From a virus: DNA of 64,000 nucleotides. The notes under the pieces were generated by a model, which made no database searches, was not told where the DNA came from, and worked only from the letters and a program-made list of their open reading frames with translations. The position numbers and the translations under genes were made by a program. The stretch covers positions 34,893 to 98,892 of IMG/VR virus record IMGVR_UViG_3300037200_000120; one strand, given 5' to 3'. This document shows positions 1 to 64,000 of the stretch, piece after piece (the stretch's first letter is position 1; each line of letters opens with the position of its first letter).

Positions 1-14
1 AAGAATGAACCTGA

Positions 15-500
15 TCATTTGAAATACACCGCAGTCCAAGTCCCCGTCGAGGCGACTTGGTTTATGAGGGAGAAGCTGGAAAGGACGGTCGCCCCTTGCT
101 CGAAAAGACAACTCCCCGACAGCAGCGGCGTGCCGACAGTCGGTGCAACTCCTGTCGTCGGCGTGCCGTTCGTGGAGTCGACGAAATTGAACGCGCCCCC
201 GATTGCGCAGACGCGGACGTAGAGAGCTCCGGATGGGATGGTCAGTGTGGTCGCTGACGTGGCTGTCTGGTTGTATTGACCGCCGGCCATTGCCGTGAAC
301 GGATACGGGACGGCGTAGGCATAGGTCGGCGTGCCTGAACTTCCCGCCGGCCCCGTGCAAGGCCCCCCGCCCGTAGGGCAACCTCCCAAAGGCACGACGC
401 TAGGCACGATCGTTCCCCCGCTGTCCTTATACGTCTGCCCCATCGCCGGCAGCATCAACCACGCGAGCGCGAGCGCCGCGAGAAGCGGTTTGCGAAGCAT
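15..500 (-). CDS. Hypothetical exported/virion-associated protein with signal peptide
   Basis: Likely start MLRKPLLAALALAWLMLPAMGQ (basic N-region, hydrophobic core); G/T/S-rich mature part. Confidence 0.55.
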   Translation of the reverse strand: MLRKPLLAALALAWLMLPAMGQTYKDSGGTIVPSVVPLGGCPTGGGPCTGPAGSSGTPTYAYAVPYPFTAMAGGQYNQTATSATTLTIPSGALYVRVCAIGGAFNFVDSTNGTPTTGVAPTVGTPLLSGSCLFEQGATVLSSFSLINQVASTGTWTAVYFK

Positions 501-529
501 TGTCAGAGCCTTTCGGGGGAGATTGTTTC

Positions 530-1579
530 CTAGGATACCGGATAAATGCATTCGAATATCACCTGAGCCCCTGTCAGCGTTACGTTAGTTACCTGGCCCG
601 CGTTAGTGAAAAACTTCGCCGTCGTGGAGGCCTGTACGGGTAGAAGGTACAGTGCCCCAGCCAACGAGGCATAGGATATCTGACACTGCTGTGCATAGGG
701 CGCATTCGCAACCGTCAAGGGAAAACCGCCAATGATCGCGTTCGACGCGCTGGCCGTCGACGGGTAGGTTAACTGCGCGTAGGCGAACACCATGTTGCCG
801 AGACGGGTGTAGCCCGCCGAGACGCCCGTGAAAGTCAGGCTGGCTCCGCTGGCATCGGTCGGCGTCCACGATCCCGGGCTTACCGTTTGATTTGAGATCG
901 CCCCGACTGTCGTCGAGAGCGACCCCGCCGTGTTCGTAACGTCGCCTGTCAATGCCGGGAATTGTGCCGCCTGAAGCGTTCCGGTCAGCGACGACGCTGC
1001 CGGAGTGATCGTCGCCGAACTGACGGCCGTAAGCTGACCAGCCGCGTTGTAGGTGATGATTGGGGCGACCGTCGCGGACCCTGTCGGGCCGCCTGCCGAA
1101 ATGACGCCGCCGAGCGGGACGGTGGACGACGACGTCCCCGTGGGAATCTGAGCAATCGGCACCGTGCCGGAGTTGACCTCGGAGCCCGCGATCGACTTAT
1201 TGGTCAGCGTCTGCGCGTCCGTCGTCCCGACGATCGCGCCTGCGGGAAGGCCTTTGCCGCCGTCCTGGATTGTTTGACCTGTTGTCCCGCTGAACGTCGC
1301 CACGTCGCCGTTCGTCGATGATACGGGGCCAGCAATACATGGTCCACTGCCCGGTCCGAGCACTCCAGAGGCGAACGCGGCGCAAGCCGTGCCGGCCCCG
1401 GTGACGGCCAGATCTCCGGTCCCGAATGTTTGCAGCGCGAGCCAGTTGTAGGCGATCCCGATAATCGCAGGGAGCAGCGGGATCGCGGGCGAATCCTGTT
1501 GCGCCGACGCAGCCGACGCGAAGATGAACAGCCACGCCGCGAGCAGCGCGCGGGCGAGTATGCTCGCCGATCTCATCAT
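530..1579 (-). CDS. Tail fibre-like protein with signal peptide
   Basis: Start MMRSASILARALLAAWLFIFASAASAQQ overlaps the upstream stop (ATGA); TDAQTLTNK fibre-type motif; C-terminal GSWTPT...YTRLGNMVF domain typical of tail fibres. Confidence 0.65.
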   Translation of the reverse strand: MMRSASILARALLAAWLFIFASAASAQQDSPAIPLLPAIIGIAYNWLALQTFGTGDLAVTGAGTACAAFASGVLGPGSGPCIAGPVSSTNGDVATFSGTTGQTIQDGGKGLPAGAIVGTTDAQTLTNKSIAGSEVNSGTVPIAQIPTGTSSSTVPLGGVISAGGPTGSATVAPIITYNAAGQLTAVSSATITPAASSLTGTLQAAQFPALTGDVTNTAGSLSTTVGAISNQTVSPGSWTPTDASGASLTFTGVSAGYTRLGNMVFAYAQLTYPSTASASNAIIGGFPLTVANAPYAQQCQISYASLAGALYLLPVQASTTAKFFTNAGQVTNVTLTGAQVIFECIYPVS

Positions 1580-4524
1580 GGCAACATCCCTTGCGTGCCG
1601 GAAACCGAGGCTGTCGGGGGAGTGACGTTGCCGGCGTTGACCGGGAACAGCCTCCTTGCGAAGATTCCGCAATCGGTCTCTATTTCGATTGTGAACATTT
1701 GCCCTGGATTGTTGTTTGTGGCATGAAATATCCATAGGCCGCTGAGCACGCGGCCGACCGGCAGATACGAAGACCCCCCGCCGCCAACCGTTATGCCGTC
1801 GGAGCCAGTCTTTCCTGCGAAAGACCCCTGCGTTATGACACGCTGGCCGCCCGTGCCTATCTGTAGGGTAACGATCGTCCCGCCGCTGTCGGCGGCATAG
1901 TTCGAGGCTGAGTTGTAGGTAGGGAAGGTAAGCTGAATTGTCGCCGAACTGTTGCTCCCCAACTGGGTCGGCGTCACCGTGATTTTTGTAATGCTTCCGT
2001 ACAGCTCTGCGGTGAATTCATTGACGGCCGCATAATTCCCGGCAAACTCATAAATCCGGTATTCCCAGAACTTCTTGCCCTTCTTGTAGGCGTACGATGC
2101 GCTGCGGACTCGGTCGCTTTCGGTGCAGTCGATGAAATCGTAACCCGCGTCCGCGAACGTCGCCATATTCGCTTTCAGCGGGAACGAAAAACCAGTCGTC
2201 CCGCCGATATTCCCGCTCGAGGCGGACATGACATCGCCTGTGAGATAGCCGCCGGAGCCAAAGTTTGTAATGCTGACGCCGGCCACGCCGCCGCCGGCGC
2301 CCACCGTAATGGTGGCAATCATCCCGGACCCGGAGCCGCCTGTCAGCGCGACGCTGGTATAGGAGCCCGGCGTGCCGCCCGACCCTCCCGTCAAGGTTCC
2401 AGGCAGCAGCGTCCATTGCGGAACCGTCACGTAGCCCGACAGCGACGTGGTGACATAGAGATAGGTCGAATCTTCGGTCACGCTGAGAATGACGCCGGTC
2501 CCCGCATCGCCGACGAAGACGCCGCTCGGACCAAACAGGGTGAGCGTCTGCCCGGGAACCGCGCCGAACAGACCCGCCCCGGTGCCTGCGGATTTCAGGA
2601 CGCTGAATATCCCGTTGGCGAAACTGAGGTTCGTACCGTCGATCGATCTCGTGACGATCGCGTCGAGCAGCGTCACTGAAAATTGCGTATTGAAGATGCG
2701 ACAGGCGTTGAAAATCGCCTCGCTGCGAAAGCCGGCGCCACCCGTTGCGGTGAGCTGGCCGATGTCGCAATTGCGTGCGTAGAAGGTCTTGCACGCCCCG
2801 AGTTGCAGCGTGCCGCTGACCTTGTAGTCGGCCAGGCTGACCCGATCCTGCGAAGCGCTCGCAAAGACCAGCGACGTTCCGCTCAGGTATTCTCCGCCAC
2901 GATACTCGACGGAGCCGAGCAGCTTGTCGGTTTCGGCCACCTGTAAATTTTTGGGGTCCTCGTGAATGACATGGTCTGACATCGTCTCCGAGAAACCGAC
3001 GCCCTTGAAATTGACGGTTTTGATCCGCCGCAAGGCCATGTAAAACCAATATTGGACGGCGTAAAGCGGACAGCCGACAAAGAGGTCGTAGTATTCGTGA
3101 TCGCAATCCCACTCGACGGTCGTAAAAGTGACCGAGGTTGGGGTCGGCGCCTGAACATTGCCTAGATTGAGAGTGTAGGTGTACGGCCCCGTCGTCGTTG
3201 CCCACACGCGGCCCTTCCCGCAGGGAGTGAATCCGGCTCCAGCCGCGGCCCAATCCGGGAAGTCGGGGCGATGCTGATAGCGGATCGTCTGGTCGGTGGT
3301 CGCGATGGCCGTTGCCGCGAGCGTGCCGCCGGAAAGGGTCAGCGAGCCTAGGCCTGGGGTCGCCGCCAGATTGATGACCGTTCCCGCCGATGCGATCGAG
3401 GAGATTGCCCAGCTTCCATTGACGCTCCCGCCGGTTATCCCGCTGACGGTGACGAAAATCCCGTTCAGCGAAACGCCGACGCCAGCGCCGAACGGAGCGG
3501 AGGCGAAGGTCAGCGATAGGACGCCGGTCGACGACGTGTAGGTTGCCGTCGCCGCGAGCGTGCCGGCGTACGAGTTGACTGCAGTGACGAGCACATATTC
3601 GTGCTGCTGAACATTGATCGGAAAACCGCCATATTGGATGTCGAGCGAGCCCAGCATGTACCAACTGCCAGCCGTGACATTGGTGTAGTCAGAGGCGGTT
3701 ACGAACGAAAATCCCTTCGCCCCGACCGTTGTTTGTTGGATGAACCAGTTTTGACCGACGGATGCTGCGTTGAATAGCGGAAGAGACAGCGCCCCAAACG
3801 GGTTCTGATAGTACGCATTGCCGCCGCTTATGCCTGCATTATAAATGTTCTGCCAGAGCGTGCCGTTACTATACCAGCGCAGATACGAAATATTGAATAG
3901 GAATCCCTGGCACTTGGAATGGTCGAAACAATAGGCGTTCCCCGTCGTCGGCTGCGCCTCGACGATAACCTGAATGCCGAGCGAGCTCTGATAGCGCGCC
4001 CATGTCGCCCAATTGTTCAGCGCCGTCGAATTGTCGGTGCCTGGATTGACGATGGTCGGGATGCCGAATGGAATGGCCTGCGTGACGACGCCGTCGCCGA
4101 GCGCGCCGAACCAGTTGATGAATTCCGGGCCGAAATATTGCCGGACCCAACAACCCGAAGCCCCGCTCGTATCTGCGGAAGGCGCAATATTTATGCCCTG
4201 GCCGGGATCATTGGCGACCGCCGTGGACATATTTGAGTATGTCCAGGCGAAGTACCCAGCCCGACCGCTCGGAGATCCAAGATAACATGTCGCCCCCGCC
4301 GCCGGCGCGGCATTGCCGACGATCGGAAGCGCCTGCATCTGAGCGATGCTGGCGACCGTGAACGAATATTGCGGGGTTGCGGCGGAGGCTAATTTGGTTG
4401 CGCCCAGTCCCGCTACGCCGAAGCCGAGCAGCCCCAGCAGCGAGCGGCGATCCTTCGCGGAGTCGAGCGGAGCTCGCGGTTCGGGATCGGGACGTGGCGC
4501 TTTCTTCCTCCATACAAAGCTCAT
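1576..4524 (-). CDS. Tailspike/depolymerase-like protein with twin-arginine (Tat-like) leader
   Basis: 982 aa; DRRSLLGLLGFG leader; INWFGALGDG...TDNSTALN motif typical of the start of beta-helix tailspikes. Confidence 0.7.
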   Translation of the reverse strand: MSFVWRKKAPRPDPEPRAPLDSAKDRRSLLGLLGFGVAGLGATKLASAATPQYSFTVASIAQMQALPIVGNAAPAAGATCYLGSPSGRAGYFAWTYSNMSTAVANDPGQGINIAPSADTSGASGCWVRQYFGPEFINWFGALGDGVVTQAIPFGIPTIVNPGTDNSTALNNWATWARYQSSLGIQVIVEAQPTTGNAYCFDHSKCQGFLFNISYLRWYSNGTLWQNIYNAGISGGNAYYQNPFGALSLPLFNAASVGQNWFIQQTTVGAKGFSFVTASDYTNVTAGSWYMLGSLDIQYGGFPINVQQHEYVLVTAVNSYAGTLAATATYTSSTGVLSLTFASAPFGAGVGVSLNGIFVTVSGITGGSVNGSWAISSIASAGTVINLAATPGLGSLTLSGGTLAATAIATTDQTIRYQHRPDFPDWAAAGAGFTPCGKGRVWATTTGPYTYTLNLGNVQAPTPTSVTFTTVEWDCDHEYYDLFVGCPLYAVQYWFYMALRRIKTVNFKGVGFSETMSDHVIHEDPKNLQVAETDKLLGSVEYRGGEYLSGTSLVFASASQDRVSLADYKVSGTLQLGACKTFYARNCDIGQLTATGGAGFRSEAIFNACRIFNTQFSVTLLDAIVTRSIDGTNLSFANGIFSVLKSAGTGAGLFGAVPGQTLTLFGPSGVFVGDAGTGVILSVTEDSTYLYVTTSLSGYVTVPQWTLLPGTLTGGSGGTPGSYTSVALTGGSGSGMIATITVGAGGGVAGVSITNFGSGGYLTGDVMSASSGNIGGTTGFSFPLKANMATFADAGYDFIDCTESDRVRSASYAYKKGKKFWEYRIYEFAGNYAAVNEFTAELYGSITKITVTPTQLGSNSSATIQLTFPTYNSASNYAADSGGTIVTLQIGTGGQRVITQGSFAGKTGSDGITVGGGGSSYLPVGRVLSGLWIFHATNNNPGQMFTIEIETDCGIFARRLFPVNAGNVTPPTASVSGTQGMLP

Positions 4525-4546
4525 TGGCGCGCCTCAGTTATGGTGG

Positions 4547-4942
4547 TCATGGCGCACATGCCACGAGGTAAACTAAGCCGAACCCGGTTACGTAGGCTGG
4601 GATAAAAAGCCCAGTCGTCAAGTTGGAGCAGGGGGAATTGCCAAAAGTCTGCGTCCCAAGCCCAGTCGTCGATGAGGGCATTACGAGCGATCCGGATATC
4701 GTCACGACTCCCGTGAACGTCGGGGAATCCAAGGGAGCGCCCCATGTCGAAAATACGCTGACGTCAGTGTTCCAAAGAGCTTGTTGATCTGCTCCTGTGA
4801 TCAACCCGAGATGGTTGGTCCAGGGCAATGCGTTGACTTGCGACTGCAGCGTACTCGGCGGCGTCGATGTCGCTAGCGCCGGCGCCGACAGGCTTACCGA
4901 GCACAGCGCCGCAATCGCGCCGATCGCGCGTTTCAGGATCAT
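4547..4942 (-). CDS. Small tail-associated protein with signal peptide
   Basis: MILKRAIGAIAALCSVSLSAPALA leader; APLDSPTFTG fibre-repeat motif. Confidence 0.55.
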   Translation of the reverse strand: MILKRAIGAIAALCSVSLSAPALATSTPPSTLQSQVNALPWTNHLGLITGADQQALWNTDVSVFSTWGAPLDSPTFTGVVTISGSLVMPSSTTGLGTQTFGNSPCSNLTTGLFIPAYVTGFGLVYLVACAP

Positions 4943-4971
4943 TCCGAAAATCCTTTGCTCAACCGACGTGG

Positions 4972-5511
4972 TTACGGCGTTTTCTTCTTCGTCACCGGAT
5001 CGAGCGCGGCCAGCACGCTCGGCGCGAGCGTGGCGACCTTCAGTTCTTCCCGGGTAAGTAGCGTGATGACGATCTTGAAAGGCTTTTTCATGAGATCGTC
5101 AGAATAGTCGCCGACAGCGAGATCCCACTTTTTCTGCTGGTTTTTCATTTCTGGCGTAGGATCAACTCCCGACGATGGAGTCGGCCGATCCCCGATGTTT
5201 CGCATGAACGCCTTCGCCTTGGCCTGTTCGTCGTCGATAATGACCTTGAACGCGATTTCATCGTCGGCAATAGCCTCTCGCGTCGGTTCGGCAAAATCGT
5301 AGGGCTGCGGAACGGCTCTCGATTTGCCCCCTTCCTCGATGATTTTCTGATAGCCGTCGAGGGCCGCGAGGCCTTGATAGGCGGACACAATTTGGGCGTA
5401 GGTCAGTTCCGTCGACTTGTCGGGGACCATGGGCGAGGGAGTCGCGGCCTGCGCGAACGCAAGCGCGGGGAGAGCGCAGCACAATGCAGCGGCGATGACG
5501 ATCTTCTTCAT
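4972..5511 (-). CDS. Hypothetical protein with signal peptide (possible fibre accessory/chaperone)
   Basis: Start MKKIVIAAALCCALPALAFAQA at 5511; charged helical mature region. Confidence 0.55.
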   Translation of the reverse strand: MKKIVIAAALCCALPALAFAQAATPSPMVPDKSTELTYAQIVSAYQGLAALDGYQKIIEEGGKSRAVPQPYDFAEPTREAIADDEIAFKVIIDDEQAKAKAFMRNIGDRPTPSSGVDPTPEMKNQQKKWDLAVGDYSDDLMKKPFKIVITLLTREELKVATLAPSVLAALDPVTKKKTP

Positions 5512-5555
5512 TTCTTCAAGATATCCCTTCTTCTTCGCGAAATCGCTAGCAACTA

Positions 5556-7898
5556 TCAGTAAAACGGCACATACCGGAGAAACCCATTCACCCTGATCTG
5601 CATACACGCCGTCGCAGAGCCACCGCCGCAACCGGACGCATTGCCCGTAGATGTTCCGCCGATGCTGATTTGATTGGTCGTGTCGGTCGGCGCGGGATTT
5701 CCGCCAAACACCGCTCCTCCGTAAAGATTGGATACGCCCGCGACGCTGAGCGCGAACGCGCCGCTCGCCGATATTGTCAGGTCCCCGCTGTTGTCGGTCG
5801 TAAATCCGGGCATGCAGAGCACGCATCCGGTGAAGTTGACCGCCGTAGCGACGATGCCGTTGACGAAATTTCCGCCTGAACTCGTGCCAAAGGTGATGCC
5901 GTTGTCTACCGTTACCTGATTGTTTATTCCGAGCGCCAGCAGCCTCGAGATATGAACGCCCGGGTCTGGCGATCCATTCGTCCCGCCGTTGATCGCGACG
6001 CCGATGCGCTGTCCGTTCGAGTCGGTCCCGGAACCCGCGTTGGAGTAAACGTCAATTTCTGCGGCTTGAATAGGCGAAGTCGGGTTTACGACATTTGTTT
6101 GATCTATGGCTTGTACGTAAAGGCCCATAGCCCAAGCCATCGACGTCCCTGGGGCTTGCCCGTTCAGGATTTTGATTGCGCTTGCCGACACGCCAATCCC
6201 GAGCAATCCCGTCGAGGCCAAAGTCCCGACATATGTGATGGAACTGACGCCGTATTCGCTGCCCGTCTCGTGGAGACCCGTGCTAGTCTGGAAATAGGCA
6301 ACGTCGTAGACGGTGCTGCCTCCCGACGCCGGAGCTATCCTGAGCACCTGGAGAGGGGTGTAGCTGGCGGCATAGTTCGTAGGGGCCGAATATATTTCCC
6401 AACCGCAAGTGACGAGCGTGGAGCAACCGCTCATATCCAGGCCAGGGCTGCCGGCGCCAGCAACGTTGTTGGACAGACCCGGAAGTCCGGGCGTCGCGAA
6501 AGAATATGGTGCAGTTACTAGTCCGTTGGCGTTTGCGGTCAGGACCGTCGCACCGTTGGCGAACGACAGGGAGAAGCTGTTCGAGTTCGATCCCAAACTG
6601 ACGAAATTGTACACGAGTTGTACGAGATTGTTGCTGCCTGTTCCCGTGATGCCTAGCCCGAGATATACTGGATGCCCGCCCCCGAGCGTCGGGTCCAGAA
6701 AACTTGCGATCAGCTCCCCGCCGGCCGCCCCGGCGCTGATTGTCTGTGGAGCGGAGAATATATTGTTGATATTGTCTTCAGTGATCGTTCCCGAATTCGC
6801 CGGAAGGATGGCGAGCGACGTCCCGAGCGCACCCGTCGCCGGTTGAAGCGCGACATATCCGCTGGTCAGATTTTCGAAAACCAAGTTGCCGGTCTCCGAC
6901 CCGGCGATGCCAAGCGTCACTTCGCCGCCGGGAACAACGACGCTCGTCGCCGTCGATAGCGTTACTGGCCCGACTTGGGCCGAGATCGTGAGGCCCCCGG
7001 TCAAGCCGGTATCGGATTGAACGTATCCGGTCGGCGTTGCGCCGCCATTGGCGTAAAGATAGGAGTTGCAAAAGCTGCACCCGCTCAGGGCCGCAGTGAA
7101 TATCGCCCGCGTGGAGCCATTCGAACTGGTTCCGGAATTCTGGGCCTGGAAATTATTTTCAAACCCCGTATTGGCGGAGGTCCAAATAGTGTTCTCATTC
7201 CCCCCTGTCGCGAATGCCCCGCCGACGCCGGCGGGAATGGTCGTCGTGAGCCCGGGGACGCCGCCGGCGGAGGTCGCCAGGATGCTATTCGCCGTGGTCG
7301 TCAGCGGCGAAATCGTATTGCCGCCCACCGCATAGAAGCCTAGATTGTTGGCGAGACCGGTCGCGACCGTCCCACTGCCGCCACCGCCTCCGCCGCAAGC
7401 CCCGCCGGAATCGATCAGGCCGCCGCTGCCGTCGATCTGCGGGCAATGGCCGGATACGAGCGCTCCATCGGCCGTGAGGAAGGCATGTGTGTTGCCGGAG
7501 ATCGTCCCCGCCGTGACCGCGCCTGAGCCGTTGCCGAGCAGGGGACCGCTGAGGCCGGAAAATACCGCGCCCGTGATCGTCGGACTCTGGATCGTCAGCC
7601 CGATCGGAAGCGTGGGCGAGCAAAAAGTCGGGCCGGCGCCGGCGCCCTGAACGAGGCCGGTGCAGGGGAAGATCGGCATTTGAAGGAAGACGTTGACGTC
7701 AGCCTGCGTCGCCGAACTGGCGATCATATTGCTGGTCAGGGCATTGAGCGACTGAGGGGTGATGGCTCCCGAAACGTTGGGAAAGATCGTACTGTTGTTC
7801 TGAATGAGGAGTTGCGAACGCGTTTCCGAGGTCTGCGCCGAAGCGCCCCCGAGAAGTCCCAGCAGACAGCAAGCCGCGAGAAGCCCGCGACGGAACAT
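5556..7898 (-). CDS. Tail fibre-like protein with signal peptide
   Basis: 780 aa G/S/T-rich; MFRRGLLAACCLLGLLGGASAQ leader; C-terminal IRVNGFLRYVPFY fibre-tip-like ending. Confidence 0.65.
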   Translation of the reverse strand: MFRRGLLAACCLLGLLGGASAQTSETRSQLLIQNNSTIFPNVSGAITPQSLNALTSNMIASSATQADVNVFLQMPIFPCTGLVQGAGAGPTFCSPTLPIGLTIQSPTITGAVFSGLSGPLLGNGSGAVTAGTISGNTHAFLTADGALVSGHCPQIDGSGGLIDSGGACGGGGGGSGTVATGLANNLGFYAVGGNTISPLTTTANSILATSAGGVPGLTTTIPAGVGGAFATGGNENTIWTSANTGFENNFQAQNSGTSSNGSTRAIFTAALSGCSFCNSYLYANGGATPTGYVQSDTGLTGGLTISAQVGPVTLSTATSVVVPGGEVTLGIAGSETGNLVFENLTSGYVALQPATGALGTSLAILPANSGTITEDNINNIFSAPQTISAGAAGGELIASFLDPTLGGGHPVYLGLGITGTGSNNLVQLVYNFVSLGSNSNSFSLSFANGATVLTANANGLVTAPYSFATPGLPGLSNNVAGAGSPGLDMSGCSTLVTCGWEIYSAPTNYAASYTPLQVLRIAPASGGSTVYDVAYFQTSTGLHETGSEYGVSSITYVGTLASTGLLGIGVSASAIKILNGQAPGTSMAWAMGLYVQAIDQTNVVNPTSPIQAAEIDVYSNAGSGTDSNGQRIGVAINGGTNGSPDPGVHISRLLALGINNQVTVDNGITFGTSSGGNFVNGIVATAVNFTGCVLCMPGFTTDNSGDLTISASGAFALSVAGVSNLYGGAVFGGNPAPTDTTNQISIGGTSTGNASGCGGGSATACMQIRVNGFLRYVPFY

Positions 7899-8320
7899 CA
7901 GCGAACCGCCTTGTGGAATGGGAATCCAACCACGATCTCGGAACGGTCCCTGTCGTTGATGACGCCGACGGGATCGCCGATGATTTTCGAAAGCGCATCC
8001 GCAATGGCGTGGGAAGCGGGGGTATCCGGGCTCAGCCAGATCCCCTCGTGGCCATCGAGCGCGGCTTCCTCGACGGCGGAACCTCCCTTTTCTCGGATCG
8101 CATCGGCCAAGAGATATGGGAAGGCTCCGGAGCCAGGCCCCGCGAGAACGCGATATCCCGTCTTTTCGAACGGAATTGCGCTCAACGCAACCGGATCGGC
8201 GTGATAAACGGCCGAGACCTGATCGACCGACGGCTTGCCCGACAGACCAAACATGACGCCCGCCAAGGCAATCGCAGCCAGCCCATGCAGCCCGTAATGA
8301 ACCGGATCATGGTTATCCAT
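7898..8320 (-). CDS. Hypothetical membrane-anchored protein
   Basis: N-terminal hydrophobic segment; abuts flanking genes. Confidence 0.5.
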   Translation of the reverse strand: MDNHDPVHYGLHGLAAIALAGVMFGLSGKPSVDQVSAVYHADPVALSAIPFEKTGYRVLAGPGSGAFPYLLADAIREKGGSAVEEAALDGHEGIWLSPDTPASHAIADALSKIIGDPVGVINDRDRSEIVVGFPFHKAVR

Positions 8321-8325
8321 TTATT

Positions 8326-9759
8326 TCATCCCCTCACTGCGACGCTCAACGAAGTCCGGCTCCCCTGCGACCCGCCGCCGGACCATACCGGCGCTCCCGC
8401 GCTGGTAAGTCCTAGCAATGTGGCGTAGTGAAAACCCTCAGCCAGACCGCCGAACGCCCGAGAAACTACGGTCGCCATGAACTGGTTTGCGCCTGTCACC
8501 GTGCCCTGCGTATAAGCGTCCTGCGGGGTCGACGTACTGTCGATGCTTATCGCCGTCGCGACCGACATGGCCGTATTTGATTCGACGCTTCCGTTGATCT
8601 CTATTTGCGCCGAATCGCCGCTCCAAACAAGGAATTGGCACCTTATCTCGCTATTCACTTCTGCATACGAACCCGACGTTGTCGAGCGTCCGGCCGTGAA
8701 AATGTTGATGGCCGCGAGACCGCTTTTGTTGAACCACGACAAAACAAGCTGATTGGCCCCGGAATAGCCCAGGACAGGCCCGGAAGTCGGATACACCATG
8801 CCAACAAGCGAATAGGCGTTGTCGCCGGTCATGATTTCTACGCCGACGTTTCCAGCCGTGGTATCGGTCGCGTGCGCCGTGGTCGAAAAATTCAGCGTCA
8901 GGACGCCGGCGAGCATAAAGGCATAGACGTAATACAGCGTGCTCGCGGTCAAAGCCGTGGCCGCAACCCCATTGACGTACGTGCTGGTTATCGTGGCTGC
9001 GACGCCGCCGGATGGAACGGGATAATCGACCCCTGCGATGGTGAGATAAGCCCCGCCTTTCGGGACGAGAGCTACTGCGGTGGTGCTCGTGGCCGCAAAA
9101 TGGACTTGGCCGAAATTCAGCCCCAACAGCCCCGCCGCAGCGCCGGTAGTCGAAGCCTGGAGGGCCGGCCCGATAGCCGGGCTAATTCCCAACGGGGAAG
9201 TCAACTGGAAACCGCCCGCATCGCTGTTCAGCGCCGAAAGCCATATGCTGAAATATGTCGTTCCGACCGTGACTTCGCTGCCGGTCAGAACTTGCGGGCC
9301 ATCTGGCCCAGGCTGATAGACCTGAAAGCCGCTGAGCGTCATCGCGCCCGTATTTGTATAGCCCGCCGTCCATTCGAAAATTTGGCCGTTGGAAAACGTC
9401 GAGTAGCCGTTGAGGATTTGCGCGTCTGCGGACCCTGCCGTGGTTCCGGCATTGGTGATACCCGAGATCGCGGCGTCCGCGAAGGGATAGACCGGATCGT
9501 AAGTCCAGATCAGATCGCCGGCCGAATCCTCGAGGACGACTTTATAGACGATCGTAGGGTCGAGGAAGACATTCCCGATATTGCCTGCCGAATCCAGCGG
9601 TAGCGGATTCAGATTGTCGATGGATAGGCCGGAATCCTGATAGGTCGGCGTCGGAGTGCTGGTCCCGGTCAGATAAAAACCGAGCGTACCCCCGAAATAG
9701 GGCAGTCCCGTCGCTTGAATCGGCTGCTGAGAGGGGAGGACAAAACGGCTACCGGACAT
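8326..9759 (-). CDS. Tail fibre/tailspike with virion-attachment (head-binding-type) N-terminal domain
   Basis: GGTLGFYLTGTSTPTPTYQD...NPLPLDSAG...YKVVLEDSAG...IWTYDPV resembles podophage tailspike N-terminal domains; no signal peptide. Confidence 0.7.
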   Translation of the reverse strand: MSGSRFVLPSQQPIQATGLPYFGGTLGFYLTGTSTPTPTYQDSGLSIDNLNPLPLDSAGNIGNVFLDPTIVYKVVLEDSAGDLIWTYDPVYPFADAAISGITNAGTTAGSADAQILNGYSTFSNGQIFEWTAGYTNTGAMTLSGFQVYQPGPDGPQVLTGSEVTVGTTYFSIWLSALNSDAGGFQLTSPLGISPAIGPALQASTTGAAAGLLGLNFGQVHFAATSTTAVALVPKGGAYLTIAGVDYPVPSGGVAATITSTYVNGVAATALTASTLYYVYAFMLAGVLTLNFSTTAHATDTTAGNVGVEIMTGDNAYSLVGMVYPTSGPVLGYSGANQLVLSWFNKSGLAAINIFTAGRSTTSGSYAEVNSEIRCQFLVWSGDSAQIEINGSVESNTAMSVATAISIDSTSTPQDAYTQGTVTGANQFMATVVSRAFGGLAEGFHYATLLGLTSAGAPVWSGGGSQGSRTSLSVAVRG

Positions 9760-12700
9760 TCGCCGCTCCCTTTCTCGCATCTTGTCTGTTAGAAATCGCC
9801 CGGGACGCCGCTATGGCCGCTACGCGGTTCAATTGCTGAGTGAATTTGATGTCGCGGCTGATCAACTTGGTCGGAGCCGCCTGTTCCAAAGCAGTGCGCG
9901 CCATTTCTGGATAGAGGATCATCTTCTGCATCAGCGCGGAAACGTCATTCATTCCAGCCGCGCGCTTGGCCTGGATCAGTTTCTTCGCCACGGCGGAGCC
10001 AGCCCCGACGGCGGCGCCAATTGCTTTCGTCATCGGGCCCCCGGGGATTTCTTTTCCGGCGTCGGCGCCGAGCAACATTTCGGCGAACAACGACAAGTGG
10101 CCGTGTCTGCTTTCATTAGCGGTTTTCAGATACTTGACGATATCTTGCGCCGTGGTCGGGCGTCCGGGAAGCCCCTGCTCGTCAGCGAGCGTCGAGACGT
10201 GCTTCAGTTCGGCCGCGACCGCATCGATGCCCTTCAGTTCGTCTTTGTCGAATATCTGCGCCAAGACAGTCCGATTCTGTTTGACGAAATTTTGAAAGAC
10301 GTCGCCCTTGACCTTGTCCTTGTTCGAAATCGCTTTGCTTTCGAGGAAATCAGCGACGGCTTTCCTCAAACCATCACGGGCATCGGGATTGTCTTTCACT
10401 TCCGCCGCGAGTTGGCGCATTGCTTGAATGCGATCCGAGCGAGCGAAAAGTTTACCGATTTCGTCAGTGACGCCTTGGGCATCCGAAAGTCCCATGATTT
10501 TGCCGAGCGCGCCCTTCTGATAGGCGTCTAGCGTTGCGGCGCGCATCGCCGTGGCGTCGGCCACGGCTTCGCCCGCTTTCGCTGCGGTCGCGAATTGCTC
10601 GGGAGAGCCGCCGACCTCGCCGAGGGCTCGCAAGGCATCCGAATGGCTCTTGGCCCAAGCGGCATATTTCGCAGGGTCCATCACACCCTTGTCGTCGACT
10701 GCGGCTTTGCGGAGCGAAAGCGCGGCGGCGTCTGACAGGGTTTGGATCGCGTCGACGTCGTTACCCGTCGCGGTGGCGAACGAGCGAACGGCATCGGCGC
10801 CACCGGGGCCCGGCTTCCAAAACTTGCCTCCGAAACCAGAATCAAGGATGCGGAAATCGTCCTTGGCGCCGCGCTCGGCGAGGAAATCGCCGACAGGGCC
10901 CTTTTTGAACGTGTCGTTCTTTTCTTTCGTGGCTTCCGAAGCGGCCTTGATCCGATCGGCCGCCTCGGCGTCCATATTAGCCTCGAGCGGCGGTTTGGGC
11001 TCGCCGACAATATATCCGGCTTGCCTGGCATTCTCGATCGATCGCTCGTCCATCGAAACCGGCGCGGTCTTCATGCCGGCGTCGCGCATCGCGGCGAAAC
11101 GGTTGCGGCCATCGTCGAAGCCGGTCACGGTTCCATCGGAGAGTCGCTGTACCCCGAGCGAGGGAGCGGCGAAGGTATCGCCGTCTTTCAGCGAACCTAG
11201 GAAGTCGGCCGCGCCTTGCGCTTTGCCTCCCGAGCCTGGAGCGACGTGAAACCCGGTGTCCTTCCAATCCCGATCGACTTTGGCGACATCGACATTAACG
11301 ACGCGCTCGCCCTCTTGGGCGGGGCGAGCGGCGGCTAGGACGCGGGCTTGCTGATCAGGCGAAGATAGGCTTTCACTTCCCGCAGCATTTCCAGATCGCA
11401 CGCTAGGCGGTACTTCTGTTCCAGAAGCGCCACGAACGCCTTCCGATCGGAGTCCGACATTCCGCGCACCGTCTCCGCCAATGTTGATCCTGGCGTTTTC
11501 TGCTGCGGCTTGCTCGAATCCATGCCTTTCCGCCTCTAGCCGAGCTGCCATCGTGTCTTTGGCACGCATGGCATTCGCTTTGACCGCGACGGATTCTTGC
11601 GCGGCCTTATGCTCGGCGGCATCGACAATAGCTTGTTCGATAGCCCCACGCAATTGGGTTAGACGAGCCAGGACGGTAGGCGATCCGTTCGGCCCGCGCT
11701 GCGCCCGCATCTCTTCGGAAACCAGTGAGCGTAGATCGGTGACTTCCTTCAATTTTGAAACCGGGCCGAGGGCTTGAGCTGCATCGAACAGTTTCCGCTC
11801 CGAGCCCTCGATCGGCTTGGCCTTCTTCGCAGTTTCGCTCATGCCGGATTCGATCCGACGTGCGGCGCCGGAAATTGGCGCGGTTCCTAAAGCCAATTTT
11901 CCGTCGGGATCGATCGCATCCCAAAGCGTTTTTTCCCACGCTTTAGCGCCGGCATGGTTCGCCGCGAGTTGGGTTCGGGCGACATTGCCTATGTCTTCCG
12001 GTGCGGCGGTTCCACCGATTTCGGCGGTTTTGGCTTGCGCATGCGTCGTCGCCTGGCGCTGGACGCCAGCCAAAGCATCGTCGAGTTCGGCCAACTGATC
12101 GCGGATATGCGCGGAGACAGCCGCAGGATCGCCGGTCGGTTGCAATGCCTTGATGACGCCGACGCGGGCTTCGTTCTGTTGGGCGCGGCGCTCGTTAAAC
12201 GGGGCTGGATTGGCTGTCTCAGCCTCGCGCTCCATGGAGCCGATGCCGCGATCCCCTATCGACTGATAGCTAGTGAGAGGAACGCCGCCAACGCCGGTAT
12301 CACCGTTTGTTCGCGAATTTTCCAACGCCTGATTTCGATCAGCAACGCCCTTGACGAAAAGGCGTTGCGCGAGCGCGAGCTTTTGCGGACTGTTGGCGTC
12401 GCCTTGGAACGGAGCGGCGTAGTCGCGGATGGCGCTGGCGCCCTCTCTCGCCAGCGTGGGCGCTTCGGCCAGCCCAGCGCCGGCAACGCCGCCAACGAGG
12501 TTCCCTGCCAATCTGGCTACGGGCTGCAAAGGCTCGGGGACGACAGCCGCGGCGCCTTCGCCAGTTCCTCCGGATAGGCCCCCAATAGCGGCGTTCGTCG
12601 CAGTCTGCGCTCCACTGGACCCGGACCCAAACGCGCTTTCGAGCGCCTTCGCCGCCATCGGATAGGCGTTCGCCAGTCCAGTCTTTCCGAGTCCAACGAC

Positions 12701-13318
12701 GCCAGCCTCGGGAACGAGCGCGGATGAAACACCGGACCCAATACCGCGTGCGATCGATTCTGCCGGGGTTTGCGCGACCGTGCTCTCCGGATTCATGCGC
12801 GGATCAACCGCGCCGAAAGCCTGCTTGATCGATTGTGAGCCCCCGACGGGGTTATCGATCGTCGGGATGGTCGACCCCGTCGCCGAGTTGACGGCTTGGA
12901 TGCCTTTGTTCATCAGCCATGCAGTGGCGTCGACCGGCACGCCGAGCGTGTCGATCGCACCTTCGCTCAGCCCGGCGCCGAAATTGCCGACGATCGAGCC
13001 AGCGGTCGCGGGTGTCGTTTTCTTCGGAGGTGGCGGAAGTTTTCCGTCGATGCCGGATTGCAAGAGGTCGAGCGTGCTCTGTCCTGGAGGTGAAGGTGCA
13101 GCGATCGGGGCAGCAGTCGGAGTGGGCGACCCGCTCGGCACGGGCACTCCCGACGGCTTCAGCGTGCCGTCGATCCCGCTCTGCAACAGATCGAGCGTCG
13201 CCTGTCCAGGCTGGCCGGAAACGACTTGGTCGCCGGCAGAGACAGGGCCCGGTGCGCCAGTCGCGTCCGAAGGCGCGGCAGGCGTCGGTGCTTTTGTGAC
13301 GTAGATATCGCCGGACAT
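9749..13318 (-). CDS. Large internal virion/DNA ejection protein (P22 gp16-like position) with ParB-like insert
   Basis: 1189 aa Ala-rich helical; third of three ejection-type genes; internal FDDGRNRFAAMRDAG motif. Confidence 0.65.
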   Translation of the reverse strand: MSGDIYVTKAPTPAAPSDATGAPGPVSAGDQVVSGQPGQATLDLLQSGIDGTLKPSGVPVPSGSPTPTAAPIAAPSPPGQSTLDLLQSGIDGKLPPPPKKTTPATAGSIVGNFGAGLSEGAIDTLGVPVDATAWLMNKGIQAVNSATGSTIPTIDNPVGGSQSIKQAFGAVDPRMNPESTVAQTPAESIARGIGSGVSSALVPEAGVVGLGKTGLANAYPMAAKALESAFGSGSSGAQTATNAAIGGLSGGTGEGAAAVVPEPLQPVARLAGNLVGGVAGAGLAEAPTLAREGASAIRDYAAPFQGDANSPQKLALAQRLFVKGVADRNQALENSRTNGDTGVGGVPLTSYQSIGDRGIGSMEREAETANPAPFNERRAQQNEARVGVIKALQPTGDPAAVSAHIRDQLAELDDALAGVQRQATTHAQAKTAEIGGTAAPEDIGNVARTQLAANHAGAKAWEKTLWDAIDPDGKLALGTAPISGAARRIESGMSETAKKAKPIEGSERKLFDAAQALGPVSKLKEVTDLRSLVSEEMRAQRGPNGSPTVLARLTQLRGAIEQAIVDAAEHKAAQESVAVKANAMRAKDTMAARLEAERHGFEQAAAENARINIGGDGARNVGLRSEGVRGASGTEVPPSVRSGNAAGSESLSSPDQQARVLAAARPAQEGERVVNVDVAKVDRDWKDTGFHVAPGSGGKAQGAADFLGSLKDGDTFAAPSLGVQRLSDGTVTGFDDGRNRFAAMRDAGMKTAPVSMDERSIENARQAGYIVGEPKPPLEANMDAEAADRIKAASEATKEKNDTFKKGPVGDFLAERGAKDDFRILDSGFGGKFWKPGPGGADAVRSFATATGNDVDAIQTLSDAAALSLRKAAVDDKGVMDPAKYAAWAKSHSDALRALGEVGGSPEQFATAAKAGEAVADATAMRAATLDAYQKGALGKIMGLSDAQGVTDEIGKLFARSDRIQAMRQLAAEVKDNPDARDGLRKAVADFLESKAISNKDKVKGDVFQNFVKQNRTVLAQIFDKDELKGIDAVAAELKHVSTLADEQGLPGRPTTAQDIVKYLKTANESRHGHLSLFAEMLLGADAGKEIPGGPMTKAIGAAVGAGSAVAKKLIQAKRAAGMNDVSALMQKMILYPEMARTALEQAAPTKLISRDIKFTQQLNRVAAIAASRAISNRQDARKGAANVR

Positions 13319-16240
13319 TTACGGCAGCAATCCGGCGGTCTGCGCGAGTTTGACCTGAGCGGCCAAGGATTTCAGCACATCCTTGCCTCCAGGCTGAGCC
13401 GCCATTCTCGCCACCAAGGTCTGAGCCTCGGTCGGATTGTCGAGTTGCATCCGATGTAGAACGAAAGCGGCCGGGCTGATGTTCTCGTTCCAATAGGCTT
13501 GGAAATCTCGCCCTTCGGATTGCGGCATCGGACCGAGCGAATTATTGTTCGCAGCACGCCATCCAGCGGCGGCTTGCTGCTTGGCGATGGTGAAATCGCC
13601 GAGTCCCTTCATTTGCGGAATGACGAGCCCGATACCGCCTTCGCTCATTTCCGGGCTCGGCAGCGATTTGTTGATGAGTTGCATTTCCTGCACGCCCACG
13701 CGCGAACTCGTCTCATGCGCGGCCGCTCTGGAAACATTCCCTGCCATCTTGACGAAATCCTGATAGTCGGCGATCGACTGATCCAACCCAGGGGTAGAAA
13801 TGCCGAGACCCTTGGCGACCGATTGCAGGCCCTCGCGAGCGCTTTCCGCGAACGGCGCCCATTTGCCAGGCGTCCATGTTCCGCCCGCTGCGGCTTGCGC
13901 CACTTCATCGAGCGTTGTGTTCATTGTCCGCGCCGAGGATGCGGCTTGATCGAGTTGCGCCGGAAGTTCTCCGTAAGCTTTGCCTTGGCCCTCCTGTTCT
14001 TCTTTTTGCGCGATGGTCATCCCCGGCTGTAGCGTCGTCCATCCTAGAGGCGCGTTGCCGGCGGCGGCCGAGGCGGCGGGAGCGGCGGGCGAGACGCCGG
14101 GAGGCGCAACAGGAGCGGCCACGGGAGCCGGGGCATTCGCCGCGACAGGCTGAACGACAGGCGCTTGACCGGGCGGACCAGCCGCCGGAGCGATATTCGT
14201 CGGCGATGGCACGATGGGCGCGACGGTTCCTTGTGCGGGGGCGACGGGAGCGAGAGGGCTGGTTCCTCGTGCGGGGGCGACAGGAATCGGCGGCACAGGA
14301 ATATTGGCCGCTTGAGCCGTCGTCCCGACCCCTTGGTTGCTTCCGAAAATAGCGGGGCGCGCCCCCGGCGCACCTGCGCTCGGCGGAGGCGCGACCAGAT
14401 TCCCGACCGGGAATTTTCCATTCGCGATCGACTCGGCATAGGCTAGCCGCGTCGGTTCGGAATTGTTGCCGTAACGGATATAGCCGTGAAGCGCCTGATT
14501 GGCCGACGCGAGATCGGTGGCTTTGAGGAACGGCGCGGCAGAAGCGCTTTCCGGCCCACCCATCTCGTATTTGACGAAATCCAATTGCGTATTGAGGTCG
14601 GTAGGAGAAGCGCCGCGCGCGGCGGCGAAAGCATTCAGTGCGTTTCGGCGATCGAGACGCCATTGCAGAAGCCCGATACCGCCCTCGGTCGGGTTCGGCG
14701 CGGCTGGGTTGAATTCGCTTTCCTGCTTCATATTGCCGGTCAGCGCGGCGGCTTGGACCGGCGTGAATCCCCTCTGGATGAGGCCGGTGTAAATTCGCTG
14801 TCCGATATTTTGTGGTGTCACCCCCGCGGTTCCGCCCGCAGTTTCTCGCTGCGCGATGGTCTGCGCGCCTTGCGCATTGTCGGCCAAGACTTGAGCCTTG
14901 GTGGCACCCGCCGTTCCCCCCGCGCTCGGCGCCGCAGGGCCGATCATATTCTGGGGAACTTCGTTCGCGTTGCGGATCGTGCCGGGGACCGCAGGAGCGA
15001 ATGAATTTGCTGATGCAGGAATAGGCGCCGCGCCCGTTGTGGTCAATCCCGTCTTCGGATCGATCGCGTTGCCGCGCGCGTCAGTAGCGACCGGCGTTCC
15101 GTCTGCCGCGCGAGCGGTAGGCCCGCCAGCGGAACCGACAGGCAGCGGCGCGGAAGCCGCTTGAAGCCCGGGAGGCCCGAGCACGCGCCCCGGCGCAACC
15201 GGAGCCGCAGGAAGCCCTTGCGAATTAGCAGGAGGGGCTCCAGGCGGCGGAGAGAGCGGACCTGACGGCAAACCGTTGAACGGCGATGCTGCAAACGGCG
15301 CACCGCCCGCAGGTGTGTCGGACAGCCCGGGGGGCAACCGTACAGTTTGTTGCGGCTCGGTTACGAGCGGCTTGTTCAGTGTCTCAGCGCGCGTGGTCGC
15401 CGCTGTTTTCGCCCCCGCGACCGTAGGCGTATCGGTCGGGGCTATGCCCCCCTGCTGCATTCCCTTGGCAAGCGGCACGAGAGAGGATACCGGCGCCTGC
15501 CACAGATATTGCTCGGTCGCGGCGTCCATCGGCTGACCGGAAGCGGCGCGAACGGCCTTGAACCTTTGGATCAGGTCCGATCTGACTTCGGGAGGCAATG
15601 TTTGCGTCCCGTCAGGATCGGTGACTATTCCGCCGAGGAGTTCCGATGCGATCTGAGCTTTTTGCGTGGCGATGTCGGCTTGCGTTGCGACTGCGGTTTT
15701 GGTGGCGCCAGCCACCGCGCCGACGCCCGCCGCGCCCCCCTCTAGACCAGCGGCCGAGAGGCTTGTGGGATTCTGTGAAAGCCCAATACGTCCTGTGTTT
15801 TGAAGATTGGCCGTTGTCGTATCGGCCATCGTTTTGGCCGCGGTAGCCGCCGTCCCGACGAGGGCCGGCCCGGCCGGAGCCGCAGACATCGGATTGTTCG
15901 GATTGGCTGCATAGGCTCGGTTGCCAGCGATAGTCATCCCGCTCTGGACGTTCCCCAAAATCGCCGTCGATCCCGCCGGATCGGTTGCGCCGAGTCCGCT
16001 ATGGATAAGCGCGCCTTCCGGCTGCTCGCCGTTGGCGATACGGGAATTATAATCCTGAAGCGCGTTGAGCCCGATCGCGCCACGTTGAACATTCTGTCCC
16101 GTCAGAGCGGCTTGCGCTTGCGCTTCCTGCCCGCGCGCGGCCATATATTGCAACTGCGCCAGTGACGTGATCTGTCCGACGACGTCCGGCGGAGGGGCAA
16201 CCTTACCCTGAAGCGCGATCGTATTGTCGATCTCGGCCAT
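13319..16240 (-). CDS. Internal virion/ejection protein with phage tail lysozyme domain
   Basis: RGFTPVQAAALTGNMKQESEFNP...GIGLLQW...DLNTQLDFVKYEM matches the phage tail lysozyme (Phage_lysozyme2) pattern; Pro/Ala linkers. Confidence 0.75.
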   Translation of the reverse strand: MAEIDNTIALQGKVAPPPDVVGQITSLAQLQYMAARGQEAQAQAALTGQNVQRGAIGLNALQDYNSRIANGEQPEGALIHSGLGATDPAGSTAILGNVQSGMTIAGNRAYAANPNNPMSAAPAGPALVGTAATAAKTMADTTTANLQNTGRIGLSQNPTSLSAAGLEGGAAGVGAVAGATKTAVATQADIATQKAQIASELLGGIVTDPDGTQTLPPEVRSDLIQRFKAVRAASGQPMDAATEQYLWQAPVSSLVPLAKGMQQGGIAPTDTPTVAGAKTAATTRAETLNKPLVTEPQQTVRLPPGLSDTPAGGAPFAASPFNGLPSGPLSPPPGAPPANSQGLPAAPVAPGRVLGPPGLQAASAPLPVGSAGGPTARAADGTPVATDARGNAIDPKTGLTTTGAAPIPASANSFAPAVPGTIRNANEVPQNMIGPAAPSAGGTAGATKAQVLADNAQGAQTIAQRETAGGTAGVTPQNIGQRIYTGLIQRGFTPVQAAALTGNMKQESEFNPAAPNPTEGGIGLLQWRLDRRNALNAFAAARGASPTDLNTQLDFVKYEMGGPESASAAPFLKATDLASANQALHGYIRYGNNSEPTRLAYAESIANGKFPVGNLVAPPPSAGAPGARPAIFGSNQGVGTTAQAANIPVPPIPVAPARGTSPLAPVAPAQGTVAPIVPSPTNIAPAAGPPGQAPVVQPVAANAPAPVAAPVAPPGVSPAAPAASAAAGNAPLGWTTLQPGMTIAQKEEQEGQGKAYGELPAQLDQAASSARTMNTTLDEVAQAAAGGTWTPGKWAPFAESAREGLQSVAKGLGISTPGLDQSIADYQDFVKMAGNVSRAAAHETSSRVGVQEMQLINKSLPSPEMSEGGIGLVIPQMKGLGDFTIAKQQAAAGWRAANNNSLGPMPQSEGRDFQAYWNENISPAAFVLHRMQLDNPTEAQTLVARMAAQPGGKDVLKSLAAQVKLAQTAGLLP

Positions 16241-16246
16241 CAGCTA

Positions 16247-17110
16247 TCAGTTCAACAGATACGAGGTGTCGGGATTGTCTTGAATAGCGTCCTGGCCAGC
16301 GTCGGAAAGCCCCCCATAATTGCCCGTTGAATTCTGATATGCGCTGGCCAGATTCGTATTGCCACCCAGACCCAACTTATTGACGAGAAGAGAGCTCGTC
16401 AGGCCGCTACCCAAGCTGGAAAGACCGCCGGAAAGCGCGCTTGCGGACCCAACCGTTCCCGACGCCTGCGCCTGTCCGATCGCCTGTTGCGTATTGCCCT
16501 GCGAATTTCCTGCATTGGCCGAAAGGTTCGCGACTCCCGACGCCGCGCTCTGTCCCATACCAGCCAGCGATTGCAATCGGCTGAAATAGTTGCCGAATTG
16601 TTGCGAGGCCAAGCCTTGGCCATATTGTTCTGCGCCGATCGCAGCGCCGCCGCCGCCTACGGACAAACCCGGCGTGGTTCCCGCCGCAGCCGAGCGATCC
16701 AAGGCTTGCAAACCCTGCTGGAAAGCGAATTGATAGTCTGGCGATTGTGTGAAAGCTTGATCCGCTGCCGCCTGGACTTGTGGGCCGCCTGGGCTGGAAA
16801 TCGCCGAATAGATATTGCCGGGCGTCACGACCCCTGTCGGCGACACGGTCGCAGCGCCAGTCCCAGACGCGCCATAGGCGATCCCGTACAGGTTTGCGAG
16901 TTGATCCTCGGCGCCGAGGCCTACGGTCTCGTAAGGCGCTTCCGCCGCAAGTCCCGTGTTTTCCGCGGCGACTTGAGTGGCCAACGCATTTCGAGCAGCC
17001 GTCGCCTGTTGTGAAGATGCATTATTGGCCGCGCCAGCTTGAAGCGCCGAGCCGCCGAGCCCCAGAACGCCAGCTCCGACGACGGCGGTAGGAAGAGAGA
17101 TGCTCGGCAT
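16247..17110 (-). CDS. DNA transfer/ejection protein (P22 gp7-like)
   Basis: Gly/Ala-rich; SPDYQFAFQQGLQALDRSAAA and YGQGLASQQFGNY...L motifs typical of gp7-like proteins. Confidence 0.75.
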   Translation of the reverse strand: MPSISLPTAVVGAGVLGLGGSALQAGAANNASSQQATAARNALATQVAAENTGLAAEAPYETVGLGAEDQLANLYGIAYGASGTGAATVSPTGVVTPGNIYSAISSPGGPQVQAAADQAFTQSPDYQFAFQQGLQALDRSAAAGTTPGLSVGGGGAAIGAEQYGQGLASQQFGNYFSRLQSLAGMGQSAASGVANLSANAGNSQGNTQQAIGQAQASGTVGSASALSGGLSSLGSGLTSSLLVNKLGLGGNTNLASAYQNSTGNYGGLSDAGQDAIQDNPDTSYLLN

Positions 17111-17113
17111 TTT

Positions 17114-17590
17114 CTACTCCCTTCCGATCCAGAGGAAAAATTCGCGCTTGATGAATATGGCCTTGATCCGGGCGAACAGCGAACCGAGCCGCGCGCCACG
17201 CCCCAACATCCGATGATGCAGCAAGAGATAATCGACCCCGAACGCCCTCAGTTCATGAATCGAGAAATCCAGCATCCGCCTGCACAGATTCAGCCCAGCG
17301 AAGCCGTCGGCGGCATAGATCGCGCCTTGGTTCGCCATTACGAGCCCCCACGACTCGACATCCGGCTGTACGTTCCAAGTGCAATAAGCGAGCAATCGTC
17401 CGTCCAGCCTCGCCGTGACGAGCCGCAAGATCCCCGCATCGTTGATCGCCTGCATCGCCTCGACGTGGACGCGGAACGGGCGTTTCAGGGCCAATTGACC
17501 TTCGACCTCGGCGTAATGCGCGCGGGCCAGGGGTTCGGCGTCAGGCCACATCGAGGCCCACGATTCCCAACCGACGACGAGATCGCTCAC
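17114..17590 (-). CDS. GNAT-like acetyltransferase-fold protein
   Basis: LARAHYAEV...LVTARLDGRLLAYC pattern; position between gp10 and gp7 as in P22-like phages. Confidence 0.55.
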   Translation of the reverse strand: MSDLVVGWESWASMWPDAEPLARAHYAEVEGQLALKRPFRVHVEAMQAINDAGILRLVTARLDGRLLAYCTWNVQPDVESWGLVMANQGAIYAADGFAGLNLCRRMLDFSIHELRAFGVDYLLLHHRMLGRGARLGSLFARIKAIFIKREFFLWIGRE

Positions 17591-18141
17591 GCGAGAAGCT
17601 GCGCTTTCAGTCCTTCGATCCTCGCCTGATTATCGGCGAGATATTTCATGCGGGCGTGGACGTCGATCTGGACGTTGCGCCAAGCCATCTCGCGGTCCCA
17701 AGCCTCGTCCCACGGAATTTGCAGGCAATGCTCGAACAGAACCGCTCGCGTTCTGGCCTGACACAGATCGTCAAATTGAACGGTCAAGACGCCGGGATGC
17801 CCCGATATCTCGTTCAACATCGAGGCGCGCGCGATCAGTTCCCCCATCTTGGCCTCTATTCCAAATTGGGAAAGACTACGCTCGACTTCGGAGACAGGGC
17901 GCCGGATCACCGCGAACTTGGCCTCCGGCATCCGCTCACGGATCAGGCGCCAGCCCAACATCGCGGCGGTTTCGACGGCGCCGATCATTTCGCCGTCGAA
18001 TTTATTGAAGAAATCATTTGGCGTCGAGCACGTCGCCGCGATGTCATGGCCAACACGCCAGTTGCCGCTGATCGGATAGCGAAGATATTCGCGCGTCCAT
18101 GCCGTCCTGCTCCGAGGTAGTGCGAAGACGATGAAGGTCAT
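17587..18141 (-). CDS. Sulfotransferase-like P-loop protein
   Basis: N-terminal FIVFALPRSRTAW (PAPS-binding-loop-like) and VIRRPVSEVERS. Confidence 0.5.
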   Translation of the reverse strand: MTFIVFALPRSRTAWTREYLRYPISGNWRVGHDIAATCSTPNDFFNKFDGEMIGAVETAAMLGWRLIRERMPEAKFAVIRRPVSEVERSLSQFGIEAKMGELIARASMLNEISGHPGVLTVQFDDLCQARTRAVLFEHCLQIPWDEAWDREMAWRNVQIDVHARMKYLADNQARIEGLKAQLLA

Positions 18142-18557
18142 GCCACGCGCCGTTTCGGCACGACACGAATTACGGACTTGTTCGACACTATGAGGCGGGA
18201 ATAGACGTACCAGCGGATTTCTGTTTCGTCCGCGCCGACAGTGTCCTCATTGATCGCGGCGACGCGGATTTTGAAGGCTTCCAGTTCAGGTTTGACGCGC
18301 CAATAGAGAACGCCGGGCCGCTTCGCCTCGTAGTCGAGAACCGCCAGTCGCCAAGTCGCGACCGCGATTTCTTTCGTCGCGCACAAACACGGCTCTTTGG
18401 CGTCGCTGTCTCTGACGCCGCCGCTGCAAAACTCGATGTAGGCTTCGCCCGTGGGCGCCTTCCATGGCTCGCGGTTTTCATCGCCGTCCCAGTCGACACA
18501 GGTAATTCGTTGCGTGATGTCGCGGAGCGCTTCGTCGAGAGTCACTTGTTCACCCAC
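18138..18557 (-). CDS. Hypothetical protein
   Basis: Overlaps both neighbours; plausible composition. Confidence 0.5.
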   Translation of the reverse strand: MGEQVTLDEALRDITQRITCVDWDGDENREPWKAPTGEAYIEFCSGGVRDSDAKEPCLCATKEIAVATWRLAVLDYEAKRPGVLYWRVKPELEAFKIRVAAINEDTVGADETEIRWYVYSRLIVSNKSVIRVVPKRRVA

Positions 18558-18871
18558 CCGGTGCGCGAGCCGTTGACGCCGCTTTCTTTAACCCAGAACG
18601 TATTCGTCGATCCGCCCTGATTGTTCGAATAGAAATCGCCTAGATTGCCGGCGATGACGTTTTCGGGGGAACCTACCCCGGAACTCCATTTCTGGCCATT
18701 GCCGAGCGTCACCGTCGAAGTCGTTCCGGCCACGGTTCCGTTCAGCGCGTTCGTGATGTTGGTCAGAAAGCGCAGCCCTTGACCGGTAAGCAGATGCTGG
18801 GCGCCAGTCGCCATGTCTTTGGTCAGAGCGAGCGCGGCATTGGCCGAGGTGACGAGAGGCTTGTTTACCAT
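18542..18871 (-). CDS. Small virion protein (hypothetical)
   Basis: GVGSPENVIAGNLGDFY...FWVKESG...TGW motif seen in phage structural proteins. Confidence 0.55.
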   Translation of the reverse strand: MVNKPLVTSANAALALTKDMATGAQHLLTGQGLRFLTNITNALNGTVAGTTSTVTLGNGQKWSSGVGSPENVIAGNLGDFYSNNQGGSTNTFWVKESGVNGSRTGWVNK

Positions 18872-20550
18872 CAGACTTCTTCGATGTCGGCCGTGGCATA
18901 CGCCGCGATGAATGTCCTGGGAACCGGATCAGACACCACGATCCTAAACCGCCAGTCCCGAGCCGCGCCCAACTTCTTCCAGATCAGGCGCGTCGCATAG
19001 GCCCCGGTCTTCCCCAAACTCATCCAGAGTTGCCTGATGCCATAGGTTCTGCCTTGATCCTTGGAAATCATCAGCATGATTTGAGGGTCCGAGCCCTGCC
19101 CGGTCTGTGGCGCGTCGCCGACTTGCATGTTCAGTTCGAGTTTGGAGATGAAGACCCGCTTCCGGTCTTTGTGAACCGGGGGCGAATCGGCAAACCCGAT
19201 CATCGGCGATCCGAACTCGGTGTAAACCGAGTCGGAGAGGTAGCCGATCTGGCCGGATTGAGAATCCCCGATCAGGGTTTGATTGTTGAACACGACCGAA
19301 CAGTTGCCGCGCCACGCCCCGTCGAACGGCGTCGCGGCGACATACGATGTCCGCTCATGCCAGAGGCTGGTCGCGATGTCCAGTTCCCACGTCGCGTTGT
19401 TGCTGGGAAATTGCACTGCGACGAACTTGTGGCCGTTGAACGTGTAGGAGAACGCATAGGCATCTCCCGTGTTGGCATATTTCTGCCACGCGCCTTCGAT
19501 AGCGTGCGTGCTCATGCGCCTGAGTAAGACGCCGTCGAGGCGGTAGAACACCAGATCGTTGCCGAGAAAGAAAACCCCGTTGTCTTCCTTGACGATCGCC
19601 AGCGCAGCCGCGCAACCACGCTCGATCGTCGCCCCGTCATACCGGGAGAACGGATCGTTGTTCGCCCCGGTATCGTACCAGGTCTCGATCGTCTTCTGTT
19701 TGAAGATCAGAAGATTTTCTTGCTGGTTTACCGTCGCGAGAACGTAACTGGAATCGACGGAGGCCTCGTTGTAATCCAGCGCCGTATAAGTGGTTCCATC
19801 ATTATTGTTGGAGTAAACCCACTGGTTTGTTCCGGTGACGTCGTTGGTAAAATAGGTATCGAAGAATGTCGTCGTGGCTGCATCAGCGAAATTAGGGATC
19901 TGAGAAAACCCGACCGGAGGGCCAGTAAATGTCAGGTTGAAACTGGCCCCAGAACCGACGCCGGTGGTCGCCGCCTGTTCGGCTGGATTTGTGGGTTCGG
20001 TTCCATATTGGCCCGGCGAGTAGATCGTGAACGAAGCCGCAGCCGAGCCGCTGAGTGTGGCGACTTCGAGGATCGCCGGGTTCGTATAGGTTCCCCCGGC
20101 GACCGTGATCTGATCGCCGATCGCATAGTCCGAGCCGGAAGACCCGCCGACCGGCGTCGCGGCCGAGACATTGAACACGGAAGTCGGAGCATAGATCCAA
20201 CCGGCGACGCCGTTGACGATCTGGACTTGCGTTCCGTTGTTGGCCATCGAAACCGGGCCGAACCCGGCGATGCCAGAGCCCAACTCCGTCACCGTGTCGG
20301 CGACGGTCACGCTGTAGAGCGACTGTCCCGACACGAGGTAGAGGACGTTGTTCATGACGCTGAAGCCGCGGATCGGGCCGTTGCCCACCGTGACCAAAGT
20401 AATGATCCCAGGAGAGGCAATCACAGCGATGTCGGTTTTGGCGTCAGGCGGCTCTTTCTCGGCGTAGAGATTGACACAGCGTTGCGAGGATACCGGGAGG
20501 GAGTCGAGTTTGTACGATTGTGTCGACCATTGGATACGGAGCGGTTCCAT
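18871..20550 (-). CDS. Packaged DNA stabilization/tail hub protein (P22 gp10-like)
   Basis: SQRCVNLY, GPIRG, IERGCAA, TWELDIATSLWHER, SKDQGRTYG...LGKTGAY motifs. Confidence 0.85.
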   Translation of the reverse strand: MEPLRIQWSTQSYKLDSLPVSSQRCVNLYAEKEPPDAKTDIAVIASPGIITLVTVGNGPIRGFSVMNNVLYLVSGQSLYSVTVADTVTELGSGIAGFGPVSMANNGTQVQIVNGVAGWIYAPTSVFNVSAATPVGGSSGSDYAIGDQITVAGGTYTNPAILEVATLSGSAAASFTIYSPGQYGTEPTNPAEQAATTGVGSGASFNLTFTGPPVGFSQIPNFADAATTTFFDTYFTNDVTGTNQWVYSNNNDGTTYTALDYNEASVDSSYVLATVNQQENLLIFKQKTIETWYDTGANNDPFSRYDGATIERGCAAALAIVKEDNGVFFLGNDLVFYRLDGVLLRRMSTHAIEGAWQKYANTGDAYAFSYTFNGHKFVAVQFPSNNATWELDIATSLWHERTSYVAATPFDGAWRGNCSVVFNNQTLIGDSQSGQIGYLSDSVYTEFGSPMIGFADSPPVHKDRKRVFISKLELNMQVGDAPQTGQGSDPQIMLMISKDQGRTYGIRQLWMSLGKTGAYATRLIWKKLGAARDWRFRIVVSDPVPRTFIAAYATADIEEV

Positions 20551-20630
20551 GGGCTAAAAAATCGCCCACACCTGTTGATTGGTGTTGCATCTCATATTAT
20601 ATACACTCCCTCAATCGAGGTGGATCATTC

Positions 20631-21179
20631 ATGGAAGAAATATGGAAACCCGTCACTGGCTTTGAATTAGACTACGAAGTTTCTAACCTTGGCCGCGTAA
20701 AGCGCATCAGCCCGAACCGGGCTGGAAATACAAGGTTCGTCGGGCACATCATAAAACCAATGATGAGGACGCGCGGTTACCTCGGAATCTGTCTATGGAA
20801 AGATAGGAAGCCACACTCCAAACTTATCCATCGTATCGTTATGGAAACATTCGTTGGTCCGAGAGGGAACAACACGACGAACCACAAAAACGGAATAAAA
20901 ATAGATAATATGCTAGATAACTTGGAATACGTGACTCACTCCGAAAACATACAGCACGCATTGAACGTGCTTAAATCATTCAGACCAAGAAGTGGTGAAA
21001 CTCATCATCGCGCGACGATATCTGATGTTGACATGATCAGTATATGCAACAGACTCGACGCTGGAGAACGGCCCGGACCCATCGCTTCAGAATTTGGAGT
21101 AGCATACGGAACCATACGCGATTTCAGAGATCGAAATGGGAGATCAAAAAACGTTACGAAGAAATCATCCGCGCCCTGA
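20631..21179 (+). CDS. NUMOD4-HNH homing endonuclease (free-standing, antisense to structural operon)
   Basis: EIWKPVTGFELDYEVSNLGRVK (NUMOD4); IHRIVMETF...NHKNGIKIDNMLDNLEYVTHSENIQHA (HNH); AT-rich. Confidence 0.9.
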   Translation: MEEIWKPVTGFELDYEVSNLGRVKRISPNRAGNTRFVGHIIKPMMRTRGYLGICLWKDRKPHSKLIHRIVMETFVGPRGNNTTNHKNGIKIDNMLDNLEYVTHSENIQHALNVLKSFRPRSGETHHRATISDVDMISICNRLDAGERPGPIASEFGVAYGTIRDFRDRNGRSKNVTKKSSAP

Positions 21180-22130
21180 TTGATCGAAATCAACACCGAA
21201 AAGCATGGACTCAGGCTCGCGGTCCCATCCTTGGACTATCTCTAGCCAATAGGCAGCTTTCTGAGCGATCTTTTGAGCCCTAGCCTGCCCCACCCCGTAC
21301 TCGGGAACAAGCTCGTCTGCAAGTCCCCAAGTGAGAGCATTCGTCCACTCTTGCGGGAAATTTGGAGTGTCGGACGCATTTGAAAAGTCTCCCAGCGCCT
21401 GTAGGTAAGTGAACTTCATCGCCGAAAGCGAGTCTTGCGGCGCGGGCCACGCCCAGAACTTGCCGATGGTCTGTTGCGGATCATAGAAGAACGTCGTGAT
21501 CGTGCCGCCGGTATATTTGTTCGGCAGATCGCGATAATCGAGCCGGGACGACACGGTCAGTTCGGTCTCGATCAACGACGGCAGATAGAACCGCCGCGCG
21601 TTCGGAATCCGCAACGGCCGCGTCAGTTTGTTGGCGACGGGATAATCAACGACGATGGCGTTCAGATTGGCTTGGAGCGGAAGCGCAGCGGCCAGATTGA
21701 CGATCCCATTGGCGGGAGCGCCGGAGACCGTCGTCCAGAACAGGGTGTTCGTCGCCAACATCACGCCGATATTGTCGCCGGCGCCAAAACCTGCCGTCGA
21801 AACCAGAGAAATCGAAGTCGCGCCTTGGCCGGCCGCCGAAACGAGGGCGCCTTGCGTCCAGTTCGCATCGGTGCAGGCCTGATCCGTATTTGTCCCACCG
21901 AGCGAATAGCTGATTTGCGTCGGCTGAGTGAAGAGAACGCCTTCCGTTTCGGTCCAGACATGGAGTCCCGTGGCTTGCCACCCCGCTACGAGGGCGTTCA
22001 ACGCATCGTAGGCGTCGCTGATTTCCTGGTTGCCGGGGATTTCCCCGGCTTGGATCGCGTTGCACTGCCGGAGCGCCCGCAACATGATCGAGTTGACCGA
22101 GGGCGAGTAGACCGAAGAAGCTATCGCCAT
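21165..22130 (-). CDS. Head-to-tail adaptor/head completion protein (P22 gp4-like)
   Basis: IMLRALRQCNAIQAGE...DAYDALN N-terminus and FPQEWTNALTWGLADELVPEYG C-terminus. Confidence 0.75.
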   Translation of the reverse strand: MAIASSVYSPSVNSIMLRALRQCNAIQAGEIPGNQEISDAYDALNALVAGWQATGLHVWTETEGVLFTQPTQISYSLGGTNTDQACTDANWTQGALVSAAGQGATSISLVSTAGFGAGDNIGVMLATNTLFWTTVSGAPANGIVNLAAALPLQANLNAIVVDYPVANKLTRPLRIPNARRFYLPSLIETELTVSSRLDYRDLPNKYTGGTITTFFYDPQQTIGKFWAWPAPQDSLSAMKFTYLQALGDFSNASDTPNFPQEWTNALTWGLADELVPEYGVGQARAQKIAQKAAYWLEIVQGWDREPESMLFGVDFDQSGRG

Positions 22131-22732
22131 CAGGAAACCGAACTCAGCGCGTCGGCGAGCGATACTTGCGGCGCGCTCAGATTTTGCACGAGGTTTCCCG
22201 CCGATGCAGCGAAGGGGATAGCCGGAGAGATCGCGACTCCGGTATAGCCCTGCGTGCCGACCTGAGAGGGAAACCCAATGCTGAATCCAGCACTGAAAGA
22301 ACCTGGCACTGGATTTGGCTGGAATCCCGTGGCAAAATCGCTATTCCAATCACTGTTGTAATCCCCAGAGGTCAGATCGACGACGGTCGTGAAGAAGTTG
22401 CTTCCATCGTCCAGAATGATAGCGATGGTGTTCCCGGCCACCGCGTCGATCGAATTTTGGAGATAGAGCACATTGTTCTGAATAGCTGCAGCAAGCGCCA
22501 GCGTGGTTTCGAGGCCGAGGAACTGGTTTGCTTGACGCGGGCGCGCTTCGGGAGCGATTTGATTGTCGCGACGGCCGCGCACCCAATCTTGTGAATTACG
22601 GGCTTCCCACTCGCTGGTCGTAACCCAGTACCCCTGCCACGTTTTGCGAGTATTACCTTCTCTTTCTGCAAAACCGCTGAAATCCGAAATGCGGTACCAT
22701 GAGCCAGGCTTGTACCTCAACTTCGTTGACAT
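22130..22732 (-). CDS. Conserved hypothetical phage protein
   Basis: YKPGSWYRISDFSGF...WEARNSQDWVRG...ARPR motif; RBS GGAGGG. Confidence 0.6.
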   Translation of the reverse strand: MSTKLRYKPGSWYRISDFSGFAEREGNTRKTWQGYWVTTSEWEARNSQDWVRGRRDNQIAPEARPRQANQFLGLETTLALAAAIQNNVLYLQNSIDAVAGNTIAIILDDGSNFFTTVVDLTSGDYNSDWNSDFATGFQPNPVPGSFSAGFSIGFPSQVGTQGYTGVAISPAIPFAASAGNLVQNLSAPQVSLADALSSVS

Positions 22733-22855
22733 TATATACCCTCCGTCAACTTAGTTGGAACAGCCACATATGAAAATGAAGAGAATAAATCACAACCTTT
22801 GGCATCACCGCTTGATTAGAGCGAGCTATTTCAACGCCCGTGAGACAAGCCTAAT

Positions 22856-23245
22856 TCACACCCCAGCGATACAATCTAGGCTTATCACGAAGCCGGCCGT
22901 CGCAGAATTTATAGTCGTCGCGCTGATCAGGATATTCCCGTTCGGCGTGCCGGCCGCGTTGGGCAGGCCGGCGGAATAGCTATTCGACCAATCGATGATA
23001 TCCTCGCCCTGTCCGAGATAGGCCAGCGTGGCGGGGGTTCCACCCCCCCACGTCAGCGTAACAACCATGTTGGTGATTGAATATTTGATCCGCTTGACCT
23101 TGAGATGACCAAGCGGATTTTTGACGCACAGCGACCCGTTGAGGAACACGTAGTTGGTCAGACCCGTTCCGTCGGAGACGTCCGCGAGCGTGACGTTGAT
23201 ATTTCTGACGCCGTAATAAGGCGTGAACGTCAGCGCGTCGGCCAT
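22856..23245 (-). CDS. Hypothetical structural protein
   Basis: RBS GGAGGG; beta-rich composition; within structural operon. Confidence 0.6.
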   Translation of the reverse strand: MADALTFTPYYGVRNINVTLADVSDGTGLTNYVFLNGSLCVKNPLGHLKVKRIKYSITNMVVTLTWGGGTPATLAYLGQGEDIIDWSNSYSAGLPNAAGTPNGNILISATTINSATAGFVISLDCIAGV

Positions 23246-23268
23246 CTCGGCGACCCTCCCTTACAGCC

Positions 23269-24687
23269 TTACGAGACCGTCACGCCTTCGGCGAGCGGCC
23301 GATAGCGGATGTACGGCTTCCAAGTGCCGGTCACGGTCGGGCCCGAACCAACAACGATGTTGATAGTTCCCGCCGGCGCCATGATCGTGCCTGGATTGGC
23401 AATCAAATTGGGACCGTTGGCATTTAGCAGCGCCGCCGTGGCTAGCGCCGTGCCGGCCAGGGTAATGGAGGCGCCCGCTGCGGAGCTAGCCACAGAGGCG
23501 GAAGCCGCGCTGATGGTCTGCGTGCTTCCCGTCGTCGGGATCACTTCGAACTGCACCGTCGCCGCCGTCGAATCGCCGCCGACCGCGCAAATCAGGAACA
23601 GCGCCTCAATCAGAATTGGGCCACCGGCCACGGTGAACAGCGCGGCACCCGTGGTGAGCAGAATCGCCGCTTTAGTGATGGTCTTGGGCTGCAAGTCGAC
23701 GACGCCTTGGAGCAGCGCGTCGATCGAGGCCGTAGCGCTCGGCAGATAGACCGCAGCATCGGTCTTGTTGCCGATGACGTCACGCTCGAGGACGTTGGCC
23801 GACGAGTTCTGCGCCGGCACGGCAAAAGTCGCCGCCGAAGGGAGCCCAGCCGGGGTGACAGCGGAGCCGCCCTGGAAAGCCACGCCACCGATTCCATCAT
23901 ACCCGCTGACGAACCATGTCGAGCCGCCGACAGTATCGACCACGTTCTTGGTAATGGCGGTATTGTAGTTGTAGAAATAGCCGCTGACCTGAACGTCCAC
24001 GCAGGCGGTCGTGGCGAAATCGACGACCGCGGTCGACCAGGCGCCGTAGGCATTGACGACGATATCGGCATTGACGACGCCGACCAATTTGACCATCGTG
24101 ACGCCGATGGTCGAGGCTGTGAACCCTTGATGGGTGAGGTTGAGCGTGAGATTCGACGCCGCCGCAGTCGTGATGACGTCCGTCACCGCCCCAACCGTCG
24201 ACGAAACGTCCTGGACCAGCGCCGAGATATTGACGCCAGCGGCCTGAATCGCGAAGATCGTCGCCAGCGAGGCGATGTTGGCGACGAAGACGGGGAGCGC
24301 GCCGGGAGCGCCGCCGATAAAAGTATTCGCCCCCGTGATCAGAATGGTTGCGGTAGTCGCTGTTCCCAGCGTGAATGTCGCCGCCTCGGCGCCGACGCCT
24401 AGATTCCAGAAGGTCAGACCCGCTTTGCTGATCGTGAGGCCGCCGGCCGCGCTGATCGTCTCCGCATGCCCCGCCATCCAGACGATGACGTCGCCGGGGC
24501 TCGCCAGCGTGATCGCGCGCTGCGTCGTCTTGAGCGGCTGCGCGAACGAACCCGCGTTGCCGTCGACGCCCGTCGCCGAATTGACGAACCAGACCGAACC
24601 GGAAGTCGGAGGAATCCCCGCCGTTCCCATGGTAGGAACGCCGAACGAGGTGACGCCGAAAGGAAAATTGGTATAACCCATTGTCAT
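23269..24687 (-). CDS. Virion structural/decoration protein
   Basis: TNFPFGVTSFGVP N-terminus; VWFVNS...GNAGSFAQPLKT...GDVI beta-helix-like start; follows capsid gene. Confidence 0.6.
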   Translation of the reverse strand: MTMGYTNFPFGVTSFGVPTMGTAGIPPTSGSVWFVNSATGVDGNAGSFAQPLKTTQRAITLASPGDVIVWMAGHAETISAAGGLTISKAGLTFWNLGVGAEAATFTLGTATTATILITGANTFIGGAPGALPVFVANIASLATIFAIQAAGVNISALVQDVSSTVGAVTDVITTAAASNLTLNLTHQGFTASTIGVTMVKLVGVVNADIVVNAYGAWSTAVVDFATTACVDVQVSGYFYNYNTAITKNVVDTVGGSTWFVSGYDGIGGVAFQGGSAVTPAGLPSAATFAVPAQNSSANVLERDVIGNKTDAAVYLPSATASIDALLQGVVDLQPKTITKAAILLTTGAALFTVAGGPILIEALFLICAVGGDSTAATVQFEVIPTTGSTQTISAASASVASSAAGASITLAGTALATAALLNANGPNLIANPGTIMAPAGTINIVVGSGPTVTGTWKPYIRYRPLAEGVTVS

Positions 24688-24795
24688 GACTCCGAGAGTG
24701 CCCGGCGTGATTCGAACCGCCGCTTACCCGACCAGGGACACAGAGAGGATTGCGCTACGCGCCGCTGACGCCGGGTTTTGAGCCTTCGGGAGGGC

Positions 24796-25506
24796 TTAGA
24801 GCTTGTGCTTCGCTAGATAGGCGATGGCGCGTTGGAGAATGGCCTGATCGTCTCGACCGTAGCCGAGCATTCGATTGCAGCGGACGCAAAGGAGACCGCG
24901 AACCTTGCCGGTGTCGTGATCGTGGTCTACGGACAACTCTTGGACTACTTTCGTCCTCGAGTTGATGAAACTCTCAGGATTGCCGCATATGTCGCAAACA
25001 TACCCTTGAGCTTTCGCCAGGGCGGCATATTCCGTCACGTCGATGCCGAACTTTTTCTTCAGCGTCCAATTGCGGACGTAATCGGCACGCTCTTGCGGCG
25101 TGAAGTAGTCCTTGACGGGAACCTCAGGCGGCGGCAACCAGAACAGATTGTCTTTCACCCACGGGCCGGTAGGATCGATCAGCCTGAGAACATGCTTTGG
25201 GCCTGGACGCTCCCCGACATCGGCGAGGAAGGCGTCAAACCAGCGCCAGGAGGCCGGATAGTTGCCGGCCCCTAAGCGCAGCCTCGTATTTTTCCAGAGC
25301 GGCTTTAACGGGTGACTGTCCCGCGCGTAATGGTGCGAGCAAAGCTTCTTGGCGAAAACGATTTCCGTGCATCCCTCGATATCGCACGTTCTCGTCAATT
25401 CCGAGTATTCAGACAACGTACCGCTGGTGCGCTCGCTTTCGTAGCACCCAGTGCATAATCCGCGCCCTTGGTTGCGCTTATCTCTACCGCATTTCCTGCA
25501 TATCAT
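24796..25506 (-). CDS. Free-standing homing endonuclease, endonuclease VII family
   Basis: C-terminal KKFGI...Q...CDICG...LSVDHDHDTGKVRGLLCVRCNRMLG = Endonuclease_7 motif; N-terminal Cys-rich zinc motifs; start ATG 25506 inferred. Confidence 0.85.
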   Translation of the reverse strand: MICRKCGRDKRNQGRGLCTGCYESERTSGTLSEYSELTRTCDIEGCTEIVFAKKLCSHHYARDSHPLKPLWKNTRLRLGAGNYPASWRWFDAFLADVGERPGPKHVLRLIDPTGPWVKDNLFWLPPPEVPVKDYFTPQERADYVRNWTLKKKFGIDVTEYAALAKAQGYVCDICGNPESFINSRTKVVQELSVDHDHDTGKVRGLLCVRCNRMLGYGRDDQAILQRAIAYLAKHKL

Positions 25507-25587
25507 CCGGTTACGGCCATGGTAGGCCCCTCTGTTGAAGGAAGCCAACCATGTACCTTTTTGTTGACGACCAATCAAGATCAATCG

Positions 25588-27705
25588 TCAGACGCCAGGC
25601 CATTATTTCACCCTCGGTCGCTATCCCGAAGATCGTCCACTGAGGACTGCTGAACGTTTCCGCTCAGAGAAGACCATATCATGATCTCTCGAAAGAGACC
25701 CTGCGCACTTCCCGCCGCTTGGCGGTACTCCCCGAAGGGATGGCCGTTGAACCTTCCGCTCATTGAGCGGCTCGGCTGCTGATTGTCCAATCTAGTTGCT
25801 TTTCAAACTATCGCGCCCGCCGTTGCCGGCCACGCTGTAGTGAACTAGCTCTAAGGATGTTCCAGCAATTCACGCAGTTATTCGACAGTAGTCGCCTACT
25901 GAAGGACCCAATATGTGGCGTCACATATAGTAACGAGTCCCGTAGATCCCGCGGAAGTCGCTCCAACCGCAAGAATAACGCTCGTAACAAGCCGCTTTGG
26001 CGTTCTTGGTATCGACGCTTATGTTCGATTTGGATAGCAACTCCAAACCCGTCCTAAGTGGACTGCCTCATATTACTATGAGGGCCAGACTATATCATCA
26101 TCCTGAATACTCAGGAGTGGGGCGCTTCGGCTCGCTTGAGCCTACGATCTCGCGATCTAGTCGTTGCACCTTCCGTCTCTCGACGGCTTGGCTCAGGATT
26201 GTCCCCGGCACCACCCGGTAGGAGATTCCCTGAGTTCACCCCATTCTTCGATGCGAGTCACCCCGCAAAGGACCTAATTCCAAAGAATTGAGTCGTTGTC
26301 CTGATCGCTAACTATTCGAAATGAATCGCTAATTCATCCCCGGCTTGCGCCTGCTGCACGTTTCCGCGCAGAGTGGACTATATCTTCATCTATTCAATAC
26401 TGAATAGAGCTAGGAACTTCGGCCCGCTTGGGCCTACGGTCTCGCGACCTAGTCTCTGAACCTTCATCACGATATTACATGATGCTTGGCTGCTGATTGC
26501 CCAATCCTGCAAATTTTCAAACCGTCACGCTCGCCGTTACCAGCCACGTTGTGGTTTTGCAGGCTCTAAGGGTGTTCCAGCAATTCACCTAGTTTAGACA
26601 GCTCCAATCATTAAAGCTGATGCCCTCGCGCTCGTACCACATCATCCCGCGCGGGATATTCGTCCTGATAAACCAGGCGGTCGCGCTGGAGAAATAGTGG
26701 CTGGCGAAGATCCCCTTCGGGAAAGCTCCCATGGCGCGCATCACGTTGATGTTGTTGTTCGCCGTGTCGCTCTGAAGCACGCTCTTGTAGATGCGGTTAG
26801 CTTCGAAGATGAGCTGATAGGGGATATGGAGGGACTGAGGAAGCGCGGAGATTTTCAGCCCGCGCGAATTGACCGTGAGGCCGACCTGGATCAGCAGATC
26901 CTCGATTGCGGTTTCGGACAAGTCCGCCGCCGTCGTGAGGAGATTCGACTGAGAGCCGCCGACAGTCGGATGCGCATTGTTGATCATGCACGTTCCGTCG
27001 CCGCCCGTATAGGCCGTGTTGAATGCACGGTTGTAGACGTTGGCCGCGATGTTTTCCTTGGTCTGCCGCATCGAGAACGCCAATTGCTGGGCGCGACGCT
27101 TGCTGACCACTTCGTAGAGATCGTCTTTCAACTCTTCGTACGTGACGATGTAGCCGAGAGCATAGGCGACGTTCGTATAGCGAGTGACCGAACCCTGGGT
27201 TTCGGTGTCGTACACGATCGAAGTGCCTTCGTTCTTGACCGGCGCCAAGCCGAAGCCGGTGATTTCGACCTCTTCTTCGTACGCCTTGTCTGAGGTGTCC
27301 TGCTCGAACAGATCCGACCATTCGGAAACGTGTTCGTCGTAGGAACGCCCCCACCAAGCCGCGATTCCTGGCCAAAGGGCCTTCGCTTGTTTGTTCGACG
27401 CAATTCGCTAGATTGCGCCCGTCGCTCTAAACGCGACCGCTGCATATCGCTATGCAGGCCTGACTATCTCTTGCCCCTCAATTGATCGATAGGGGCCGCA
27501 CCATTTCGGCTCGCTTGAGCCTACGGCCTTTCGGCCTAGTCGATGAACCTTACGACGTGCTATGATCGTCGTCTTGGCTGCTGATTGTCCGATCGTCGGA
27601 ATCAGAACGAGCGGAGTTCCCGGCAATTAAATGCGATCCCATTGCGCATTACGGCGCAATGGCCCGAGTTTATGCAGGATGTGTGCCTGTAGTAATAACG
27701 GCCAT
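25588..27705 (-). CDS. Major capsid protein, spliced: exons 27705-27676, 27383-26614, 26307-26291, 26015-25936, 25599-25588 (302 aa)
   Basis: RBS AGGAGG + ATG 27705; joined exons give one open frame MAVITTGTHP|KALWPGIAAWWG...EREGISF|DQDNDF|DTKNAKAACYERYSCGWSDFRGIYGT|PGV* (both F codons span junctions); lies downstream of the scaffold gene. Confidence 0.9.
25600..25935 (-). mobile_element. Group I intron 4 in major capsid gene (336 nt, no ORF)
   Basis: P1 GGACU/GGUCC; AAUUGCUGGAA, AAUCAGCAG; covariant P7 GGCCA/UGGUC; GACGCCA pairs with exon 5 UGGCGUC; terminal G. Confidence 0.88.
26016..26290 (-). mobile_element. Group I intron 3 in major capsid gene (275 nt, no ORF)
   Basis: P1 GACU/GGUC; AACUCAGGGAA, AAUCCUGAG, GUGCAACGACUA, AUGAUAUAGUC; terminal G. 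Confidence 0.9.
26308..26613 (-). mobile_element. Group I intron 2 in major capsid gene (306 nt, no ORF)
   Basis: P1 CAGCUU/GAGCUG with U-G at the splice site; P10 GAUUG/CGAUC; AAUUGCUGGAA, AAUCAGCAG, GUUCAGAGACUA, AAGAUAUAGUC; terminal G. Confidence 0.92.
27384..27675 (-). mobile_element. Group I intron 1 in major capsid gene (292 nt, no ORF)
   Basis: Exon ends in U, intron ends in G; core motifs AAUUGCCGGGAA, AAUCAGCAG, GUUCAUCGACUA, AAGAGAUAGUC; two hairpins after the 5' strand of P7. Confidence 0.9.
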
Positions 27706-27735
27706 GTCGGCCTCCTATGTTTCTCCAGCCAGCCC

Positions 27736-28365
27736 TTATTCGCCGGTGGTGTTGGTGAACTGATGCAGGTTGATCGATGTCAGCCACTTGGCGTTGGTCC
27801 CAAGAACGTTGTCGGCCTGTTCCAGCAATCTGAGAACGCGCATCTGAAGCGCGCTGGTCGAGAGCGAGGCGGAACCCAACTGCCAGCCGGAATATCCGGT
27901 GACGGTGGAACCCGCGCCCGCGACGAGATCGACGTTCTTGCCGGGCCCCGGAACGGAGCCGGCGGTCGGGGTCGCGCCCGCCATGTTGCCGTTTTCCTGC
28001 GCCTCGAAGAGCAGGAACGGATCGTCGGCGACCAGGATATACCCGGCCGTCAGCGCCGGCAGATAGACGTTGCTGGCCTGAGTAATCGGGATGATCGGCT
28101 CGCCGCCGTTGACCCGACCCACGACGGAGCCGATCAGGCCATAGGTGCCGATGCCGGAATCGGTGCCGTTGCCAGCGGTGATGATTTGAACGGCGGGGAT
28201 GCCGTTACCGTCGGCCGAACCGCTCAGGATTTGAACGGGATCGCCGATGTAGAGCGCCGTAGCATTGGCCGCCGGAACGTAATAGATGTTCGCGGCGCCG
28301 TTGTACGGGGCTCCTGACCTGTAGCGGTAGGGGATGAGCCCGCGCGCTACGACAGCGTTAGCCAT
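27736..28365 (-). CDS. Capsid-associated (decoration/cement-like) protein
   Basis: Immediately upstream of MCP; ALYIGDPV...YILVADDPFLLFEAQ pattern. Confidence 0.6.
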   Translation of the reverse strand: MANAVVARGLIPYRYRSGAPYNGAANIYYVPAANATALYIGDPVQILSGSADGNGIPAVQIITAGNGTDSGIGTYGLIGSVVGRVNGGEPIIPITQASNVYLPALTAGYILVADDPFLLFEAQENGNMAGATPTAGSVPGPGKNVDLVAGAGSTVTGYSGWQLGSASLSTSALQMRVLRLLEQADNVLGTNAKWLTSINLHQFTNTTGE

Positions 28366-28474
28366 GGGGCTAATCCTTCATGTCGGAGTTTTGGTAGCCG
28401 CTGGCATGATTGGCTGCGGCGCGAAATCGCTGTTGATTGACCCGGAAGAACGAGCCGGGGCCGATGCTCTATGG

Positions 28475-29146
28475 CTATCGACGGGCGTGCGTGGTCGAGA
28501 TCTTGATCCCCCGACCTTCCGAACTGGGGTAGAAACGTTTCTGATCCACCGCGTCCTTGGCGTTGACCATGCCGCGGCGAATGGCGTCCTCGCGCTGGGC
28601 GACATCCTGCTCTTGAGCGGCCATGTCGTCGGCGTGCCATTCCTCGGGGATTTCAAGGAGATGGGAATATTGCGGGACGCCGCCTTCGCGGACGCCGGTC
28701 ACGCGCTGGACGTTCTTGCCTCTGGCATCCTTGACCGGAGTCCAACCGCCTTCTTCGAGTGCGAATTCGATACGACCTGGATTGTCGACGAACCAGTGAC
28801 GATAATAGCCGGGACGGGAGGGATAGGCGAGCTTCTGTTGCGTGGACCCGAACGGGCGCCGATTGGCGCGGGTGCGGCGCGGCGCGTCCGAGGAGGCGTC
28901 GGCCGTGACGCCAGCGCCGACAGGGAGGGCATCCGAAGGCAACGGAGAGGCGCTGGCTCCTTCGAGGCCCTGATTGGCCGCTGAGGGGCTCTGAGCGGCT
29001 TGCTGGGCTTGCGGCGGAGCTGGGTTGACCCCCGCGAGTTGAACGGCGCGGGCGGCGCGCATTTCCTTGGTGAAACCGCGAGGGCGCGGAGCGTCGTGTT
29101 GGGCTGCGTCGGTCATTGATCGATCCTCGCTCATTATTCCGGCCAC
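28475..29146 (-). CDS. Conserved hypothetical head-module protein
   Basis: RPGYYRHWFVD.PGRI...GW...LLEIPEEW motif; between scaffold and capsid genes. Confidence 0.6.
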   Translation of the reverse strand: MAGIMSEDRSMTDAAQHDAPRPRGFTKEMRAARAVQLAGVNPAPPQAQQAAQSPSAANQGLEGASASPLPSDALPVGAGVTADASSDAPRRTRANRRPFGSTQQKLAYPSRPGYYRHWFVDNPGRIEFALEEGGWTPVKDARGKNVQRVTGVREGGVPQYSHLLEIPEEWHADDMAAQEQDVAQREDAIRRGMVNAKDAVDQKRFYPSSEGRGIKISTTHARR

Positions 29147-30033
29147 TCGTACAGCGAGACGTATTCATCGCGGGTGAATGGCTTCTTCAGGTGGGCCATT
29201 TGCTTGACTTGCTTGTCGCAAGCCTTCTTGGCTTCCGGAGGAAGGTTTTCGAAGGAATGCGCGTTCTTCTGCCGGGCCGGGGCGCCGTTGGAGGTTCCCA
29301 CGGCGGTCGGCGCGGCACGGCGCGCATTGCCGGCGTCCTCGGTCGTGACGGTCCTGCCGAACTTCTCGGGATGCAAGCGCTGGACCTCCGCTTTGACTTT
29401 GGCGAGCCTGGCCGTGATTGTCAGCGTCGGCTCGTCTTCGCGCAGATCATTGTCGATCGAAGTCGCGGCGCGCTTCAACTGGCGATCATCGTTGAACCAA
29501 GGGTTGGCGTCGATCCACGTTTGAACCTCGGGGGCCAGTTTTACGGCGCCTTGCGTTTCTGCGGCGGACACGACCTTCTTCGGCGGTTCCGGCTTCGCCT
29601 CGTCGAGTTCCTTGAGCTTGGCCTCGACGCCCTTGACGGCGCCGACGTCGGCTTGCGTGATCGCGGTTTCCCGCTGCGCTTCCAATTCGGCGCGGGCTTT
29701 CTCGTAAGCCCGAATTTCGGCCCTGGTCGCGAACTCCCGATAGCCGTTGAACGCCTCCGCCATTTCGGCGAGCTGGCGTTCCATCTTGCCATATTTGTCG
29801 TCCATCGTCCGCAAGGTCTTCTTGAGGACAGGCATGGATTCGGTGGCGATCTCGATATATTGCTCGGGAGGAATCCACTTGTCCTCTGGACCTTTGTACT
29901 GGTCCTTGGGACGCCAGCCCATGCGAAAGGCGCGGGCCTCGATATCGATCTGAGGCGCGGCAGCGGTCTGACTTTCGGCGCCGGCGGTTTCGGTTTCGGC
30001 GCTCGTTTGATCCGCGCCAACTTCGACTTCCAT
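29134..30033 (-). CDS. Scaffolding protein
   Basis: EARAFRMGWRPKDQY...coiled coil...WIDANPWF...TRDEYV; typical of podophage scaffolds. Confidence 0.7.
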   Translation of the reverse strand: MEVEVGADQTSAETETAGAESQTAAAPQIDIEARAFRMGWRPKDQYKGPEDKWIPPEQYIEIATESMPVLKKTLRTMDDKYGKMERQLAEMAEAFNGYREFATRAEIRAYEKARAELEAQRETAITQADVGAVKGVEAKLKELDEAKPEPPKKVVSAAETQGAVKLAPEVQTWIDANPWFNDDRQLKRAATSIDNDLREDEPTLTITARLAKVKAEVQRLHPEKFGRTVTTEDAGNARRAAPTAVGTSNGAPARQKNAHSFENLPPEAKKACDKQVKQMAHLKKPFTRDEYVSLYEWPE

Positions 30034-30223
30034 TGTTACTTGATCTCCTTGATAGTGGGGCCGCTAGTGACACCCACGGAACTTGCCAACCCACGACCCG
30101 CGAGAACTCGATGGATCGTCTCGCCGACCGCATGAACGGGAACTAGAGTTGGACTCGCTGGCTCGGCGGATCGCGCCTTGCGCTCGGCGTAGGCTCTGGC
30201 GAAGTCGCGCTCGGTCTGATGCA

Positions 30224-31039
30224 TTAGACGAATCCGTCGCCGAACGCGCGGACTCGCGGCCGAGCGCAATCGTCGACCGGCTTACCATCAGGTCCATCAT
30301 TTATGACTGGAGCCGCCTCTTCCCTGATCTCGATCGTCCCGAGGTCGGGTTGATCGCCCTTCCTCAGTTTGGCCAACGCACCCCAGTCGAATGTCGCAAC
30401 CTTAACCGGGTCCAATGTCGCGAACCTAACCGGATGATCGACAGGCATCCGCCACAGACAATCGAGAACCGCATTCCTGTACGCGTAGCCGCGCCCCTTG
30501 TCGTCGCGAATAATGCAAGGAGCGGGCATATCGTTCCATGCGGCGTGGCCGTCCTTCACCACGATTGCAACCTCGTGGATGCAATTGTGAAGGTTTTCGA
30601 AGAGCGTGATTTCTCGCTCTTCCTCGGAGCATTCCCTGATCTCGATCGCCCCGATGCAGTTCTGTTCGCATAGCCGATAGACCTTGCCATCCTTGCCGAG
30701 AACGAGTTGGCCGGAATAGCGCTGCATGTAGATCCGGTCGCCGGGCGAAGGCTTCAACCCTTCCCATCGGCGGGTACGATCGGCATTCCAGAGATAAGCA
30801 TCGGAACCGAGCGCGACGACGACGCCGGATTCGGCGGCCATAGACATCCGATCGGTCGTTTCGACGGTCAGGACTATACCGCCGCTGGTCTTTTCCGCCG
30901 CGCAATCGGGCGCGATCAGCACCATATCCCCGAGGGGATGATAGCCGGACTCGTTGGAGCCGGTCCATTCGGCGGCGACGAATTCGTGTTGCTGGGAGGA
31001 CTTGAGAAGACGGGGCTTGACTTGATCGTGAGGCTTCAT
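30224..31039 (-). CDS. groES: GroES-like co-chaperonin with C-terminal extension
   Basis: PLGDMVLI...EKTSGGIVL...GVVVALG...PGDRI...YSG motif. Confidence 0.8.
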   Translation of the reverse strand: MKPHDQVKPRLLKSSQQHEFVAAEWTGSNESGYHPLGDMVLIAPDCAAEKTSGGIVLTVETTDRMSMAAESGVVVALGSDAYLWNADRTRRWEGLKPSPGDRIYMQRYSGQLVLGKDGKVYRLCEQNCIGAIEIRECSEEEREITLFENLHNCIHEVAIVVKDGHAAWNDMPAPCIIRDDKGRGYAYRNAVLDCLWRMPVDHPVRFATLDPVKVATFDWGALAKLRKGDQPDLGTIEIREEAAPVINDGPDGKPVDDCARPRVRAFGDGFV

Positions 31040-31335
31040 AGTTGTTCTGGGGTTGCGGGCTCAGCCTCTTCGTCTGGCCCTGGATAGAAAGTAACCATCG
31101 ACGCGAACGTAAGTTCAGCGATATCGTCGAGTTGCGCGACACGGCCTCTGATTTCGAGATCGCGAACTTCCTCGGTTTTGCCGGCCAACCATTCGGCGAG
31201 ATGCTGTTGGACCAAAGCGCCGCGGAAGTCGGCGAAATACTGCGCGACGACCTTGGAAACGGGATGATGCTTCCAGAGTTTGAAGTCTTGTTCGTTGACG
31301 CCAGAGACGATGGGGGTGGCTGGTTCAGCGCTCAT
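31036..31335 (-). CDS. Hypothetical phage protein
   Basis: FKLWKHHPVSK motif seen in small genes downstream of portals; start inferred. Confidence 0.5.
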   Translation of the reverse strand: MSAEPATPIVSGVNEQDFKLWKHHPVSKVVAQYFADFRGALVQQHLAEWLAGKTEEVRDLEIRGRVAQLDDIAELTFASMVTFYPGPDEEAEPATPEQL

Positions 31336-31571
31336 CGATCTGGATGCCATCTTTGATCTGGTGACAACGACGCGTACCACTCAAGGAAGTTCAACTTGCG
31401 TTCATCGTCATGGCGGACTAGGTCGCTAATAGGTTCGATCGCATCAAGCATACCGCCGCGCCGCGTCCACGCTTTGTCACCATCGATAGCCACGATGATC
31501 GCTGTAGCGCCAGTACGCGATATGTGGCAGACCAAGTCGCCACGTTTGAAGTTGAGCGGCTCGTCAGACAT
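31332..31571 (-). CDS. Hypothetical protein
   Basis: FKRGDLV SH3-like start; overlaps neighbours. Confidence 0.4.
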   Translation of the reverse strand: MSDEPLNFKRGDLVCHISRTGATAIIVAIDGDKAWTRRGGMLDAIEPISDLVRHDDERKLNFLEWYASLSPDQRWHPDR

Positions 31572-31817
31572 AGATCACAGCCTTGACGCCATCGGCGCCG
31601 ATCACGGGCTTGTTGCGGAGCACGATGGGAGCCCGGTTCCGTTCCCATCGACTCGGATTGCGGATACCGTCGGCGATGGCCTCGAGGATAGCTCGCTCGC
31701 GCAGAGATTTGGCTTCCGGCAGGCGATCAAGCTTGTCGGCAAGGGCGCGAGCCGGCGTCGAGAGATAGCCGGCCGCCGCGGTCTGGAACGCAGGCGACAG
31801 ATAGTTGGGGTCGAATG

Positions 31818-32123
31818 TCATTTCGGAAAATTCGCCACAAAGAGTTTCGTCAGATCGCCGGGATGAAACGCGTTCGACGGTATATCCTCGACACGCTTGC
31901 CGTCGGCCAAGAGATACGGCGGCGGCTCGAATTCGCTGACGCCACAGCCAGGAATGGCTCGGAGAATCGCGGCGCCGAACTTGTCGCGATCGATCTCCAT
32001 CACGATCTTGAGGCCGTTGCCGTCGGTCGCGGTCGACTGGATAGCGGCGATCATGGCGTCCAACGCGGACATGAACGGCTTTTCTCGGATAACGATCATG
32101 TCGGGACCAATTCGTTTGTTCAT
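31818..32123 (-). CDS. Hypothetical protein
   Basis: Start overlaps the portal stop codon. Confidence 0.4.
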   Translation of the reverse strand: MNKRIGPDMIVIREKPFMSALDAMIAAIQSTATDGNGLKIVMEIDRDKFGAAILRAIPGCGVSEFEPPPYLLADGKRVEDIPSNAFHPGDLTKLFVANFPK

Positions 32124-34423
32124 GGAGTAACCGCGCCTTGAGCCTGGGGCGCAGCGCCGGGCTGGCCCGTCGAGGCGTCGATCTCCGCGCTGGGATCGTT
32201 CGCCGCCGCGGTTCCGGCAAGCCCGGCGTTGGCTTGGGCATCCATCGCCGTCTTGATCACGTCCAACTGATGCGTGGCCCAGGCCACGTCACTCTGCCCG
32301 ACAGCCTTATCCGCATTGGCCAGGGCCAGAATAGCCTGAGCCCGGAAGTTCAACGCCTTGGCCTGTTCGGATTCGATCAGCGCGGCGTCGTGACGCTCCC
32401 TGAGCTGAAGCCCAGCTTCTTTTTCGGCCTGCTGCATATCCACGGTTTGCTTCTTGATCAGCAGTTCCTGCATCTTCGCCACGATCGCAGGATTCGGCGG
32501 CGGGTTCGCGGTAAAGAGATCGTCGATGTTTTCGATTTGCGCCGCTTCGAGATTGCGGCGGACCAGCTTCTTCTGATCGAATAGCGGATTGCCTTCGTAT
32601 TGTTTGAGAAACCCGGCGCGGCCGAGTTTCTGCATATCCGTGACCATCGTCGGATCGGAGACCGGCTCGACGCCAGAGCCCCTCTCGTAATCCGCACGGG
32701 TGATCTTGCGCCAGTCAGATCCGACCTTGTATTCGGTGTCCTGGTCGAGATAGAGCCGGTTCAAGCGATAGAGCTTGGCGAGCTCCGCTTTGAGCGAGCG
32801 ATGAACCCGCTTGTAGATCGCAGTGAACGTCTTCAACCCCTGTTCGACCATCGCGAGCATCGTCGTGGCAGGCGTATTGGCTGGCATCGCTTCGCCGGTT
32901 AGGACATCCTTGACCCCTGCCACTTCCTTGCCAGCTTCGATCAAGAGGCCGAGCAGCTTGAACAGCACTTCATTCGGGCCCGGAGCCGGGAGCGGCACCA
33001 GTGAATCCCGAACCGATTGGCCAGGCGAGTTGACCGGCTTCCACTCGCCGGGCTGAAACCGGATCTGGCCGGAATTCATCGACAAGCCCTTGCCGATGAA
33101 CCCGCCGCCGACCACGGCGAGATGACCGGCATCGATCATCATGTTGAGCGTCGTGTTGATCGAGGCGTTCAGCGACTTCAATAGTTGCCCGAAGCCAAGA
33201 CCGTATATACCGCCTTCCGTGTTCGGAAGGAAGTTGTAAATCGTGTAATAGTGAACCGGATCGATCTTTTGAATCCGGCCCTTGGTGAAGTTGTACTTTA
33301 TTCCGTCCAACTCGAACCGGGCCACAATCCTGACGACTTTTTGTGATTCCTGGTGAACGGTGACGATATACGGTTCAGGATAGCCGTCATCATCCATATC
33401 ATACCAACGATGCTGCTCCAAGAACAGAATAGGAGCATCAGTATCGCCGTCTTGACCCGTCTGCGGATACGTGATTTCCAGCCAAGTGCCGGCAAGTTCC
33501 TTCTCCTTGATTTCCAAGGGATAGAACGTGATAAGTTCCGTAAGGCGAGGCGCAATTTCCAGCGCTCTGGCCTTGTAATTGATGCAGAGGTCTTTGGCCT
33601 GCACCATCAGGCTCGAATTACGATCCTTGTCGGCGTCGAAGAACGACTTCCGGAACACGCACCCCACGATCGGGAGGATATGCAGGAGTTGATCGGTTTC
33701 CGGCTCCCATTCCGGTTGCTCGTCGAGGAGCTGCCAGGACATGTGTTCGCCGACGCGATCGGCTCGGGTTTGTTTGTAGCCGGGAACCTGGGGCGTGCCG
33801 TCCTTGCCGACCATCCATTGTGACGGGTCGTTGGGATCGGCTTGTAGCGGAGGACCGCCGTTGTGACCTATGCCGGGAGGCGCCGGCGCTTGACCGGGAG
33901 GAGCGCCGGGTTGTGGCGGCTGCTGTTGCGCTTTGGCCGCAGCGGCGGCGGCCACCGCTTGCGGATTGGGAACGCCGTCGTCGGACCCGATGACGACGCC
34001 TTTGACGACTTCCTTCCCGGCGATGATAGCGGGATAGGCGCGAGCCGCGAACTGAATCGCCGCGGTCGTCATCAACGGGAAGATCACGGCCGATGCTTTC
34101 GGCCATGGGTACGACTTCGGCTCCGCTTGCTGCATCGCAAGCTTCATCGCTTCCTCAGACTTGTCCAGCCATTCGGAGCGCGAGTTTTCGTCGATGTCGT
34201 ATTCTCGGCAGACCAGGGCGCCGATCTTGATCAGTTCGTTATCGTCGGGGCCATCGGCTTCCAGCGCGATATTGTTGGAATTGGCCCAGCGATGGAGGCG
34301 TTCGAGGACTTCGGGCTCAGGCGGCTTCAGCGAGGCAAGCTTCGGCGAGCCGTCAGGCGCTATCGGGTTGTCGTCGTCAGTGTCCGCGTCGCCGAGATCG
34401 GCGAGGCCCGAGAGATCGTTCAC
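32120..34423 (-). CDS. Portal protein (P22-like)
   Basis: 767 aa; SRSEW...PWPKAS...TAAIQFAARAY; YGLGFG; NMMIDAG; downstream of terminase. Confidence 0.9.
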   Translation of the reverse strand: MNDLSGLADLGDADTDDDNPIAPDGSPKLASLKPPEPEVLERLHRWANSNNIALEADGPDDNELIKIGALVCREYDIDENSRSEWLDKSEEAMKLAMQQAEPKSYPWPKASAVIFPLMTTAAIQFAARAYPAIIAGKEVVKGVVIGSDDGVPNPQAVAAAAAAKAQQQPPQPGAPPGQAPAPPGIGHNGGPPLQADPNDPSQWMVGKDGTPQVPGYKQTRADRVGEHMSWQLLDEQPEWEPETDQLLHILPIVGCVFRKSFFDADKDRNSSLMVQAKDLCINYKARALEIAPRLTELITFYPLEIKEKELAGTWLEITYPQTGQDGDTDAPILFLEQHRWYDMDDDGYPEPYIVTVHQESQKVVRIVARFELDGIKYNFTKGRIQKIDPVHYYTIYNFLPNTEGGIYGLGFGQLLKSLNASINTTLNMMIDAGHLAVVGGGFIGKGLSMNSGQIRFQPGEWKPVNSPGQSVRDSLVPLPAPGPNEVLFKLLGLLIEAGKEVAGVKDVLTGEAMPANTPATTMLAMVEQGLKTFTAIYKRVHRSLKAELAKLYRLNRLYLDQDTEYKVGSDWRKITRADYERGSGVEPVSDPTMVTDMQKLGRAGFLKQYEGNPLFDQKKLVRRNLEAAQIENIDDLFTANPPPNPAIVAKMQELLIKKQTVDMQQAEKEAGLQLRERHDAALIESEQAKALNFRAQAILALANADKAVGQSDVAWATHQLDVIKTAMDAQANAGLAGTAAANDPSAEIDASTGQPGAAPQAQGAVTP

Positions 34424-34728
34424 GCCGCGCCGTTACCGGATGGTCGCGTGCAAATCTCGCCGTCCCCGTCTATCGCCTTCGCAAACCTTCGAACCATTCT
34501 ACCAATCGCGGCGTCGAGATGCCACGCTTGGCCAGCAGAAGCGCAGAAATCGCTTTCGATGGATTCCCCGCTCAGATCGCGCTTCATGACGACCGCGACC
34601 GCGGCGCCAACCACGATTCCGGCTTTCGCCTGTTCGAGATATTCTTCGAAAATCGCGACGATATTAGCCACCGGCTCGCCGTGTGGCGTCGGCACCGAAT
34701 AGCCGGGAAGGGCGACGACTTTGCTCAT
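34420..34728 (-). CDS. Hypothetical protein
   Basis: Overlaps portal start; plausible composition. Confidence 0.5.
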   Translation of the reverse strand: MSKVVALPGYSVPTPHGEPVANIVAIFEEYLEQAKAGIVVGAAVAVVMKRDLSGESIESDFCASAGQAWHLDAAIGRMVRRFAKAIDGDGEICTRPSGNGAA

Positions 34729-34881
34729 TGCACACTCACTCGCACGTTCTCCGCCACGCCCATACCTGCCCGTGTTCGTCCATGACGAGAATCTCGCTCG
34801 GCGAAATCGTCCACGCGAGTCCGCAGCAGCGGCGCATCCCGAACCACGCGCAAAGTTCAGCGCTCATCTTAATCGGGTTTT

Positions 34882-35103
34882 TCAATGCAGCTTCCCCGCT
34901 TCCGCGCGCTCTTCGTCCGTCACTTCGGCCGCAATCCATTTCCCACCCGGGAATGGCCCGGCGACAACACGCAGACATTTGCGGACGCTGACGAATTCCG
35001 CGTCGTCGTCGCCATCAAAAAAATAGTTGGTGATTGGCGCGGTTTCCGAACCGCGCTTGACGACACCGTCGAGAAGATCGACCGAAACCTCGCGTTCGCT
35101 CAT
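34882..35103 (-). CDS. Hypothetical protein
   Basis: Start overlaps the upstream stop (ATGA). Confidence 0.45.
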   Translation of the reverse strand: MSEREVSVDLLDGVVKRGSETAPITNYFFDGDDDAEFVSVRKCLRVVAGPFPGGKWIAAEVTDEERAEAGKLH

Positions 35104-35345
35104 TTCGCGATCTTCGCCATGCTGCGGACGTGCTCAGCGGCTATCTTCTTGACCGTTTTCATCAGCGATGGATTCGCCTTGTGCTCCTCGGCTCGCGCAA
35201 TGGTCCGTAACGCATCCTCAGCCTGATATCGCCGCTCCCGAGCGCGATCCTCTTTTGACGAACGCATCGGCGTGTGCATCATCGGGATATCGGCGAGGGC
35301 GACGATCGCTTTGGTTTTCTTCGAAGCGAGTTTCTTGGCGGCCAT
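35100..35345 (-). CDS. Hypothetical basic protein
   Basis: YQAEDALRTIARAEEHK motif; in operon. Confidence 0.5.
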   Translation of the reverse strand: MAAKKLASKKTKAIVALADIPMMHTPMRSSKEDRARERRYQAEDALRTIARAEEHKANPSLMKTVKKIAAEHVRSMAKIAK

Positions 35346-35593
35346 GGCTTATGTCTCGATCAACGTTCGCTTCGGATCGGCGCCGACATTCTCGGGGCGC
35401 GCTTCGATCTCGTCCATGATCGCCTTCACGCGAGCACGATCCTCCAATACGCTCGGATCGCCATCGTGCATGGCGAGTTGGATGGCGTTCCAATCGGTCA
35501 GGGACATTCTGATCGGCTGCTTGTCTTTCACCAGATCAACCATCTTGTCGCTCGCTCCACGCCGCGGACAATGGAGGAATTTTGCCGTCCATC

Positions 35594-37165
35594 TCAATAC
35601 CCCGTCACGGGCGACCGGCTCTGATAGCCGTCGTCGGCAAAACCGTCTTCGTCAGGATAGGCGCCCTGCATGTCGATGACGGGCTCGGCGAAGGTGAGGA
35701 TAACGCTCGACCACTCGTCGGGCGACGGAACGCCGCGCGACCTCATGTGTTCGCCGGATTCGATCACGAGTCTTTGGTTCATGTCGTAGCCGTAACCAGG
35801 CGCGCACGCATCAGCGTGGAGGCTATCGAGATCAGGGATATCAGCCCCGCCGACGTCAAGCAACCAATCTTTCGACCGCATCCACATTTCGTCGCGGCGC
35901 AGCCGCCCGCCGGGCTTTTTGGTTCCATCGTCGAGAACGATATATTCATTCTGCGGCTTGGACCCGAAATTGACCGCGACGCAAATCCGGGAATAGGGCA
36001 AGCCCCACGAAACCAGAATGTCGAACACCCCAGCGCCGAGGCCCCCGACGTCGATGAAGCAGCGATCCGGACGCATCTCGTCGATTTCCGACTTGACCCA
36101 GTTGGCCCCAGAAACCACGTCGATCTTGTTCTTGGACTGGACGCCGAGGATTTTGCGACCACAGCGATAGGAGATCGAGAAACGGTCGTTGCCGAACCGA
36201 GCCGGATCGACACCCATGACGAGCGGACCGAAGCCGTCCAGTTTGGCTTTCCTAGCGCGAAGAATGTCGACCGGTTTGATGAAACTGTCGTGGCCGGTGG
36301 TCTGGAAGCTCTCCGCCGCCGTCGCGGGGTATTCCTGCTTGAAAAGCATCGGGTCTTTCAGTTCGGCGATCTTGTTGCGGCGCCAAGCCATTTGTTCTTG
36401 GTCAAGGCTGTAAGCCTCGGCGTAGTCGAGTTCTTCGTCGTCCAACTCGAAATCCTCTGGGGCAGGCCGACGATATTCGTCCTGCCAAAACCACGGAACG
36501 AAGATCGGAACGAAATCACTCTTGCCTCGTTCAGCGTCGACCCAATCGGAATGGAACAAGTTGTTCATTCCGTTGGCCGTGCTCTCCTTGATAACCTCAG
36601 TCCCGCGCTCGTCCGGAACGGTCTGCATGATGCCGGCGGAATGCGAGGCCGCAAACTTCCAGAACGCCATCTCCGAAGCGTGCAAAAGTTGGATTGTCGA
36701 CGATCTTCCCACGCCCTGAGAGCCGGCCGTTCCCACCTTGTACCCGCTGTCCAATCCTGGAAACATCAACTCCTTGGCATTCGCGTTGCCGGCCATGGGC
36801 CGCACGAGTTCGGGGCAATGATCATGAAACCGCTGCACCATATCGAACAAGTTTTGTGTCGCCGCATCCTCGTGCGTCAGGATGAAAACCCGCAACCCAC
36901 GCGAATGCGTGATGCGATGATAGAACCGCCCCCCGACGTATGTGGACGTTCCTTGTTGACGACCCTTCAAGATTTGAGCCCGGACGCGGCCCGTATCCCG
37001 CCGCTGAGCCTCAAGCCGCGCGTGGATAAACCGCTGCGCCCTGTTGAACAAGAAGGGAAGCGTCGTTCCGCTCTTGGTCCGTATCTTCAAACACCTCGAC
37101 GCGTAGTGTTCGAGATCGTCCTTGAGGCGCTGGCGGATCGCCCGTTCCTCACTTGAGGGCGGCAA
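35594..37165 (-). CDS. terL: Terminase large subunit
   Basis: ILKGRQQG Walker A; LLHASEMAFW Walker B; ESTANG; GVDPARFGND nuclease motif. Confidence 0.95.
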   Translation of the reverse strand: MPPSSEERAIRQRLKDDLEHYASRCLKIRTKSGTTLPFLFNRAQRFIHARLEAQRRDTGRVRAQILKGRQQGTSTYVGGRFYHRITHSRGLRVFILTHEDAATQNLFDMVQRFHDHCPELVRPMAGNANAKELMFPGLDSGYKVGTAGSQGVGRSSTIQLLHASEMAFWKFAASHSAGIMQTVPDERGTEVIKESTANGMNNLFHSDWVDAERGKSDFVPIFVPWFWQDEYRRPAPEDFELDDEELDYAEAYSLDQEQMAWRRNKIAELKDPMLFKQEYPATAAESFQTTGHDSFIKPVDILRARKAKLDGFGPLVMGVDPARFGNDRFSISYRCGRKILGVQSKNKIDVVSGANWVKSEIDEMRPDRCFIDVGGLGAGVFDILVSWGLPYSRICVAVNFGSKPQNEYIVLDDGTKKPGGRLRRDEMWMRSKDWLLDVGGADIPDLDSLHADACAPGYGYDMNQRLVIESGEHMRSRGVPSPDEWSSVILTFAEPVIDMQGAYPDEDGFADDGYQSRSPVTGY

Positions 37166-37670
37166 GAGCTTCCTCTTGGGATATCGTCACGCGCAACTCG
37201 CCCTTCTCTGTGAACATGCCGAGATGGCGCCCGAGATCGACCAACGCGGCCCGCTTGTCGTGGAACTTAATCCGGATGCCTTCTTTGGTCTGCGCAACCT
37301 CTGAGATCGCCGCAGCGGCGTCGTCGCTGATTTCAGTGGAGTTGAGCAAGCCCACGCCATTGGCGATCTTCGTTCCACCTTCGCCGTCGGGAACCGCGAT
37401 GCCCGAGCCCCAAAACACGGCGCGTCGGATATCGCCGAAGCCGATCTTGGCGAGTTCGGCCACGACCCTCTCGACGGTGACGCCCACTTTCGCGCACGCT
37501 TCGTTCAGGATTTCTTGGACCCGATCTCGAATCCTGTCATTTCCTTTCAGACGCGAGGCATTCCCGTCGTTTTTCGCATAGCCCGCACTGACGTAAGCCT
37601 CAGAACACGGCGTCCCCTTGGCAATTTCCTGTGCGAACTTTTCATGCTTTGAATTTTCAAGAATGGGCAT
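37149..37670 (-). CDS. terS: Terminase small subunit
   Basis: KHEKFAQE...AYVSAGY...ASRL HTH; VVAELAKIGF; IKFHDKRAALVDLGRHLGMF. Confidence 0.9.
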   Translation of the reverse strand: MPILENSKHEKFAQEIAKGTPCSEAYVSAGYAKNDGNASRLKGNDRIRDRVQEILNEACAKVGVTVERVVAELAKIGFGDIRRAVFWGSGIAVPDGEGGTKIANGVGLLNSTEISDDAAAAISEVAQTKEGIRIKFHDKRAALVDLGRHLGMFTEKGELRVTISQEEALAALK

Positions 37671-37768
37671 TTTTCAACGTTCGACCTATTTTTAGTGTCG
37701 ACAAAGATTTCTCTTGCGCGAGTGCCAAATCAGTGCCATAAGAGTGTCACGCACACGGGAGACGCGAA

Positions 37769-37984
37769 ATGCTCATGCAGATCATCACCGAAGCCGCCGC
37801 GATCGAGTACGTGAAGCAACTCGAACTTGAGTGGTACGGCTCGCACAGCGTCAAGCCCTACATCGTGGCTTCGTATCCAGACCGCGAATCGACGGCTGAA
37901 TTCCCAGCCTACACCGTCCGAACCGGCGAGAACTATTGGACAGTCTGGATGGAGCCGGATGGCCACGTCTACGGCGAGTGCTGA
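37769..37984 (+). CDS. Hypothetical protein (plus-strand cassette)
   Basis: RBS GGGAG; promoter-like TTGCGC-17-CATAAG upstream. Confidence 0.55.
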   Translation: MLMQIITEAAAIEYVKQLELEWYGSHSVKPYIVASYPDRESTAEFPAYTVRTGENYWTVWMEPDGHVYGEC

Positions 37985-37993
37985 ACGCCGGGA

Positions 37994-38167
37994 ATGATCA
38001 AGATCGAGAACATCAACCCCCGCGCTCAGAAGCGTGGGCGCCCTCGCATCGAGGAGATGGCCGACACGATTGAAGCGGCCAAACCGTGGATCGCTCTCGG
38101 CATGAGCCGACGCACATGGTATCGTAGGCAACGCGAGAAGGCCGACAAGGAGAAGAACGGGAAATGA
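37994..38167 (+). CDS. Small DNA-binding protein (57 aa, not in ORF track)
   Basis: KRGRPR and KPWIALGMSRRTWYRR HTH-like motif; stop overlaps next ATG. Confidence 0.6.
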   Translation: MIKIENINPRAQKRGRPRIEEMADTIEAAKPWIALGMSRRTWYRRQREKADKEKNGK

Positions 38168-38412
38168 CCGAGATCGAGGAACTACGCGAAGAGAACGAAC
38201 GATTGCGGAATCGCCTCCACAACATCCACCTCGGACGCGATCCGAATTACAACGTAACGCCGGAATGGCGAATTGTCGGCCCTGACGGGGCGATCAAGCG
38301 AGAGGGCGCCCCGGTTCAGTGGCAGACCAAAATCACACTGAACGAGCCAGCGCCGCCAGCCGAACCCGAAAAGCCATACAATCCGTTCGACCCGAAGAAT
38401 TGGGGAGTGTGA
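38164..38412 (+). CDS. Hypothetical protein
   Basis: ATGA coupling to upstream gene. Confidence 0.45.
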   Translation: MTEIEELREENERLRNRLHNIHLGRDPNYNVTPEWRIVGPDGAIKREGAPVQWQTKITLNEPAPPAEPEKPYNPFDPKNWGV

Positions 38413-38551
38413 TGGACAACAACGCTCTCATCATCACCGCAACCACCGTGATATTCTTCGTGTTAATGCTCTTGAATGCGCGCTGCAATGGGTTTGCCAG
38501 ACGCCTAGAAACGCTGGAAACTGACCGCGTTGCTAGAATGCGCGAGAGGCG

Positions 38552-38812
38552 CTAACTCGCCCGCAACCCGTCGATCTGCATATCCGACATCCTCGAATCC
38601 AGAATAGCGGGGGAATGCTGGCGGCAGAACATATCGGATTGGACGACGGGGAATCCCGACCACTCCGCCACGATCCGAGGCCCTTTCGGGTTCCATTCGA
38701 TGATCGGAACCAAAGTCGGCGGATTGAGATGGCAGCGCATGATCCCGCCATTGTCCTTTTGCATTGCGGCGCAGGACGTGCAGGTTTTGGCGCGGATGAT
38801 CGTCGGCGGCAT
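38552..38812 (-). CDS. Small Cys-rich phage protein
   Basis: CxxC...CHLNPP...FPVV...FC.H pattern. Confidence 0.5.
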   Translation of the reverse strand: MPPTIIRAKTCTSCAAMQKDNGGIMRCHLNPPTLVPIIEWNPKGPRIVAEWSGFPVVQSDMFCRQHSPAILDSRMSDMQIDGLRAS

Positions 38813-38993
38813 TAAAACGCCTTCTTGCCCTTATGCCCGAATGCCATGGCGTGCTGTGCGGCGCCGGGGAACGCCACAGCGTCTTTCGCGGGCGTCCGTG
38901 CCAGCAATGGCCGCTTGGCCGGCATTGGCGGCGCAGAGGCCATTGCAGCCCCGCCGGGGAGGGCAATGGGTACAGAGCCTTCGGTGATAGGCA

Positions 38994-39251
38994 TTAGGGA
39001 GTCCTCTGCGCAGTCGACTGACGGGGATTGTCGTGGGCCATTTGGCCGCGCGAGAAGCCGAGTTTTCGATCAGCTACCTTGCGCACGTGTGCAGCCTGCT
39101 CGGCAGTGATATTGCCGACGTGCAGGGCTCGTGTGGCGCCGCTCAGCGCCGAACGGGCGTGAGAGGCGTCGGGCATCGGAAACCTCTTGCCGGGCAAGGC
39201 ATATTCGCTTTGCGGCATTGCCTTGCGCGATTCAGTGCTGAGCTTTGCCAT
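38994..39251 (-). CDS. Conserved small phage protein
   Basis: RKAMPQSEYALPGKRFPMPDASHARSALS motif. Confidence 0.6.
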   Translation of the reverse strand: MAKLSTESRKAMPQSEYALPGKRFPMPDASHARSALSGATRALHVGNITAEQAAHVRKVADRKLGFSRGQMAHDNPRQSTAQRTP

Positions 39252-39273
39252 TGGCGCTACTCCACAGTGACGA

Positions 39274-39603
39274 TTAGATCGTCATATCGCCAGAACGCTT
39301 CTGCATCCCGCCCATGGGCATCTTCTTGCCCGTATCCATCGGCCCGTGGGGGCCATGATCCGGGGCTGCTTGGGCCGGCATCATGCCTTTTGAATGCTTC
39401 ACCGGCATCCCGGCGCCGCGATCCCCATCGCTGAGCATCTTCGCGCTCGGAGGCCCCATGGAGGCGCCCTTGCAGCAATCGATCGGCGCTACGCCGAAGT
39501 TTCCCGTACCCGTTCCGCCACCCATGGAATACCTCGCTCTCGTGCCATTGGAATCCGATAGATCGGCCATATCGACCGACAGTGCGTCCTTTGCCATTTC
39601 CAT
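39274..39603 (-). CDS. Met/Gly-rich hypothetical protein
   Basis: RBS AAGGG before MEMAKD. Confidence 0.5.
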   Translation of the reverse strand: MEMAKDALSVDMADLSDSNGTRARYSMGGGTGTGNFGVAPIDCCKGASMGPPSAKMLSDGDRGAGMPVKHSKGMMPAQAAPDHGPHGPMDTGKKMPMGGMQKRSGDMTI

Positions 39604-39642
39604 GCCCTTTAGTTGTGATCGCCCTTTGCGATCGGCGCCGCC

Positions 39643-39744
39643 CCATGCGGCGAGGCTGTCTTTGCCACGGCTGAAACCGAGAAGCACGCGCGGCCCATAC
39701 TCCGCTCGCACCTGGGCGATGATTTCGGGGCTGGGGGCAGTCAT
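39643..39744 (-). pseudogene. N-terminal fragment of a PP-loop/PAPS-reductase-like gene
   Basis: VLLGFSRGKDSLAAW (SGGKDS-like loop) followed by abrupt loss of similarity. Confidence 0.55.
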
Positions 39745-39947
39745 TTAGCGCTGGCTTTCGCAGCGACTTTTTCCCAAGTTGTCAACGCCTTATCCAACAA
39801 GGCGCGGATAGCGGCAGACTCGCTCGGACACCGCTCGGCGAACCGATAATTCTCGACGCGCTTAAGCAAAGCATCATCGATCGGGGTGATGACGCGCTTA
39901 GGCTTTGCCGACTTTGCGGGTTCTTTGCTCATGCCGCTTTCTGGCAC
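39741..39947 (-). CDS. Ribbon-helix-helix (CopG/Arc-like) regulator
   Basis: RVITPIDDALLKRVENYRF...SESAAIRALLDKAL. Confidence 0.7.
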   Translation of the reverse strand: MPESGMSKEPAKSAKPKRVITPIDDALLKRVENYRFAERCPSESAAIRALLDKALTTWEKVAAKASAK

Positions 39948-40001
39948 GAAGCGAAAAGATTGTCAATCGCATATTTTTCTCAGAAAAAGCGATTTTTTTG
40001 C

Positions 40002-40045
40002 TTGACGCCTTTCCGCATACATGACATAACAGACATACCGAAACG
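40002..40045 (+). promoter_or_regulatory. Sigma70-like promoter with GACATA repeats
   Basis: TTGACG-17-CATAAC; GACATACCGAAACG shared with 42225-42238. Confidence 0.55.
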
Positions 40046-40058
40046 AAAGGCAACGCCG

Positions 40059-40379
40059 ATGACAACCTACAGCAACCCGAGAATGCAAGCCACGATCGAA
40101 AACTGGCCGAGCGGGAAACATCGGGTTACGGCGACTTTCGCGATCGAGGCGGACCCGAAGCGAGGCGAGCGCGCGGTGCGCACCACCACGGGAGCGCCGA
40201 AGAAACTGACTTTCGCGCGCAAGGCGCGGATTGTCGACGGCGACGATGGCCGAACCTACATCGCGGAACTGACCATTTTCGCGCATATTACGATCATGCG
40301 CGGCGATATGAAGTTCCATCACGAAACCATCTTCGCGAGCGACCCGCGCTACGCCGAGTTGCTTGCCCTTTTCGCCTGA
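40059..40379 (+). CDS. Hypothetical protein
   Basis: RBS AAGG, ATG 40059. Confidence 0.6.
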   Translation: MTTYSNPRMQATIENWPSGKHRVTATFAIEADPKRGERAVRTTTGAPKKLTFARKARIVDGDDGRTYIAELTIFAHITIMRGDMKFHHETIFASDPRYAELLALFA

Positions 40380-40401
40380 CGCTCAAACCGGAGCAACGCC
40401 G

Positions 40402-41142
40402 ATGAACAGCTATGAGGCCAAGCAAGAGGCGAAGCGCGAGCGGATACAGGCTCGCGCGGATCGCCTCGCAAAGGAAGCGCAATCCACCTTCGCGCGAGCG
40501 CAGGAACTCGGCTCGATCATTCCATTCGGCCAACCGATTTTGGTAGGCCACCATTCTGAGGGCAGAGACCGGCGCTACAGGGCGAAGATTCGCGCGACCT
40601 ATGAACGCGCCTTCGAAACCGACAAGGCCGCAGGCGAGGCCGCGGCGCGCGCTGCATCGATCGGAACCGGGGGAATATCCTCGGACGACCCTGACGCTAT
40701 CGCAAAGCTCAAAGCCGAACTTGCCGAGCGCGAAGAAAGGCAAGCGACCATGAAAGCCGCTAACAGCGCATGGACGAAAGCCGGCCACAAGATGGGGCGC
40801 CAGACCGATGGGACTTGGATTGACCCGCCGAATCCGGCTTTCCGGCTTTCGAACAATTCCCAAAACATGGCGCGCATTCGCGCTCGGATCGCCACCTTGG
40901 AGCGCAACTCGACGCGCGAGACGAAAGAGCGGGAAACCGCAAGCGGAGTCCGCATTGTCGAGAACGCCGAAGCAAACCGGCTGCAGCTTTTCTTTCCCGG
41001 CAAGCCCGATGCGACGATCCGCGCCGAGTTGAAATCGGCCGGCTTTCGCTGGGCGCCGAGCGAGGGCGCCTGGCAACGCCAGCTAAACCCCAATGCGATT
41101 TATATGGCCAATCATATCCTGGCCAAAGAGGCGCAAAAATAA
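40402..41142 (+). CDS. DUF3560-family protein
   Basis: IPFGQPILVGHHSE signature; C-terminal RLQLFFPGKPD...LKSAGFRWAPS.GAWQR. Confidence 0.8.
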   Translation: MNSYEAKQEAKRERIQARADRLAKEAQSTFARAQELGSIIPFGQPILVGHHSEGRDRRYRAKIRATYERAFETDKAAGEAAARAASIGTGGISSDDPDAIAKLKAELAEREERQATMKAANSAWTKAGHKMGRQTDGTWIDPPNPAFRLSNNSQNMARIRARIATLERNSTRETKERETASGVRIVENAEANRLQLFFPGKPDATIRAELKSAGFRWAPSEGAWQRQLNPNAIYMANHILAKEAQK

Positions 41143-41174
41143 TTCATGCGCCATTGCGCCATTCCGATATGCGC

Positions 41175-41203
41175 TTGACATACCCTATGTCATGTGAGAC
41201 AAA
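41175..41203 (+). promoter_or_regulatory. Promoter with palindromic operator TGACATA-N3-TATGTCA
   Basis: TTGACA at 41175-41180 overlapped by a perfect inverted repeat 41176-41192. Confidence 0.5.
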
Positions 41204-41217
41204 GACATCACGGAATG

Positions 41218-41440
41218 CAAATCCGCTCTCCCACTCGAGCGGCGCCGGAAAAAACCGAAAACGAACTTCGGGCCGGCGCTGGGGAACTTTAGGGGTGTTC
41301 GCCGCCGACCTTGCCCAGGCAAGCTAGGCAGAGGCCCCAAACGGTAGCGGTAACATTCCCCTCGACGGCCCCTAGGCCACGCTGCGAAGCGCGCCAAACG
41401 GGACCGGCTGAGATACGCGCCAGACTCTGACGCGGATTTG
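41218..41440 (+). ncRNA. Candidate structured RNA/leader
   Basis: Closed by CAAATCCGC/GCGGATTTG; several nested stems; no convincing ORF. Confidence 0.35.
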
Positions 41441-41920
41441 AGCCGAGCAATCAAACCGGAGCCGACCCGCTATGTCAAAACATTCGAACAAGGTCACAAA
41501 GACTCGCCGCACGCGCCGCATTCTGAACCGGAGCGACGAGGCGACCAATGTCACCGGCCGACGCCTCGCAATCATCCGCTACGGCGACGGTATTTCCCGC
41601 CAGCAGGTCGAGACCCGCGACCAGCGCTAAGCGACCGCAAGCCCATGGCGCCATTGGAACCGGCGCCATGATCGAGCGATCAAACGAGATAAACCCAGAG
41701 CAACGCCCATGGCCCGCAAGCTCAAGCCCGACCCGCACTACCGAAAGAACCTTATCCGCCGCGCCGCGAGTCTGCCGACCCGCGACCGCGCCCCGCTGAC
41801 GCCTGAGCAAATCGCCCGCGAGCGGCAGGCCCGCGAGGATCGAATGGTTTTGGCCTATGTCGAGGAAGGACTCGGCGGGTAACATTTAATCTACCATAAC
41901 CCATTGAACGGAGCAACTAA

Positions 41921-42164
41921 AATGGAATTCGAAGTTCGCGATGAAGGCACGGCATGGACCGATGCTCCGCGCACCCTCTCTCCCCATGAAGTCCAGCAAA
42001 TGAAAGAGGCTCTACAGTCTCCCCAGCAAGGCCACTTAGCGGGAGGAAGGATTGCGGCGATCCGGCTGCATCGCCAACTCACCAACTCGACGCTGCGCGC
42101 CGCGATTCGGTGTGTTGACCAAATCATTTCTGACGCGAAGCTTCCCTCCTCGACCTCGCCTTAG
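41921..42164 (+). CDS. Small protein resembling the ribosomal L7/L12 C-terminal motif
   Basis: GRIAAIRLHRQLTNSTLRAAIRCVD resembles KIxAIKxxRxxTGxxLKEAKxxVD; start approximate. Confidence 0.4.
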
Positions 42165-42185
42165 AATAATTCATCGACGCTTCAT

Positions 42186-42238
42186 TATGTCACTTGACAT
42201 ATAATATGATATCAGCATATAAGTGACATACCGAAACG
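42186..42238 (+). promoter_or_regulatory. Promoter bracketed by 10-bp inverted repeat
   Basis: TTGACA-18-TATAAG inside TATGTCACTT...AAGTGACATA. Confidence 0.55.
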
Positions 42239-42249
42239 GAGTGACGCAG

Positions 42250-42432
42250 ATGGCCACCGAAACCTTCAAATTTGGCGATAAGGCGACGATTGTTTTCGAG
42301 ATCAACGGGCGCCGGATCGAAAAAACCGGAACGGTTGTCCGGAGTTTCCAGCCCGGCGAAAAGCGCCCCGGAATCGAATGGGGGCATTGCTGGGTTCCGC
42401 TGGCCCGCGCGATTTCAGTAACCCGCGCCTAA
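42250..42432 (+). CDS. Hypothetical protein
   Basis: RBS GGAG, ATG 42250. Confidence 0.5.
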   Translation: MATETFKFGDKATIVFEINGRRIEKTGTVVRSFQPGEKRPGIEWGHCWVPLARAISVTRA

Positions 42433-42599
42433 CCCTCTCGGCGCCCTACGCGGGCGCCCTCCCTCCTCGAACCGGAGAGTAAAGACGATGAACGCCACGC
42501 GCGGACCAGGCGACCGGACTTCATCCGGAGATCGGCGGTCTGCCAGACGGGAATATCCGCGCCTTCGATAGGCGGCCAGTCGTCGAGTTTCATCCGGCT

Positions 42600-42930
42600 C
42601 CTTTACGGCAGAGGCCGGCCCAGAGTGTATGGGCTTTCGAGCGGGCTGGGGCGCAACTCCCGGCTTTCGACGTGAGGCCCTCTCAGTCCTAACCGCATTT
42701 AAGCGGGTCGGTTCTCTTTGAGAGGTTCGTCCGCTCGGCAAGAGACGCCGCCGCTCGAAACTGTACCCTATAGGGAGAGGCTGCCGGCCCGATCATTCTC
42801 TCGCTGCGATCGGGATGACTTGTCGGGTTTTCGTCGGGCCGGCTTGGCCGTCTGCTCTGCTCTGGGGTTTTGTCCATGCGCCCTTTCGGGCGAATCTCTA
42901 CAGCGCTTCGGGCGCGCAACTCCATTAAAG
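42600..42930 (-). ncRNA. Candidate large structured late-leader RNA
   Basis: Nested long-range inverted repeats and GAAA tetraloop downstream of a TTGACC promoter-like site. Confidence 0.4.
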
Positions 42931-42959
42931 CAGTTTCCTACCTTAGCCCGTTAACGGGG

Positions 42960-43868
42960 TCAAGAGCTGCGGCGCCAGTTTTTCCCCTTTGAATAGTGGT
43001 CGGCGAGATTTTCGAGGCCAGCCTTCAGGCGATCGAGCGCCACGGCCCGGCATTGAGGAATATTCAAAGGACCATTGTGAAGCTTTCGTCCAACAGAAAC
43101 CAAGTCCATTTCGTACAAAACCAAGTTATCGACCGCGCCCTGAAACCGAGAGTATATAGACTCTCTAGCATTTGTCCACAAAATAAACTGGTCCCTCTGC
43201 CATTCGTTCTGAAAATATCCGCTAGGGACTTGCGAACCGTTCACGAATGGTTTAGAAAAGTCCATGGCTGAGATCGAATGCTTGCCTGCATTGCTCCATT
43301 CTTCAAAGTATCTCCTGCCGACTTGAGCGAGAAGCGCGTTGGCGAACTTATCCCCAGGCGCGAGAAGATTGCGGTCGCGCAGCATCAGCAACGGCACGTC
43401 CGCCAAGCGGATTCGCTTGCCCTTGATCTCTTGCGTCGCCGGCTTGCCGTCTTCCCCTTGGATTTCGACCTGCTCTTCGAAACTTTCGGTTGCGAACTCG
43501 CCCCCGGCATGTACGAGCCGCTCCGCTGTCGGGGCGTCCGGCGCCGTAGAGCCGCTATTGCGAAAGTCGTGGATGAAACGCCGCTGGTCTTTCACGCGCT
43601 TGCGTACAGCCGCGGCAGGGGCGGCATTGGGCCATCCTGGGTCTACCGGGAGTTGTCGGACGGCGAACGCCTTCCGATCCGCCTCGGATTCGATCCGCTT
43701 CGGGTCCAAGCGAAGAGGTTTCCTCGGCTGCTCGATCTTGCCGGGAAAGGTAGATGCGGGGCGCGGCACCTGGGATTTCGGCAACACATCGGCCTCCGCC
43801 TCCGCCTTGGCGAGGTTCTCTTCACCGTAAGATCCGCCGTAAGATCGATTCGCCATTGCAGCTCCCAT
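42960..43868 (-). CDS. Putative late-gene transcription regulator (Q-like position, DUF6456-like)
   Basis: Last early gene; C-terminal HTH-like ...DRLKAGLENLADHY. Confidence 0.5.
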   Translation of the reverse strand: MGAAMANRSYGGSYGEENLAKAEAEADVLPKSQVPRPASTFPGKIEQPRKPLRLDPKRIESEADRKAFAVRQLPVDPGWPNAAPAAAVRKRVKDQRRFIHDFRNSGSTAPDAPTAERLVHAGGEFATESFEEQVEIQGEDGKPATQEIKGKRIRLADVPLLMLRDRNLLAPGDKFANALLAQVGRRYFEEWSNAGKHSISAMDFSKPFVNGSQVPSGYFQNEWQRDQFILWTNARESIYSRFQGAVDNLVLYEMDLVSVGRKLHNGPLNIPQCRAVALDRLKAGLENLADHYSKGKNWRRSS

Positions 43869-44474
43869 TTCAGGTCTCCAGTTGTCCCGACGCGTTCACG
43901 CTCTCACTCTGGATACCGTTTACGATGAGGCGTGAGGAACTCCTCCATCTCTCCGGAAACCTTGATGGGCGACGTTTTGAACTGCCCGTCCGACATGCTT
44001 ATGCACATCCGGACGTGATTGTTTAGAAACCACCAGTTCTCGCCCGTGTCGTCTTGAAAACAACCGTACCAGACGAGTCGATCGATATGAAGTAGGCGAG
44101 CGCCGGCCCTAGTGGAGTCAGAACGGGCAACGGCGGGTTGAGTTGGACGGGTTGTTCTGGCGTCATGAATTTTCATCTTTCCGCAGCTTGCGGCGCCGGA
44201 TAGAGCCGGCCCAGTTGATCGAGTCCGAGCCCGAGATGCGCCTCGGCGATCGGGATGGGCGGCCCCAACTTGCCTTTGCGCTCGGCCTCGTTGAGCATAT
44301 CCGCGCCTTCGAAGCGGTTTTAGAGCCGCTGCAAGCAAGGGCCGCGCGGACCGCAAATCCAGATAAGCCAGGATTTCCTCACGACCAGGAACTTACCTTC
44401 GCTGAAATTCTCAGTTTTCGCCCATGTTTTCATAGACCATCACCTCCTAATATGCTATCAAACTCAACGAGTTG

Positions 44475-44912
44475 TCACCACAATTCGAAGCCATGCATTT
44501 TCTGAAACGCCGTCCGCAACACATTCCGCTTTGCGATCGTCGCTGCTTGCTTGGTGGCCCGCTCGACCTCGCGCTCGCGCTGGATTCGAAGCTTCGTCGC
44601 CAGGCTGAACGAACGGTTGACCGCCAAATCAGGATCGAGCCGATTGACGTCGCGAGCCTGTTCCCGGATTCGATCGGTCACGAACGCAGGAAGCGCGTTC
44701 ACGGCGAGATAGCCCACCATCTTTTGCGCAATCGCCCCTTCGTCGGCGATCGATGCAGGCGCCGCGCTCAATTCGCTGACGCCCGAACTGACGCCATAGC
44801 CGAACAGGCTCGAGACGCCGCCGCGAAGCCCGCTAGCTTGCTCTGCGGAGCCCGCGATGATCGCCGCTGGCCCCAGTCCCAAAGCCCGAAGGAATGTTCG
44901 TCTACCGAGCAA
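44475..44912 (-). CDS. Hypothetical protein with twin-arginine-like N-terminus
   Basis: GRRTFLRALGLGPAA. Confidence 0.5.
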   Translation of the reverse strand: MLGRRTFLRALGLGPAAIIAGSAEQASGLRGGVSSLFGYGVSSGVSELSAAPASIADEGAIAQKMVGYLAVNALPAFVTDRIREQARDVNRLDPDLAVNRSFSLATKLRIQREREVERATKQAATIAKRNVLRTAFQKMHGFELW

Positions 44913-44960
44913 CTGCCATCTCCAATTTCAACTCGCCCAGATCCACCGTCTCTAGGCCCG

Positions 44961-45731
44961 CTACGCCGCGCCGAGATAGCGCTCGTGGCCGGGAGGCGTT
45001 AGGCGACAGGATCGACAGGAACGCTCCCCAGCGTGCGCCCGAATGGTCGCGCCGATCGAATCGGGGATAGCCTCAACCGAGACGCCGTGGGCGCGACAGA
45101 GATCGTGGAACTCGGCTTCAGCGCGGCTCGGCGACGGCGTCGCGGCCTCGAGCGCGCGCGTGGCTGGAACTTTCGCTTGAAGCGCGCGAATCTTGTCCCT
45201 GACGACGGCGCGCTCGGCATCGGTTGGCTCGTGGAAGACCTTGGCTGCGAGAACCGCCGTGATCTGATCCGCCTCCGCGTGGGCGCCCTGAGCCTTCTTG
45301 CGGGCCAAGACGAGCAGCTCCGGGGCGCCGGGACGAAACTTGGCTCCGCTCTCGACCACGGCCCGGCAAGCCGCGTTGATCGCCCAGAGCGGTTGCGAGG
45401 ACAGCACCCGAGCGTAATCCGTCACGGTCGCCTCGACCGAGGCGGCATCTATCCCGACCATCGGCAGCAGGCCGAATAGTCTGGCAATGCTGCGCTTGGC
45501 GTCGTCTAGGTCGGCCCCACGCACCGCGGCGCCGAGAACGTCACGGCGCCCCTCGAGCGCGCGCCGCTCGTCATCGCGAAGCGCAGTGCGGTCTGAAATT
45601 TCATACCCGATTCCGATCGGCTCCATCTCGCGGCAACACCTCGACAACGCTTCCCTCGATCGTGGGTCCAGCGGAACCGGAGGTTTGGCCGAAATCGAAA
45701 CTGTCGTCAGGCTGTTCGTGGCGTTTTCCAT
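44961..45731 (-). CDS. Replication accessory protein (helicase loader-like position)
   Basis: DYARVLSSQPLWAINAAC...FRPGAPEL; overlaps the initiator 3' end. Confidence 0.5.
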   Translation of the reverse strand: MENATNSLTTVSISAKPPVPLDPRSREALSRCCREMEPIGIGYEISDRTALRDDERRALEGRRDVLGAAVRGADLDDAKRSIARLFGLLPMVGIDAASVEATVTDYARVLSSQPLWAINAACRAVVESGAKFRPGAPELLVLARKKAQGAHAEADQITAVLAAKVFHEPTDAERAVVRDKIRALQAKVPATRALEAATPSPSRAEAEFHDLCRAHGVSVEAIPDSIGATIRAHAGERSCRSCRLTPPGHERYLGAA

Positions 45732-46434
45732 CGATAATATCTCGTAAAATTGAGGACGTAGAGGGCTTGGCGGAGTGGCCGTTGAGCGGCCCGGCGCGGG
45801 CTGGCGGGAACGTGGCGTTTTTGAACCAATCGAGTCGGAAACCCTGCCAACCGCGGTCGATCATCATCCGAGCCGCGTCCTGCGGCATGCCCGTCGCGAC
45901 GAATTCGTTCGCCAGCCGCGCGGCAGCTTGGGGCGTCAGCGGTTTGCGCATCCGCTGCCGGTGATCGATTACCTCGGCCGCCAGTTCGTCGCCCAAGGCT
46001 TCCGAGAGTTCCTGCCGAGGGGTTGGCTTCCGAATGGCAGTGGGCTGGGTCGGCGTTTCGACTTGGGGAACAGAATGCGTAGCATTCGTAAGGGGTATAA
46101 TTACTTCTTCTGCGCCATAAAGAACGGGCGTGGGCGCACATACGCGAGGCTCTGGTTTTTGTTTCCTAATTTCCTTTGAAATCATTGAAGAATTTTGGTC
46201 CGCAATAGGCGCGACGGTCGCTTCCGTGTCGCTTCCATGTCGCGCGACAGTCGCTTCTATGTCGCGCGATGCTCGTTCTTTTGCTTTTTGCGCCGCGCGC
46301 TTTGCCTTCCTGGCAGCCTCGACATTATCGCGCGCTTCGATCGCCTCCACGGCAAGCGCGATGGCCTCTGCTGGCGCCCCAGCATCTGACATGGCGCGGA
46401 TCAAGGCTGCGATGCTCACAGACGACCGCGCCAA
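45601..46434 (-). CDS. Replication initiator (O-like)
   Basis: IDHRQRMRKPLT...MIDRGWQGF C-terminal motif of phage replication proteins. Confidence 0.6.
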   Translation of the reverse strand: MARSSVSIAALIRAMSDAGAPAEAIALAVEAIEARDNVEAARKAKRAAQKAKERASRDIEATVARHGSDTEATVAPIADQNSSMISKEIRKQKPEPRVCAPTPVLYGAEEVIIPLTNATHSVPQVETPTQPTAIRKPTPRQELSEALGDELAAEVIDHRQRMRKPLTPQAAARLANEFVATGMPQDAARMMIDRGWQGFRLDWFKNATFPPARAGPLNGHSAKPSTSSILRDIIDGKRHEQPDDSFDFGQTSGSAGPTIEGSVVEVLPRDGADRNRV

Positions 46435-46907
46435 TCTTCAGGCGTGATGTCCGCAGCGTCAGCGTGGAAGACATATCGCCCCTTCCACTCGCTCATCATG
46501 AGATCGCACTTGCTGCTATTGCAGGGCCTGCATGCTACTACGAGATTCGATAACTCATTCGTCCCGCCTCTCGCCAACGGAACGACATGATCGACCGAGA
46601 ATGGGCCTCCCTCATCATTGCAGTAGTAGCATTTGCGGCCATCTCGCCGATACACCACTCCCGTGAGAGGCAGCCATTCCTTTTCCGGAAGCCGGGGAGT
46701 CGCCGCGATCCCGAGCGTTCTGTGCGCCAAGGGAGCCGCGATTCGACGCAAATACCTCCGTTCGGAATAGACTTGAGCATCCTTCCTTTCGGCCTTGGCC
46801 GACCGCTTGCCGATTAATCCATCGGCGACGGTTCCCATCTGTTTTTTAGTGCATCCGGCTAGGCGCATCTGTTCAATCACGTCCTCAAGGGTCATGCGCG
46901 CCGCCAT
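46416..46907 (-). CDS. HNH endonuclease
   Basis: RDGRKCYYC...VDHVVPLARGGTNELSNLVVACRPCNSSK. Confidence 0.9.
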   Translation of the reverse strand: MAARMTLEDVIEQMRLAGCTKKQMGTVADGLIGKRSAKAERKDAQVYSERRYLRRIAAPLAHRTLGIAATPRLPEKEWLPLTGVVYRRDGRKCYYCNDEGGPFSVDHVVPLARGGTNELSNLVVACRPCNSSKCDLMMSEWKGRYVFHADAADITPEDWRGRL

Positions 46908-47061
46908 TCGGAGAGAAGGCGATCACCCCGCTTCGAAACTGAACGGGCAAATCTCTTGTCGACCGCATGCCCAGGATGCGCGTGCGCGGCGTTCAGCACG
47001 GCGCCGGAGACGATTCGGAGCATTCTGAACTGGGCGCCGTTCGCCCTTTTCCAAAGGGAAC

Positions 47062-47310
47062 TCACGAATCCTCCCCCGCCGCCAGATCCTCGAACGCAGC
47101 CGCAGCCAACAAGAGAGGAGAGACGCCCAAAGCGCGGGCGAGAGAGGCGAGAGTCCCGACGCGAAGCGTGGCGACGCCGGAACCGTCCATGCCCGCACCC
47201 TCAATGCGTAGGACTAATTCCTCCGCCAGATTGGCCTTGTCGGCGAGGCCTTGGAACGTCATTCCGAGCCTCTTGCGGTGATGCGCGATCTTGTCGCCGA
47301 GAGCGGTCAT
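47062..47310 (-). CDS. XRE-family HTH regulator
   Basis: LGDKIAHHRKRLGMTFQGLADKA...IE...LARALGV. Confidence 0.75.
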   Translation of the reverse strand: MTALGDKIAHHRKRLGMTFQGLADKANLAEELVLRIEGAGMDGSGVATLRVGTLASLARALGVSPLLLAAAAFEDLAAGEDS

Positions 47311-47831
47311 GCGAGCACCTCAACTTCAACCGAGTGCGTCAGCGACCACCGGCCATATATCTGATGACGTTCAGCTCGTTGGACACATTCTTTCAGAATC
47401 CATGGAACCAGTTTCTCGCTCCAATCGTTCAATGAAGTCCAGCCGGAACCGTTGGCCAATGCGTTCACGTCAAAAACGCCGACCGTACCGTCCTCTCTCT
47501 TCGCCGAGCCGACCCAATGCGTGTACCGATAGGCGGCTCGCGGTGAGACGCCAGGGGCACTCCAGGGGCCGTGCCACTGGATACGCGCTAGACCCCATGT
47601 CGGCCACTCCAAGGGCTCTCGGCGTCGTTTCCAGACCACGCCGAGTCGGCCCAATATTTCCCACATCAGCGTCGGATTGGTGTATCGCTTCTGCTCGAAA
47701 TCTCCGAGGAAGGGACGCACCTCGAAAAGCGTCAGCCCTGTGATCGCAGCAATGGCCGCAGGCCCGCAGTTGCACCCCCACGCATTGAATGCGGCCTCGG
47801 CGTCTTCTCGGGTGAACCGGGGCGCTTTCAT
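47307..47831 (-). CDS. Hypothetical protein (papain-like Cys-His pattern)
   Basis: NCGPAAIAA ... HWV pattern. Confidence 0.45.
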   Translation of the reverse strand: MKAPRFTREDAEAAFNAWGCNCGPAAIAAITGLTLFEVRPFLGDFEQKRYTNPTLMWEILGRLGVVWKRRREPLEWPTWGLARIQWHGPWSAPGVSPRAAYRYTHWVGSAKREDGTVGVFDVNALANGSGWTSLNDWSEKLVPWILKECVQRAERHQIYGRWSLTHSVEVEVLA

Positions 47832-48027
47832 GCCGCCACCTCGACCTTCCGCCGCACTGCCACAACGGCCTTCAGAAGCCATTCTCTATCCACGCCTTCA
47901 AAGCTGACATCACAATCCATGAGATCGTCGACCAGGGCGTCGTTGGACATGGCGGCTAGTTCGGGACCGTAGCCGTTCAAGGTTGCCCGCTTGATGGATT
48001 CGGAGACGAGATGGTCGAGGGAGGTGG

Positions 48028-49722
48028 TCATGCGGATGAGCTTTCGTGACGGGCGGCGTCGGCGAGGATTCTTTCGCCGATCCATCTGACAACCGGAACC
48101 GCGAAACTGTTGCCGAGTTGGCGATACCTAGCTCCGTCGGCTTGACCTTTTCCAGTCTCGTCGGGTATCAATGTATAATCATCAGGAAATCCTTGTAGGC
48201 GCTCACACTCTCGTAATCGCGGGGTTAGACGACGAACGGCCCAACCCCCAGCACCTCCTTTCCCGTGGGCTACGTCGCCACGGTCGGAGGCGAATTGTTG
48301 GCTTTCGTCATGCCCCATGGAGCGCAGCGTCGGCGCGAGGTCTGAGGTCGCATCGGCGCCGTGATCCTTGCAGGAAAACGCGATTGGCCCAGTCTGGTAG
48401 GCGATTGCCGGCTCGGCGTTGGCGACGGCCCGCAAAGGATGGCACGGATCGCCGACCTTGGGGTTGCTGAAATTTGCCGGATGATGAATCTGGCGCGGAT
48501 CAAACGCAATTGCCAGCGGGTGCGCGCCGGCAGCCAGCGGATGGCAAGGATCACCGGGTTGCGGATTGGAGCGGTTCGTCGCGCTCGTGATCTGCGTGGT
48601 GTCGAAGGCGACGGCCCACGGCTTGACTGTTTCCAGCGTGCCGCAGATGTCTTCCGACACGGGCGGGGGCCGATCGTAGCCGCGCCCGTCGTCCCCGCGG
48701 AAACGATCCTGAAAGGCTATCGCCTGGCTGAAGCCGTCCGTATCGAGAGGCGCGGCATGGTCGCCGTAGACGCAGACGTCGCTCTGCCGAGCATCGAAGG
48801 CCGTCACACCGGCTTTGTGGGCGACGACGTCGCCCACAAAGCCGGTGGTTTGGTTGGCGCCTACCGTCAGACTGTCGGCAACTTCGCATGCGATCATAGT
48901 GGTGGACTCGTAATCCTGAGACGCGCCCTCGCGCGTTGCGACGCAACGCGCGAGGGCGGGCGCTGCAATCAATCCTCCGTCGCGGTCGAAATCTGTTCCG
49001 AGCCCGCCACCGCCTCGAGTGCGCGCCGCAAGAGTAGGGGCAACTCTTTCCCGCGTTTCTCGGCGCGGCGCAGAATCCCCCTGCACGCTTTTGCGCTCAA
49101 ATAATATCGACGCTGGATCAACCCTGTCTCCAAAACCGATGACAACGAACACACGGCGGCGTCGTTGGGCGAGTCCGTGGTATTGAGCATCCCGAACGAA
49201 CCACGCAAGCCGCGCCCGTGGTCCATGAACCATACCGACGTCGGGCCATCCTCCCCCTCTAGGCGGTACGAGGGCGCGTTCGCTTCCGACAAACGCTCCC
49301 AGCAAACAACCGAAGGCGTTGTCTGGGGTATTGAGCAGTCCTGGCACATTTTCGTAGAGGGCGCCGCGGAGTCCGCATAGTCGAACAAGTTCATGAGCGA
49401 GCACCACATAAGCCAGTGTTAGATTTCCGCGCGCGTCATCCAAAGAAAGCCGCTTTCCTGCGATAGAAAACGCTTGACACGGCGGGCCTCCTATCAACCA
49501 ATCGACCCTACCTAGACTTGCGGGATCAATCAAGGTAAAATCGCCATAGTTGGGAACGCCGTTTCGCGATAGCGGCTCGCCCGGCATGTTCGACCCGTAG
49601 TGATGCGCCAGCACGCGCGACGCAGCCTTGTCGATTTCCGCAAAGCCTACGGGCGTGAAACCGAGCGGCTCCAATGCGCAGCTCGCCGCCTCGATCCCAC
49701 TGCACACGCTCAGGAAACGCAT
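48028..49722 (-). CDS. dcm: DNA (cytosine-5) methyltransferase with long repetitive variable region
   Basis: SVCSGIEA (motif I), GGPPCQAFS (IV), ENVPG (VI), QRRRRVF (VIII), ERLQGFPD (IX), LGNS (X). Confidence 0.92.
   Translation of the reverse strand: MRFLSVCSGIEAASCALEPLGFTPVGFAEIDKAASRVLAHHYGSNMPGEPLSRNGVPNYGDFTLIDPASLGRVDWLIGGPPCQAFSIAGKRLSLDDARGNLTLAYVVLAHELVRLCGLRGALYENVPGLLNTPDNAFGCLLGAFVGSERALVPPRGGGWPDVGMVHGPRARLAWFVRDAQYHGLAQRRRRVFVVIGFGDRVDPASILFERKSVQGDSAPRRETRERVAPTLAARTRGGGGLGTDFDRDGGLIAAPALARCVATREGASQDYESTTMIACEVADSLTVGANQTTGFVGDVVAHKAGVTAFDARQSDVCVYGDHAAPLDTDGFSQAIAFQDRFRGDDGRGYDRPPPVSEDICGTLETVKPWAVAFDTTQITSATNRSNPQPGDPCHPLAAGAHPLAIAFDPRQIHHPANFSNPKVGDPCHPLRAVANAEPAIAYQTGPIAFSCKDHGADATSDLAPTLRSMGHDESQQFASDRGDVAHGKGGAGGWAVRRLTPRLRECERLQGFPDDYTLIPDETGKGQADGARYRQLGNSFAVPVVRWIGERILADAARHESSSA
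48969..49409 (-). CDS. Overlapping alternative-frame ORF within dcm (M.EcoHK31I beta-like)
   Basis: KMCQDCS...RG...MLNT..SP....CSLSSVLET...YYLSAKACRGILRRAEKRGKELP. Confidence 0.6.
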   Translation of the reverse strand: MWCSLMNLFDYADSAAPSTKMCQDCSIPQTTPSVVCWERLSEANAPSYRLEGEDGPTSVWFMDHGRGLRGSFGMLNTTDSPNDAAVCSLSSVLETGLIQRRYYLSAKACRGILRRAEKRGKELPLLLRRALEAVAGSEQISTATED

Positions 49723-49888
49723 GGCTCTTGCCCCGCTTCGATCCTATCCACCATCGCAACCATCTCCCGACGCGTTTCCTCGAGGTCGAAGCCGTCTTCT
49801 TCGGCTTCATCGAGGATTTCTTCGTCGGACATGGCCATGATGTCTTCGACCAGGAAGTCGGATAGACGCATGAGCTGTTCGTGCGCGC

Positions 49889-50158
49889 TCATGCTGGTTC
49901 CTCAGGAAGTTCGATTGCGGTCCAATGCGTATGGTAGCCGGGCCAGCCGCCGACGTCGGTAGTCACCGTTCTCTTGGCAGCCTTCGTGTATGTTCTCACA
50001 GCTATATCAACTTGCACCGTGTACCCACAATCGAGCGGCGTCCCGACATACGGCGGTTCGTTGACAGGAAATCTCCACCACAACACTGGGCCGAAGTCTT
50101 CGTGCCATTCCGAAAGATGGCCGGCTTTCTCGGTTGATTGCTTGTTAGATATTGACAT
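49889..50158 (-). CDS. Hypothetical phage protein
   Basis: EWHEDFGPVLWWRFPVNEPPYVGTPLD...WPGYHTHWT motif. Confidence 0.6.
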   Translation of the reverse strand: MSISNKQSTEKAGHLSEWHEDFGPVLWWRFPVNEPPYVGTPLDCGYTVQVDIAVRTYTKAAKRTVTTDVGGWPGYHTHWTAIELPEEPA

Positions 50159-50307
50159 TTCACGCGCCTCCAGTCAACATGGAACGCAGCAATTCTAACT
50201 CATCTGCGATGATCATGCGACCCTCGCAAATTCGCCGAAATGTTCGAGCGCGGCGCGCACGTAAGCCTCATCCTGAGACGGAAATGGTCGGCGCCGGCCG
50301 GTCATTG

Positions 50308-50979
50308 TTATTGTCCCCCCAGCATTTTTTTCAGCAGAGCGAGTTCTTCCCGCAAAGTTGGATCAATTGCGCATAACGACTCGATCCTTTGAACCGCGTG
50401 GATCGCCGTAGAATGATCACGACCGCCAAACTTACGGCCAATCTCTGGGTATGACCGCAAAGTCAATTGCTTCGCCAGATACATCGCCAATTGGCGAGGC
50501 CTCACGATGATCGCCGTGCGCCGCGACGATAGGATGTCTCTCACGGTTACGGGGAAGTATCTCGCCGCCACCACGCGGACGATGTCTTGGATCGTTGGGG
50601 CATTTTTTACGGGAGGAACTTCCGATTCCGTTTCAGCTCGCTTGGCTGCGATCAACTCGAGTTCCGCAATACGCGCCTTGAGAGGCCGCAACGCGCGTTC
50701 GATCCGAGCTTCGGTGTTGTCCTCCTCGGGAGTAGTCTCGGGCGTTCTGATCAAAGACAAAGGCTTCATCACGACTTCGGGCTGCTCTACCCGCTTGAGA
50801 ACAGTAGCCGGCAAAGTTCGCGGATCGCGCGCGCGCCTGGCCGCGTGGGCCTTCCGCAGGGCTTCCCCGGCATTGGGACCGAGGCGTTCCGCTTCCTGCT
50901 CTGGCGACGTTCCTATCTCGATCGGGCAGCGGGAACTGAGGCTGGCGGAGTAGGAGCCTTGGGAGAAGATGGCGGTCAT
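50308..50979 (-). CDS. DnaA C-terminal (domain IV) HTH protein
   Basis: [44 protein letters not shown]. Confidence 0.88.
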
Positions 50980-51458
50980 ACGGCATTCCTCACTAACCAA
51001 CCCAGAGATCGCGCATTGTAGAGCGCCGCGACCCCACGCGCTCCGATCGCCATCAGCGCCGTTCCGGTTCCTGGCGATTTGCCGATAGTCCCGTCAGGGC
51101 GTTCGAATTTGACCTTTGGCGAGATGAACAGGACCGCATCCATCTTCGGAGCGGCCCATTGAAACCATGGGGCTGACGTGCGATCAGGAACAAGGCAGAC
51201 CCCGTTGGCGTGGGCGACGAAAGTTTCCAGCCAAGGCATGAGGCCGTTGCGTTTCCCAAACGGGGCATTCATCCAACAGAACCCGTCCCACGACCACGAC
51301 GTCTCTTGGCCCTTGAAGATCCATCGATTCGCCGGCACATGGCGCGGGCCTTCCTTGGGCGCGGCAACGTCGACGTCGAACCTGACGCCGAGCGCCTCGA
51401 AAATATAGGCGGGAGTATGCCACTCGTCGCTCTGGCCTTCCGTTTCCCATGCGCTCAT
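50976..51458 (-). CDS. Phage DNA N6-adenine methyltransferase (Dam-like)
   Basis: DEWHTP, FDVDVAA, WMNAPF. Confidence 0.8.
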
Positions 51459-51516
51459 GCGCGCACCTTCGCCTTGGAATCGTGGTGCTCGCGGAACTCG
51501 TGCACGACGGCGATAT

Positions 51517-52335
51517 TCATGACTGCTTCTCCGCGTTACGCTGCTCGAGGGCCGATCTTTGTTTAGGTGGATCGCCCATCAGTAGGGCCGTCAGGTTTAC
51601 GGGCAGGCGTTTATTGCGCGCATCGACAATTCGCTCTTCCAAAGGCGTTGCCGGAAGAGAAGAGTGCGAAAATTCGGTTTTTCTTTCGTGGCGCGAGCGC
51701 TGGAAGTCATCGAGTGCGCGCGCGGCCGGCGACGGCTCAATGTGTCTCGGCTCAGTGGGCGCGGAGCGAGAAATGGCTTTTTGCTCTGGTCCTAGTTTCT
51801 CGACGATCTGCGGATGCAGTCCACGCAGTTCGTCATCCGTGATGTTCGTGAGGCGAAGGGGCGGAAGGGCGGATATGTCGGGATTAGCCGCGCCGACAGT
51901 GCGATCGAATATCTTGGGGACAGGTACGACGAGAAGATCGGAGAAGGGGATATCCTCATCGGCAGGCGGCGCGGCGGGCGCGGCCGCACGATTCTGGATC
52001 GCGGCTTCGGCCTCAGTCGCGTTGATCGCCGCATTGAGCGCGGCCTTGACGGTTTCGAGGTCCGCGTCGCGCCACCATGAACCTCGGACTCTCTTCTCTC
52101 GGATCGCTTGGCGGGTATGTCCGCTGGCCTTCGGGTTTCCACAGAGGATCGCGAGCCTAGTGGCGACGACCCTTGGAAAAACTTCCAGCAGCGCCGCTAA
52201 CGCGAGCCAGCGGCCACGCACGGTCGCACCCTCGACGGTCAGGATTGGGTCCTCGTCATGCAGACGAGCTGCGGTGACGATCGCGACGGCGATCTCTCTC
52301 GCTGTAGGCCAGGCGATGGGGCGAGCGTCGGTCAC
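51517..52335 (-). CDS. Hypothetical protein
   Basis: Coupled to upstream gene; ends LMGDPP. Confidence 0.5.
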   Translation of the reverse strand: MTDARPIAWPTAREIAVAIVTAARLHDEDPILTVEGATVRGRWLALAALLEVFPRVVATRLAILCGNPKASGHTRQAIREKRVRGSWWRDADLETVKAALNAAINATEAEAAIQNRAAAPAAPPADEDIPFSDLLVVPVPKIFDRTVGAANPDISALPPLRLTNITDDELRGLHPQIVEKLGPEQKAISRSAPTEPRHIEPSPAARALDDFQRSRHERKTEFSHSSLPATPLEERIVDARNKRLPVNLTALLMGDPPKQRSALEQRNAEKQS

Positions 52336-52964
52336 GCGGCGACCTCGGGCGGATAGTCGCTATCCTTTTCGAGGCGACGACGACACGGCGGTATCCAATG
52401 AAGCCTTGTGCCCGACGCCGCTCCATTTCTCCACACCAACCAACAATAACTCGTTGCCGTCGAGCCGTGACGGTCCAGCCGTCCTTTGAACATCGGGACG
52501 CGCTCGACGAATTGGAGTACGTCGGTTGGGGGCGTCTTGCTGAAAAGCGAATTGAACCGAGCGGCGCTTTCAAGGAAAGCCGTTCGAACCAGAATCGCCG
52601 ACGCGACGCGGGAAACTTCGCGCATCTTGATCGCGAATTGCTCCGCTAAACGAAATGGGGGATTCGTCACCGCAAAGTCGACAATCCTATCCGTTGCGAA
52701 CAGGAAATCCTCGACCTTGCCGAAGCCATAATCGTGAACGTCCGACGAATAGACTTCGCCGAAATACTCCGCCAGCGCGCAACTCATATGGCCCTCTGCG
52801 CATGCAGGCTCCCAACAAGTGACTTGCTTCAAGACGCCGGCGGCGCCTTTCTCTAGCCACTCACAAAGCGCTCGCGTCGCGAAAGGAGGCGTGGGAAAAT
52901 GGTCAAGGCTATCGTTCGCCTCGATGCGCGTTGCCATGACAGCGTTACTGCGATTTTGCGCCAC
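52332..52964 (-). CDS. SAM-dependent amino (N6A/N4C) DNA methyltransferase
   Basis: DHFPTPP, WEPACAEGHM, VTNPPF. Confidence 0.8.
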   Translation of the reverse strand: MAQNRSNAVMATRIEANDSLDHFPTPPFATRALCEWLEKGAAGVLKQVTCWEPACAEGHMSCALAEYFGEVYSSDVHDYGFGKVEDFLFATDRIVDFAVTNPPFRLAEQFAIKMREVSRVASAILVRTAFLESAARFNSLFSKTPPTDVLQFVERVPMFKGRLDRHGSTATSYCWLVWRNGAASGTRLHWIPPCRRRLEKDSDYPPEVAA

Positions 52965-53428
52965 TATCTCGTCCCCGCCCGTTGCGCCAGCTCAGCGCTC
53001 GTATCTGGCCTTCCGACCGTGATCACTCTCATGAGCGCCTCGCGATCAATCTTGCCAGCAGCGAAAAGCGCCAGCGCCTTGTTCTTCGTCTCGGGATCGA
53101 CCAGGACCTTCCTCGGCTCACGCCCGGTGAACACTTTGCCTGCCACAGTACCGCCGGTTCGAAACGTCGCTTCTCTTTCCTTCTTTCGTTGCTTCTCGCC
53201 GTTTTCGTCGAAGAACTCACGGACCGTGGACTCGCTTCGATGCACGGCTTTGGCGATAGCGGCGAAACCCATTTTCAAGGGTTCAGCGCGGAGTCTGCGG
53301 GCTTCCATATGCCACGAAGGCGGAAGCTCGCTCTTGGTGGACCTGGTGTTGCGGTTGCGGGGACGCACTACCGCAACCAACTCGGGAGCGTCGTCTCCAT
53401 CAGAGAACGGGAAAGCATCGTGCGTCAT
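52964..53428 (-). CDS. HTH-containing hypothetical protein
   Basis: MGFAAIAKAVHRSESTVR. Confidence 0.5.
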   Translation of the reverse strand: MTHDAFPFSDGDDAPELVAVVRPRNRNTRSTKSELPPSWHMEARRLRAEPLKMGFAAIAKAVHRSESTVREFFDENGEKQRKKEREATFRTGGTVAGKVFTGREPRKVLVDPETKNKALALFAAGKIDREALMRVITVGRPDTSAELAQRAGTR

Positions 53429-53663
53429 GCGGAGACCTCGAATGTTGACCCAGCATCCGCCGCCAAATCCGGCGCGACATGCCAACTGCAATGGACCGAA
53501 TGTTCGCAGACCGAATAATAGACCTCACATTGGCCCGTGAAACGGCAGATATTCGAAAGCCCGTGGGCGATATCCAGAATCGTGAAATGCGAGGTCTCAG
53601 GTTCGAGCAAGTTGAGCAGGATAGTTGGGCCGTGGATGCGTTTGATGGAGGCCACTACGTCAC
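53425..53663 (-). pseudogene. Truncated HD-domain (YfbR-like) nucleotidase
   Basis: DIAHGLSNICRFTGQ...YSVCEHSV, then stops before the LLHD motif. Confidence 0.65.
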
Positions 53664-54223
53664 TCCCCCTTCGCCGATTCATCGCCGGACTTGGTCCACC
53701 GAGCGCTGGGAACGGTCAGCGTCCATCGGGCTTGATCGTCGCCGAAAGCCGTCCGAGGCGAACCAGCCTGCGCATCCCCTGGCGCACCGTCTTTCGTGCC
53801 GCCCCGGCCATCGCCAGCCTTGTCAGAAGCGCTACGGCTGAGAAACACCGGCTGGCCCTGCCCGAGCTTCTGTTGGGCTTGCCGGAGCGCTTTGCGCATT
53901 TCTGGGTCGGGAACGACCGTCACCGCGAGCGGAGTCGGTTCATCGGGGCCGGCGATCCAGAGATCAAACGATTTGTCGTCAACGGAGTGCATCGCGAAGA
54001 GTTGAAATTTATCTGGCAGCTCGCTCATCGCGCGTGCTTGCGGGTATCCGAGGATCGCGCGCGTAGCCAGAGGCGTCCAGCACGCCAGCACCGCGAGAGA
54101 CAGCGCAAGCGCGACTTTCACCCCGATCGCGCCGGCGGACGTCTTGAATATCCACGTCACGGCGCAGACGAGTAGGCCGAGTAGAGCGGCGTCGGTGAGA
54201 ATGAATGTGGAAAAGGGCGTCAC
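53660..54223 (-). CDS. Two-TM membrane protein, third gene of MotA/TolQ-like module
   Basis: GTG start 54223; two hydrophobic helices then LGYP...FDLWI...EPTP soluble domain. Confidence 0.55.
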   Translation of the reverse strand: MTPFSTFILTDAALLGLLVCAVTWIFKTSAGAIGVKVALALSLAVLACWTPLATRAILGYPQARAMSELPDKFQLFAMHSVDDKSFDLWIAGPDEPTPLAVTVVPDPEMRKALRQAQQKLGQGQPVFLSRSASDKAGDGRGGTKDGAPGDAQAGSPRTAFGDDQARWTLTVPSARWTKSGDESAKGE

Positions 54224-54399
54224 GGCTTCTCTCCCCACCGATATAAGAACGGCTGGCAACTGAACTTGTCGCCAGGATTGCGTTCCACAAGCTCGTAGCC
54301 GTCGCCTTTGCATAGAGCCTCTGTGGGATAACGCATGTGTAGAATGTATGGATCGACTGTCGGCGACCAAACAATGAGCAACCAAAATCCAAACATCAT
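54220..54399 (-). CDS. Small hydrophobic protein (59 aa, not in ORF track)
   Basis: MMFGFWLLIVW...; ATGA/GTGA overlaps at both ends. Confidence 0.5.
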   Translation of the reverse strand: MMFGFWLLIVWSPTVDPYILHMRYPTEALCKGDGYELVERNPGDKFSCQPFLYRWGEKP

Positions 54400-55061
54400 G
54401 GCGTCCCCGGCGTCGGCGCCGCTCCTGGTGTATGTGACGAAGCCCCCGGCGGCCCCTGATAGAACCTCGCCGTGATCGGTTCGACAGGAAGTTCAGCCTC
54501 GACGAAACCGCCATCAGGCATGACGTCCATCGACCAAATATTGACCGAGTCCCCTTCAAATTCTAAAATGACGTCGGCGCGGTGGATCATGACGACCTTC
54601 GGGTTGATTTTGACGACCTCGACGTGAACCACGATTCCGAGCGCGTGAGGATCGCGAACGCGGTGGTCGTCGGCGGGGCGCGTCTTGTACGCATGGACGC
54701 CGTAGACGTAGTGGCCTGGGACGATACCGCGGAGCGACATGGTTTCTTTGTGAGGCAGGTAAACCAAGTGGTTATCGACGATCAGCCGGTCGTCGAGGTA
54801 TCCTCGCGAATCGCGATCCAACGAAAGCGCCCCGCCCTCCAGATTTTGATAAAAAACAGGATTTTTCGGGTCTGGGGGACCAACGGCCCAAAGGTCAATG
54901 TCGTCGTCCAACTGGGCGCTCCACTCGATGGTCACGAGATACTCGGCCTTGACTTGAACGCCGTCAGCAACCTTCTTCGGCGCAACCGAGACGATCAAGA
55001 TAGCTACAATCACAAGTAGCATATCTACGTAGGCCAAAAGCGTGCCGGCGCGGCGTTTCAT
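54396..55061 (-). CDS. MotB/ExbD-like single-TM protein with soluble beta domain
   Basis: AYVDMLLVIV TM with Asp; IEW...DIDLW...LDRD...E. Confidence 0.6.
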   Translation of the reverse strand: MKRRAGTLLAYVDMLLVIVAILIVSVAPKKVADGVQVKAEYLVTIEWSAQLDDDIDLWAVGPPDPKNPVFYQNLEGGALSLDRDSRGYLDDRLIVDNHLVYLPHKETMSLRGIVPGHYVYGVHAYKTRPADDHRVRDPHALGIVVHVEVVKINPKVVMIHRADVILEFEGDSVNIWSMDVMPDGGFVEAELPVEPITARFYQGPPGASSHTPGAAPTPGTP

Positions 55062-56944
55062 ACGGAGACCTCGGCGAAAAGAGGACCATGATCTGCAGGC
55101 TTACCTTTGAGCTTCGCCTTGATGCTCTCGCGTGCTCGCTCGTCGGGGCCGGCGAGACACAGTTTCATCCGACGTTCGATATCGGCGAGGTATTCGGTCT
55201 CGCGTTCAATCAGGACAGCGTTGAAGCCTTCGCGATATGATGCCTCGCCAGTCGTGCCCGTGCCAGCCATCGGATCAAGGATCGTTCCGCCGGGAGGACA
55301 GAGCAACCGGCAGACCCATTGCATGAGATCGACAGGCTTGACGGTCGGGTGTTTGGAACCAAGGCGCGATTCGCTGTCAGCCTTTCCCGAGTAGTGGAAT
55401 CGCTTTGCGAATTTTGTCCTCGCATCCTTCGGCGATTCCTCGCTCGCGGTGGCGCATTCGATGGCATGAAATACAGAGCCAAACAATTGCTTCAGGCTTG
55501 TTGTAGTCGTTATGATGTCTGTGTTTTCCCGCCCCTCCACATGAAGCGCAAGGTTGTGGCGTAGGATTCGCGCGCTGCGCTCTGAGATAAAATCCGGCAA
55601 CGGAAGTGATTCCAAGTCGCGGCGAGTCTTTGGCCCGGCAAGCCCTTGAGCAATAGCTGTTGCGCATAAGTCGCACAGGTCCGCCGCAGACCTTACATTT
55701 TGGACGATCTTTGACGGAAGCAGCGGCGGCGCACTCGGTTGAGCAGAAGCGCCGTTCAGCGGATGGCATTCCTTTGAATGGCTTCCCGCATTGGTCGCAC
55801 GGCCGCTCGACGGATTGCTCTTGTCCGCGCTTTCTGGCGCTTGCAAGACCGCTGCATTGACGGGAACAAAAGCGTCGCTTTGGATGTTTTGAGTCTGTGA
55901 CGCCGATTCCGCATTGTTCGCATTGCATAGCTGATTGGTATCTGATTGGACACCGCAAAGCAAGCCGCAAAGATCGCAACGGGGCTCATTTTCTTGAGGA
56001 AAAGAAGCAAAGAACCGCGCCGCAGAGCCGGAATCGCCAATGTGGCCGCGTTCATCCTGCAGCTTGAACTCGCCATAAACTCCGTTCGTCTTTGGCTCGT
56101 TGCGGCGGCCGCTGAATGTTCCGCTGGTGGTGTCCGGGAACGCCGCCAGCACTTCATCTGATCCGTCGTGGACAAGGTTCGCGGGCCATCGACCAAGCGG
56201 GCTGGCGGTCACGTTTCCACCGTTCGGCTTGAACGAAATATTTGCGCCGTCGAGATCGCTACCCACAGACGTCTTGTAGCCGTTCTGAATGCGGTAAAGA
56301 GGATTGGTTGCTGCGTTCTTTGTGTCCTCGTAGGCGATCCGAGTGGCATCAATATTCAGCGCGCCGACGCCCCAACGCCTCACATTTGCCTCAACAGTGC
56401 GCTCTGATAAAGGCTTCCGCGCCAAGCAAATCGGCTCCCACGCGGGCTTCAAGGCCCCGCCCCAAGGTCCAATCGGGTTGCCTTCCTCGTCTTGAAAAAT
56501 GTAACCTTGTTTGTTGAAGCCAGTTCCATAGGTCCACGCTAATTGATCACGAATCTGGAAACCAGCGTCTTCGATTGCGCACGCGAGCCGATGGTACGTC
56601 CGCGTTCCTCCGAACGCTGCGAGGTGGCCACCAGGCTTGAGCACACGCCGGGCCTCGCGCCAAAACTCGACGTTGTGCGCAATGCCAGTCCCGTCCCATT
56701 CCTTGCCCATGAACCCGCCAACGGGCCGATTATCTCCGTTGACGCCTACACGGGCGCGCGCAAATGGCATGTCATTGAGAGGAGGCGGGTTCTTTCTGTT
56801 TGCCTGCGTAAGCTCATAGGGCGGATCGGTCACGACAGCATCAACCGAATTGTCGGCAAGCGTTTTCACCACGGCTATGCAATCGCCAGCGTGGACGATG
56901 ACCCGACCGCCAAGAAACGAAACCGCCTGCGCGCCGTCACCCAT
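55058..56944 (-). CDS. Beta-class N6A/N4C DNA methyltransferase with ~200-aa insertion
   Basis: VTDPPY, RVLKPGGHL, GRWPAN, HPTVKP, ILDPMAGTGTTG. Confidence 0.88.
   Translation of the reverse strand: MGDGAQAVSFLGGRVIVHAGDCIAVVKTLADNSVDAVVTDPPYELTQANRKNPPPLNDMPFARARVGVNGDNRPVGGFMGKEWDGTGIAHNVEFWREARRVLKPGGHLAAFGGTRTYHRLACAIEDAGFQIRDQLAWTYGTGFNKQGYIFQDEEGNPIGPWGGALKPAWEPICLARKPLSERTVEANVRRWGVGALNIDATRIAYEDTKNAATNPLYRIQNGYKTSVGSDLDGANISFKPNGGNVTASPLGRWPANLVHDGSDEVLAAFPDTTSGTFSGRRNEPKTNGVYGEFKLQDERGHIGDSGSAARFFASFPQENEPRCDLCGLLCGVQSDTNQLCNANNAESASQTQNIQSDAFVPVNAAVLQAPESADKSNPSSGRATNAGSHSKECHPLNGASAQPSAPPLLPSKIVQNVRSAADLCDLCATAIAQGLAGPKTRRDLESLPLPDFISERSARILRHNLALHVEGRENTDIITTTTSLKQLFGSVFHAIECATASEESPKDARTKFAKRFHYSGKADSESRLGSKHPTVKPVDLMQWVCRLLCPPGGTILDPMAGTGTTGEASYREGFNAVLIERETEYLADIERRMKLCLAGPDERARESIKAKLKGKPADHGPLFAEVSV
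55377..55928 (-). CDS. Zinc-finger HNH endonuclease nested out of frame in the methyltransferase
   Basis: Three CxxC...(F/Y)CSxxC repeats plus CASCG...HHNDYNKPEAIVWLCISCHRMRH. Confidence 0.8.
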   Translation of the reverse strand: MQCEQCGIGVTDSKHPKRRFCSRQCSGLASARKRGQEQSVERPCDQCGKPFKGMPSAERRFCSTECAAAASVKDRPKCKVCGGPVRLMRNSYCSRACRAKDSPRLGITSVAGFYLRAQRANPTPQPCASCGGAGKHRHHNDYNKPEAIVWLCISCHRMRHRERGIAEGCEDKIRKAIPLLGKG

Positions 56945-57431
56945 TCCGGCGGGCCTTCCGCAATGAGGCGTTGAGTACATGAGACAGCACCAGCACGATC
57001 GCGAAGCCGGAAACGCCAGCCAAAGTGGAGAACAGCGATGTCCCGAGCATCGCCAGCACATCGCCGCCTTCCCGGAGGGCCACAGCTTGTTGAGAGAGCC
57101 CGTACACCGTGCCGCACAACCCGATCGCTGGCGAGAGGTCGGCCGCGATGCCTCCCCACTCGGCTGAATCCTCGATCTCGGCGACCGTGTCGAGTTCGTC
57201 GGCGTAGTTCCCAGCATCAGGCACCCGCCAACACAAATACCCGATATAGGCGGCCGTCCCGATCACGAGCGCCGCCACGAGCGACGAGGCATGGCTCAGA
57301 TCGTCACGCCAGATGCGACTGAGAAGTCCGAAATGGCCGGCATAAAAGGCTGCGATCCCCATCGCTACGACGATGGACAGCCATTGGAGAAACGCCGGCT
57401 TGCGGGCGGTCATGGGTTCCATCCTAGACAA
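56937..57431 (-). CDS. MotA/TolQ/ExbB proton-channel family protein
   Basis: Four hydrophobic helices; PAIGLCGTVYGL and GTSLFSTLAG match the family motifs PxxGxxGTVxG and ALxTTxxG. Confidence 0.7.
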   Translation of the reverse strand: MSRMEPMTARKPAFLQWLSIVVAMGIAAFYAGHFGLLSRIWRDDLSHASSLVAALVIGTAAYIGYLCWRVPDAGNYADELDTVAEIEDSAEWGGIAADLSPAIGLCGTVYGLSQQAVALREGGDVLAMLGTSLFSTLAGVSGFAIVLVLSHVLNASLRKARRNG

Positions 57432-57560
57432 ATATTATGGTCCGGAGCAGCCCAAACGAGGAACGCCACAAAGGCAACCGCGAAAAGCGTCACGACGATA
57501 AATTCTATTGGACTGGTCATATGATTCTCCGCGAGAAACCCCCTTCAGGGCGGGGATCGG

Positions 57561-58010
57561 TTACTGATCTTGACCCTGAGGCGGTTCGTGTTGAACATCA
57601 CCGACTTCGTTGAGCAGGGTGACGAGCGCCTGGGGGACAGGCATGATATCGCAAGCCCTTGAGGCGTCGATGAACACCACCAGCGACTTATCGCCGTTCC
57701 GCGCCAGCGCCGCCGCACCGCCGTAGGGAATGCCTTCAGGCGTATGAGGCGCCATGATCGAGACGCCGCGTAAAAATTGGAATTGATCCTGCGTCAGATC
57801 GATCCATGTCGCCCCATTGGTGGAGGCGACTCGCGATTTCATCTCGGCGAGTTCCATACAGTGGTGCGGAGCCGTAGCGCCATCCGCCCGCGCGTGCTGA
57901 TACGCGGCCATTTCCCCGCAAAGGGCGAGGCCTAGAATCGCGGCGCAAGTAAGCGCGCGGCGATCTTTGATTGCAAAACGCACTGTTTGGTCTACATTGA
58001 ACCCTCTCAT
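57561..58010 (-). CDS. Hypothetical membrane/exported protein
   Basis: Hydrophobic segment after RR; RBS GGAAGGG. Confidence 0.45.
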   Translation of the reverse strand: MRGFNVDQTVRFAIKDRRALTCAAILGLALCGEMAAYQHARADGATAPHHCMELAEMKSRVASTNGATWIDLTQDQFQFLRGVSIMAPHTPEGIPYGGAAALARNGDKSLVVFIDASRACDIMPVPQALVTLLNEVGDVQHEPPQGQDQ

Positions 58011-58669
58011 GATAGATTCCCCTTCCTTTGAAACTCTCGCGCCGCCGCGAGCAGACGACAGACTTCCGGTTCTTTCCGATTGATGATCTTGGCGATTTCC
58101 GCCGTGTCCCGCCCGCGTCGAAACAGATCGAGCACGGCGGCGCCGGCCCGGTCCCATTTCGAGAGAGATTGGATTTCAGCATCGGAAAGAATGGTCACGA
58201 CTGCGCCGCCTTCCATACCTCGAACGAAGCCGCGTTGGCTGCGATGATGTTGAGATCCTTCCCGACGATCGTGAGCGCGGCCAGAATGGCCTTCTGCCGA
58301 ACGACCCAGGCCTCGGTGCGTTTGAGTTCGCCTTTTTCGGCGCGCTCAATCAGGTTGAGGTTGCCTCGGTATAGGAGGTGCATCTCTTCGGAGACGCCGA
58401 GATAGTTGGTCGTCATGGCGCAGCCCCCGCGTCCATCTTCTCCCGCTCCACAATCAACATCGTCTTGCAGAGCCTTTCCATATGATGGAGAATGCGATCG
58501 TTGCCCGCGAGGTCGCCCAAGAAATTACGCACCTCTGCATCTTCGGTTCCGAACTTGCCGGACGGAGAGGCGTCGGCGAGCGGAGGTAGTTGCGAGCCCC
58601 AATGATTGACCGCGAGGGAGAAGGCTGACTCGGGGTTCAATGCCTCGATCTCGGCGACTGAGGGGAGCG

Positions 58670-59128
58670 TCATGCGCGACACTCCCGGGTCGGAACATTC
58701 CATTGGGCAAATGCGTCGCGCACGTCATCAATCGAGCGGGCGACAACGTGGGGGACGCCCATCTGGATCAACGCGCCACGAAATGCGATCTGGTCGTCGG
58801 ATAGTTCGCTCTTGCCTGTCTTGACTTCGATGAATGCGGCGCGCGGGGCAAACATTCCGTACCATGGGAGCACAAGCGCGAGGTCGAACACGCCCTTGCG
58901 GAGCCCCGGGACAGCGTTCGAGGCCCGACCGCCCGCTGTGCGACGGCTTGCGTTGGGAACCGCGTAGCAGAGCACCGTAGGGGCCACTGCAGCGATGTAA
59001 TCACAAATCGCTTTTTGGATGGCGGCTTCGGGCTGCGCGCGCTCGCGTCGGGGCTTGGCGCCCGTTCGCGGGGCTCTTGCCTGCGGAGGGGGCTTGCCTG
59101 TGGCGTGGAGGGGGAAGTGAGAGCCCAC
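58670..59128 (-). CDS. VRR-NUC (PD-(D/E)xK) nuclease / resolvase-like
   Basis: EAAIQ...YAVPN...GLRKGVFDL...FIEVKT...SDDQ...VARSIDD. Confidence 0.85.
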   Translation of the reverse strand: MGSHFPLHATGKPPPQARAPRTGAKPRRERAQPEAAIQKAICDYIAAVAPTVLCYAVPNASRRTAGGRASNAVPGLRKGVFDLALVLPWYGMFAPRAAFIEVKTGKSELSDDQIAFRGALIQMGVPHVVARSIDDVRDAFAQWNVPTRECRA

Positions 59129-59463
59129 TAGGCGTGCGCCGCCATCTGCGAACGCACCGAACCGACAGCATGCTTGATCGCCGCTGCGCCAAGCGGGAGA
59201 TCGCTCAGCATGCCTAGGGATGCCATGTACAGGCCGAGGATCTCCTCTTCTTCGCGGCGTTTGTCCGCGTCCTGCTTACGCAGGGCTACGATCTTGCGCA
59301 TGATCTTCACGTCGAAGCCGTTGCCCTTGGCCTCGGCGTAGACATCCTTGATATCGCCCGAGAGCGCCTTCTTCTCTTCCTCGAGGCGCTCGATCCGCTC
59401 GATGAAGGCTCGCAGGTGGCTGGCGTTGACATCTTCGGAGCCGGCGACGACGGGTTCGCTCAT
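59128..59463 (-). CDS. gapR: GapR (DUF2312) nucleoid-associated protein
   Basis: [47 protein letters not shown]. Confidence 0.92.
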
Positions 59464-59818
59464 GTTCAATTCCTCACAACCTCGTTACCGCTTGGAACTC
59501 GACGCGACGCACGTGTGTTTCGTTGTCGGTAGGCTAGGCCGCGAAGCTAACTGCCCGCTTCGCTTTATTTCGTTTCGTTAACCTAGATCAGTTGACCCAT
59601 TCGGTACGGCGTCGTACGCTCACAAGGGGGCGTCCGACCTGATTGACGCCGCGACGGGTCAAAAAAAAGCATCATCGTCTTCGAACTTCTTCGCCTTCTC
59701 TGGCCACGTCCCCGAGTCGATCCGAACCGAGAGACGCATGATTCCGTCCCCCAGGCTCGTCATGCCCAAGTCGGCTACCAGAGCGCCCGTTCCAAAGACT
59801 CCCGACGCCAGCGCGCGC

Positions 59819-60187
59819 TTAGCCACCCTGATCCACCCCTGAATTTTCATTGTTTTGGCCGCCCAATTCTTTGATCCGTTGGTCTAGCTGGACGCGCTGC
59901 AACTCGAGTTGACGCAGTTCCTCCAGACGCCGCGCCGGCTCGATCCAGACGCGGCTGTTCGGGCAGACGGCGGCGAGAAACTCCGGCCCGTAGGCGCCTA
60001 TCAGCGCGAGCGTATGCGTCCAGCGCGGGGTCGACTCGCCCCGCAGCCAATGATGCACCGTGTTGGCCGAAATCCCGGTCTCCACCGATACGCAATCGGC
60101 CGTTTTCACGGGATGCTTGGCCCTCAGAAACGCCAGAGCAAACTCGATACGATTTCCATCAATGTTGATTTTTGATCCATCAGACAT
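59819..60187 (-). CDS. HTH regulator (CII-like position)
   Basis: KTADCVSVETGISANTVHHWLRGESTP; start uncertain. Confidence 0.6.
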   Translation of the reverse strand: MSDGSKINIDGNRIEFALAFLRAKHPVKTADCVSVETGISANTVHHWLRGESTPRWTHTLALIGAYGPEFLAAVCPNSRVWIEPARRLEELRQLELQRVQLDQRIKELGGQNNENSGVDQGG

Positions 60188-61020
60188 TGTCGAACGTCCC
60201 CGCCAAGATGCACGCGGCCGGGGCGAGCGCTTGGCGGCGCTGCCCTCTGTAGAAAACGGCGTTGGCGCGCCGTTGTATGCTGACGAAGCGAGAGACATCG
60301 TGCTCAGACACCAAGAGGACTTATTACGGCACACTCAGCAACTAGACGCGTGGGAGCCCGTGGGCTTGGCGGCCCTAGGGGTAGTGATTCAACTGACGGG
60401 AAAAGAGAAAGACGTGGCGACGCGGGGAGCGCGCCACGTCAGTCTTCCTGAGACTCCTGTGGGCAGGAGAGCGGCGGAACCGGGATTCCGGTCCAAATCT
60501 GCGAAGGAATGCTCTAGCGTCACAAAACCGCAATCGAGGCATGTCCCGATGAGGCGCTGACCTAGATCGTCGGGTTGCTTTTGGGCTGGAGCGTCGGCGC
60601 CGCAACCGCCGCATTCGATGGTGTGGCCCGTCATAGCCCGCGCTCCATGGATACCGGAGCGAGAGTGACGGGGATATTGCGCTGTTCAAGACTCTTGTTT
60701 TGCCGACCCTTGATCGACCTTGAAAAAGCACTCAGCTTTTCGCGGCTGACTTGCTGCGCTACGGCAAAGTTCTTGAGCGCGGCTCGACGCCGATTGTAGT
60801 GGGCGACGATCTCGGGGGAAGGGGGATCCTGCAGCTCGCTCATCGTAGACGTCCCCGGCGCGCTATGGCGGCGTATCTTGCTTCATAACTGGCCTGGAGC
60901 GCGGCGGCGGGAGCGGCGCATTCGAGGGCGCGTTTCTTGATCGCTTCAACCTGGGCAGCGCCTTTGCGAAGCATGCGGAACGTGACTGCTCCCCGGCATG
61001 AAGTCCGGGGCGCTGATGAT

Positions 61021-61512
61021 TTATCCATGAGTAATCGCCTCCCTGTCGGAATAACGTTCCCTTCGGTAATCCCGAGAAAGGTCTCTAGCTCTTTGGCAGG
61101 CAACACAATTAAAACGACCATTATCTGCCCTCATTCTGAGGTTAGGGCCTTCTAAAATATGCCCACGCTTGCACACACCAAATGGTCGCATGCGGTCAAG
61201 TCTAGCTAGCGCCTCCGCCGAACTAATTGACCGGCGTTTTCCAAAATACTGGCTGATATGACCAAGCACCAATCTTACGCCGTGACGGCCTGAAACACTC
61301 CATACCCACGATGCTTTGTGCTTGGCGTCAGTGGCTTTCCGTGTTTGGATTGTTCCTACTTTTGCAATATCATATATCCGGTGAATAATATCTTCATCAG
61401 TCATCTCAACTGAGAGTGTTACACCGTTCTTAGAACGAAAATAAATGCAGCCTTCCCCCTCAAAAAGGCCAGCTAACCACGCCCACTCTGCTGCATCGTT
61501 CGTCACTATCAT
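61021..61512 (-). CDS. LAGLIDADG homing endonuclease with C-terminal zinc motif
   Basis: WLAGLFEGEGCI; MTDEDII; C-terminal CKRGH...CVAC; AT-rich. Confidence 0.8.
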   Translation of the reverse strand: MIVTNDAAEWAWLAGLFEGEGCIYFRSKNGVTLSVEMTDEDIIHRIYDIAKVGTIQTRKATDAKHKASWVWSVSGRHGVRLVLGHISQYFGKRRSISSAEALARLDRMRPFGVCKRGHILEGPNLRMRADNGRFNCVACQRARDLSRDYRRERYSDREAITHG

Positions 61513-61704
61513 ATTCGCCCCCAGACGAAATTGACCGCTCGCGCCTGCCGGTTGAGTTCGGCCGCGTGCTTATCGCGAAGGCGGAATTTGAATGTGAGCC
61601 GTTGACGCGCTATAGGCGTCTCAGCCGCAGGGTCCGGTTCCATCGGTCTCTCGGTTAGAGCCGAGGCGCGTGTTGCAAGCACTCGCTTCGGCTCGCTAAA
61701 TGTA
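61509..61704 (-). pseudogene. IS200/IS605-family tnpB 5' fragment with upstream hairpin
   Basis: LTFKFRLRDKHAAELNRQARAVNFVW = TnpB N-terminal pattern; imperfect hairpin ~61658-61694. Confidence 0.6.
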
Positions 61705-61792
61705 GCAGAAATCGCAGGCCGCTGCAACCACCGCTCGCTATTCACGCCATGAATGACGGGGCTTGCGCTCGCTCCGTGGAGTTCGGTCAGCG

Positions 61793-62248
61793 TCATGCCG
61801 CATCCCCTGCCAGGAGCGAAGCCAACGCGCTCGCTGAGCGCAGCGTCGCCTCGCTCACCGGGCCGCAGTATTTCCTGATTGTGTCGACGAGGGTAGAGAA
61901 TTGATGACGGCGTGCCGTTTCGGCGATTTCCTCACGGAGCTTGTCTGTCCAGAGTTCGACGCGTCCGTAGCCGCGATGGCTGGGCGCATGCGCGGTCCAT
62001 TCTCTCCCAGCGCTCCACGTTGCGCACGAAGGCTTCCATTGCACATTGTCGTCGAGTAGGAAGTTGCCGTTCTTGTAGACTCTCGTGATTGTCGCCGATT
62101 TGACCGCTACGCCGAAGCCCCACCTCGCGCGATGCGCGATTGCGACCTCGAGTCCGACAACGAACGGGCTGATGGACTCGGAGGGCGCGGGCGATGGGCC
62201 GACTTCGCGCTCGGAATGGCTGACGATAGCATCTTGCACCGATGTCAT
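61793..62248 (-). CDS. Hypothetical protein
   Basis: ATITRVYKNGNFLLD beta-barrel-like pattern; start uncertain. Confidence 0.4.
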   Translation of the reverse strand: MTSVQDAIVSHSEREVGPSPAPSESISPFVVGLEVAIAHRARWGFGVAVKSATITRVYKNGNFLLDDNVQWKPSCATWSAGREWTAHAPSHRGYGRVELWTDKLREEIAETARRHQFSTLVDTIRKYCGPVSEATLRSASALASLLAGDAA

Positions 62249-62354
62249 CCCTGCCCCATCGACGCGCTCGCGCGGTCCAGTGCGAGAAGCCCTGAGGTGA
62301 GGGATCGCGCTCATGCGGCCACCGTTGCCGTCGAGTAGACGTGGCCGGTGGCGC

Positions 62355-62600
62355 TCATTCCGCAGCCTCGCTACGCGAGAACGGCGCCGTGCGAGCCTCG
62401 CCAATGATCTTTCGCGGCTCAAACTCTCCAGGGGTAAATGCTCCGCCGGTCGCATCTGAAATCCGCTTGAGGATATCAAAGGTCCAATTCCCATATCCAT
62501 TGCGAACTTTGTTGATGGTCCCCTGCGAACATCCAGCCTTGTCGGCTAGACTCGCTTCAGTGACATCCTGATGGGATCGGATATAAACATCAAGCCTCAT
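62355..62600 (-). CDS. Cro-like HTH repressor
   Basis: MRLDVYI...LADKAGCSQGTINKV...ISDATGGAFTPGEF. Confidence 0.75.
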   Translation of the reverse strand: MRLDVYIRSHQDVTEASLADKAGCSQGTINKVRNGYGNWTFDILKRISDATGGAFTPGEFEPRKIIGEARTAPFSRSEAAE

Positions 62601-62720
62601 GCCGATATTATTCGCATGAGGCATTGCGGCCTGTCAAGCCTAAAAATCGCGCAGCGAATTTATTTTGAAAGAAAAGCACCTTTGGGGCTTGACGGCCTTT
62701 ATTCCCTATGAGAATATCTC
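62601..62720. promoter_or_regulatory. Divergent promoters with three operator-like imperfect palindromes
   Basis: TTGACA (minus, 62632-62637) and TTGACG-17-GAATAT (plus, 62689); ATTCGCATGAGGCAT, AATCGCGCAGCGAAT, ATTCCCTATGAGAAT. Confidence 0.6.
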
Positions 62721-62859
62721 CCCTGTAAGCAAATCGGCTGATCCCGACGCACCTCACCAAAAGGAGGCCGCCATGATCCGAGCCGGTGAAAGACCGGCGG
62801 TCGCTACTGCGCTGTTTTCACCCGCAGTGCGGTAGCGATGCTGGACAGGAGAGCGAGAG

Positions 62860-63171
62860 ATGGCCACGCATACCGCTACGCCAGAAACCAGCTTTGAGCG
62901 ACTAAAGCGCCTTCGGAACGCGAAGCGCGAGAATGTCAAAATCGATCTTAGCCTGAGCGCCGGCTCGCATCGGCTGGATCTGGTTGCGGCAGTTTGTTTC
63001 GTCCACGACAAGCAGGACAATACCACGGCCAGTCACGGAGTGACCTCGCTGGCGATTGTCGAGAGACGCAAGGAAATACAGCAGGCGATCTGCCCTGAGT
63101 GGCTGGAGGATTGGATTATCGAAAATCTGACCGATGCGGACCTGATCGCCAAAATAACCTTGGAGGATTGA
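62860..63171 (+). CDS. Hypothetical early protein
   Basis: RBS AGGAG. Confidence 0.55.
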   Translation: MATHTATPETSFERLKRLRNAKRENVKIDLSLSAGSHRLDLVAAVCFVHDKQDNTTASHGVTSLAIVERRKEIQQAICPEWLEDWIIENLTDADLIAKITLED

Positions 63172-63394
63172 TCCATATGGCCGCCAGCCTCATGACCAAA
63201 CCCGACGCGGCCGATAGGCGATTTACGACGCGATTTGCGACGGCGAGGGGCGAGCGACGGCGAGCTATCTCAGGCGCCATCTGGCCAAGCGCGGCCTCTT
63301 GATTGTCGACGCCGCTCATTTCGCCCGCTTGAGACTGAGGGCGGGACTGGTCGATTCGGTTGCCGCCGAACTCGCCAAGCTGGAGGCATGAACC

Positions 63395-63787
63395 ATGTTT
63401 GACCGCACCGCAACCCCCGCCGAGCCCTGCCTGATCTTCGCTACCGGCGCTTACGACGAGTCCGCCATCGCCGCCGAGATCGAGCGACGCATGGAAGGCC
63501 GCGAGCCCTGGCAACGCGACATGATCGCCGCCAAGGTTCGCGACGCCGCCCACGCGCAGCGCTGGCCCTTTGTCGAGCGCGCTGTCGAGGCGGAGTGGAC
63601 TGCCGCCGAGGACGCCGAATATTGGCGGCTCCAGGATGCCAAGCACGCGACGGGTGTTTCCGCGCCGGGCCTCGCCGAGTGGGATCGCATCGCCAGACTC
63701 CAGGCCAAGCTCGAGGATGCGGTAAAGGCGCGCGCCCTGGCGAAAATCGACGCGCCTGCGCCGGCGCTCATGCAAGCGGCAGAGTGA
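63395..63787 (+). CDS. Hypothetical early protein
   Basis: RBS GGAGG. Confidence 0.6.
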   Translation: MFDRTATPAEPCLIFATGAYDESAIAAEIERRMEGREPWQRDMIAAKVRDAAHAQRWPFVERAVEAEWTAAEDAEYWRLQDAKHATGVSAPGLAEWDRIARLQAKLEDAVKARALAKIDAPAPALMQAAE

Positions 63788-63818
63788 CAATCAACCATTC
63801 CTTCGAAGGAGCAACCCT

Positions 63819-64000
63819 GTGAACTCAGACAAGATTTTCATCCTCGTGAACGACCGCAGCACTTCACTGGCGCAACTCGCCGCGATGGATAAGCAGACAA
63901 TCAAATACCTCTGCGCGAGCGGTTGCACCGCCCTGACGGCGATCGACGCGCCTGCGGCCGAAACCCTCGACGCGAGCGGTTGCACCGCCCTGACGGCGAT
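63819..64000 (+). CDS. Leucine-rich-repeat protein (partial, runs off the window)
   Basis: RBS AAGGAG, GTG start; 57-nt period encoding LxASGCTALTAIDAPAAET. Confidence 0.6.
   Translation, partial: MNSDKIFILVNDRSTSLAQLAAMDKQTIKYLCASGCTALTAIDAPAAETLDASGCTALTA

What the first reader, a model, noticed from the sequence alone, without database searches (positions are those of the whole stretch)
55377..56010. HNH endonuclease hidden out of frame inside a methyltransferase that reads straight through it
Seen: between SAARFFASFP and RFHYSGKADSESRLGSKHPTVKP the methyltransferase frame carries ~200 extra codons with no stop and no recognisable fold. The same DNA, same strand, shifted frame, encodes a coherent protein (ATG 55928 to TGA 55377) with three CxxC/(F/Y)CSxxC zinc repeats and an HNH-like HHNDYNKPEAIVWLCISCH. 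I see no group I core motifs and no intein ends (C...HN-C/S/T). Inference: this is a third way for a homing endonuclease to live inside a gene. The host frame is kept open, so the insert is tolerated as a loop in the variable region, with neither RNA nor protein splicing.
Basis: partly seen in the sequence, partly recalled or inferred. Interest (0 to 1): 0.85.

Follow-up and report, generated by a model that had tools for sequence, protein, structure and literature searches.

The report
Hidden HNH gene inside phage methylase
A phage DNA methyltransferase gene carries a complete HNH homing-endonuclease gene in a shifted reading frame, and the methyltransferase frame is kept free of stop codons across it; this arrangement was first published in 2025 for mycobacteriophages, and this is a second, widespread lineage of it.

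Summary
A 628-aa PF01555 methyltransferase (55058-56944, minus strand) reads through a 205-codon insert (55394-56008). The same strand, in the +2 frame, encodes a 183-aa protein (ATG 55928 to TGA 55377) with three FCS-type zinc fingers and an HNH core.

The window alone proves little, because chance would leave that frame open about 18% of the time. The comparison is decisive. In 50 non-redundant loci retrieved through the HNH frame, the methyltransferase frame has 2 stops across the HNH gene against 87 expected. The third frame has 361 against 453 expected.

No intron or intein signal was found. Nearly identical methylase alleles exist with and without the insert.

Some HNH wobble positions are frozen so that the methyltransferase frame reads Leu, Ile, Phe or Cys in predicted helices. 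The second half of the insert therefore appears selected in both frames.

Arsenault, Gosselin and Gogarten (2025, PMC11855218) described this kind as the 'ShiLan domain' in homologous mycobacteriophage methylases. This element uses a different insertion site and a different HNH core.

Verdict: new member of a known kind. Splicing has not been excluded experimentally.

The parts
55058..56944 (-). DNA methyltransferase CDS (628 aa plus stop), N6/N4 beta-class, read through the insert. Residue numbers below count from 56947, so they run one higher than in the 628-aa product. DPPY is at residues 41-44, HPTVKP at 533-538 and the DPMAGTGTT motif at about 558-566.
   Evidence: PF01555 E=9e-26 in two stretches; phrog_67 E=2e-59. 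The flanks show the codon-position diversity expected of a coding gene under purifying selection (p3 0.68, p1 0.37-0.47, p2 0.32-0.45).
55394..56008 (-). Insert of 615 nt, which is 205 codons in the methyltransferase frame (residues 314-518), lying between F313 and Y519.
   Evidence: Alignment with insert-free homologues. There are no stops in the methyltransferase frame, and 4 in the third frame.
55377..55928 (-). Hidden HNH endonuclease ORF, 183 aa plus TGA, in frame +2 relative to the methyltransferase. Its stop codon overlaps host codons A523/D524 of the KAD motif. An upstream TTG at 55979 is an alternative start, but it is not conserved.
   Evidence: phrog_1271 E=1.4e-16. About 180-aa homologues P0121-P0132 begin at the same M(Q/R)CExCG. 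The ATG is conserved 2-5 codons before the first CxxC in nearly all loci. The AF2 model has pLDDT 89.
55854..55922 (-). HNH-frame zinc finger 1 (residues 3-25, CxxCG...FCSxxC).
   Evidence: VIA-align matches model residues 1-44 to the YacG zinc finger at a weak Z of 3.5.
55731..55799 (-). HNH-frame zinc finger 2 (residues 44-66). This is the only module detectably homologous to the ShiLan-type hidden HNH.
   Evidence: Invariant C44, C47, C62 and C66. hhalign against the phage Bipolar hidden HNH gives probability 95% over 35 columns.
55638..55697 (-). HNH-frame zinc finger 3 (residues 78-97), containing the invariant PVRLMRN.YCS block.
55449..55550 (-). HNH core (residues 127-160): CxxCG..HRHH..Y..WLCxxCH...H, predicted as a beta-beta-alpha element.
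   Evidence: Invariant C127, C130, R137, H138, H139, W150, C152, C155, H156 and H160. The model has strands 136-139 and 148-151 and a helix 153-163. The VIA-align hit list over residues 106-177 is dominated by HNH nucleases, but with Z of 3.8 or less.
55736..56008 (-). Methyltransferase-frame first half of the insert (residues 314-404). It is rich in Ser, Ala, Asn, Gln and Pro and is predicted disordered. It contains the C324-x-L-C327 motif upstream of the HNH start codon.
   Evidence: AF2 pLDDT is 30-57 here. CxLC is conserved in most 200-aa-class inserts.
55445..55735 (-). Methyltransferase-frame second half of the insert (residues 405-501), with predicted helices at 411-422, 426-441, 456-470 and 482-501. 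It overlaps HNH finger 3 and the HNH core and is dual-coding.
   Evidence: AF2 pLDDT is 69-85 here. HNH wobble bases are fixed so that the methyltransferase frame reads L424, C425, I432, L462, L466, L485 and F489.
55988..56017 (-). 5' junction, RFF|ASFPQEN. In many relatives it reads RFF|Y.(A/V)(K/A/E).D, a degenerate copy of the host sequence downstream of the site.
55376..55405 (-). 3' junction, KRFH|YSGKAD. This is the host Y(S/T).KAD motif that is contiguous with SAARFF in insert-free alleles.

Best explanation
This is a selfish HNH homing-endonuclease gene lodged inside a phage DNA methyltransferase gene. It lies on the same strand but in the -1 (+2) frame, at the conserved SAARFF|Y.AKAD motif just before motif X (HPTVKP).

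The element is not spliced out. Ribosomes translating the methyltransferase read straight through it, adding 205 residues: a disordered stretch of about 90 aa followed by a helical module of about 100 aa. Selection on the phage to keep its methylase keeps this frame free of stops, and it shapes the helical half through the wobble positions of the HNH codons.

The HNH protein is made separately, by internal initiation at a conserved ATG. It is inferred to cut insert-free alleles at the target motif, so that repair copies the element in, along with a short upstream tract.

Shown here: the architecture, stop avoidance, dual-frame constraint, alleles with and without the insert, and ribosome-binding sites before the HNH start in a subset of relatives. 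Inferred: HNH activity and target, methylase activity with the insert in place, and absence of any splicing.
For: (1) Architecture.

(2) In 61 loci fetched through HNH-frame peptide patterns, a search blind to the methyltransferase frame, the HNH gene sits between the N and C parts of the methylase. Its frame is always the methyltransferase frame minus 1.

(3) Stop avoidance: 2 stops observed against 87.3 expected in the methyltransferase frame, and 361 against 453 in the third frame as control.

(4) HNH-frame amino-acid identity is 0.55, against 0.37 in the methyltransferase frame and 0.35 in the third frame. The HNH is therefore the primary coding frame.

(5) Wobble diversity at columns with a conserved amino acid has a median of 0.41 in the HNH gene and 0.67 in the single-coding flanks (Mann-Whitney p=1e-8). 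Six of 45 HNH columns are nearly fixed against 0 of 59 flank columns (Fisher p=0.005). The fixed bases give Leu, Cys, Ile or Phe in the methyltransferase frame, and they lie in helices modelled at pLDDT 69-85.

(6) The HNH start is a conserved ATG. Strong Shine-Dalgarno 5-mers occur before it in 17 of 46 loci, against a 4.3% background (p=3e-12). In many loci an HNH-frame stop lies 1-4 codons upstream, which rules out a frameshift fusion.

(7) P0004 (with insert) and P0052 (without) are 100% identical in the C part. They are 97-100% identical over most of the N part, but only 27-50% identical in the last roughly 45 aa before the site.

(8) No intron or intein signal was found.

(9) The same kind of element has been described in homologous methylases (PMC11855218).
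Against: No experimental data exist for this element, and no RNA sequencing run could be listed.

The window's own HNH start has no recognisable Shine-Dalgarno sequence or sigma-70 promoter, so how it is expressed here is open.

The canonical Asn of the H-N-H motif is not evident, and structure searches give only weak Z scores (3.8 or less).

AF2 confidence for the helical half could be inflated by conservation that the HNH frame imposes.

The element has persisted across deep divergence (HNH identity down to 38%). That would also fit a long-resident or domesticated element rather than one that is actively homing.

Some loci depart from the pattern: L058 is split by a second element, L069/L070 has one stop, and P0133 is frameshifted.
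Confidence: 0.78

Rival explanations
1. Domesticated dual-coding module. The element no longer moves. The helical methyltransferase-frame domain has acquired a role in the methylase, such as dimerisation, DNA contact or regulation. The HNH is retained for a phage function other than homing.
For: The helical half shows amino-acid-level selection in the methyltransferase frame. The element persists across very diverged methylases and hosts, at 39-64% GC. The same HNH family also occurs as a free-standing gene next to an insert-free methylase (L054).
Against: A nearly identical allele pair exists with and without the insert, with a co-conversion-like tract. Insert-free alleles are the majority of close homologues: 65 against 42 among those that could be classified. 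HNH distances barely track flank distances (r2 about 0.1), although the N and C parts track each other no better. Decayed copies exist (P0133; P0046).
Confidence: 0.12
2. Protein-level removal. The insert is an unconventional intein-like or self-cleaving segment, so the open frame is needed only for translation through it.
For: The open frame is conserved. A Cys is conserved near the 5' end (CxLC), and Ser or Thr follows the junction Tyr.
Against: The first insert residue is Ala or Tyr, not Cys, Ser or Thr. The last residues are (H/W/R/F) followed by Tyr, not His-Asn followed by Cys, Ser or Thr. No Hint or intein family was detected. The predicted structure is a disordered stretch plus helices, not a HINT beta fold. 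True inteins in the same gene family are readily recognisable (CL..DTE...FITGN|S).
Confidence: 0.04
3. RNA-level removal by an unrecognised intron or bypass mechanism. The open frame would then be incidental.
For: HNH genes commonly live in group I introns. The 5' end of the insert resembles the downstream exon, a point the ShiLan authors also raised.
Against: No Rfam family matched at E<=10. Splicing would remove any reason for the 98% depletion of stops or for wobble selection in the host frame.
Confidence: 0.03
4. Chance or decay. The methylase is a dead gene and the open frame results from base composition and the Cys/Arg/Gly-rich HNH sequence.
For: For the window alone the frame would be open by chance 18% of the time.
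Against: The family-wide total is 2 stops against 87 expected. Both methylase flanks show the substitution pattern of purifying selection, and the catalytic motifs are intact.
Confidence: 0.02

Closest known systems
ShiLan domain / hidden HNH in mycobacteriophage DNA methylase (ShiLan gp65 and relatives; Arsenault, Gosselin & Gogarten 2025, PMC11855218; Gosselin et al. 2023, PMC9957025)
   Same: The host gene family is the same: the window's methylase is 37-47% identical to those phage methylases. In both, an insert of about 200 aa carries no stop in the host frame. In both, the HNH with FCS-type zinc fingers is in the third (+2) frame, no intron or intein signal is found, and the 5' end of the insert mimics the host sequence downstream of the site. 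Distribution is patchy in both. In both, the in-frame product is predicted as poorly ordered apart from a small helical bundle.
   Different: The insertion site differs...ALKP..E|P(I/V)VVARKP in phage Bipolar, which carries a ShiLan-type insert, against SAARFF|Y.AKAD here. The nuclease differs: a central PF13392 HNH_3 core flanked by fingers, against three N-terminal fingers and a C-terminal core that matches no Pfam family. No tblastn hit to any Mycobacterium phage was found, and only one finger is detectably homologous. The hosts differ: uncultivated phages at 39-64% GC rather than actinophages.
Other out-of-frame endonucleases: Pacc40 gp60 and Applejack methylases, and the cyanobacterial dnaX intein with an out-of-frame homing endonuclease (bioRxiv 10.64898/2026.09.14.751524)
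   Same: An endonuclease ORF is nested out of frame in a host ORF that remains open.
   Different: The sites, and in part the host genes, differ. In the dnaX case a true intein provides splicing. The same arrangement appears in relatives L009 and L060.
Free-standing homing endonucleases that split a gene (for example mobE in Aeromonas phage Aeh1 nrdA; cited from my own knowledge)
   Same: A homing endonuclease sits inside a conserved gene with neither intron nor intein.
   Different: In those cases the host gene is broken into two polypeptides. Here it stays as one. The split form does occur in this family, as the second element in L058.
Rickettsia palindromic elements inserted in frame in protein genes (cited from my own knowledge)
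   Same: Selfish DNA is tolerated as extra peptide within a functional protein.
   Different: Those elements are short and non-coding, with no gene of their own in another frame.

Membership tests
[quoted passage not shown] | Insertion relative to insert-free homologues of a PF01555 phage methylase | tested here: met
   There are 14 residues between SAARFF and HPTVKP in insert-free homologues and 219 in the window.
[quoted passage not shown] | Host reading frame has no stop across the insert | tested here: met
   No stops in the window. Family-wide, 2 observed against 87 expected.
[quoted passage not shown] | Alternate-frame ORF on the same strand encodes an HNH endonuclease with zinc fingers | tested here: met
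   phrog_1271 E=1.4e-16. AF2 pLDDT 89 with a beta-beta-alpha element.
[quoted passage not shown] | No recognisable intron or intein | tested here: met
   Rfam at E<=10 found none. Pfam found no Hint or intein family.
[quoted passage not shown] | Patchy presence among closely related methylases | tested here: met
   The P0004/P0052 pair.
The ShiLan domain itself (same element lineage) | Same insertion site and a homologous HNH core | tested here: not met
   The site differs. No tblastn hit in mycobacteriophages. Only a 35-column finger aligns. The ShiLan-type core is PF13392, whereas the window's core has no Pfam match. The phage ShiLan record itself was not retrieved; phage Bipolar was used as a ShiLan-type example because its insert fits the paper's description.
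HNH / His-Me finger endonuclease | Beta-beta-alpha-metal fold with a catalytic His and a Cys4 zinc site | tested here: inconclusive
   The invariant HH, CxxC...CxxCH and H160 are present, and the model has a beta-beta-alpha element. Structure matches to HNH nucleases reach only Z of 3.8 or less, Foldseek gives no hit at E<=0.001, and the canonical Asn is not evident.
HNH / His-Me finger endonuclease | Nuclease activity on the insert-free allele | not testable with these tools
   This needs a cleavage assay.
Intein | Cys/Ser/Thr as the first residue, His-Asn at the end followed by Cys/Ser/Thr, and a HINT fold | tested here: not met
   The junctions read RFF|A... or RFF|Y... at the 5' end and ...F(H/W)|Y at the 3' end. 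No Hint family matched. The model is helical or disordered.
Group I / II intron | Ribozyme core detectable by covariance model | tested here: not met
   Only two chance lncRNA matches at E above 1 in 54800-56600. Selection on the host frame argues against RNA removal.
N6/N4 beta-class DNA methyltransferase (PF01555) | DPPY, HPT.KP and F.GSG-type motifs in beta-class order | tested here: met
   PF01555 E=9e-26. The motifs are invariant in alignments A1 and A4.

The most novel reading that the evidence does not exclude
The methyltransferase-frame reading of the HNH core is not junk. It would be a folded helical module, possibly stapled by the conserved C-x-L-C ... L-C-x-x-C cysteines, that arose by overprinting a selfish gene and is now under its own purifying selection. 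That would make this a natural case of a new protein domain born inside a homing endonuclease gene, with about 300 nt truly coding in two frames. The -1 phase would be favoured because host-frame stops can be removed by synonymous HNH changes alone, and only about 1.7 per element are expected against about 9 in the other phase.
Probability: 0.5. Interest if true: 0.7.

Novelty: new member of a known kind. Interest (0 to 1): 0.5.

Why it matters
The 2025 'hidden HNH' arrangement is not a curiosity of about ten mycobacteriophages. It is a widespread way for homing endonucleases to persist in a conserved gene with neither intron nor intein.

About 60 diverged loci were retrieved here. They supply what the published work, as far as I read it, could not draw from nearly identical copies:
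- a statistical demonstration that the host frame is kept open by selection;
- evidence of site-specific selection in both frames.

The family is also a practical warning for annotation. Gene callers report only the long methylase ORF, so the nuclease goes unannotated.

It also offers a tractable system for studying dual coding, internal translation initiation, and how much insertion a methyltransferase fold can tolerate.

Tried and rejected
- **Rfam.** A permissive scan of 54800-56600 found no intron.
- **Pfam on the HNH ORF.** No family at E<=0.1, and only chance zinc-ribbon hits at E<=1.
- **PDB sequence search.** No match for the HNH, and only a chance hit at E=1.4 for the in-frame insert.
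- **Foldseek against PDB with the HNH model.** Nothing at E<=0.001; the hits were zinc-finger arrays, IscB and PacI.
- **ESM Atlas on insert residues 400-510.** Only unnamed viral clusters and structure matches with TM below 0.5.
- **RNA evidence.** No RNA holder was listed for 55000-56999.
- **The look-up of encoding contigs.** The class of inserts about 160 aa long was therefore assigned by tblastn against loci already held. It proved to be shortened or diverged forms of the same element.
- **Promoter scan.** No sigma-70 promoter lies upstream of the HNH start on the gene strand.
- **A -1 frameshift fusion of the methylase N part to the HNH.** Rejected, because many loci have an HNH-frame stop 1-4 codons before the conserved ATG.
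- **The phage ShiLan record.** It did not appear in three searches of the phage collection. Phage Bipolar, whose insert fits the published description, was used instead.
- **Distance correlation between HNH and flanks.** Uninformative, because the N and C parts of the methylase are themselves poorly correlated (r2 about 0.1).
Full report
**What is in the window**

On the minus strand an ORF runs from 57217 to 55058. The gene caller's product starts at ATG 56944 and has 628 aa (P0001). Residue numbers below count from 56947, so they run one higher than in that product.

Pfam PF01555 (N6/N4 DNA methylase) matches it in two pieces, E=9e-26. PHROG methyltransferase families do the same.

Insert-free homologues have 14 residues between SAARFF and HPTVKP. 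The window has 219. The insert is therefore 205 codons, 55394-56008, between F313 and Y519.

On the same strand, in the +2 (-1) frame, an ORF runs from ATG 55928 to TGA 55377 and encodes 183 aa. It has three CxxCG...(F/Y)CSxxC fingers and a CxxC..HRHH..WLCxxCH..H core.
- It matches PHROG 1271 'HNH endonuclease' at E=1.4e-16.
- It has no Pfam or PDB sequence match.

The window comes from a 98.9-kb uncultivated virus record, estimated 95% complete. That record holds one copy of each gene.

**Is the open host frame more than chance?**

For the window alone it is not. Shuffling synonymous codons within the HNH ORF leaves the methyltransferase frame open in 18% of trials. Comparison with relatives settles the question.

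I collected HNH homologues of about 180 aa. I then fetched DNA through HNH-frame peptide patterns, a search that is blind to the other frame:
- 1 genome locus;
- 22 viral loci;
- 48 metagenome loci.

In nearly all loci where the HNH is at least 38% identical to the window's, it lies between the N and C parts of a homologous methylase. N and C share a frame, and the HNH frame is always that frame minus one.

In 50 non-redundant loci, at 39-64% GC, the stop counts across the HNH ORF were:

| Frame | Stops observed | Stops expected from codon shuffling |
|---|---|---|
| Methyltransferase frame | 2 | 87.3 |
| Third frame (control) | 361 | 453 |

The host frame is kept open by selection.

The exceptions are informative:
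- L054 has the HNH as a free-standing gene directly after an insert-free methylase.
- L058 reads through the HNH but is then split by a second nuclease gene.
- L069/L070 has one stop in the methyltransferase frame.

**Which frame is the real gene?**

Mean pairwise amino-acid identity over the same columns is 0.55 in the HNH frame. It is 0.37 in the methyltransferase frame and 0.35 in the third frame. The HNH is the primary coding frame, and most conservation seen in the host frame is a by-product.

It is not all by-product. Third-position diversity in the HNH ORF is 0.52, against 0.68 in the single-coding methylase flanks.

At columns with a conserved amino acid:
- Median wobble diversity is 0.41 in the HNH and 0.67 in the flanks (Mann-Whitney p=1e-8).
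- Six of 45 HNH columns are nearly fixed, against 0 of 59 flank columns (Fisher p=0.005).

The fixed bases cannot be explained by stop avoidance:
- Four Pro codons are CCT in 44-47 of the 47-48 loci scored at each column, which gives Leu in the host frame.
- An invariant Val is GTG in 47 of 48, which gives Cys.
- Tyr is TAT, which gives Ile.

Neighbouring wobble sites vary freely. The frozen sites map to methyltransferase residues L424, C425, I432, L462, L466, L485 and F489.

AlphaFold2 on a 53-sequence alignment models the insert in three stretches:
- residues 314-403 as disordered (pLDDT 30-57);
- residues 405-501 as four main helices (pLDDT 69-85);
- residues 503-521 as poorly ordered again.

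The second half of the insert therefore appears to be under amino-acid selection in both frames. A CxLC motif lies upstream of the HNH start, where only the host frame codes. It is conserved in most long inserts. Together with LCxxC it might form a zinc site. That is conjecture.

**Is it removed?**

- No Rfam family, including group I and II introns, matched even at E<=10.
- No Hint or intein family matched.
- The junction residues (RFF|A or RFF|Y at the 5' end, F(H/W)|Y at the 3' end) are not intein-like.
- The model is not a HINT fold.
- True inteins in the same gene family are easy to recognise.

RNA splicing would remove any reason for stop avoidance or wobble selection in the host frame. 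Protein-level removal is not formally excluded. No RNA run could be listed.

**How the HNH is made**

A start codon, nearly always ATG, lies 2-5 codons before the first CxxC in almost every locus.

In 17 of 46 loci a strong Shine-Dalgarno 5-mer sits 4-18 nt upstream, against 4.3% of background windows (p=3e-12).

In many loci an HNH-frame stop lies 1-4 codons before that ATG. A -1 frameshift fusion is therefore not the general route.

The window and its high-GC relatives lack both a Shine-Dalgarno sequence and a sigma-70 promoter. Expression in the window itself is unexplained.

The AF2 model of the HNH protein is confident (pLDDT 89, with a beta-beta-alpha element at residues 136-163). Structure searches list HNH nucleases over residues 106-177, but only at Z of 3.8 or less.

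**Mobility**

P0004 (with insert) and P0052 (without) compare as follows:
- The C part is 100% identical.
- Most of the N part is 97-100% identical.
- The last roughly 45 residues before the site are only 27-50% identical.

That is the pattern expected from homing with co-conversion, or from precise loss.

Among the 120 best methylase homologues, 107 could be classified at this site. Of these, 42 carry an insert longer than 100 aa and 65 do not. All but one of the 40 inserts of 100-300 aa match the same element family, including the shorter class of about 160 aa. Decayed copies exist (P0133; P0046).

HNH distances barely track flank distances (r2 about 0.1). The two methylase halves track each other no better, so the gene is a mosaic.

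**Why this phase**

In the -1 phase a host-frame stop needs an HNH codon with T at position 2 and A or G at the wobble position. The HNH is poor in such codons, and each stop can be removed by a synonymous change.

Only about 1.7 stops per element are expected in this phase, against about 9 in the other. This is inference. It explains how a free-standing HNH gene such as the one in L054 could land in a gene and be tolerated at once.

**Comparison with what is known**

A literature search found the kind already described:
- Gosselin et al. 2023 (PMC9957025);

Their 'ShiLan domain' has these features:
- It is a 202-aa insert in mycobacteriophage methylases.
- It has no stops in the host frame.
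- It carries a third-frame HNH with zinc fingers.
- It shows no intron or intein signal.
- Its 5' end mimics the host sequence downstream of the site.
- It is predicted to form a loop or hairpin.

The window's methylase belongs to the same family, at 37-47% identity to 371 Mycobacterium phage records.

The element itself is a different lineage:
- **Site.** In phage Bipolar, whose insert fits the published description, the site is within ...ALKP..E|PVVVARKP.
- **Nuclease core.** The hidden Bipolar nuclease has a central PF13392 core.
- **Similarity.** The window's HNH has no tblastn hit in any mycobacteriophage.
- **Shared module.** The two share only one FCS-type finger (hhalign probability 95%, 35 columns).

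Applejack carries yet another nested HNH, at methylase residues of about 118-327.

Both lineages share the +2 phase and the duplicated-flank feature. Here that feature reads RFF|Y.(A/V)(K/A/E).D ... (K/R)R(L/F).|Y(S/T).KAD. In the window itself the upstream copy is degenerate, reading ASFPQE. The meaning of this repeat is unexplained.

**Verdict**

The claim of a new 'third way' is pre-empted by the 2025 paper. This is a new member of a known kind.

Two results go beyond what I read in the published work:
- family-wide statistical proof that the host frame is kept open;
- evidence that about 300 nt are selected in both frames.

Splicing, methylase activity and HNH cleavage all need experiments.

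Noticed in passing
L032:1690-2380: The same methylase gene in a relative carries a second hidden nuclease at the GFPKS site. The roughly 230-codon insert has no stops in the methylase frame, and a 222-aa zinc-finger plus HNH_3-like ORF lies in the +1 phase, a different phase from the window's element.
   Followed up: partly
L009:1220-2480 and L060:1280-2500: A canonical intein (YG|CLSEDTEIL...FITGN|SGFPKS) sits in the methylase. Its in-frame interior has no endonuclease domain, but an out-of-frame ORF of 250-280 aa encodes a zinc-finger HNH. This resembles the 2026 preprint on the cyanobacterial dnaX intein.
   Followed up: partly
L058:984-1742: Downstream of the read-through HNH, a second selfish gene (zinc ribbon plus DUF559/Vsr-like nuclease, PF04480 E=5e-12) splits the methylase just before HPTVKP into two ORFs. 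Read-through and genes-in-pieces solutions therefore occur side by side in one gene.
   Followed up: partly
L054:1559-3588: The same HNH family occurs as a free-standing gene immediately after, and slightly overlapping, an insert-free methylase. This is a plausible ancestral state.
   Followed up: partly
P0014 and P0050 (protein hits): These are fused or tandem methylases in which a first copy ends at SAARFFYTVKPD, exactly the insertion site, and a complete second methylase follows. The site appears to be a recombination breakpoint.
   Followed up: no
P0009 and P0024 (protein hits): An extra segment of about 40 aa (NGRDGEASAERRYT.EG.TNFAALPG) lies directly after SAARFF and before the HNH insert. 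P0024 and P0071 also carry an in-frame LAGLIDADG domain (PF00961) elsewhere in the methylase.
   Followed up: no
window 55929-55945 (minus strand) and the equivalent positions in high-GC relatives: Loci without a Shine-Dalgarno sequence share a GATAC, GGTAT or TATAAT-like motif 8-15 nt before the HNH ATG. In a few relatives it reads TATAAT, about 7 nt from the ATG. This could be an internal promoter giving a leaderless mRNA, but the window itself scores no sigma-70 promoter.
   Followed up: partly
window 56937-57431 and 54396-55061 (minus strand): The methylase is flanked by membrane-protein genes with start/stop overlaps. Another note of this scan reads them as a MotA/ExbB-like and ExbD-like pair. 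They were not examined here.
   Followed up: no
Mycobacterium phages Willsammy, Malithi and Langerak: In these phages the homologous methylase is annotated as two genes with one or two hypothetical genes between them. DNA similarity resumes near the HPTVKP region. This may be another split by insertion close to the same site.
   Followed up: no
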